The position numbers and the translations under genes were made by a program. The notes beneath the pieces were generated by a model that made no database searches, had not been told where the DNA came from, and saw only the letters and a list, made by a program, of their open reading frames with translations. This document shows positions 1 to 14,505 of a stretch of 14,505 bases of DNA, piece after piece. How positions within the stretch are numbered: position 1 is the first letter of the stretch; the number at the start of each line of letters is the position of its first letter. The stretch comes from Candidatus Vampirococcus lugosii (lineage in GTDB: Bacteria > Patescibacteriota > Gracilibacteria > Absconditabacterales > Absconditicoccaceae): contig NZ_JAEDAM010000021.1 of assembly GCF_018420025.1 (NCBI RefSeq), forward strand, positions 1 through 14,505, read 5' to 3'.

Positions 1-172
1 AATATCTAATTTAGTTTTAGATAATGTAAATATTCAACTACTCAATCTTTTTTATAATTTCAAGAGATTTTTTATATACTATAAAAATTTTTTATATATA
101 AATTTCTTTGCAAAATTCAAATAAATAATTAAAATTCAATATTGAAATTTAATCAAAAATAAAAATAAAAAA

Positions 173-493
173 ATGAGTGAAGAGAATAAAATCTATATAA
201 TAATTTGAAAAGAAAGTCCTACAAACAAAATATTGTCAAAATTATTAAAAGAACATATTAAAGAAACTGAATGAATTAAAGATAAAAATATATTACCAGC
301 TTTAGAAAATAGTCTTACAGAAAAAACATCATTAAAAAAATTTATAAAAGACATATTAGAAATTACTAACAATAAGAAAATTGAGTTTATTTCTTTAAGT
401 TTTAGGAATACAAAAGATGAAGATATATCATATATTAATTCACTTCAAAAAGAATTTTCAATTAAATCATTTGAAGAATATTTACTTTCTTAA
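173..493 (+). CDS. hypothetical small protein (106 aa, table 25)
   Basis: ATG at 173 and TAA at 491-493. The frame is open only if two in-frame TGA are sense (MSEENKIYIIIGKESPTNK...SFEEYLLS). No motif recognised. Its 3' end overlaps the convergent gene 482..1231 by 12 nt. Confidence 0.4.
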
Positions 494-1231
494 TAAATTA
501 AAAAAGTAATTTATTAAACTATCAACTTTATTTTTATTAAAATTATAAAATATCTGATTTTGTGGATTAATTTCATTTATTATTTTAATATATTTATTTT
601 TTTCTATTGGAGATAATATAGAATAAATTCAATCATCATCTTTACCTAAGTCTCATATACTAAATAAATCATATCAACCTTTTTTAAAGTTAAATCAATT
701 TATATATAAAATTCAACTAGAAAAATTCTTATATAATATAACATAAGAATAATATCACTCATCTTCAATATTTAATCTTTTTTCAGCTCAAGGAGATAAT
801 AATAAAGATTCATAATCTTTAATAACTTTAAGATCTGAATATTTTCTTTTATTTTCATCATAATATTTATAACAATAGATAATATTACTTGCTTCAAATT
901 TTCAATCATTAACAATGATAGGATATCCTTCTTTAGACTGCAATTTAATTAAAGGTCTAAACTCTTCAAAAGCTAATTTATTTTGAATTTCACTATTTTT
1001 ATTAAATTTATAAGCCAAATATCAAACAACAATAGCTACTATAAAACTTCAAACTCATCATAACACTTGAAACCATTCAGCAGAATTTTCACTAAAAAAT
1101 AAAAAATTAAAAGATAATCAAAAAGAATTAATTACACTTTCAAAGTATAATCAAAAAAGGAAAAAGAAAATTGAAAATAAAACTACTATTATTTTATAGT
1201 TTGAAGTGATTTTTTTAAATATTTTTATCAT
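482..1231 (-). CDS. hypothetical membrane protein (249 aa), two N-terminal TM helices plus an unknown soluble domain
   Basis: ATG at 1231 (minus), 18 nt after the hsdS stop; TAA at 484-482. Hand translation is uninterrupted with TGA=Gly (MIKIFKKITSNYKIIVVLFSIFFFLFGLYF...VLGGVGSFIVAIVVGYLAYKF...NYFFNLLRK). Two hydrophobic segments are followed by a roughly 170-aa Tyr/Asp/Lys-rich domain I do not recognise. Confidence 0.5.
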
Positions 1232-1249
1232 AACAATAAACTTAATCAG

Positions 1250-2656
1250 TTAAAATTCTTTATTTTCCAAAAATTCAATTGCTTTTGTTTCATCTTGTTC
1301 TATAAAGATTTCTACAGATTTTTTTGCTTTTTCCAATAGATTTTTTGAATTTTCCAATGCTTTGTGTGAATCTTGTACTAATTGAGCTATTTTTGATTGA
1401 ACTTTTTCATCAAGTTTTGGTAGTATAAATTTAGCAAAATCATTTTTATTACTTGCTTCTAAGATCATTCCTCTTGCAGTTCTTTTCAATAGTTCTCTAT
1501 AAATCCAAGATTTCATTAAAATTAAATTTGTTTCAGCATTAAAAAATTTTGGTTTCAATATAAAAAATCAAGTAGAAGCAACAAAATCTTCTTTATTATG
1601 ATCAACAATAGCTACTTTCTCAGCAGAACCACGAATAGAAGAAACAAGAACATCATTTTTTTCTATTTTCATTTGTGCCCTACTTGGTAAGTCTTGAGAT
1701 AATATTTTATTATTTGAATTTACAGTTCCCAAACTTGCATTTATATCTGCAAGTTCTATATATTGAAAAGATTTGTTTTCCTCTTTTTTGATTCTTTTAT
1801 TTGAAATTGTTATAAGATTATCTAAATGATCCCATCATCAATGATAGTTTTTAATTTTTTCTATAATTTCATCATATTTTGGTTGGAAAAATTCAGCATC
1901 TATTCTTCAGAAAATATCTATTTCTTTACTATCTTTGATAGAAATATTGTTTTCTGTAGGTTGATAATCTTCTAATCAAATTTCTTTTAGCAATACTTGT
2001 TCAGCTTGTGAATATAGTTTTTTTGATTCTTCTCTTTGTTGGTAAGATTCTTGAACAAGTTCAGCTATTTTTTGTTGGAAAGAATTTGAAGGAATAGGAA
2101 AAGGTAGGTTATCTAATATATAAGTTGGAAATCTTGGGTGCTCATTTCATTCTTGACTATAAAATAATATTTTTTGAACTTCTTCAGTAGATAGAAATAT
2201 ATATAAAAATTCAGGCAATAGTCAATTATTAGTTTTTAATGGTAGCAATTCAGTTGTTGTATATACTAAATCATCAAAAATAATTCAAACTTGTTGTAAA
2301 TACGGTCTCAAACGAGAAATAACAACTATTTTATTTCATACAATATTTTTTGTGCTTTTTATATTAGAAACTTTAGATTCTATTATCTCATTTATTTGAA
2401 AATTTCATATATTTTCTAGTTCTAATAATTTTATTACTTCATTTTGATTTTTATAATTTTTGGGACTAAAAGTTTTTTTATCAAAATAAAATAATTCTCA
2501 TAATTTACAATATTTTTTAGATTTTAAATAAGATATAGAATTTATTTTTTTAGGATGATAAACTTCTGCTCATATTCTATAAGAATATTCCAAATCTTTC
2601 ACTTCCACAATTGAAACATCAAGATTTTTTTGTTCTATTATTTGTTGGTAGGTCAT
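1250..2656 (-). CDS. hsdS: type I restriction-modification specificity subunit HsdS (468 aa)
   Basis: Continuous frame with table 25 from ATG 2656 to TAA 1252-1250. It has two target-recognition halves, each opening with the family motif (RIGAEVYHPK and RIDAEFFQPKY). There are two conserved coiled-coil spacers (FQQKIAELVQESYQQREESKKLYSQAEQVLL and VQSKIAQLVQDSHKALENSKNLLEKAKKSV), which is the classic internal duplication of HsdS. Confidence 0.9.
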
Positions 2657-4095
2657 TGGTTTTTAAGACTATTTAAAATTTTTATCATTTCTTGTATAGA
2701 ATTATCTAATTCTTCCTCTGAATAATCATCATTATGATTATTCTCTGGATGATGAATAGAATGTCTTATATATTCTTGAAGTGAAACATCAATTTCTTTT
2801 CATTTAATTCAATTTTTATCTTTAACCCATTTTTTTGTTTTATCTATTTCATTTAATTCAATTTTATTTTTTATTTCTAAATATCAATAAAGCTCATTAT
2901 GAAATTCAACTGTAGGTAAATTATAAGCATAATAATTTATTTCTCACCAAGAAGGACTATATTTTCAAAATAATCAAAAGTTTTCAGCTGTATTTTGTAT
3001 TTTTATAGTTTCATCTTCTTTAGTAAAAATATTTACTTTTTTTAATTTTCATCAAGTTTCTTTAAAAATATATGGAGAATGTGTTGTTAAAAAAATTTGT
3101 TGTGTTTCTGATAACTTATTTAATGCTTTAATAAGTTTTATTTGAGCTTTAGGATGTAAACAAATTTCAGGCTCATCAATAAAAAAATAAAATGGTTTTT
3201 TATTTTTTTCTTCTGATTCTGGCAACATATTTATATATACTTGTAATAAAGTTAATGCTATAGCTCTTTGCATTCAACTTCATTTCTCATCTAAAAAAGT
3301 TTTTGTTCCATCATCAACTTCAATTTTTGTATTTTTAAAATATGAACTAACATCTAAATTTTCAAAGTGAAAGTTTATTTTTGCATCTCAAAATTGTTCT
3401 TTAAAAGTTGTTTCTACATCTTGTCAAATTTCATTCAATTTTGATTTTAAACTATTTTCTCAATCATTAAAAACTTCATTATATTTTTTCTCAAAATCAA
3501 TATATTCTTGACTATCCTTAAATCATTCAGATATTTTTGAAATCAATTTTCAAACTATAGTTGTACTTCAAAATTTAGTTATTTCTTCTGGATTTGTATC
3601 TGCCCAAATAAAATCAATGTCAAAATATTGTTTAAAAGATTTATCAAATCAAGTAGGATTTTCATATTGCAAAGATTCAAAATTATAAACTCATAATTTT
3701 TTAATATTCATATCAACAGACTTTTTTCATCATTGATCAATTACTTTTTTCTCTGAACTTCTTCATAATTTAATTAATTCCATTCAATCATCTAATTTTT
3801 GAATATATTTTTCATATTTTGGTCTTAAATTATCTAATGAATTTCAAAGCATTTCAATTTTAACTATTACAGGATTATTTTTATTGTTTTTATTTTTTAA
3901 ATCATCTTCATTACTTCATTTTGGTAGTCAAGAAAATAAAAAATTAACAGCTTCAAAAACTGTTGATTTTCAAGTATTGTTTTCTCATATAAAAAAGTTT
4001 AATCAATTATTTTTTTGATTTGGAAAATTAAAATCTATTTCAGTTTTTCATCAAAATCATTTAAAATTTTCAATTATGATCTTTTTTAAAAACAT
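2638..4095 (-). CDS. AAA/ABC-type (SMC/OLD/AAA_15-21-like) ATPase with a C-terminal R-x4-H (HEPN-like) domain, embedded in the type I R-M operon (485 aa)
   Basis: ATG at 4095 and TAA at 2640-2638. N-terminus is FLKKIIIENFKGFGGKTEIDF. Walker A is GENNTGKST, with both glycines encoded by TGA. Signature-like GSGMQRAIAL, Walker B FYFFIDEPEICLHP and H-loop LTTHSP are present. The C-terminal ~140 aa (KYSPSWGEINYYAYNLPTVEFHNELYGYLE...LQEYIRHSIHHPENNH...) contains RHSIHH, which fits R-[NHD]-x3-H. The gene overlaps the hsdS start by 19 nt. Confidence 0.85.
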
Positions 4096-4120
4096 TTTCA
4101 ATCAATTTTAAAAAACTAAA

Positions 4121-6052
4121 CTACTCACTCAAAAAATTAAAATCTTGTTCTTTTCACCACTGCACAAAAGCATCTGCTATATCCATCAAATCAGTTTGTA
4201 ATACTCTATTTTCATTTTCATCTTCTTTATATACATAATCACCACTATTATCTTTGAAAGGTAATTTGGAAGTAGCAAAAAATATTGGATAATTTTTAAC
4301 TTTTGGATTTCATCACTCATCAAGTTCATCTTCTTTCCATTTTTGTAAAAACAATACTGATGTTTTTGTTCAAGTATGAGGTTTAAAAGCATTTTGATCC
4401 AATCCTACTACTGACAAAATCCTTGCTTTTTTCATGATAAAATCACGAATATGTTCTTCTGATGTATTATTAAAAACTCATTGAGGCAAAACTATTGCAA
4501 GTCTTCAACCAGGTTTTACTACAGATAAATTTCTTTCTATAAATAAAATATGTCTTGAAGTTTGACTTACAAGCTTTCATTTTTGATTTTTACCTAAATC
4601 ATAATCAGATAACAATCTTTTGTCTGCTACTTTACCAGCAAAGGGAGGGTTTGCCAATAGCACATCAAATTTTAGTTCTTTTAAACTTTCTTTGTTTTCT
4701 TTATCTTTTTTAATATCTGAAAATTCTTGTATAAGATGAGATCTTTCTAATTCATATTTTATAGGTGATTTATGCCAATTGTTTGTATCCAAAGAATTAA
4801 GTTTGAAAATATGACTTTTACCATCTCAAGCTATAAGCATAATAGCCCTTGAAATCTTGGAAGTTCTTTCATCAAAATCTATACCAAATAAATATTTTTT
4901 TGCATATCTATCCCTAAAATCTGAATCAGAAGCTTTTGGAAAATGTTTTTCTCTTACATATTTCATAGTATGCACCAAAAATCAAGCACTACCACAAGCT
5001 GTATCTATTACATAATCTTTTTTTCAAGGATTCAACATTTTTACACACATATCAATAACTACTCTTGGTGTAAAATATTGTCCTTTCTCTCATTTACTAG
5101 ATTTTTGTATAAGATACTCAAATGCATCATCTATCACTCTTAAATCACTTCCAAACAATGATATATTTTCAAGTAATCAAACACATAAAGACAAATGTTC
5201 TGGTGATAATTTAATTTTATCTGTTGTTTCAAAAATATCATATTGCCATTCTTCTTTTGCTGATTCAAAAAGTTCATCTATTGCATCTTTAGTTTTTTGT
5301 AGATTTTTACCATATTTTCTAAAAAATAGTTCTTCATTTTGTCTATCTTTTGCCTCTGTTTCATCAAATAATTTTGCAAATATTATTTTAAAAATCTCTT
5401 CAAATGCATCAAAACCAGTATGAGCCAAAACTAATTCTTCCAAGTCTAAAATTACTTTTGAAAGATCTTGTTCTTCAAGGTCTGATAAAGTTTTCTTTTT
5501 CTTAAAAAGATCTTCTACTTCTTCACCATATTTTGGAATGTCTCAAAGTGTATCAAAGTCAGCTGGATAAGGTCTATATAAGATAGTATGTACTTGTCAG
5601 TTCAAAGCAACTCATATAGGAGCTCATTTTGCATTTAGATAACTTTTCAATTGTTCAAGATCATTTTTTTGTCATGGAGCTTTTAGTTCTATTACAATTT
5701 TTTCTGTAGTATTATCATCACTATATACTACAACATCTACTCTTTTATGATCATATTTTTCTCTACCAAATTGGACATCAACTTCAGTATCTATAAGTTT
5801 TTTTGGATATTTATATTTTTTGATCAATTCATCTATATATAATTGTTTTACTATCTCTTCTGGTGCAGATTTTCAAGTTGTTTCATTATATATAAGTCTT
5901 TCTTCTTCTCTTCTTCATAATGATTTAATATAATATTTACCTTCTTCTCAATCTTTTGTATAAAATTTTAGATTTTCAAGATTATCAAATAATAATAATG
6001 ATTTTTCAGGGTTTGGAAAAATTTTTTTTAAAACTTCTTTAGTATACACCAT
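4121..6052 (-). CDS. hsdM: type I R-M N6-adenine DNA methyltransferase HsdM with an N-terminal HSDR_N-like (PD-(D/E)xK-type) domain (643 aa)
   Basis: ATG at 6052 and TAG at 4123-4121. SAM motif I is VIDTACGSAGFLVH and catalytic motif IV is LLANPPFAG. PGGRLAIVLPQGVFNN and AFKPHTGTKTSVLFLQKW are typical HsdM. The N-terminal ~160 aa carry RVDVVVYSDDNTTEKIVIELKAPGQKNDLEQLKSYLNAKGAPIGVALNGQ (D...ExK). Confidence 0.92.
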
Positions 6053-6121
6053 AATATAAATATTTTGTAAATAAATACTACTTTTTATATACTCATTTTA
6101 AACTTTTTTTCAACCAAAATA

Positions 6122-6874
6122 TTAAAATATATAAGGAAATAAAGCAGGAGTTTTTGATTTATATTTTTCATATTCACTATTTCATTTATATCTATTGTCA
6201 GTCATAGCAACTCAAGATACAAAAATTAATAGTAAAAAAATTACTAAAAATCATATTAATGAAAAAATATTAATTTGTAATCAAATAAAACTTATTCAAA
6301 ACCAAAAACAAATTTCTCAAAAATAATTTGGATATCTATGAAATTTTCTCAATCATTTTTTTAATATTTCTCATTTTTTTCTAATTTTCAAAAACTTAAA
6401 TAATTGATAATCTGCTATACTTTCATATATTAATCAAAATAAAGATATAATAGTTCATATAATTAAAAATATATTAATTCAAAAATCTTTTTCTCAATAA
6501 AATATTATAAATAAAGGTATAGCTATGATAAACATAATTATCATTTGTAAAATATATATTTGAAAAAAACTTTGAGTATAGAAATATTTCCATTCATTTC
6601 TCCATTCTTTATATCTACTATCTTCTCAAGGTTTTTTTAATTTTCTATAAAATATATAACTTGACAATCTAAGTCCCCAAGCAAGAATTAAAAATAATGT
6701 TGTTAGTTGATAAATATATTGATCTGATTGAAAAAATAACATTATTGCTATGATTCAAAATCATAATCACCAAAATATATCAACTATAGAATTATCTTTG
6801 ATATATATTGATATAAAAAATAAAACTAAATAACATAAAAAAATAACAAGTAAAATACTAATAATATCTATCAT
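6122..6874 (-). CDS. DUF1295 / steroid-5-alpha-reductase-like polytopic membrane protein (250 aa)
   Basis: ATG at 6874 and TAA at 6124-6122. Family motifs are visible after recoding: IVDIFWGLGFG, AWGLRLSSYIFYRKLKKPGEDSRYKEWR, ADYQLFKF, GLRKFHRYPNYFGEICFWFG and SGVAMTDNRY...KTPALFPYIF. Confidence 0.8.
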
Positions 6875-6922
6875 AAAAATTTTAATTTAAATAAATAAAA
6901 TTTAATTAATATCAAAAAATAA

Positions 6923-7210
6923 CTAAATTTCAATAGCATTAATTTTATTTAAAATAAATTCTTTATCTTGTGTTCAACATAACACAAAAACTTCTTGTGC
7001 TGTTCATCATTTTTTCATAATAAATTTCATTCCACTTTCAGTTTTGTAAGAAAATGAGATCTTTTTATGACTAGATCATTTTTGTTTTCTATAAATTCTT
7101 CAAGGTATAATTCTTTTAACTTGAGGAATTTTTTCTATACTTTCCAAAACTTTTTTGAAATCACTCAATATATGATGTTCTTTTTTTATTTTTCAAGATT
7201 GATATTTCAT
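6923..7210 (-). CDS. hypothetical small protein (95 aa), translationally coupled to the upstream CPBP protease
   Basis: ATG at 7210 lies 1 nt after the CPBP stop (TAA-T-ATG); TAG at 6925-6923. Sequence is MKYQSGKIKKEHHILSDFKKVLESIEKIPQVKRIIPGRIYRKQKGSSHKKISFSYKTESGMKFIMKKGGTAQEVFVLCGTQDKEFILNKINAIEI. The IIPGRI...GG.AQEVFV pattern is vaguely reminiscent of a small DUF family (possibly DUF2103), but I cannot confirm this. Confidence 0.5.
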
Positions 7211-7211
7211 A

Positions 7212-8009
7212 TTAAAAAAATATTATTCAATATAATTTTTCTCATTCTTTTATTTCATTTAATATTTTATCTGAAAAAAATATTATAGTAAAAGCAATTC
7301 AATTTACCAAAAAATGAAATGCAAAAGTATATATCAAAGATTTTGTTTTATTATATATATAAGCAAGTATTAATGCCAAAATAAATAAATTTCAAAATAC
7401 TGAAAATTCAAAATGGATGAATGTAAAAATAAATGCAGAAAAAAATATTCAAATATATTTTCAATATCATTCAGTCAACATTTTTTGTATATATCATCTA
7501 TAAACTATTTCCTCAATAAGAGGCACCAATATAGCTATCATCAAAAACATAATTAAATGTTCATACCAATTATTTATAGAGATTTGTCATATAAAATTAG
7601 CTACATTTTGTTCTCCAAAAAAACCTGGAAAATTAATTCAAATTAAGTTTATTATAAATAATAAAAATCATGATATTAAAATATATAAAAAATATGCACC
7701 TATAGTATATTTAAATAAATTAATAAATCATAACCAAACAAATTGTTTTTTATAAAAATTTATTATATAATTAAAAAATTTTTCTTTAATATTATTTTCA
7801 CTTACTTTCATAGCAATAAATAAAAATATTCATACAAATATTTGTTGAAATAAAAATGCAATAATAAAAATACTAATAAAATTTAAATTTAAACTTAAAA
7901 AAAATGATTTTATTAATTCTACATAATATGTAGGTAAATATTTCAAAAATAAGTTTAGCATAAGATAAAGTCAAACAAATGTAGACACTCACAATAATTG
8001 TTTTTTCAT
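7212..8009 (-). CDS. CPBP family intramembrane glutamic endopeptidase (CAAX protease / Abi domain, 265 aa)
   Basis: ATG at 8009 and TAA at 7214-7212. The protein is polytopic and hydrophobic, with the three CPBP motifs in order: EEIVYRGY (EExxxR), FSAFIFTFIHF (FxxxH) and FHFLVNG (HxxxN). Confidence 0.8.
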
Positions 8010-8045
8010 TTTTAACAAAAAACTAAATATATAAAAAAATAAAAA

Positions 8046-8795
8046 TTACTTTATAATATCTTTTTGAACTACAAAAACACTATTTCTACTATTTTTAATA
8101 GTGTCATTTTCTCATTTATTATTTATATAAAAAATATCTCTAATACAAAATCAACTTGATTTCAATAAATTTATTTTTTCCATATGAGAAAATATATGAT
8201 AATATCTATATAATGTTTTTTCTCAATTTTTCCAAGGTATATAAATATCTTTCATAGAAAAATATCAAGAACTTAATATAGATTTCAATCTAGAAAAAAA
8301 AATATTTTTATTATACTTTTTTCTAAACCAATCTGACATAGTCCAGTTTATAGAAATCAATTTTCAATTATATTTCAATATTTTGTAAATATACTTCAAA
8401 ATTAATTTTCTTTCAGATTTGTTTGGAATATGTTGAAAACTTGCTATCATAAAAACAAAATCATATTCTTCTTGACTTTCATTTTGTAAAAAATCTAACA
8501 TATCACTTGTATAAAAATTATAATTTGGATATTTATTTTTTGATATATTTATCAAATTTTCAGATATATCAACTCAAGTATAATCTATTTTTTCAAAATC
8601 AGATAATTCTTCTTGTAAATAATTTAAAATCCTAGCATTACCACATCCCAAATCTAATATTTTAATATTTTCTTTTTTATATTTTTTAATTTTTTCCAAA
8701 ATTATTTTAAATTCTGGCCAATATTTTTGTCTAGTTTGATTTCGTTTTTCACTTTGAGAATTATAAAAATCTTTAATTTGTTGTTTTGAATTCAT
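8046..8795 (-). CDS. class I SAM-dependent methyltransferase (249 aa), Trm9/ALKBH8-like C-terminal pattern
   Basis: ATG at 8795 and TAA at 8048-8046. Motif I is ILDLGCGNARIL. The post-I motif YTGVDISENLI has its Gly encoded by TGA. FVFMIASFQHIP is present. The C-terminal IYIPWKNGEKTLYRYYHIFSHMEKINLLKSSGF resembles the RYYHxF...GF pattern I associate with Trm9-type tRNA methyltransferases. The subfamily call is tentative. Confidence 0.8.
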
Positions 8796-8840
8796 TTATA
8801 TATTAATTAATATTTTTATATAAATAATATTATTAAAAAT

Positions 8841-8887
8841 AATATTTCATCACTCATTACAAGTGGATAAATATTTCATCAGTCATT
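8841..8887. repeat. two 18-nt direct repeats (AATATTTCATCA[C/G]TCATT) with 29-nt period, in the PBP-methyltransferase intergenic region
   Basis: Copies at 8841-8858 and 8870-8887 differ at one position. They lie between the PBP stop (8917) and the methyltransferase start (8795), so on the minus strand they are upstream of the methyltransferase. Confidence 0.5.
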
Positions 8888-8916
8888 CTGAGCGAAGGCG
8901 AGGAATCTATTAATAT

Positions 8917-11484
8917 TTATTCTTTGATACCTGAATATTCTATTAAAAATTTGGATATATCTCTATTTATAAATCAAGCTGTACTTCCTCATCGTTCTGA
9001 TTGTCTAGGACGACGAACTTGAGTAATTATAACATATCTTGGATCTTTGGCAGTAGTAACTCATGCAAAACCTCATATAGTCCATCATGCACCAGATTGA
9101 TAGGATCATTGAAAAGCAATTTGAGAAGTTCATGATTTTCATCATACACTATAAAAAGGAATTCAAACCATACTTCATAAATGTTGTTCATCTTCCATAT
9201 CTAATATATCTCACATAGCTTTTAACATTTTTTCAGAAGTTTCTTGAGAGAATATTTTATGCCCCAATTTAGGTTCAAAATAAGTATATTTATCTGTTTC
9301 TCTATTATATATTTTATCTAATATTGTAGGTCTAACACTATATCATCAATTAATCATTGTAGAATATGCACTAGCTAATTGAATTGGAGTTATTAATAAT
9401 CATTGTCCAAAACTATTATTGAAGAATCTAGCCATAGAAAAATCTTCTAAACCAGTAACTCTACCAGATTCTTCACCTGCAAGTTCAATTCAAGTAAGTT
9501 TACCAAATCAGAGTTTATCCAAATAAGAATAAAAAACATACCTTGTAGTTTTTTGAACTATTCTTACCATTCACACATTACAAGACCAATCAAGTGCATT
9601 AAGAAAAGTTTTATATCATTCACATTGAGATTGAACATTACTTATAGTATAAGGTCAAATTTCAACACTTCATTCATCTTCATAACGATCATCAAGCTCA
9701 ATTTCATCAGAATCAAGTCAAATTGCTGTAGTAACAGATTTAAAAGTACTACCAGGTTCAGAAGGATAAGCTATATTTCTATCTATAAATACTTGTGGTC
9801 ATAATTTATTTGTAAAAACATATTTTTTTAAAGTTAAATCTTTCCTTTCAGAATAAGTTGTCATTCTCAAATCTCAATCATCATTTAACAAAACAGGAAT
9901 ATCAATATATTGATCATCATCTACAATATCTCTTTGATCATAAGATAATGGCTCAATGTTGTAATAATCAGAATAAGAATTTGGATCATAATTTGGATAA
10001 TTTACAGATGCTTTTATTTTACCAGTATGAGGATCCATAACCAAAACTGATATAGTATCAGGAACTAATACATTATAATATGTTTTTACAATTCTTTCTA
10101 CATTTTCTTGTATAGTAGGATCTATTGTAAGATATACATCAGAACCATTAATAGGATTTTTTATTTCAAAATTATTTGAACCAACAATTCATATCCATGG
10201 TACAGATACTCAAACCATTTGTCAATCTATTCATTTAAGGATATCATCAAAATATTCTTCTACTCAATAAAATCATTTTCATTCATTATTTATATATCAC
10301 AAAATATGAGACATAAAAGATCAATAAGGATAATATCTTTTTTGACTTTTTTCATAACCTAATCAATGCAATAAAGGTACAGAATCTATTGTTTCAGTAA
10401 AATATTTTTCTTTAAGATCATTTATTTTTTGAATAATTTGACCTGACACATTATCTGCTATTCTTACATATCTTATTTCTCTTTCTTGTAAGCTTTTGAC
10501 AATTACTTCTTGAGTATAATTATATCAATGTTTATTAAATAAATCTAAAATTTCCCTACTAGTACTATTAATATTATTTACTTTAGTAGGAATGAAATAA
10601 AGATAATTTCAAACTATAGAAATATAATCTTTATCCAAATTTTCAAGTTTATTAAGAAAATTATTATTATCAAAATATCAAAAATAATTTGCTTTTCTAA
10701 TTCAAGGTTTGGTAATATCAGATAATTTTTCTGATATAAGCTCATATGCATCATCTTGAGAAAAATCATCAATAGCTTCTTGAGTTTTTAAATCAAAAGA
10801 TTGTTGATCAAGAAAAATTTCTTGAGAATCTCAAGTTAAGAAAAAAGTTTTTTCTTCTTGTGGCAATATTTTAACTCAAGAAAAATCTTCTATATTTCTT
10901 ATACATGTAATTTCATCTGGAACTTCAAGTCCAAATTGTTCACAAAAATGTTCATATAAAACTGGTGTTATTTTTTCTACAAATCATTCTCTATCATTAA
11001 TAAATCATGGATCAGCAAATATAGTATATATATTAATATTTTCAGTAAGTTTTCTTTCATTTCAAGAGTTATCAGTTACAAAAATATTTCATCTTTTAGC
11101 AGTCAAAGTAGTATTACTAGCATGTTGAGTAAATAATTTTTTTTGATATTCTTTTGCATTTACAACTTGTAAATAAAATAATCTACCAAAAATAATCATA
11201 AATAAAAAAACAAAAAATCAAATTATTTTTATTTCTTTACTTGAATTTTGTAAAATATTTACATATTTATTTGATTTAGTTCTTTTTCAAAATCTTGATC
11301 TAATTTTTTCATAATAAAATGTTAATTTTCTATATATTTTATCTTTCAAAATATTATCTTTTTTTCTTTTATTATTTTTTTTTCAAAATTTATAAACAAA
11401 ATTTTTGTAATACAAAAATACATTTTTTAATATTTTATTTTTCAAAATATTATCTTTTTTTCTTCTATTATTTTTTCTTTTCAT
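8917..11484 (-). CDS. class B penicillin-binding protein (PBP2/FtsI-type peptidoglycan D,D-transpeptidase), up to 855 aa; start uncertain
   Basis: TAA at 8919-8917. The TM anchor GFFVFLFMIIFGRLFYLQVV is followed by AKRGNIFVTDNSGN, RYYPYG and HILGY. Transpeptidase motifs are EPGSTFK (SxxK), DWSCN (SxN), FGQGLLITPIQLASAYS and GGKSGTSQ (KSG). The first in-frame ATG is at 11484, giving an 86-aa Lys-rich region before the TM helix. An alternative TTG lies at 11349. There is also a ~35-aa acidic insertion between NYPNYDPN and EPGSTFK relative to typical PBP2. Confidence 0.88.
11334..11380. repeat. direct repeat copy A (~47 nt) in the PBP 5' region
   Basis: TATATTTTATCTTTCAAAATATTATCTTTTTTTCTTTTATTATTTTTT matches 11430-11476 with 2 mismatches by my manual alignment. 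The offset is exactly 96 nt. Confidence 0.7.
11430..11476. repeat. direct repeat copy B (~47 nt) in the PBP 5' region
   Basis: Partner of 11334-11380. On the minus strand both copies read in the PBP frame as (K/R)RKKDNILK(D/N)KI. Confidence 0.7.
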
Positions 11485-11509
11485 ATACAAAAAAACTTAT
11501 TTATTTAAA

Positions 11510-13768
11510 TTATTTATTTGATTTTGGCAATGGTTTAGCATTTTTACAATCTGGATATTTATTACAAGCAAGAAAAGGTCATCTTTTACTTTTTTTTACC
11601 ATCATTTTTCATTCTCAACATTTATCACAAGTTTCACCTCAATATTTTTCTTCAAGTTTTTCTATTTTTTCATCAGGTATTTTTCATATCCATTTAACTT
11701 CTGGGTATTCACTACTTGCCAAAAAAGGTCAAAATCTTCAAATTTTTACAACTATTGTTCATCATTCAGGACAAGGTTTTCATTCAAATTTTTCTTTTAA
11801 TGAATCAAGTTTTGATTTTTCTTCTTCAGATTGTCTTATATATTTACAATCTGGATAATTACTACATCAAATAAATTTTCACATTTTTGAAAATTTATAT
11901 ACTAATTCATTTCAACATTCAGGGCATTTTTCTCATACAATCATTTGTTCAGCTTCAGCATTATCAGCATTTTTTAATTCTTTTTCAAATTTTGTCCAAA
12001 AATCTTTCATCAATTTTTTCCAATCTTTTTCTCAATGAGAAACTTTATCCAAATCTTTTTCCATTTTGGCAGTAAATTTGTAGTCCATAAGATTTCAAAA
12101 TTGTTTTTCCAAAAATTTATTTACAACAAAAGCTATCTCAGTAGGAAATAATTTTTTTGCTTCATCTTTATCAACATATCATCTATCAATAATAGTTCAT
12201 ATTGTTGGTGCATAAGTTGATGGTCTACCAATTCATAATTCTTCCATTTTTTTTACTAAAGAACTTTCTGTATATCTACTTGGTGGTTTAGTAAATTGTT
12301 GGTAAGCAGATATTAATTTTGAATTTAATGTTTTTCATTTATTCAAAGATGGCAAAATTTCTTCATTACTAGGATAAGATCATAAAAAATCTTTATATAT
12401 TCTATAAAATCAATCAAAATAAATTGTTTGTCATTTAGATAACCAAATTTGATCTTTATCTTTTTCAGGACTAAACTCATAAGTAATATTTTCAGCAATA
12501 GCTTCACTCATTTGACTTGCTATAGTTCTAATCCATATCAATTGATAAAGCATTTTTTCTTTACTAGCAAGAGATGTTTCATCAGGTGATTTTTTTATAT
12601 TTGTAGGTCTTATAGCTTCATGAGCTTCTTGAGCAGAAGATCATTTAGTTTTGAATTGTCTAGTTTTTACATAATTTTCTCAATATTTATCTTGTATAAA
12701 TCATTTACAAGCTCAAATTGCTTGTTTGGAAAGATTGCAACTATCAGTTCTCATATATGTAATATATCAATTTTCATATAATTTTTGTGCTACCATCATA
12801 ACTTGTTTTACTCACCATCAAAACTTATTTGAAGCTTGTTGTTGTAATGTAGAAGTTATAAATGGAGCTTGAGGATTCTTTTTTGATTTAGTTTTTTTAA
12901 TATTTATTAATTCAAAATCTATTCAAGATTTATAATTTAATACTTTATTTCATGTTTTTTTATCTTTACTTTCTTTAGGTTTTTTTAAATCTAAATTAGT
13001 TAAAGATTTATCAACATCTTTTTCATTTAATAATTTTATTTTTTTATTTTTAATTTTATCTAATTGAGCTATTAATCATTCTTGTCATTCAAAATCCGTA
13101 ACTATTTTCCAAGATTCTTCAGGTTCAAAAGATTTTATTTCATTTTCTTTTTCTATTACAAGTTTTACTGCAACGGATTGAACTCTTCATGCAGAAAGTC
13201 ATCTTTTTACTTTTTTCCACAATACTGGTGAGACTTTGAAACCAACTAATCTATCCAAAACTCTTCTTGCTTGTTGACTATTTACAAGATCTATATCAAC
13301 TTGTCTAGGATTGTCTATAGCATTTTGTAATGCATCTTTTGTAATTTCATGAAAAACAATTCTAGGAGTATCTTTCAATTTTAATTTAAGTGCCGTCAAT
13401 AAATGCCAAGCTATAGCTTCTCATTCACGATCTTCATCAGTTGCAAGCCATACTTTTTCATAATTTTTTGCTAATTTTTTTAGTTCTGTTACTGTTTTTT
13501 TCTTATCAGGCATAACTTCATAAGTAGTTTCAAAATTATTTTCTATATCAATACCAATTCATTTTTTTGGTAAATCTATAATATGTCCCATACTAGCAAC
13601 TATTTCATAATCATTTCACAAAAATTTTTTAATTGTTTTAGATTTTGCTGGAGACTCTACAATAACTAAATTTTTACCATAACTATTTGCAATTATTTTT
13701 TTCTTTGTTGTTTTGGTACTAGTTTTCTTTGTAGTTGTTTTATTATTTTTTTTGGTAGATTTTGGCAT
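11510..13768 (-). CDS. topA: DNA topoisomerase I (type IA), 752 aa
   Basis: ATG at 13768 and TAA at 11512-11510. Toprim region is [34 protein letters not shown] and ATDEDREGEAIAWH. WKKVKRGLSAGRVQSVAV has both Gly encoded by TGA. The active-site Tyr region is [19 protein letters not shown] is present. There are three C-terminal zinc-ribbon repeats (CPECG...CSNYPDC; a degenerate CPEGG...SSEYPEV; CDKCG...CNKYPDC). The N-terminal ~25 aa form a Lys/Thr-rich tail. Confidence 0.96.
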
Positions 13769-13808
13769 AAATAAAAATATTTATTTTAAATAAATTATAT
13801 AATAAATT

Positions 13809-13836
13809 GTTTATATTAGTTTATTTATTTTTTTCA
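13809..13836 (-). promoter_or_regulatory. candidate sigma70-like promoter for topA
   Basis: The minus strand reads TTGAAA (13836-13831), a 16-nt spacer, then TATAAA (13814-13809), about 40 nt upstream of the topA ATG. Such hexamers arise easily by chance in DNA this AT-rich. Confidence 0.25.
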
Positions 13837-13928
13837 AGAAAAAATTAAAGTAAAATATATAAAATATAAAATTATACTTAAAATTTTAATCTTCTACACT
13901 AGAAAAATAAAAAACAACAAAAGACAAC

Positions 13929-13956
13929 TTGAAAAAGATAAAAAAAATAATATAAT
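13929..13956 (+). promoter_or_regulatory. candidate sigma70-like promoter driving the mini-ORF/repeat/pilin region
   Basis: TTGAAA (13929-13934), a 16-nt spacer, then a perfect TATAAT (13951-13956), about 40 nt upstream of the ATGs at 13997 and 14005. AT-richness lowers the specificity of this call. Confidence 0.3.
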
Positions 13957-13996
13957 TTAAATGTTGGAAATTAATTAATATTTAATATTGAAAATT

Positions 13997-14125
13997 ATGA
14001 AAAAATGAGTAAATTTAGTTGTGAGTTGTGAGTTGTGAGTTGTGAGTTGTGAGTTGTGAGTTGTGAGTTGTAAATTAGATAGTTTATGTATAAATAATTT
14101 TTGAGTTAATAAAAAAACATGATAG
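13997..14125 (+). CDS. candidate leader mini-ORF (42 aa) spanning the heptanucleotide repeat; an alternative overlapping 22-aa ORF lies at 14005..14073
   Basis: ATG 13997 gives MKKGVNLVVSCELGVVSCELGVVSCKLDSLCINNFGVNKKTG, stopping at TAG 14123-14125 inside the left arm of the downstream hairpin. ATG 14005 gives MSKFSCELGVVSCELGVVSCEL, stopping at TAA 14071-14073. Both are open only because TGA is sense. I have no evidence of translation. Confidence 0.2.
14017..14071. repeat. heptanucleotide microsatellite (AGTTGTG)x7 plus a partial eighth unit
   Basis: Seven perfect tandem copies occupy 14017-14065 and a 6/7 copy occupies 14066-14071. The tract is conspicuously G-rich relative to its AT-rich surroundings. 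The unit length is not a multiple of 3. Confidence 0.97.
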
Positions 14126-14148
14126 ATTTTTTTCTATTGTGTTTTTTT
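14111..14148 (+). terminator. intrinsic-terminator-like hairpin (A-tract/stem/loop/stem/T-tract)
   Basis: AAAAAAACATGATAGA (14111-14126) pairs with TCTATTGTGTTTTTTT (14133-14148). That is 16 pairs including 2 G-U wobbles, with a 6-nt T loop. The core CATGATAGA/TCTATTGTG is followed by T7. It lies between the mini-ORFs and the pilin ATG. Confidence 0.5.
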
Positions 14149-14215
14149 ATTGATTTAAGAAAAAATCAATACAATATATTTTATATATATTAAATACAAT
14201 AAAAAATGAGAAACA

Positions 14216-14505
14216 ATAAATGATTTACATTAGTAGAAGTTGTGGTAACAGTGTGAATTATCGCAATATTGGCGGTAGTAGGATGAATTAGTATTAGTAT
14301 TTGGGTAAGTAAAGCAAGGGATGCACAAGTGGTAAACAATGTGCAGACTGTAGCATGAGGACTTGAAACTTATCATATTAAGAAATTTGAATTTCCTGAA
14401 CCAGATGGGAATGTTTTGACATGAAATTTGGAACAGTGAATGATATGATCTTGAGTGATGAAGAAATTATCAAGTTTTGTAAATGTAAAAAATTTATCAA
14501 ATTCT
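14216..14505 (+). CDS. type IV pilin / pseudopilin-like protein with a prepilin N-terminal cleavage-methylation motif (3' partial, runs off the window)
   Basis: ATG at 14216. MRNNKGFTLVEVVVTVGIIAILAVVGGISISIW is the canonical (K/R)GFTL(V/I)E signal followed by a hydrophobic helix. The invariant -1 Gly is encoded by TGA. The frame stays open to the window end. Confidence 0.8.

What the first reader, a model, noticed from the sequence alone, without database searches (positions are those of the whole stretch)
1250..6052. Type I R-M cassette without hsdR: hsdM, an embedded ATPase, then hsdS
The module contains an intact HsdM and an intact two-TRD HsdS. I found no SF2 helicase/nuclease (HsdR) gene anywhere in the 14.5 kb. 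In its place a 485-aa ABC/AAA_15-21-type ATPase sits between M and S. It starts 25 nt after the hsdM stop and overlaps the hsdS start by 19 nt. The junction reads CAATGACC, so an ATGA-type start/stop overlap is read through as Gly for four more codons under table 25. This spacing implies co-transcription and probably co-translation. Genes embedded in type I R-M operons are precedented by prrC and the Campylobacter rlo genes. Those precedents sit in complete M-S-R operons, whereas here the ATPase may be the only effector partner of an M2S-type recognition complex. I saw no transposase, integrase or flanking repeats around the cassette, and its neighbours are ordinary metabolic and envelope genes.
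Basis: partly seen in the sequence, partly recalled or inferred. Interest (0 to 1): 0.7.

Follow-up and report, generated by a model that had tools for sequence, protein, structure and literature searches.

The report
Self-contained restriction system hosting ATPase
This is not a type I restriction system missing its motor: the "methylase" carries its own DNA-cutting domain, as in BcgI/BsaXI-type enzymes, and the ATPase wedged between the two genes is a mobile stand-alone defence gene that is usually found alone.

Summary
The three genes are real: minus strand, UGA=Gly, with the stated 25-nt gap and 19-nt overlap. No helicase is encoded on the contig. The interpretation needs revision.

(1) The "HsdM" (643 aa) is a nuclease–methyltransferase fusion. 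Its N-terminal PD-(D/E)xK domain has invariant E90/D106/E122/K124, which align with the mutagenesis-proven catalytic residues of the type IIB enzyme BsaXI, its closest solved homolog. In 86 loci of this family, none has an adjacent HsdR. Lacking hsdR is therefore the family norm: a BcgI/BsaXI-like (RM)2S system.

(2) The ATPase belongs to a widespread family of about 480 aa. It has an OLD/AriA/GajA-like ABC head and a family-specific C-terminal domain with an invariant R-x4-H motif and HEPN-like topology. About 80% of sampled members are solitary (prophage, integrase-adjacent islands, IS-flanked on plasmids). Others sit inside complete type I operons that do have HsdR.

(3) The M|S junction of this RM family is a recurrent landing site for RNase-type toxin genes (MNT+HEPN, NYN, Fic, PDDEXK_3).

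Best reading: a type IIB-like R-M module with an embedded PrrC-style back-up defence gene. This is a new member of a known kind, of moderate interest.

The parts
4121..6052 (-). RM fusion subunit (annotated hsdM / N-6 DNA methylase), 643 aa: nuclease, helical connector, gamma-class N6-adenine methyltransferase
   Evidence: ORF under table 25. Pfam HSDR_N_2 + N6_Mtase + Eco57I. Top solved homolog is RM.BsaXI. Identical to NCBI protein P0121.
5534..5863 (-). PD-(D/E)xK nuclease domain of the RM subunit (aa 64-173), with invariant E90, D106, E122, K124
   Evidence: Pfam HSDR_N_2 E=1.9e-19. Invariant in alignments A3/A4. Aligned residue for residue to BsaXI E73/D90/E105/K107; the catalytic role of those residues is from PMC11997821.
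4139..5137 (-). N6-adenine methyltransferase domain (aa 306-638), with motif I D350-x-A-C-G354-S355-x-x-F358 and motif IV N468-P-P-F471
   Evidence: Pfam N6_Mtase E=1.2e-41. Motifs invariant in A3.
4096..4120 (-). 25-nt spacer between the RM stop (TAG) and the ATPase start (ATG)
   Evidence: Read directly from the sequence.
2638..4095 (-). Embedded ABC-type ATPase, 485 aa (VAMP_36_45; NCBI name 'ATP-dependent nuclease')
   Evidence: ORF. Pfam AAA_15 E=1.5e-32 and AAA_21. PADLOC Old/AriA/GajA/PtuA heads. 100% identical to P0001. Listed as an HGT gene by the genome's authors.
2986..4095 (-). ABC ATPase head (aa 1-370): Walker A G37-ENNTGKS, signature KGSGMQR, Walker B FFIDEPE, H-loop TTHSP
   Evidence: Invariant columns in A1. 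Foldseek matches to GajA, OLD, retron PtuA/Eco8 and Rad50 heads.
2641..2982 (-). Family-specific C-terminal domain (aa 372-485), HEPN-like: invariant H399-N400-E401 in helix 2 and R444-x4-H449 (IR[HN]xIHHPEN) at the end of helix 3
   Evidence: Alignments A1/A2. AF2 model pLDDT 87.8. 1,032 cluster representatives, domain almost always C-terminal in proteins of about 450-510 aa. HEPN hallmarks from PMC3710099. No significant Pfam, Foldseek or hhalign match.
2638..2656 (-). 19-nt overlap of the ATPase 3' end with the hsdS start. The ATGA motif is read through (UGA=Gly), giving the tail G-P-T-N-K.
   Evidence: Read directly from the sequence. Close homologs have C-termini of variable length.
1250..2656 (-). 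Specificity subunit (HsdS-like), 468 aa, two target-recognition domains
   Evidence: PADLOC Specificity_I and mad5 matches in both halves. PDB type I S subunits 5ybb_D/3okg at 44 bits. 31% identical to the S of L005 over residues 146-465.
482..1231 (-). Downstream 249-aa membrane protein, 18 nt after hsdS. It is adjacent and possibly co-transcribed, but it is not a conserved member of the cassette.
   Evidence: No family in Pfam, PADLOC or NCBIfam. Not homologous to the 248-aa protein at the same position in L001.

Best explanation
There are two nested defence modules.

Module 1 (host). This is a two-subunit, type IIB-like (BcgI/BsaXI-type) restriction-modification enzyme. The 643-aa 'HsdM' is an RM fusion: a PD-(D/E)xK endonuclease, a helical connector and a gamma-class N6-adenine methyltransferase. 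With the two-TRD S subunit it is expected to assemble as (RM)2S, recognise a bipartite site, methylate it using SAM, and cut unmodified DNA near the site using Mg2+, without ATP and without any HsdR translocase.

Module 2 (guest). Inserted at the RM|S junction and co-transcribed is a horizontally mobile, single-gene ABC ATPase. Its head is of the OLD/AriA/GajA type. In place of a Toprim nuclease it carries a family-specific C-terminal domain of about 110 aa with an invariant R-x4-H motif and HEPN-like topology. By analogy with PrrC/RloC, it most likely acts as a latent RNase held in check by its ATPase head, providing second-line (abortive-infection or back-up) defence.

Shown: gene structures, domain content, conservation of catalytic residues, and context statistics. 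Inferred: subunit stoichiometry, cleavage mode, RNase activity, and any cross-talk between the two modules.
For: RM subunit.
- Pfam HSDR_N_2 + N6_Mtase, with no HsdM_N.
- E90/D106/E122/K124 and the MTase motifs I and IV are invariant across 12 sequences down to 27% identity.
- RM.BsaXI is the top solved homolog for the single sequence (106 bits) and for a profile that excludes BsaXI-like sequences (132 bits, E=1.9e-37, against <=80 bits for any classical HsdM). BsaXI's catalytic E73/D90/E105/K107 (PMC11997821) align to the invariant tetrad.
- 0 of 80 metagenomic loci and 0 of 6 genomic loci of this family have an HsdR-like gene within up to 10 kb. S lies directly downstream in about 55 of 80.

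ATPase as autonomous cargo.
- More than 1,350 homologs, conserved along the full length at 40-45% identity across phyla.
- About 66 of 80 genomic loci have no R-M gene nearby.
- It is solitary between N and cI of an Edwardsiella prophage, next to the integrase of a phage-like island in 10 of 5,426 E. coli genomes, and IS-flanked on plasmids.
- It lies inside complete type I operons with Pfam-verified HsdR in L018, L020, L023, L058 and L062, and with a phmmer-level HsdR call in L025.
- It shares the M|S slot with Fic (L053) or PDDEXK_3 (L005).
- It is on the authors' HGT list.

The slot is a hotspot. MNT+HEPN, DUF4145, NYN+DUF3800 and small R-x4-H proteins are inserted between M and S in other family members.

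HEPN-like tail. All five hallmarks listed in PMC3710099 are met: size, four helices, a variable H2-H3 insert, Rx4H at the end of H3 with N/H after the R, and an acidic residue in H2. That paper also describes ABC-HEPN fusions in R-M operons with Fic/Doc and in prophages.
Against: - No enzyme of this particular 640-aa RM family has been characterised here, so type IIB behaviour (bilateral cleavage, ATP independence) is inferred from homology.
- The nuclease-domain alignment to BsaXI is weak on its own when BsaXI-like sequences are excluded (15.8 bits, E=0.036).
- PADLOC and NCBI label such proteins type I methyltransferases.
- S matches solved type I S subunits, not the BsaXI S.
- A trans-acting HsdR elsewhere in the genome cannot be excluded.
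- The recurrence of a 74%-identical ATPase at the RM|S junction of two unrelated RM lineages in Absconditabacteria hints at more than random insertion.
Confidence: 0.62

Rival explanations
1. First reader's model. An HsdR-less type I M2S recognition complex uses the embedded ABC ATPase as its sole, dedicated effector, forming a new ATP-dependent restriction system.
For: Tight operon packing: a 25-nt gap and a 19-nt overlap. The M-ATPase-S order recurs in L001, L005 and L053. The ATPase is 74% identical between two Absconditabacteria genomes although the flanking RM and S genes are unrelated lineages. About 17% of family members lie next to R-M genes, far above chance.
Against: The M subunit already carries a conserved nuclease. 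80 of 80 metagenomic members of the M family lack the ATPase, and none has HsdR. About 80% of the ATPases are solitary, and some sit in complete type I operons with HsdR. The slot holds interchangeable cargo: Fic, PDDEXK_3, MNT-HEPN, NYN.
Confidence: 0.08
2. A classical type I system whose HsdR is encoded in trans on another contig (for example VAMP_74-20_334). The N-terminal PD-(D/E)xK domain of M is then accessory or regulatory.
For: The genome paper reports three type I restriction enzymes and lists a 'type I site-specific deoxyribonuclease' on contig 74-20. PADLOC's best model for M is labelled MTase_I (587 bits). S resembles solved type I S subunits.
Against: 0 of 86 loci of this M family have a linked HsdR, which is unexpected if HsdR were a required partner. 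M lacks HsdM_N. The nuclease tetrad is invariant. The type IIB RM.BsaXI is a closer homolog than any HsdM.
Confidence: 0.1
3. A modification-only module (orphan methyltransferase plus S) used for epigenetic marking. The nuclease-like domain is catalytically silent, and the ATPase is an unrelated passenger.
For: CPR genomes are reduced, and solitary M-S pairs are common. No cleavage data exist for this family.
Against: All four catalytic nuclease residues are invariant down to 27% identity, which argues for selection on catalysis. The M|S slot attracts defence and toxin genes, as expected of a defence locus.
Confidence: 0.1
4. A reduced MADS (methylation-associated defence system): MAD2 (MTase), MAD3 (ATPase), MAD5 (S).
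For: NCBIfam hits to MAD2 (296 bits), MAD3 (37 bits) and MAD5 (91 bits), in the same gene order. PADLOC mad2 and mad5 hits.
Against: All three scores are far below the curated cut-offs (720, 420 and 400). The MAD3 match covers only the ATPase core (residues 274-361). The other MADS genes are absent from the contig. That MADS has eight genes is from my own recollection of Maestri et al. 2024, which I could not read here.
Confidence: 0.03

Closest known systems
Type IIB restriction-modification enzymes of the RM+S class (BcgI, BsaXI, BveI)
   Same: Two genes: an RM fusion with an N-terminal PD-(D/E)xK nuclease (E...D...ExK tetrad), a helical connector and a gamma-N6A methyltransferase (NPPF), plus a separate two-TRD S subunit. 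There is no translocase. RM.BsaXI is the closest solved homolog.
   Different: Only about 25% identical to BsaXI-like sequences. The protein is 643 aa, like BcgI RM by my recollection, against 916 aa for BsaXI, so the BsaXI C-terminal 'paddle/knob' region is absent. No biochemical data exist. Databases annotate the family as type I M. An extra gene sits between RM and S.
PrrC in the EcoprrI type Ic operon; RloC; Campylobacter rlo genes
   Same: An ABC-type NTPase head with a small C-terminal domain carrying an R-x(n)-H motif, encoded inside an R-M operon next to hsdS. The family also occurs on prophages and with Fic/Doc neighbours, as described for ABC-HEPN proteins.
   Different: A different ATPase family: AAA_15/AAA_21 of OLD/AriA type, with no AAA_13 hit. 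There is no detectable sequence similarity to an RloC-like prophage protein of APEC O1. The host system here is type IIB-like without HsdR. Anticodon-nuclease activity is untested.
OLD-family nucleases (P2 Old, GajA of Gabija) and PARIS AriA
   Same: The best PADLOC matches to the ATPase head are Old (164 bits) and AriA (113 bits, full head). Foldseek top hits are GajA and Ts OLD. It is a single-gene mobile defence cargo, like P2 old.
   Different: No Toprim domain, and no adjacent AriB/GajB partner. The C-terminus is an unrelated helical domain.
ERFG_01251 group of ABC-HEPN proteins (Anantharaman et al. 2013)
   Same: Described as an ABC ATPase (with the NTD shared with Toprim proteins) fused to a HEPN domain, sporadically near CRISPR-Cas. 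One member here (L016) lies 6 kb from a CRISPR array, and members occur in Neisseriaceae and E. coli.
   Different: Identity with that group could not be tested because the sequence was not retrievable. The tail here shows no profile similarity to MNT-type 'classical' HEPN.

Membership tests
Classical type I R-M (HsdR2M2S) | HsdM with an HsdM_N domain followed by N6_Mtase | tested here: not met
   Pfam finds N6_Mtase but no HsdM_N; the N-terminus is HSDR_N_2. Genuine HsdM proteins in L020, L023, L010 and L054 do show HsdM_N.
Classical type I R-M (HsdR2M2S) | Linked HsdR (SF2 translocase plus nuclease) | tested here: not met
   None on the contig. 0 of 86 loci of this M family have one within up to 10 kb. 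An unlinked HsdR elsewhere in the genome is not excluded.
Classical type I R-M (HsdR2M2S) | HsdS with two TRDs | tested here: met
   PADLOC Specificity_I matches in residues ~50-220 and ~275-450. PDB type I S subunits at 44 bits.
Type IIB R-M, RM+S class (BcgI/BsaXI) | RM fusion with an N-terminal PD-(D/E)xK nuclease carrying the conserved E-D-ExK tetrad | tested here: met
   E90/D106/E122/K124 are invariant and align to BsaXI E73/D90/E105/K107, which PMC11997821 reports as catalytic and conserved across type IIB.
Type IIB R-M, RM+S class (BcgI/BsaXI) | Gamma-class N6-adenine MTase in the same chain, collinear with a type IIB RM subunit | tested here: met
   NPPF and motif I are invariant. Profile match to RM.BsaXI at 132 bits, E=1.9e-37, the top PDB hit.
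Type IIB R-M, RM+S class (BcgI/BsaXI) | Separate HsdS-like subunit and no translocase | tested here: met
   S lies downstream. No helicase on the contig or in 86 related loci.
Type IIB R-M, RM+S class (BcgI/BsaXI) | Cleavage on both sides of a bipartite site; SAM- and Mg-dependent, ATP-independent | not testable with these tools
   Requires biochemistry.
OLD-family nucleases / Gabija GajA | ABC ATPase head | tested here: met
   PADLOC Old at 164 bits and GajA models. Foldseek GajA and OLD.
OLD-family nucleases / Gabija GajA | C-terminal Toprim nuclease domain | tested here: not met
   Matches stop at about residue 362-374 of 485. No Toprim in Pfam. The C-terminal model is a helical domain.
PARIS (AriA/AriB) | AriA ATPase with an adjacent AriB (DUF4435/Toprim) partner | tested here: not met
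   AriA-like head at 113 bits, but no partner gene here or in the solitary contexts.
PrrC/RloC anticodon nucleases | Rad50/SbcC-like ABC NTPase head of the PrrC/RloC family (Pfam AAA_13, by my recollection) | tested here: not met
   No AAA_13 hit; the hits are AAA_15, AAA_21, SMC_N and AAA_23. No similarity to the RloC-like APECO1_RS04465.
PrrC/RloC anticodon nucleases | Embedded in or linked to an R-M operon | tested here: met
   Here and in about 14 of 80 loci, including complete type I operons.
HEPN superfamily (for the ATPase C-terminal domain) | About 100-120 aa, four helices, a variable H2-H3 insert, Rx4-6H at the end of H3 with a polar residue after R, and an acidic residue in H2 | tested here: met
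   114 aa. H1 12-20, H2 25-43 (invariant E401), variable hairpin, H3 68-77 ending in R444-[H/N]-x-I-H-H449, H4 89-108. Criteria from PMC3710099.
HEPN superfamily (for the ATPase C-terminal domain) | Significant sequence-profile or fold match to a known HEPN family | tested here: inconclusive
MADS (methylation-associated defence system) | MAD2/MAD3/MAD5 equivalogs above the curated cut-offs, plus the remaining mad genes | tested here: not met
   296/720, 37/420 and 91/400 bits. No other mad genes on the contig.

The most novel reading that the evidence does not exclude
The ATPase may not be a mere passenger. It could be a guard that docks on the (RM)2S complex and fires its C-terminal nuclease when phage anti-restriction proteins disable the R-M enzyme, in the manner of PrrC/EcoprrI-Stp or PARIS-Ocr. 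This would be a previously untested OLD-head/HEPN-like-tail defence family that has repeatedly chosen the RM|S junction of type IIB-like and type I systems. The hint is a 74%-identical ATPase held at that junction between two unrelated RM/S lineages within Absconditabacteria. In addition, the 640-aa 'HsdM' family (thousands of members, 0 of 86 with HsdR) would be a large, unrecognised reservoir of type IIB-like restriction enzymes, especially in CPR bacteria.
Probability: 0.2. Interest if true: 0.65.

Novelty: new member of a known kind. Interest (0 to 1): 0.4.

Why it matters
It corrects a likely systematic mis-annotation. A very large family labelled 'type I M protein / N-6 DNA methylase' (more than 7,900 database hits) looks like self-sufficient BcgI/BsaXI-type nuclease–methylase fusions. 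This would expand a class for which the BsaXI structure paper modelled 16 identified enzymes, and which is useful for 2b-RAD-type methods.

It also identifies the RM|S junction as a landing pad for RNase-type toxin genes. And it flags an uncharacterised single-gene ABC-ATPase defence candidate that also occurs in E. coli mobile elements, where it can be tested directly. For Vampirococcus and other recoded CPR bacteria it adds to the evidence for layered defence or DNA-scavenging systems in tiny genomes.

Tried and rejected
This was solved through the homolog search.
- MADS membership was considered because of NCBIfam and PADLOC hits, and rejected because the scores are far below the cut-offs and the other mad genes are absent.
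- I tried to equate the family with APECO1_4465. The supplement is not held. The prophage-borne AAA ATPase I located in APEC O1 (RS04465) is RloC-like and unrelated, and I could not confirm that it is APECO1_4465.
- ERFG_01251 could not be retrieved.
- g1 (249 aa) was tested as a fourth cassette gene and rejected: it is not homologous to its positional counterpart in L001.
- The promoter/terminator scan was uninformative in 20% GC DNA (51 sites against 56 expected).
- The phage genome collection gave no hit.
- The first BsaXI profile result (414 bits) was inflated by including the BsaXI-like L001 sequence. It was repeated without that sequence.

Full report
**What is in the window.** The window is AT-rich (about 20% GC), and under table 11 its reading frames are shattered. 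With UGA read as a sense codon, long minus-strand ORFs appear. UGA falls on conserved glycines: the Walker A motif GENNT-G-KST, the ABC signature and the MTase motif I ACGSA-G-F. Table 25 is therefore correct. The genes of the finding are an 'hsdM' at 6052..4121 (643 aa), an ATPase at 4095..2638 (485 aa) and hsdS at 2656..1250 (468 aa). A 249-aa membrane protein follows 18 nt after hsdS. The remaining genes are DUF1295, DUF2103, an Rce1-like CAAX protease, a SAM methyltransferase, PBP2, topoisomerase I and a pilin. No helicase or ResIII protein is present.

**Where it comes from.** The ATPase and the 'HsdM' are 100% identical to NCBI proteins of Candidatus Vampirococcus lugosii on a contig of exactly 14,505 bp, so the window is a whole contig. 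In the genome paper (PMC8080830) this is contig VAMP_36. The ATPase (VAMP_36_45, 'predicted ATPase') is on the authors' list of 126 genes acquired by HGT. [quoted passage not shown] Absence of hsdR from this contig therefore says nothing about the genome.

**The 'HsdM' is a nuclease–methyltransferase fusion.**
- Pfam finds HSDR_N_2 (a PD-(D/E)xK nuclease domain; residues 64-173, E=1.9e-19) ahead of N6_Mtase (306-638), and no HsdM_N.
- Across 12 family members down to 27% identity, E90, D106 and E122-x-K124 are invariant. So are MTase motif I and NPPF.
- The best solved homolog is RM.BsaXI, the RM subunit of a type IIB enzyme, not a type I HsdM. It scores 106 bits for the single sequence.
- A first family profile scored 414 bits, but it contained the BsaXI-like L001 sequence. 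A clean profile of window-type sequences still gives 132 bits, E=1.9e-37, against ≤80 bits for EcoKI, StySJI and other HsdM proteins.
- In both profile alignments, BsaXI residues E73, D90, E105 and K107 fall on the invariant tetrad (my count along the printed alignments). [quoted passage not shown] In the clean profile the nuclease segment alone is weak (15.8 bits, E=0.036), so this residue correspondence is supportive, not conclusive.
- That paper also describes the RM+S class of type IIB enzymes (BcgI, BveI and others) as having R–connector–M subunits plus an HsdS-like subunit, which is the architecture seen here.

**Lack of HsdR is the family norm.**
- Three further members on long contigs (L086, L087, L088) are M–S modules with no ResIII gene within ±10 kb. 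The same holds for L001 and L053.
- A metagenome scan gave 80 more loci (about 929 kb). None has any ORF matching five HsdR queries of two families at E≤1e-3.
- The only large ORFs with a Walker A/DExH signature are, by inspection of their sequences, DnaX, a SNF2/RapA-like helicase 8 kb away, two VirB4-type ATPases and Lon.
- In about 55 of the 80 loci an S gene lies directly downstream, usually overlapping or abutting M.
- None of the 80 carries the ATPase.

The hsdR-less state is therefore not special to this locus and is not associated with the ATPase.

**The ATPase family.**
- There are more than 1,350 homologs of about 480 aa, conserved along the full length at 40-45% identity across very different phyla.
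- The head is a canonical ABC ATPase. PADLOC's best matches are Old (164 bits), AriA (113 bits), GajA and PtuA, all restricted to roughly residues 1-370. Foldseek on the AF2 model (pLDDT 78) finds GajA, Thermus OLD, retron PtuA/Eco8 and Rad50 heads.
- There is no Toprim domain.
- The last ~110 residues carry the invariant motifs SPxWGEINYxAY…EFHNELYGYL and YIR[NH]xIHHPEN.
- A profile of this tail finds 1,032 cluster representatives among 1.84 billion proteins. The domain is almost always at the C-terminus of proteins of about 450-510 aa, so it is specific to this family.

**Genomic contexts of the ATPase.** Of 80 loci from one-genome-per-species contigs, about 66 have no R-M gene within reach.
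- Solitary examples: between N and cI of an Edwardsiella lambdoid prophage; among housekeeping genes in Psychrobacter; next to the integrase of a small phage-like island beside rcnR in 10 of 5,426 complete E. coli genomes; and IS- or recombinase-flanked on Klebsiella and Lactobacillus plasmids.
- About 14 loci are in R-M contexts. Complete type I operons with Pfam-verified HsdR are:
  - L018: A–S–R, EcoEI type.
  - L020: M(+S)–A–R, EcoR124 type.
  - L023: M–A–…–R.
  - L058: R–M–x3–S–A.
  - L062: R–M–…–A.
  - L025 (M–…–A–…–R) has an HsdR call at the phmmer level only; by eye its sequence closely resembles L023's.
- RM|S insertions in type IIB-like systems occur in L005 (RM–A–PDDEXK_3–S), L053 (RM–Fic–A–S) and L001 (BsaXI-like RM–A–S).
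- L005 and L053 have 95%-identical RM genes but different cargo and a different first TRD, which shows rapid turnover in this slot.

**The slot is a hotspot.** Among the 80 metagenomic RM+S loci, about 14 have a 0.4-2.1 kb insert between M and S. The inserts are:
- an MNT plus HEPN (PF05168, E=2e-18) pair in L137, with the same pair by sequence similarity in L141;
- a weak DUF4145-type match in L109;
- a NYN RNase plus DUF3800 in L133;
- a conserved family of about 190 aa with an R-x4-H motif and no Pfam match in L099, L102, L103 and L138;
- another R-N-x3-H protein in L131;
- small membrane proteins in L105 and L112.

This matches the published observation that many HEPN clades, including ABC-ATPase–HEPN fusions, are embedded in R-M operons, often with Fic/Doc toxins, and also occur on prophages (PMC3710099).

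**Is the tail a HEPN domain?** Modelled alone, it folds confidently (pLDDT 87.8): H1 12-20, H2 25-43, a sequence-variable β-hairpin 48-67, H3 68-77 and H4 89-108. It meets every hallmark given in PMC3710099:
- size of about 100-120 aa with four helices;
- a poorly conserved insert between H2 and H3;
- a polar N/H right after the R;
- a conserved acidic residue in H2 (E401).

The family is not the RloC-like prophage ATPase I located in APEC O1. It may correspond to the ERFG_01251 group (ABC head shared with Toprim proteins, plus HEPN, sometimes near CRISPR). One locus here (L016) has a CRISPR array 6 kb away, but I could not retrieve that sequence to test the idea.

**Mechanism proposed.**
- Module 1: (RM)2S binds a bipartite site through the two TRDs. 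It methylates hemimethylated or self DNA and cuts unmodified DNA near the site with its own PD-(D/E)xK domains. It depends on SAM and Mg2+ and needs no ATP or HsdR. This is inferred from homology to BsaXI and BcgI.
- Module 2: the ATPase is co-transcribed from the same operon but functions autonomously. Its ABC head senses an infection cue or a nucleic-acid or nucleotide state and licenses the C-terminal domain, probably an RNase, to shut down translation. This is inferred from PrrC/RloC and from the fact that solitary copies need a built-in effector.
- Whether the two modules communicate, as PrrC does with EcoprrI, is open. A 74%-identical ATPase sits at the RM|S junction of two unrelated RM/S lineages (25% and 22% identity) in two Absconditabacteria genomes. 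That is the main hint that the position is more than accidental.

**Other readings considered.**
- MADS: NCBIfam scores are far below the cut-offs and the other mad genes are absent.
- OLD or PARIS: no Toprim domain and no partner gene.
- Trans-HsdR type I: possible, but disfavoured by the 0 of 86 linkage result.
- Methylation-only: disfavoured by the invariant nuclease tetrad.

The downstream 249-aa membrane protein is not conserved in the cassette.

**Verdict.** The locus is a BcgI/BsaXI-like RM+S module carrying a PrrC-style embedded defence gene of an uncharacterised but widespread family. Both concepts are known. The specific families are untested experimentally and largely mis-annotated. 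Interest is moderate.

Noticed in passing
window 4121-6052 versus 2638-4095: The share of glycine codons that are UGA differs sharply within the cassette: ATPase 0.97, hsdS 0.80, RM gene 0.57. The RM value is the lowest on the contig; other genes range from 0.72 to 0.94. The RM gene may be a more recent arrival in the recoded lineage than the ATPase it flanks.
   Followed up: partly
window ~11275-11484 (minus strand, N-terminus of PBP2): The PBP2 N-terminus appears to contain an internal duplication of about 35 aa (…NNRRKKDNILKNKILKNVFLYYKNFVYKFGKK / NNKRKKDNILKDKIYRKLTFYYEKIRSRFGKR…) ahead of the membrane anchor. This was seen in the translation only.
   Followed up: no
window 11304-11858 (+): A 179-184-aa plus-strand ORF with no in-frame UGA, antisense to the PBP2/TopA junction. 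It is F/Y/L-rich and low-complexity, and probably spurious.
   Followed up: no
window 13781-14505: A strand switch and a jump in GC skew (to +0.55) occur at the contig end, where a type IV pilin-like gene (N_methyl motif) starts on the plus strand and runs off the contig.
   Followed up: no
L005 7955-13393 and L053 6604-12915: RM genes that are 95% identical occur in MAGs assigned to Gammaproteobacteria and to Peribacteria. They have different cargo (ATPase+PDDEXK_3 versus Fic+ATPase) and a swapped first TRD in S. The two ATPases align only over their C-terminal 189 aa (76%). This is either very recent cross-phylum transfer or mis-binning, with recombination inside the ATPase.
   Followed up: partly
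L099 8704-9309, L102 4477-5055, L103 3849-4445, L138 3615-4196: A conserved protein of about 190 aa with no Pfam match is inserted between RM and S in four loci. It ends in YQIR[CN]xL[FI]HG (R-x4-H), making it a candidate unrecognised HEPN family.
   Followed up: partly
L058 6199-8137: Three small ORFs with no Pfam family lie between hsdM and hsdS of a complete type I operon. One carries an RNGLHH motif. The ATPase follows hsdS, and a PolB-like 3'-5' exonuclease gene follows the ATPase.
   Followed up: partly
L020 7726-9954: An HsdM fused to a single-TRD Methylase_S domain (736 aa) lies in an EcoR124-type operon, with the ATPase between it and HsdR.
   Followed up: no
L089 8998-10446 and L090 8998-10446 (E. 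coli): In 10 of 5,426 complete E. coli genomes the ATPase is the first gene after the integrase of a small phage-like element (capsid and tape-measure genes) inserted next to rcnR. This looks like a satellite or prophage cargo hotspot.
   Followed up: partly
L094 35932-38148 (E. coli APEC O1): A P2-like prophage carries a 738-aa RloC/PrrC-like AAA ATPase (C-terminal …YRYINRGSHSD…) in the cargo hotspot between the replication gene and the portal gene. It is unrelated to the family studied here.
   Followed up: partly
L016 17218-18428: An 18-repeat CRISPR array lies about 6 kb downstream of the ATPase homolog in Actinobacillus genomosp. 2.
   Followed up: no
L086 13476-15005: Downstream of one RM+S pair lie genes for PDDEXK_1, YgjP-like and GIY-YIG proteins, a possible small defence or repair cluster.
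   Followed up: no

What the first reader, a model, noticed from the sequence alone, without database searches (positions are those of the whole stretch)
2638..3063. C-terminal domain of the embedded ATPase carries an R-x4-H (HEPN-like) motif, a possible PrrC/RloC-style RNase effector
After the H-loop (LTTHSP) the protein continues for about 140 aa that are not part of the ATPase fold. This tail ends in ...VSLQEYIRHSIHHPENNHNDDYSEEEL... The hexapeptide RHSIHH (around residues 444-449 by my count) fits the HEPN catalytic signature R-[N/H/D]-x3-H. Combining an ABC-type NTPase head, a HEPN nuclease tail and a position inside a type I R-M operon matches the logic of the PrrC and RloC anticodon nucleases. 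Those enzymes are held latent by the R-M complex and released when phage block restriction. The N-terminal sequence here (IENFKGFGG...GENNTGKST) looks like the AAA_15/21/OLD-type clade rather than PrrC. It may therefore be an independent or undescribed ATPase-HEPN fusion in a recoded CPR lineage.
Basis: inference. Interest (0 to 1): 0.75.

Follow-up and report, generated by a model that had tools for sequence, protein, structure and literature searches.

The report
OLD-type ATPase with HEPN-like tail
A gene wedged inside a restriction-modification operon encodes an ATP-driven switch fused to a small, unannotated domain whose invariant Arg/His motif looks like an RNA-cutting (HEPN) active site; the family is widespread, mobile and unstudied, and is probably a PrrC-like suicide defence against phage, although the fold could not be confirmed as HEPN.

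Summary
Read with code 25 (UGA=Gly), window 2638-4095 (- strand) encodes a 485-aa protein with RHSIHH at residues 444-449. R444, H448 and H449 are the only invariant columns in 113 diverse tails, and R-[N/H]-x-[IVM]-H-H-P-E-N occurs in 266 of 269 relatives. Divergent members keep only R-N-x3-H.

The head is an OLD/GajA-type ABC ATPase, not the AAA_13 type of PrrC/RloC. The ~110-aa tail matches no model in Pfam, NCBIfam or PADLOC and no PDB sequence. Its confident AlphaFold model (pLDDT 94.8) shows four helices with a beta-hairpin between helices 2 and 3, and the motif ends helix 3. That agrees with the published HEPN description. However, Foldseek found no HEPN or any other structural neighbour, and profile comparison with PrrC/RloC tails was not significant.

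The family occurs in 536 of 185,579 species genomes across many phyla. It is a lone gene in prophages, plasmids and islands. In 20 of 80 loci it lies co-directionally in R-M operons, most often as hsdM-(hsdS)-X-hsdR, the prrC slot. In this window the host system is BsaXI-like type IIB, not type I.

Verdict: a probable ATP-gated HEPN-like RNase defence effector, a new variant of the ABC-ATPase-effector theme. It is not CPR-specific and its activity is unproven.

The parts
2638..4095 (-). Complete gene for the 485-aa ATPase-tail protein (code 25; stop TAA at 2638-2640)
   Evidence: ORF calling with TGA as sense. 100% identical to a Ca. Vampirococcus lugosii protein. 32 of its 33 Gly codons are UGA, and they align with conserved Gly columns.
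2992..4095 (-). OLD/GajA-type ABC ATPase head (residues 1 to about 368)
   Evidence: Pfam AAA_15 1.5e-32 over residues 1-343. PADLOC Old 1.3e-48, aligned to profile positions 3-345 of 578 only. The full-length AF2 model (pLDDT 91.4) is closest to GajA, Thermus OLD and the retron-Eco8 effector.
3961..3987 (-). Walker A motif GENNTGKST (residues 37-45)
   Evidence: N39 and K43 invariant, G37 and G42 at least 90% conserved, in 136 homologues.
3265..3282 (-). ABC signature motif GSGMQR (residues 272-277)
   Evidence: G272 and G274 at least 90% conserved in 136 homologues; Q276 and R277 invariant in the 37-sequence set.
3166..3192 (-). Walker B / D-loop region FYFFIDEPE (residues 302-310)
   Evidence: D307, E308 and P309 invariant.
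3073..3090 (-). H-loop LTTHSP (residues 336-341)
   Evidence: Position. S340 invariant and H339 at least 90% conserved.
2656..2973 (-). C-terminal ~110-aa tail domain (residues about 375-480): helix 1 383-391, helix 2 396-409, short helix 411-415, beta-hairpin 421-437, helix 3 439-448, loop, helix 4 460-479
   Evidence: AF2 tail-only model pLDDT 94.8, pTM 0.87. The same elements appear in the full-length model. No hit in Pfam, NCBIfam, PADLOC or PDB sequences. 455 cluster representatives found, nearly all as the C-terminus of ABC ATPases.
2878..2907 (-). Helix-2 motif EFHNELYGYL (residues 397-406), holding H399, N400 and E401
   Evidence: E401 invariant in 136 homologues; H399, N400, L402, Y403 and G404 at least 90% conserved. 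A conserved acidic residue in helix 2 is a stated HEPN feature. E401 is lost in the divergent pLH1 homologue.
2740..2766 (-). Candidate active-site motif RHSIHHPEN (residues 444-452); family consensus [YF]-I-R-[NH]-x-[IVM]-H-H-P-E-N
   Evidence: R444, H448 and H449 invariant. The motif is present in 266 of 269 relatives. Divergent members read RNxxDH, keeping R444 and H449. It ends helix 3 in the model. It has the same R-N-x-x-H-H pattern as the IRE1 KEN RNase site.
2641..2655 (-). C-terminal extension GPTNK (residues 481-485), created by reading through an ancestral TGA stop
   Evidence: The hsdS ATG overlaps 'CAA TGA' as ATGA. 105 of 135 homologues have a gap at this position.
4121..6052 (-). 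Upstream gene: nuclease-methyltransferase fusion (HSDR_N_2 + N6_Mtase, 643 aa), BsaXI-like type IIB RM subunit
   Evidence: Pfam. Best PDB sequence match is RM.BsaXI, 2e-29. There is a 25-nt gap to the ATPase start.
1250..2656 (-). Downstream gene: specificity (S) subunit, 468 aa, whose start overlaps the ATPase gene by 19 nt
   Evidence: PDB sequence hits to R-M S subunits 5ybb_D and 3okg_A, 2e-10. No Pfam hit. Overlap shown.
482..1231 (-). Fourth co-directional ORF (about 250 aa, hydrophobic N-terminus); it may or may not belong to the module
   Evidence: No Pfam hit. A syntenic 248-aa ORF follows S in the closest relative's locus, L007.

Best explanation
The gene encodes a self-contained, ATP-gated abortive-infection effector. 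An OLD/GajA-type ABC ATPase, acting as sensor and conformational switch, is fused to a minimal HEPN-like domain that takes the place of the Toprim nuclease found in true OLD proteins.

The proposed mechanism has three steps. (1) The ABC heads hold the tails in an inactive arrangement. (2) A phage cue, or loss or inhibition of the neighbouring R-M complex where there is one, changes the nucleotide state or oligomeric state of the heads and brings two tails together. (3) The paired R444/H449 motifs, assisted by N/H445, H399 and E401, form a metal-independent RNase site that cuts host RNA, most likely tRNA, and this stops translation and phage growth.

Shown here: an intact set of ATPase motifs, an invariant R-[NH]-x3-H motif at the end of predicted helix 3, the single-gene architecture, mobility, and recurrent embedding in R-M operons. 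Inferred: RNase chemistry, dimer-dependent activation, the RNA target and the trigger.
For: Motif and conservation: R444, H448 and H449 are the only invariant tail columns in 113 sequences. The motif occurs in 266 of 269 relatives, and the residue after Arg is N or H (rarely D or S), as in HEPN sites. Divergent members keep R-N-x3-H while replacing H448.

Topology: the order is helix 1, helix 2, beta-hairpin insert, helix 3 ending in the motif, loop, helix 4 (pLDDT 94.8). This fits the published definition, which places Rx4-6H at the end of helix 3, allows inserts between helices 2 and 3, and expects an acidic residue in helix 2. IRE1's validated KEN RNase site has the same R-N-x-x-H-H pattern.

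Effector position: the head is OLD-clade and the tail replaces the Toprim domain. The Old profile aligns only to positions 3-345 of 578, and the closest structures are GajA, OLD and retron-Eco8.

Autonomy: the gene stands alone in a lambdoid N-cI immunity region, next to an integrase in E. coli, on plasmid pLH1 between transposases, and among housekeeping genes.

Defence-type distribution: 536 of 185,579 species genomes across many phyla and 13 IMG/VR contigs.

R-M linkage: 20 of 80 loci have a co-directional methylase within 7 kb, and 11 have the order M-(S)-X-R.

Precedent from the literature: ABC ATPase heads act as sensors that control nuclease effectors, several of which are tRNases (PrrC, RloC, OLD, PARIS AriB).
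Confidence: 0.55

Rival explanations
1. The tail is a non-catalytic module. It could be a dimerisation, partner-docking or phosphate/nucleotide/nucleic-acid-binding domain whose Arg and His residues bind a ligand. The protein would then act as an ATP-dependent sensor or regulator, for example of the adjacent R-M enzyme, with the killing activity supplied by something else.
For: No structural or profile link to any nuclease fold was found. Some HEPN-superfamily members are known non-catalytic binders. A quarter of the loci are physically nested in R-M operons with overlapping genes. The high pTM of the full-length model (0.87) shows the tail docked firmly on the head.
Against: Three quarters of the sampled loci have no R-M or other conserved partner, and the gene travels alone in prophages, plasmids and islands. 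A sensor with no effector would be useless in those settings. The tail occupies the position of the nuclease domain in OLD proteins. Strict invariance of R and H, with an N/H at +1, is the catalytic HEPN pattern.
Confidence: 0.2
2. The tail is a novel metal-dependent nuclease, in keeping with the database name 'ATP-dependent nuclease'. Conserved His and Glu residues (H399, E401, H448, H449, E451) would bind a divalent cation, possibly in a beta-beta-alpha (His-Me-finger-like) arrangement of the hairpin and helix 3. The target would be DNA, as reported in vitro for OLD and GajA.
For: The tail has a dense His/Glu/Asn cluster. A beta-hairpin immediately precedes the motif-bearing helix. The closest ATPase relatives carry metal-dependent Toprim nucleases. 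NCBI names members 'ATP-dependent nuclease'.
Against: The hairpin has no conserved His, Asp or Asn that could serve as the general base or metal ligand of a His-Me finger (alignment; consensus). H448 and E401 are replaced in divergent members (Asp for H448; Leu for E401 in pLH1), whereas R444, N445 and H449 persist. Foldseek found no His-Me or other nuclease fold. The NCBI name is generic and derives from the OLD-type head.
Confidence: 0.15
3. The R-x4-H is a chance occurrence in a low-complexity, AT-rich CPR protein, and the tail is a lineage-specific extension with no function.
For: A single R-x4-H occurs by chance in about 6% of composition-matched shuffles. The genome is about 21% GC.
Against: The motif and the whole tail are conserved from CPR bacteria to Enterobacteriaceae and Lactobacillus. 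The tail folds with pLDDT 94.8.
Confidence: 0.01

Closest known systems
PrrC and RloC anticodon nucleases, including the prophage-borne APECO1_4465 group (Pfam AAA_13)
   Same: Each is a single polypeptide with an N-terminal ABC ATPase and a C-terminal small helical domain carrying essential Arg and His. They are found between hsdS and hsdR of type I R-M operons, sometimes with RhuM nearby, or alone in prophages. The expected role is a second-line suicide response.
   Different: The head belongs to a different ABC clade: AAA_15/OLD here, with no AAA_13 match and no long Rad50-like coiled coil, whereas APECO1_4465 matches AAA_13 at 2e-111. The tails are not detectably homologous (hhalign probability 1.1% and 0.15%). 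Their motifs also differ: MRNILE...RYINRESHSD against FHNELYG...YIRNxIHHPEN.
OLD-family nucleases (P2 Old, GajA of Gabija, retron-Eco8 effector)
   Same: These have the closest ATPase head by profile (PADLOC Old 1.3e-48) and by structure (GajA, Thermus OLD, retron-Eco8). They share the single-gene head-plus-effector design, and P2 Old is reported to be an abortive tRNase.
   Different: The Toprim nuclease domain is entirely absent, since the Old profile aligns only to positions 3-345 of 578. It is replaced by the ~110-aa motif-bearing tail.
ERFG_01251 family of ABC-ATPase-HEPN proteins (Anantharaman et al. 2013, PMC3710099)
   Same: It is described as an N-terminal ABC domain plus a C-terminal HEPN domain that is distinct from PrrC/RloC. 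It could be the same family or a sister family.
   Different: It is described as a 'classical' HEPN close to the MNT-associated ones and sporadically linked to CRISPR-Cas loci in Neisseria and Kingella. Our tail matches no Pfam HEPN model and no solved HEPN fold. The prototype sequence could not be retrieved, so identity was not tested.
KEN domain RNase site of IRE1 / RNase L (a permuted HEPN)
   Same: The active-site string has the same pattern: IRE1 has M-R-N-K-K-H-H-Y-R-E-L-P and this family has I-R-N-x-I-H-H-P-E-N. One of the 113 tails gave a weak Pfam Ribonuc_2-5A hit, E=0.01.
   Different: The resemblance is limited to the motif. KEN is a eukaryotic, kinase-linked, circularly permuted domain, and no significant profile or fold match was found.
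PARIS (AriA+AriB), Septu (PtuA+PtuB) and the HEC-01 to HEC-04 ABC-ATPase defence systems
   Same: They use an AAA_15/AAA_21 ABC ATPase as a sensor coupled to a nuclease effector, and they are often embedded in other defence systems or mobile elements.
   Different: Their effectors are Toprim, HNH, NERD or PIN domains, usually on separate proteins. In this family the effector is a fused domain that no library describes.

Membership tests
HEPN superfamily | Conserved R-x4-6-H motif with a polar residue (N/H/D) after the Arg | tested here: met
   R444 and H449 are invariant, and position 445 is N or H (rarely D or S) in 266 of 269 relatives. Divergent members keep R-N-x3-H.
HEPN superfamily | [quoted passage not shown] | tested here: met
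   In the AF2 model helix 3 spans residues 439-448 and is followed by a loop and helix 4 (460-479). A beta-hairpin (421-437) lies between helices 2 and 3. The definition is quoted from PMC3710099. This rests on secondary-structure order only.
HEPN superfamily | Conserved acidic residue in helix 2 near the motif | tested here: inconclusive
   E401, in helix 2, is invariant in 136 homologues, but it is Leu in the divergent pLH1 homologue. Spatial proximity could not be measured because no coordinates are available.
HEPN superfamily | Four-helix up-down bundle superimposable on solved HEPN domains | tested here: not met
HEPN superfamily | Sequence-profile match to a described HEPN family | tested here: not met
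   Pfam, NCBIfam and PADLOC gave no hit for the tail. No HEPN family recurred when all 113 tails were scanned at E<=10. The PDB profile search was empty.
HEPN superfamily | Metal-independent endoRNase activity yielding 2',3'-cyclic phosphate ends; active site formed by a dimer | not testable with these tools
   This needs biochemistry or a multimer structure.
PrrC/RloC (AAA_13) anticodon nucleases | Rad50/SbcC-like ABC head matching Pfam AAA_13, with a coiled-coil insert | tested here: not met
   No AAA_13 hit at E<=1. The control protein APECO1_4465 scores 2e-111 over the whole AAA_13 profile.
PrrC/RloC (AAA_13) anticodon nucleases | C-terminal nuclease domain with the MRNILE and RYINRESH motifs | tested here: not met
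   Motifs taken from a 21-sequence alignment. hhalign of our tail profile against it gave probability 0.15%, E=0.38.
PrrC/RloC (AAA_13) anticodon nucleases | Gene embedded in a type I R-M operon (prrC lies between hsdS and hsdR) | tested here: met
   This holds for the family: 11 of 80 loci have the co-directional order M-(S)-X-R, as do L003 and L010. In this window the host is a type IIB-like RM-X-S cassette instead.
OLD-family nucleases | OLD-type ABC ATPase head | tested here: met
   PADLOC Old 1.3e-48 and Pfam AAA_15 1.5e-32. The nearest structures are GajA, Thermus OLD and retron-Eco8.
OLD-family nucleases | C-terminal Toprim catalytic domain | tested here: not met
   The Old profile aligns only to positions 3-345 of 578. 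No Toprim or DUF4435 hit was found. The tail's secondary structure is helical plus one hairpin.
Type I restriction-modification operon (the context claimed for this window) | Separate HsdM, HsdS and an HsdR helicase-nuclease motor | tested here: not met
   The window has no HsdR-like ORF. The methylase carries an N-terminal HSDR_N_2 nuclease domain and is closest to RM.BsaXI, a type IIB enzyme. An S subunit is present.

The most novel reading that the evidence does not exclude
This is an unrecognised, widely distributed single-gene antiphage system. An OLD-clade ABC ATPase has exchanged its Toprim nuclease for a minimal RNase domain with a previously undescribed fold, one that has converged on, or diverged beyond recognition from, the HEPN R-N-x3-H active site. 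The system has independently arrived at the PrrC strategy of nesting inside R-M operons as a back-up suicide nuclease.
Probability: 0.4. Interest if true: 0.72.

Novelty: new variant of a known kind. Interest (0 to 1): 0.6.

Why it matters
If the tail is an RNase, this family adds a third, independent lineage of ABC-ATPase-gated RNA-targeting suicide effectors, alongside PrrC/RloC and the Toprim-based OLD and PARIS tRNases. It would also define a new small catalytic domain that current libraries (Pfam, NCBIfam, PADLOC) do not recognise, so present-day defence-system finders would miss it.

Its repeated insertion at the prrC position of type I operons, and between the RM and S genes of type IIB cassettes, gives fresh material for the long-standing question of how R-M systems are backed up when phages disable them. 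Members exist in E. coli, Klebsiella, Enterobacter and Citrobacter, so the hypothesis can be tested directly with standard phage panels.

For CPR biology, it shows that a predatory, genome-reduced Absconditabacterium retains a horizontally acquired defence cassette, and the gene gives a clean illustration of UGA=Gly recoding.

Tried and rejected
(1) Family libraries. Pfam, NCBIfam and PADLOC scans of the tail alone gave nothing. A Pfam scan of all 113 tails at E<=10 gave only scattered noise.

(2) PDB sequence search with the tail profile gave nothing meaningful.

(4) Identity with the APECO1_4465 ABC-HEPN family was rejected. I located the probable prototype in the P2-like prophage of E. coli APEC O1. 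It is an AAA_13 protein whose tail is unrelated to ours.

(5) DARNA/PD-T7-3 was rejected as a relative. It has an N-terminal HEPN domain and no ATPase.

(6) Identity with ERFG_01251 is unresolved. The paper's supplement is not held as text, and cluster-member names carry no such locus tag.

(7) Krishnan et al. 2020, the ABC ATPase classification that might already list this architecture, is not in the library.

(8) The PADLOC PtuA profile PDLC00295 appeared to extend to residue 444, but the tail alone matches no PADLOC model, so I treated this as alignment drift.

(9) A His-Me finger reading of the hairpin plus helix 3 was rejected, because the hairpin has no conserved catalytic residue.

(10) The sequenced-phage collection gave no match, so carriage by phages is limited to occasional prophages and IMG/VR contigs.
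Full report
**1. The gene and the code.** The window has about 21% GC and breaks into short ORFs under table 11. Reading TGA as sense produces a row of long co-directional ORFs on the minus strand. The gene in question runs from the ATG at 4095 to the TAA at 2638-2640 and encodes 485 aa. It is 100% identical to a protein of Candidatus Vampirococcus lugosii on a 14,505-bp contig. In this gene, 32 of the 33 glycine codons are UGA. They fall on columns that are Gly in 115 to 130 of 135 homologues: G37 and G42 in Walker A, G272 and G274 in the signature motif, and G384 and G404 in the tail.

**2. The observation.** RHSIHH lies at residues 444-449 (window 2749-2766, minus strand) and LTTHSP at 336-341, exactly as reported. 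It is the only R-x4-H in a protein that has just 4 Arg. Composition-matched shuffles produce an R-[NHD]-x3-H with probability 0.012.

Conservation is the stronger evidence. In 37 homologues from many phyla (41-70% identity), R444, H448, H449, E451 and N452 are invariant. In 113 tails de-replicated at 80% identity, with 30% mean column identity, the only invariant columns are R444, H448 and H449. In 136 full-length sequences, 6 of the 14 invariant columns lie in the tail: E385, E401, R444, H448, H449 and S466. The string R-[N/H]-x-[I/V/M]-H-H-P-E-N occurs in 266 of 269 collected relatives. Two divergent members, P0248 and the Lactobacillus plasmid pLH1 protein at 30% identity, read R-N-x-x-D-H. 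So the irreducible core is R-N-x3-H, and H448 is dispensable.

**3. The head.** Residues 1 to about 368 form an ABC ATPase of the AAA_15/OLD type. Pfam AAA_15 scores 1.5e-32. PADLOC 'Old' scores 1.3e-48 but aligns only to profile positions 3-345 of 578, so the Toprim half of Old has no counterpart here. Walker A, the signature motif, Walker B and the H-loop are all conserved. The full-length AlphaFold model (pLDDT 91.4, pTM 0.87) is closest to GajA, Thermus OLD nuclease and the retron-Eco8 effector, followed by Rad50 and SMC heads and PtuA. There is no match to AAA_13, the family of PrrC and RloC.

**4. The tail.** The last roughly 110 residues match nothing in Pfam, NCBIfam or PADLOC. The tail profile matches nothing among PDB sequences, and no Pfam family recurs when all 113 tails are scanned. 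An exhaustive HMMER search of 1.84 billion representatives found 455 proteins with this domain. Essentially all carry it at the C-terminus of an ABC ATPase, including longer proteins with more divergent heads.

With a 113-sequence alignment, AlphaFold gives a confident model (pLDDT 94.8, pTM 0.87). In full-length numbering it has helix 383-391, helix 396-409, a short helix, a beta-hairpin at 421-437, helix 439-448 carrying R444 to H448, a loop with H449-P-E-N, and helix 460-479.

The HEPN census of Anantharaman et al. [quoted passage not shown] The order of elements, the position of the motif and E401 all fit. The validated KEN/HEPN RNase site of IRE1 reads MRNKKHHYRELP (confirmed in PDB sequences), which is the same R-N-x-x-H-H pattern.

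**5. Relation to known ABC-HEPN proteins.** The 2013 census lists PrrC/RloC/APECO1_4465 and ERFG_01251 as ABC-ATPase-HEPN fusions.

I located the probable APECO1_4465 in the P2-like prophage of E. coli APEC O1, at the old/tin hotspot between the replication endonuclease and the portal gene. It is a 738-aa AAA_13 protein (2e-111). A 21-sequence alignment of such tails shows invariant MRNILE and RYINRESHSD motifs. Profile-profile comparison with our tail family is not significant (probability 1.1% with a single sequence, 0.15% with the alignment). So this protein is not a member of the PrrC/RloC family, in either head or tail.

ERFG_01251 is described as an ABC domain plus a 'classical' HEPN close to the MNT-associated ones. 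I could not obtain its sequence, so identity with our family remains open. The absence of any Pfam-HEPN or structural match makes identity less likely but does not exclude it.

A mid-2026 overview lists only PrrC and RloC as ABC-HEPN tRNases. The survey of defence-embedded genes does not describe this architecture. All database names for family members are generic: 'AAA family ATPase', 'ATP-dependent nuclease'.

**6. Context in this window.**
- The upstream gene (4121-6052) encodes an HSDR_N_2 nuclease domain fused to an N6 adenine methylase. Its best solved relative is RM.BsaXI, a type IIB enzyme (2e-29).
- The downstream gene (1250-2656) matches solved S subunits (2e-10).
- There is no HsdR motor in the window.
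- The ATPase gene starts 25 nt after the RM stop codon. Its end overlaps the S start by 19 nt through an ATGA, whose TGA would have been the stop codon in a standard-code ancestor.

The host system is therefore BsaXI/BcgI-like, not type I. The same RM-X-S cassette recurs in a Gracilibacteria MAG, a Peribacteria MAG and two other contigs.

**7. Context across the family.** The tail is encoded in 536 of 185,579 species-representative genomes, spanning many CPR lineages, Gammaproteobacteria, Bacteroidota, Chloroflexota, Spirochaetota and others. It also occurs on 13 IMG/VR contigs and 4 plasmids, but in none of 50,697 sequenced phages. It is present in 10 of 5,426 complete E. coli genomes.

Of the 80 best loci, 20 have a type-I-like methylase within 7 kb. 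The R-M genes are always on the same strand as the ATPase gene. Eleven loci have the order hsdM-(hsdS)-X-hsdR, as do L003 (with RhuM nearby) and L010. That is the position prrC occupies.

The other three quarters are lone genes. Examples are a copy between N and cI of a lambdoid prophage, a copy next to an integrase in E. coli H8, a copy between transposases on pLH1, a copy beside a DpnI-like HNH gene, and copies among housekeeping genes. No second gene is conserved across these settings.

**8. Interpretation.** Three features point to an autonomous sensor-plus-effector defence protein: a single mobile gene, an intact ATPase, and a tail with catalytic-grade conservation sitting where OLD proteins carry their nuclease. 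The motif chemistry and topology point to a HEPN-like, metal-independent RNase. By analogy with PrrC, RloC, P2 Old and PARIS AriB, tRNA is the most likely target, and nucleotide- or trigger-dependent rearrangement of ABC dimers is the most likely switch.

Because most copies lack an R-M neighbour, masking by an R-M complex can at most be a lineage-specific layer of control. Two rivals remain open: a non-catalytic binding or regulatory tail, and a novel metal-dependent nuclease built from the His/Glu cluster. I weight them at 0.2 and 0.15. A chance motif is excluded.

**9. Verdict.** I rate it as a new variant of a known kind (ABC-ATPase-gated nuclease defence), with interest 0.6.

Noticed in passing
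window 2638-4095 (-), and proteins P0002, P0004, P0005, P0007: 32 of the 33 Gly codons in the gene are UGA. Public translations of the closest Gracilibacteria relatives show Trp at these conserved Gly columns (for example 'WWEINYY' and 'ELYWYL'), so they were translated with code 4 instead of code 25.
   Followed up: yes
window 2638-2656 (-): The S-subunit ATG overlaps the ATPase codons 'CAA TGA' as ATGA, a typical stop/start overlap. Because TGA now encodes Gly, the ATPase reads on for five more residues (GPTNK). Most homologues end before this point. It looks like a small footprint of codon reassignment on an acquired operon.
   Followed up: partly
window 4121-6052 (-) and 1250-2656 (-): The R-M system is type IIB-like: a nuclease-methylase fusion closest to RM.BsaXI plus a separate S subunit, with no HsdR. 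The S subunit escapes Pfam Methylase_S even at E<=5 but matches solved S subunits.
   Followed up: yes
window 482-1231 (-): A roughly 250-aa ORF with a hydrophobic N-terminus directly follows the S gene and has no Pfam match. A syntenic 248-aa ORF follows S in the closest relative's locus (L007:8881-9627). It might be a fourth component of the cassette.
   Followed up: partly
window about 11289-11484 (-), the N-terminus of the PBP2-like ORF 8917-11496: The predicted penicillin-binding protein begins with two tandem copies of a roughly 32-aa Lys/Asn-rich segment (KKNNRRKKDNILKNKI... and KKNNKRKKDNILKDKI...), seen in the translation.
   Followed up: no
L006:36933-39149 (-) (E. coli APEC O1, NC_008563 925932-928148): A 738-aa AAA_13 (RloC/PrrC-type) ATPase-HEPN gene sits at the P2 old/tin hotspot, between the replication endonuclease and the portal gene. 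It is very probably the APECO1_4465 prototype of the 2013 HEPN census. Some relatives read MRNILEH, which is an R-N-x3-H string in the upstream motif.
   Followed up: partly
L003:4977-6692 and L010:1-730, 7436-11482: R-M loci that host family members also carry other guest genes: RhuM and a Y1 transposase between hsdM and hsdS in L003, and AbiEii, a T1RH-like_C fragment, a second methylase and a HATPase_c_3 (paraMORC-like) gene in L010. These operons appear to act as multi-tenant defence sites.
   Followed up: no
window 11319-11858 (+): This 179-aa ORF is the longest open frame under table 11. It lies antisense to the 3' end of topA and the 5' end of the PBP gene, and is probably spurious.
   Followed up: no

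What the first reader, a model, noticed from the sequence alone, without database searches (positions are those of the whole stretch)
13929..14218. Heptanucleotide microsatellite in overlapping mini-ORFs, followed by a terminator, upstream of a type IV pilin gene: a candidate phase-variation or attenuation switch
(AGTTGTG)x7.9 is a perfect tandem array whose 7-nt unit shifts the reading frame with every gain or loss of a unit. The unit contains TGA, so it is translatable in all three frames only under table 25, as SCELGVV repeats. Two ATGs (13997 and 14005) open ORFs across it. One stops at 14073, 38 nt before a 16-bp hairpin with a T7 tract. The other stops at 14125, inside the left arm of that hairpin, where a terminating ribosome would be expected to prevent hairpin formation. 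The pilin ATG lies 68 nt beyond the hairpin. A TTGAAA-16-TATAAT promoter candidate sits upstream of the mini-ORFs. Slipped-strand changes in copy number could therefore toggle which stop is used, and hence termination versus readthrough into the pilin. Seven-bp repeat tracts controlling adhesin expression are known from the H. influenzae hmw promoters. A translation-coupled version in a CPR episymbiont pilus locus would be new.
Basis: inference. Interest (0 to 1): 0.65.

Follow-up and report, generated by a model that had tools for sequence, protein, structure and literature searches.

The report
Heptamer repeat in a pilin leader
A perfect 7-base repeat and an unusually strong RNA hairpin lie between the best promoter-like site and a pilus-subunit gene of the predatory bacterium Vampirococcus lugosii; this looks like a slippage-driven expression switch, but the only available assembly cannot show that the repeat number varies.

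Summary
(AGTTGTG)x7.9 occupies 14017-14071 with 100% identity. It lies in the divergent topA/pilin intergenic region of the whole 14,505-bp Ca. Vampirococcus lugosii contig (SR1/Absconditabacteria, UGA=Gly). The two ATGs, their stops, the TTGAAA-16-TATAAT site and the U7 hairpin are all present.

Corrections:
- The hairpin is 27 bp (14100-14159, -26.5 kcal/mol), the strongest fold on either strand of the contig.
- All six non-Watson-Crick pairs are G.U on the plus strand only.
- The pilin ATG is 14206.
- The frame logic has three states, not two.
- The 42-aa ORF is already a GenBank hypothetical protein with no homologue.

Caveats:
- The array is exactly 55 nt, the SPAdes k-max I recall for 125-nt reads. 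Any true length of 55+7m collapses to this, so copy number and frames are uncertain.
- No strain or orthologous locus exists in the searched collections, so variability is untested.

Best reading (about 0.4): a contingency repeat in the roughly 240-nt pilin leader. Its closest analogue is the H. influenzae hmw 5'-UTR heptamer with its RNase III hairpin, but here the repeat is not a hairpin arm. Moderate interest.

The parts
13929..13956 (+). Sigma-70-like promoter candidate TTGAAA-16-TATAAT. The predicted start near 13963 gives a pilin leader of about 240 nt.
   Evidence: 11/12 match. It is one of only two 11/12 matches on both strands of the 14.5-kb contig. It has the same -35 hexamer and 16-nt spacing as the likely divergent topA promoter (TTGAAA 13837-13832, TATAAA 13815-13810; read from the sequence). 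This is a consensus match only; no transcript data exist.
13997..14125 (+). Mini-ORF 1, 42 aa (MKKGVNLVVSCELGVVSCELGVVSCKLDSLCINNFGVNKKTG). It crosses the repeat, and its TAG lies at the top of the hairpin's 5' arm.
   Evidence: Table-25 translation. It is identical to the GenBank hypothetical protein P0127, which UniRef auto-names 'Lipoprotein'. No other hit among 5.8 billion proteins. No Pfam family.
14005..14073 (+). Mini-ORF 2, 22 aa, in a second frame. It stops at the TAA formed by the last base of the array.
   Evidence: After a change of one unit it swaps roles with mini-ORF 1.
14017..14071 (.). Perfect heptanucleotide microsatellite (AGTTGTG)x7.86, 55 nt, 43% GC in a 22% GC genome.
   Evidence: TRF score 110, 100% identity. 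Unique in the window; 0 of 200 shuffles reach the observed count. Only two perfect SSRs of at least 20 nt occur in 102.7 kb of related DNA. The length equals the SPAdes k-max (my recollection), so the true length may be 55+7m.
14100..14159 (+). 27-bp RNA hairpin with a 6-nt loop. It contains an inner 16-bp A7-stem-U7 unit, and the core 9-bp stem is 14118-14141.
   Evidence: Energy -26.5 kcal/mol, z = -9.0. It is the strongest 60-nt fold on either strand of the contig: -25.9 against a mean of -4.3, sd 3.0. The minus strand folds at only -13 kcal/mol because all 6 imperfect pairs are G.U on the plus strand. It stays formed (P about 0.9) at any repeat number.
14142..14148 (+). U7 tract directly after the core stem; a possible intrinsic termination point.
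   Evidence: Sequence. The core stem is -7.2 kcal/mol, against -10.3 and -12.8 for terminators of relatives. The standard terminator scan does not call it, because it has fewer than 3 G-C pairs.
14119..14193 (+). Mini-ORF 3, 24 aa. Its ATG is buried in the hairpin's 5' arm and overlaps the mini-ORF 1 stop (ACATGATAG). It ends 12 nt before the pilin ATG, in the pilin frame.
   Evidence: A role in translational coupling is inference only.
14206..14505 (+). Type IV pilin / pseudopilin gene; the 5' 100 codons only, cut by the contig end.
   Evidence: PF07963 N_methyl, 34.8 bits against a cutoff of 21.2. It is GenBank P0121, 'type II secretion system protein, partial'. The motif KG|FTLVE has Gly-1 encoded by TGA.
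11510..13768 (-). topA, the divergent neighbour. It defines the left edge of the 437-nt intergenic region.
   Evidence: 100% identical to V. lugosii TopA P0001.

Best explanation
The repeat is a slippage-prone (contingency) tract inside the long transcribed leader of a type IV pilin gene of Ca. Vampirococcus lugosii.

Proposed sequence of events:
1. Transcription starts at the TTGAAA-16-TATAAT site, near 13963.
2. It runs through two short ORFs that start in different frames just upstream of the repeat.
3. It then passes the repeat and a very stable hairpin with a U7 tract.
4. It reaches the pilin ATG 46 nt after the hairpin.

Gain or loss of 7-nt units changes leader length and shifts the mini-ORF frames in a three-state cycle, and so changes how much pilin is made. 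This would be stochastic, heritable and reversible variation of the pilus in an obligate epibiotic predator.

Shown: the repeat, the ORF geometry, the hairpin and its plus-strand RNA bias, the pilin identity, and the lack of a nearer promoter-like site.

Inferred: that the leader is transcribed from that site, that the repeat number actually varies, and that the variation affects the pilin.

I weigh two sub-mechanisms about equally:
(a) Ribosome-dependent. Only a mini-ORF in the right frame carries a ribosome into the 5' arm of the hairpin. That would prevent termination at U7, or unmask mini-ORF 3 and the pilin start.
(b) hmw-like. The repeat-bearing 5'-UTR and its long duplex affect mRNA processing or stability, for example through RNase III, independently of translation.
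For: - The array is perfect, long and unique. Its composition (43% GC, no C on the plus strand) is atypical for a 22% GC genome.
- It lies 134 nt upstream of a surface-organelle gene. This is comparable to the hmw arrays, which lie 69-106 bp upstream.
- The best promoter-like site lies upstream of the repeat and none lies downstream of the hairpin.
- The hairpin is the strongest fold in the contig and is biased towards the plus-strand RNA. All 6 imperfect pairs are G.U on that strand, which has probability about 0.016 if transitions fall either way.
- Relatives' terminators have the same stem, U-tract and outer-pairing design.
- The frame cycle was computed explicitly.
- Real genes lack a Shine-Dalgarno motif, so the mini-ORF starts are not disfavoured.
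- Another short tandem repeat, (AAATTT)2 against (AAATTT)3 at 7879-7899, differs between two assemblies of the same bloom. So unit-number heterogeneity occurs in this material.
- Type IV pili are proposed to mediate host attachment and DNA uptake in this organism.
- The hmw precedent shows that a heptamer SSR plus a long 5'-UTR hairpin can form one regulatory unit.
Against: - No copy-number variant of this array has been seen. Only one assembly covers it.
- No orthologous locus exists. The topA-pilin arrangement is absent from Ca. Absconditicoccus praedator and four other relatives.
- Promoter-like hexamers are no more frequent than in shuffled sequence in this AT-rich DNA (133 found against 137.7 expected).
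- The mini-ORF features are individually unremarkable. About 0.9 ATG is expected by chance in the 54 nt before the array, and a 17-codon open stretch has a probability of about 0.26 (my estimates from base composition).
- The mini-ORF peptide has no homologue.
- The repeat is not part of the hairpin, and predicted accessibility of the pilin start barely changes from 3 to 20 units (0.58 to 0.52).
- The core stem is weak for a terminator.
- The assembled copy number may be collapsed.
- The DNA came from whole-genome amplification of about 10 cells.
Confidence: 0.4

Rival explanations
1. It is a neutral intergenic VNTR. The repeat arose by slippage and has no regulatory role. The hairpin is an ordinary, possibly bidirectional, terminator, insulator or mRNA-stability element unrelated to the repeat.
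For: - No conservation or variation data exist.
- Folding shows no interplay between repeat and hairpin.
- The minus strand still forms a 12+5-bp stem with a U7 tail, at -13 kcal/mol.
- The same heptamer forms short arrays sporadically in unrelated viral contigs.
- The mini-ORF features are within chance expectation (my estimates).
Against: - Perfect arrays of this length are very rare in this clade's DNA: 2 in 102.7 kb.
- The purity (55 of 55 bases) implies ongoing or recent slippage.
- It sits in the only leader available to a surface-organelle gene.
Confidence: 0.25
2. It is a stand-alone phase-variable mini-gene. The promoter, the 42-aa ORF carrying the repeat in its 5' half, and the hairpin as its terminator form one small transcription unit encoding a tiny secreted or lipidated peptide. 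Frameshifts in the repeat switch the peptide ON or OFF, and the pilin is expressed separately or by read-through.
For: - NCBI annotates the ORF, and UniRef labels it 'Lipoprotein'.
- MKK followed by LVVSC resembles an n-region plus a lipobox (sequence).
- The stop codon sits inside the terminator-like hairpin, as at many gene ends.
- A repeat in the 5' coding part preceded by alternative ATGs is the classic translational switch design, as in the H. influenzae lic loci and Neisseria opa (my own knowledge).
Against: - No homologue exists anywhere and no Pfam family matches.
- The first Cys is at residue 11, after a hydrophobic stretch of only 6-7 residues, and Glu recurs in every repeat. This is a poor signal peptide (my inference; no predictor was run).
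- Only 17 non-repeat codons follow the array.
- No promoter-like site is left for the pilin.
Confidence: 0.15
3. It is an assembly or amplification artefact. Either the repeat is not as drawn, because a longer or heterogeneous array was collapsed to k = 55, or the array was generated or altered by MDA/MALBAC.
For: - The array length of 55 nt equals the SPAdes default k-max for 125-nt reads (my recollection). The simulation shows that every true length of 55+7m gives exactly 55.
- The DNA was whole-genome amplified from about 10 cells.
- Both assemblies break close to this locus, the Logan contig at 13945 and the SPAdes contig at 14505.
Against: - Collapse would change the number of units, not the existence of the array.
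- The flanks are unique and continuous with genuine code-25 genes on both sides.
- There is no match to the MALBAC primer.
- Polymerase chimeras do not create perfect 7-nt tandem arrays (general knowledge).
Confidence: 0.08
4. It is a binding platform for an RNA-binding protein. The array presents GAG triplets every 7 nt (4-nt spacers) just upstream of a terminator-like hairpin. This resembles the NAG-triplet arrays bound by the ring-shaped regulators HutP and TRAP that control termination.
For: Eight GAG triplets with constant 4-nt spacing lie 29 nt upstream of the hairpin (sequence). HutP binds UAG triplets separated by 4 nt and TRAP binds (G/U)AG triplets; this is my own knowledge and was not tested here.
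Against: - Perfect identity of the spacers points to slippage rather than selection on the triplets alone.
- No HutP or TRAP homologue could be searched for in this genome.
- Those families are known essentially from Bacillota (my own knowledge).
- Rfam has no match.
Confidence: 0.04

Closest known systems
Haemophilus influenzae hmw1A/hmw2A 5'-UTR heptanucleotide SSR with an RNase III-processed hairpin (Dawid 1999 as cited in PMC2651432; PMC12721329)
   Same: - The unit is 7 nt.
- The array lies some 70-130 nt upstream of the start codon of a surface adhesin-type gene and downstream of its promoter.
- A long, stable, imperfect RNA hairpin lies in the same 5'-UTR.
- Expression in hmw is graded with repeat number.
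   Different: [quoted passage not shown] Here the repeat is 29 nt upstream of a self-contained hairpin and has no dedicated partner.
- hmw arrays have at least 11 units. Here 7.9 are assembled, which may be a floor.
- This hairpin carries a U7 tract and is crossed by mini-ORFs.
- Variation and RNase III cleavage are untested here.
Translational SSR switches with alternative start codons (H. influenzae lic1/lic2A CAAT repeats; Neisseria opa CTCTT repeats). Cited from my own knowledge, not checked in a paper here.
   Same: Two ATGs in different frames lie immediately upstream of a frameshifting repeat. This gives a three-state outcome as units are gained or lost.
   Different: In those systems the repeat is in the 5' end of the structural gene itself. 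Here every frame ends within 54 nt of the array, so any effect on the pilin must be indirect.
Ribosome-mediated transcription attenuation in which the leader ORF runs into the terminator (E. coli pyrBI type). Cited from my own knowledge.
   Same: The order is promoter, leader ORF, hairpin with U tract, then structural gene. A ribosome finishing the leader ORF would cover the 5' arm of the hairpin.
   Different: The known systems sense a metabolite through coupling of RNA polymerase and ribosome, not through DNA slippage. The terminator function, the leader translation and the peptide's conservation are unshown here.
Hypervariable 9-mer (PTD) repeat gene of a Gracilibacterium (PMC6851277)
   Same: Both are code-25 CPR lineages with perfect short tandem repeats tied to a surface protein. 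That paper notes long stem-loops in the flanking UTRs, and the repeat broke the short-read assembly.
   Different: That repeat is in-frame, coding and varies by synonymous substitution. It is not a frameshifting unit and does not lie upstream of a pilin.

Membership tests
SSR contingency locus (slipped-strand phase or rheostat variation) | Uninterrupted tandem array of short units, long enough to slip | tested here: met
   55 nt, 7.86 units, 100% identity. Chance is excluded.
SSR contingency locus (slipped-strand phase or rheostat variation) | Placed where a change in units alters expression (5' coding region, promoter or 5'-UTR of a gene, typically for a surface structure) | tested here: met
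   It lies between the best promoter-like site and a type IV pilin gene, and inside two mini-ORFs. This shows position only; the effect is inferred.
SSR contingency locus (slipped-strand phase or rheostat variation) | Repeat number is polymorphic within populations or between strains | tested here: inconclusive
   Only one assembly spans it. The Logan contig of the same organism ends at 13945. There are no variant-length peptides in the protein collection. A different SSR (AAATTT) does differ by one unit between the two assemblies.
SSR contingency locus (slipped-strand phase or rheostat variation) | Expression of the associated gene changes with repeat number | not testable with these tools
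   This needs transcript or protein measurements or reporter constructs.
hmw-type 5'-UTR heptamer SSR with RNase III hairpin | The repeats themselves form one arm of a long 5'-UTR hairpin | tested here: not met
   Partition-function folding puts 0.02 of the repeat's pairing on the hairpin. The hairpin is self-contained at every copy number.
hmw-type 5'-UTR heptamer SSR with RNase III hairpin | Heptamer array transcribed within a long 5'-UTR of an adhesin gene | tested here: inconclusive
   The position fits. Transcription is not shown.
hmw-type 5'-UTR heptamer SSR with RNase III hairpin | The hairpin is cleaved by RNase III, and cleavage raises expression | not testable with these tools
   A 27-bp duplex without bulges is long enough for RNase III (my own knowledge). 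Neither the enzyme's presence in this genome nor cleavage could be checked.
Leader-peptide transcription attenuator | Intrinsic terminator (stable stem followed by a U tract) between promoter and structural gene | tested here: inconclusive
   U7 is present. The core stem is only -7.2 kcal/mol with 2 G-C pairs, and the consensus scan does not call it. The overall design matches terminators of relatives.
Leader-peptide transcription attenuator | Leader ORF whose translation places a ribosome over the terminator or an alternative structure | tested here: met
   The mini-ORF 1 stop at 14123-14125 lies in the 5' arm. This holds in 2 of the 3 copy-number states, through one or the other ATG. It is geometry only.
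Leader-peptide transcription attenuator | Leader peptide or alternative antiterminator structure conserved in relatives | tested here: not met
   There is no homologue of the peptide, no orthologous locus, and no competing structure in the fold ensemble.
Type IV pilin / pseudopilin (class III signal peptide) | N-terminal G|F-T-L-[IV]-E methylation motif followed by a hydrophobic helix | tested here: met
   PF07963, 34.8 bits against a cutoff of 21.2. The sequence is MRNNKG|FTLVEVVVTVGIIAILAVV.
Bacterial lipoprotein (UniRef name of mini-ORF 1) | Signal peptide with a hydrophobic core and a lipobox Cys at a plausible distance | tested here: inconclusive
   LVVSC fits a lipobox pattern. However, the Cys is at residue 11 and Glu recurs in the repeat. 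No signal-peptide predictor was available.
Any curated RNA family (Rfam 15) | Covariance-model match at or above the gathering score | tested here: not met
   The only hit is RAGATH-30 at 14.3 bits against a gathering score of 59.5, E = 5.9, and it lies over the pilin start.

The most novel reading that the evidence does not exclude
The repeat is a DNA-slippage-gated attenuator. Its unit number selects which of two out-of-frame leader ORFs, or neither, delivers a ribosome into the 5' arm of the hairpin. That decides termination at U7, or unmasking of mini-ORF 3 and the pilin start. The result would be a heritable three-level stochastic switch for the type IV pilus of a CPR predator. It would be the first contingency locus described in the CPR/Patescibacteria, and the first phase-variation mechanism that couples an SSR to ribosome-mediated attenuation.
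Probability: 0.12. Interest if true: 0.75.

Novelty: new member of a known kind. Interest (0 to 1): 0.42.

Why it matters
- Type IV pili are thought to be how Vampirococcus and other CPR episymbionts attach to hosts and take up DNA. A slippage-driven switch on a pilin would mean that these tiny-genome organisms, which have few regulators, hedge their bets on host attachment as small-genome pathogens do.
- In the held literature, only one paper combines 'phase variation', 'Candidate Phyla Radiation' and 'pili'. It concerns an in-frame coding repeat.
- The claim can be tested cheaply with reads that already exist (run SRR13241708 and its siblings).
- There is also a practical lesson. A short-read assembler can report a microsatellite at exactly its k-mer length. 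Frame-based arguments drawn from MAG or SAG assemblies need read-level confirmation.

Tried and rejected
- Orthologous loci. TopA-based scans of the species-representative genomes and the metagenomes found no relative closer than 62%. In L001, Ca. Absconditicoccus praedator (L107), L108 and L110 there is no pilin next to topA. Comparative and covariation analysis was therefore impossible.
- Exact-protein look-ups. The table-11 N-terminal fragment is not on record. The second V. lugosii pilin, P0122, is not indexed.
- Pilin homology search. It found only 4 hits. P0123 lies inside a minor-pilin operon, not at an equivalent locus.
- Independent assembly. The Logan contig L111 is the same organism (99.93% identity) but ends at 13945, short of the repeat.
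- Known RNA families. None match.
- hmw-like pairing of the repeat into a hairpin. Not supported.
- My own argument that pairing beyond the U tract proves read-through. I withdrew it, because genuine terminators in relatives show the same outer pairing.
- MALBAC primer artefact. No match.
- Shared or mobile element. The 4-unit probe hits only two unrelated viral contigs (64% and 40% GC) among 2.9 million.
- Minus-strand coding. No ORF with a start crosses the array.
- A large ORF restored in another repeat state. Impossible, because the three frames stop at 14071, 14076 and 14123.
- The heptamer at L106:1690-1715 as a parallel switch. Rejected, because each unit carries an ATG, so an in-frame start is always present.
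Full report
**What the window is.**
- The window has 22% GC. It becomes a dense gene array only when TGA is read as sense.
- The TopA protein encoded at 11510-13768 (minus strand) is 100% identical to that of Candidatus Vampirococcus lugosii. The record's only contig is 14,505 bp, the length of the window. So the window is a whole contig of that genome.
- V. lugosii is an epibiotic predator close to Absconditabacteria (SR1) that reads UGA as glycine.
- The pilin gene confirms this locally. TGA=Gly gives MRNNKG|FTLVE with the invariant Gly-1. The fragment matches PF07963 above threshold.
- The genome was assembled with SPAdes 3.6.0 defaults from 2x125-nt reads. The reads came from three samples of about 10 cells each, taken from a clonal bloom and amplified by MDA or MALBAC.

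**The observation.**
- TRF reports 14017-14071, period 7, 7.9 copies, 100% identity, score 110.
- A two-unit probe finds nothing else in the window, and no shuffle reproduces it.
- ATG 13997 opens a 42-codon ORF ending at TAG 14123-14125. ATG 14005 opens a 22-codon ORF ending at TAA 14071-14073. All three frames of the array read SCELGVV under table 25.
- TTGAAA-16-TATAAT lies at 13929-13956.
The pilin ATG is at 14206, which is 57 nt after U7.

**The hairpin is larger and more remarkable than described.**
- Positions 14100-14159 form 27 consecutive pairs around a 6-nt loop, at -26.5 kcal/mol and z = -9.
- In a sliding scan of both strands it is the strongest 60-nt fold of the contig: -25.9 against a mean of -4.3 (sd 3.0), with the runner-up at -18.5.
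- The reverse strand reaches only -13 kcal/mol. All six imperfect pairs are G.U on the plus strand and would be A.C on the other. If transitions fell either way, that has probability about 0.016. This points to selection on a plus-strand RNA.
- I first took the pairing beyond the U tract as evidence for read-through. I withdrew that, because two clear terminators in relatives (L108:11774-11833 and L002:8729-8788) have the same stem, U6-7 tract and outer A/U pairing.
- The core stem here is weaker (-7.2 against -10.3 and -12.8 kcal/mol), and the standard scan does not call it. It could be a leaky terminator, a processing duplex, or both.

**Where the pilin is transcribed from.**
- Promoter-like hexamers are no commoner than in shuffled sequence in this AT-rich DNA.
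- Even so, the 13929-13956 site is one of only two 11/12 matches on 29 kb of strand. It shares its -35 hexamer and 16-nt spacing with the probable divergent topA promoter.
- No site of at least 9/12 lies between the hairpin and the pilin ATG.
- The simplest reading is a leader of about 240 nt containing the mini-ORFs, the repeat and the hairpin.

**Can the mini-ORFs be translated?**
- None of the eleven real genes in the contig has a Shine-Dalgarno motif. Their starts sit in plain A/T-rich sequence, as do ATG 13997 and ATG 14005. Translation is therefore neither favoured nor excluded.
- The 42-aa ORF is already annotated in GenBank (P0127; UniRef 'Lipoprotein'). It has no homologue, and no variant-length sibling, among 5.8 billion proteins. 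It matches no Pfam family.
- Modelling unit gain and loss gives a three-state cycle. ATG 13997 reaches TAG 14123 at the assembled number. ATG 14005 does so at one unit fewer or two more. Neither does so at one unit more or two fewer.
- No state opens a longer ORF, and no minus-strand ORF with a start crosses the array.
- A third small ORF (14119-14193) starts inside the hairpin's 5' arm, overlaps the mini-ORF 1 stop, and ends 12 nt before the pilin ATG. This is compatible with a translational coupling chain, but that is inference.

**Is the copy number trustworthy, and does it vary?**
- The array is exactly 55 nt long. That is the largest default k of SPAdes for 125-nt reads (my own knowledge of the program).
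- A simulation shows that any true array of 55+7m nt yields exactly 55 nt on the shortest path of a k=55 graph. The assembled number is therefore a floor, and the assignment of ATGs to stops is uncertain.
- A Logan assembly of run SRR13241708 is the same organism (99.93% identity), but it ends at 13945 and does not cover the array.
- The only differences between the two assemblies cluster at 7816-7899. They include (AAATTT)2 against (AAATTT)3, an in-frame Leu-Asn insertion in a CPBP-family protease gene. So unit-number heterogeneity exists in this material, whether from the cells or from the amplification.
- No closer relative or orthologous locus could be found.

**Comparison with known systems.**
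- The nearest analogue is the hmw1A/hmw2A locus of H. influenzae. There, heptamer arrays lie 69-106 bp upstream of the adhesin start. They are transcribed in the 5'-UTR, and ten repeats form one arm of a long hairpin cleaved by RNase III. Expression is inversely related to repeat number.
- Here the unit size, the position and the presence of a long 5'-UTR duplex match. But the repeat is not part of the duplex, and predicted accessibility of the pilin start is insensitive to copy number.
- Two ATGs in different frames ahead of a frameshifting repeat recall the lic and opa translational switches. A leader ORF running into a terminator recalls pyrBI-type attenuation. Both comparisons come from my own knowledge.
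- In the same clade, a Gracilibacterium carries a hypervariable in-frame 9-mer repeat in a surface protein gene flanked by long UTR stem-loops.
- Rfam has no matching family.

**Verdict.**
- The sequence features are real. The repeat and the hairpin are each statistically exceptional.
- The best reading is a contingency repeat in the pilin leader (about 0.4). The main rivals are a neutral VNTR (0.25), a stand-alone phase-variable mini-gene (0.15), and an assembly or amplification artefact affecting the array (0.08).
It rests on features that are individually within chance expectation in AT-rich DNA, and on a copy number the assembler may have collapsed (about 0.12).
- Existing reads can decide the key point.

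Noticed in passing
window 7816-7899 (inside the CPBP/Rce1-like gene 7212-8045, minus strand): Two assemblies of the same bloom differ here and nowhere else in 12.4 kb. The window has (AAATTT)2 and Logan contig L111 has (AAATTT)3, an in-frame Leu-Asn insertion, together with three nearby substitutions. This is either real micro-heterogeneity or a WGA artefact.
   Followed up: partly
window 13945 and 14505: Both independent assemblies break next to this locus. The Logan contig ends in the A8 run at 13945, inside the candidate promoter spacer. The SPAdes contig ends 300 nt into the pilin gene. No full-length copy of this pilin exists in the protein collection. This may hint at heterogeneity or repeats downstream.
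   Followed up: no
L106:1690-1715: In a Logan contig carrying a pilin operon, (GACAATG)x3.7 overlaps the start of a PF07963 pilin-like gene. Each unit carries an ATG, so an in-frame start is kept at any copy number of three or more and only the leader length would vary.
   Followed up: partly
window 11276-11476: A 96-nt tandem duplication (2.1 copies, 82% identity, TRF score 265) encodes a duplicated, roughly 32-aa K/R-rich N-terminal segment of the PBP2/FtsI-like transpeptidase.
   Followed up: no
window 13693-13758: A 24-nt periodic repeat encodes the Lys/Thr-rich low-complexity N-terminal tail of TopA.
   Followed up: no
window 1250-6097: A restriction-modification-type cluster. It comprises an N6_Mtase/HSDR_N_2/Eco57I-domain protein (4121-6097), an AAA_15/AAA_21 ATPase (2638-4107) and a specificity-subunit-like gene (1250-2662). 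No restriction subunit is visible in the contig (Pfam labels; translations).
   Followed up: no
L107:8537-8596 (Ca. Absconditicoccus praedator, downstream of topA): Two adjacent perfect 11-bp G+C-rich hairpins (-36 kcal/mol in 60 nt) are by far the strongest fold in that 14-kb locus. They could be a terminator pair or a small RNA.
   Followed up: no
window 7350-7379 (minus strand): The only other 11/12 promoter-like site in the contig (TTGGCA-18-TATAAT) lies inside the CPBP-family gene, upstream of the DUF2103 gene. It is a possible internal promoter.
   Followed up: no
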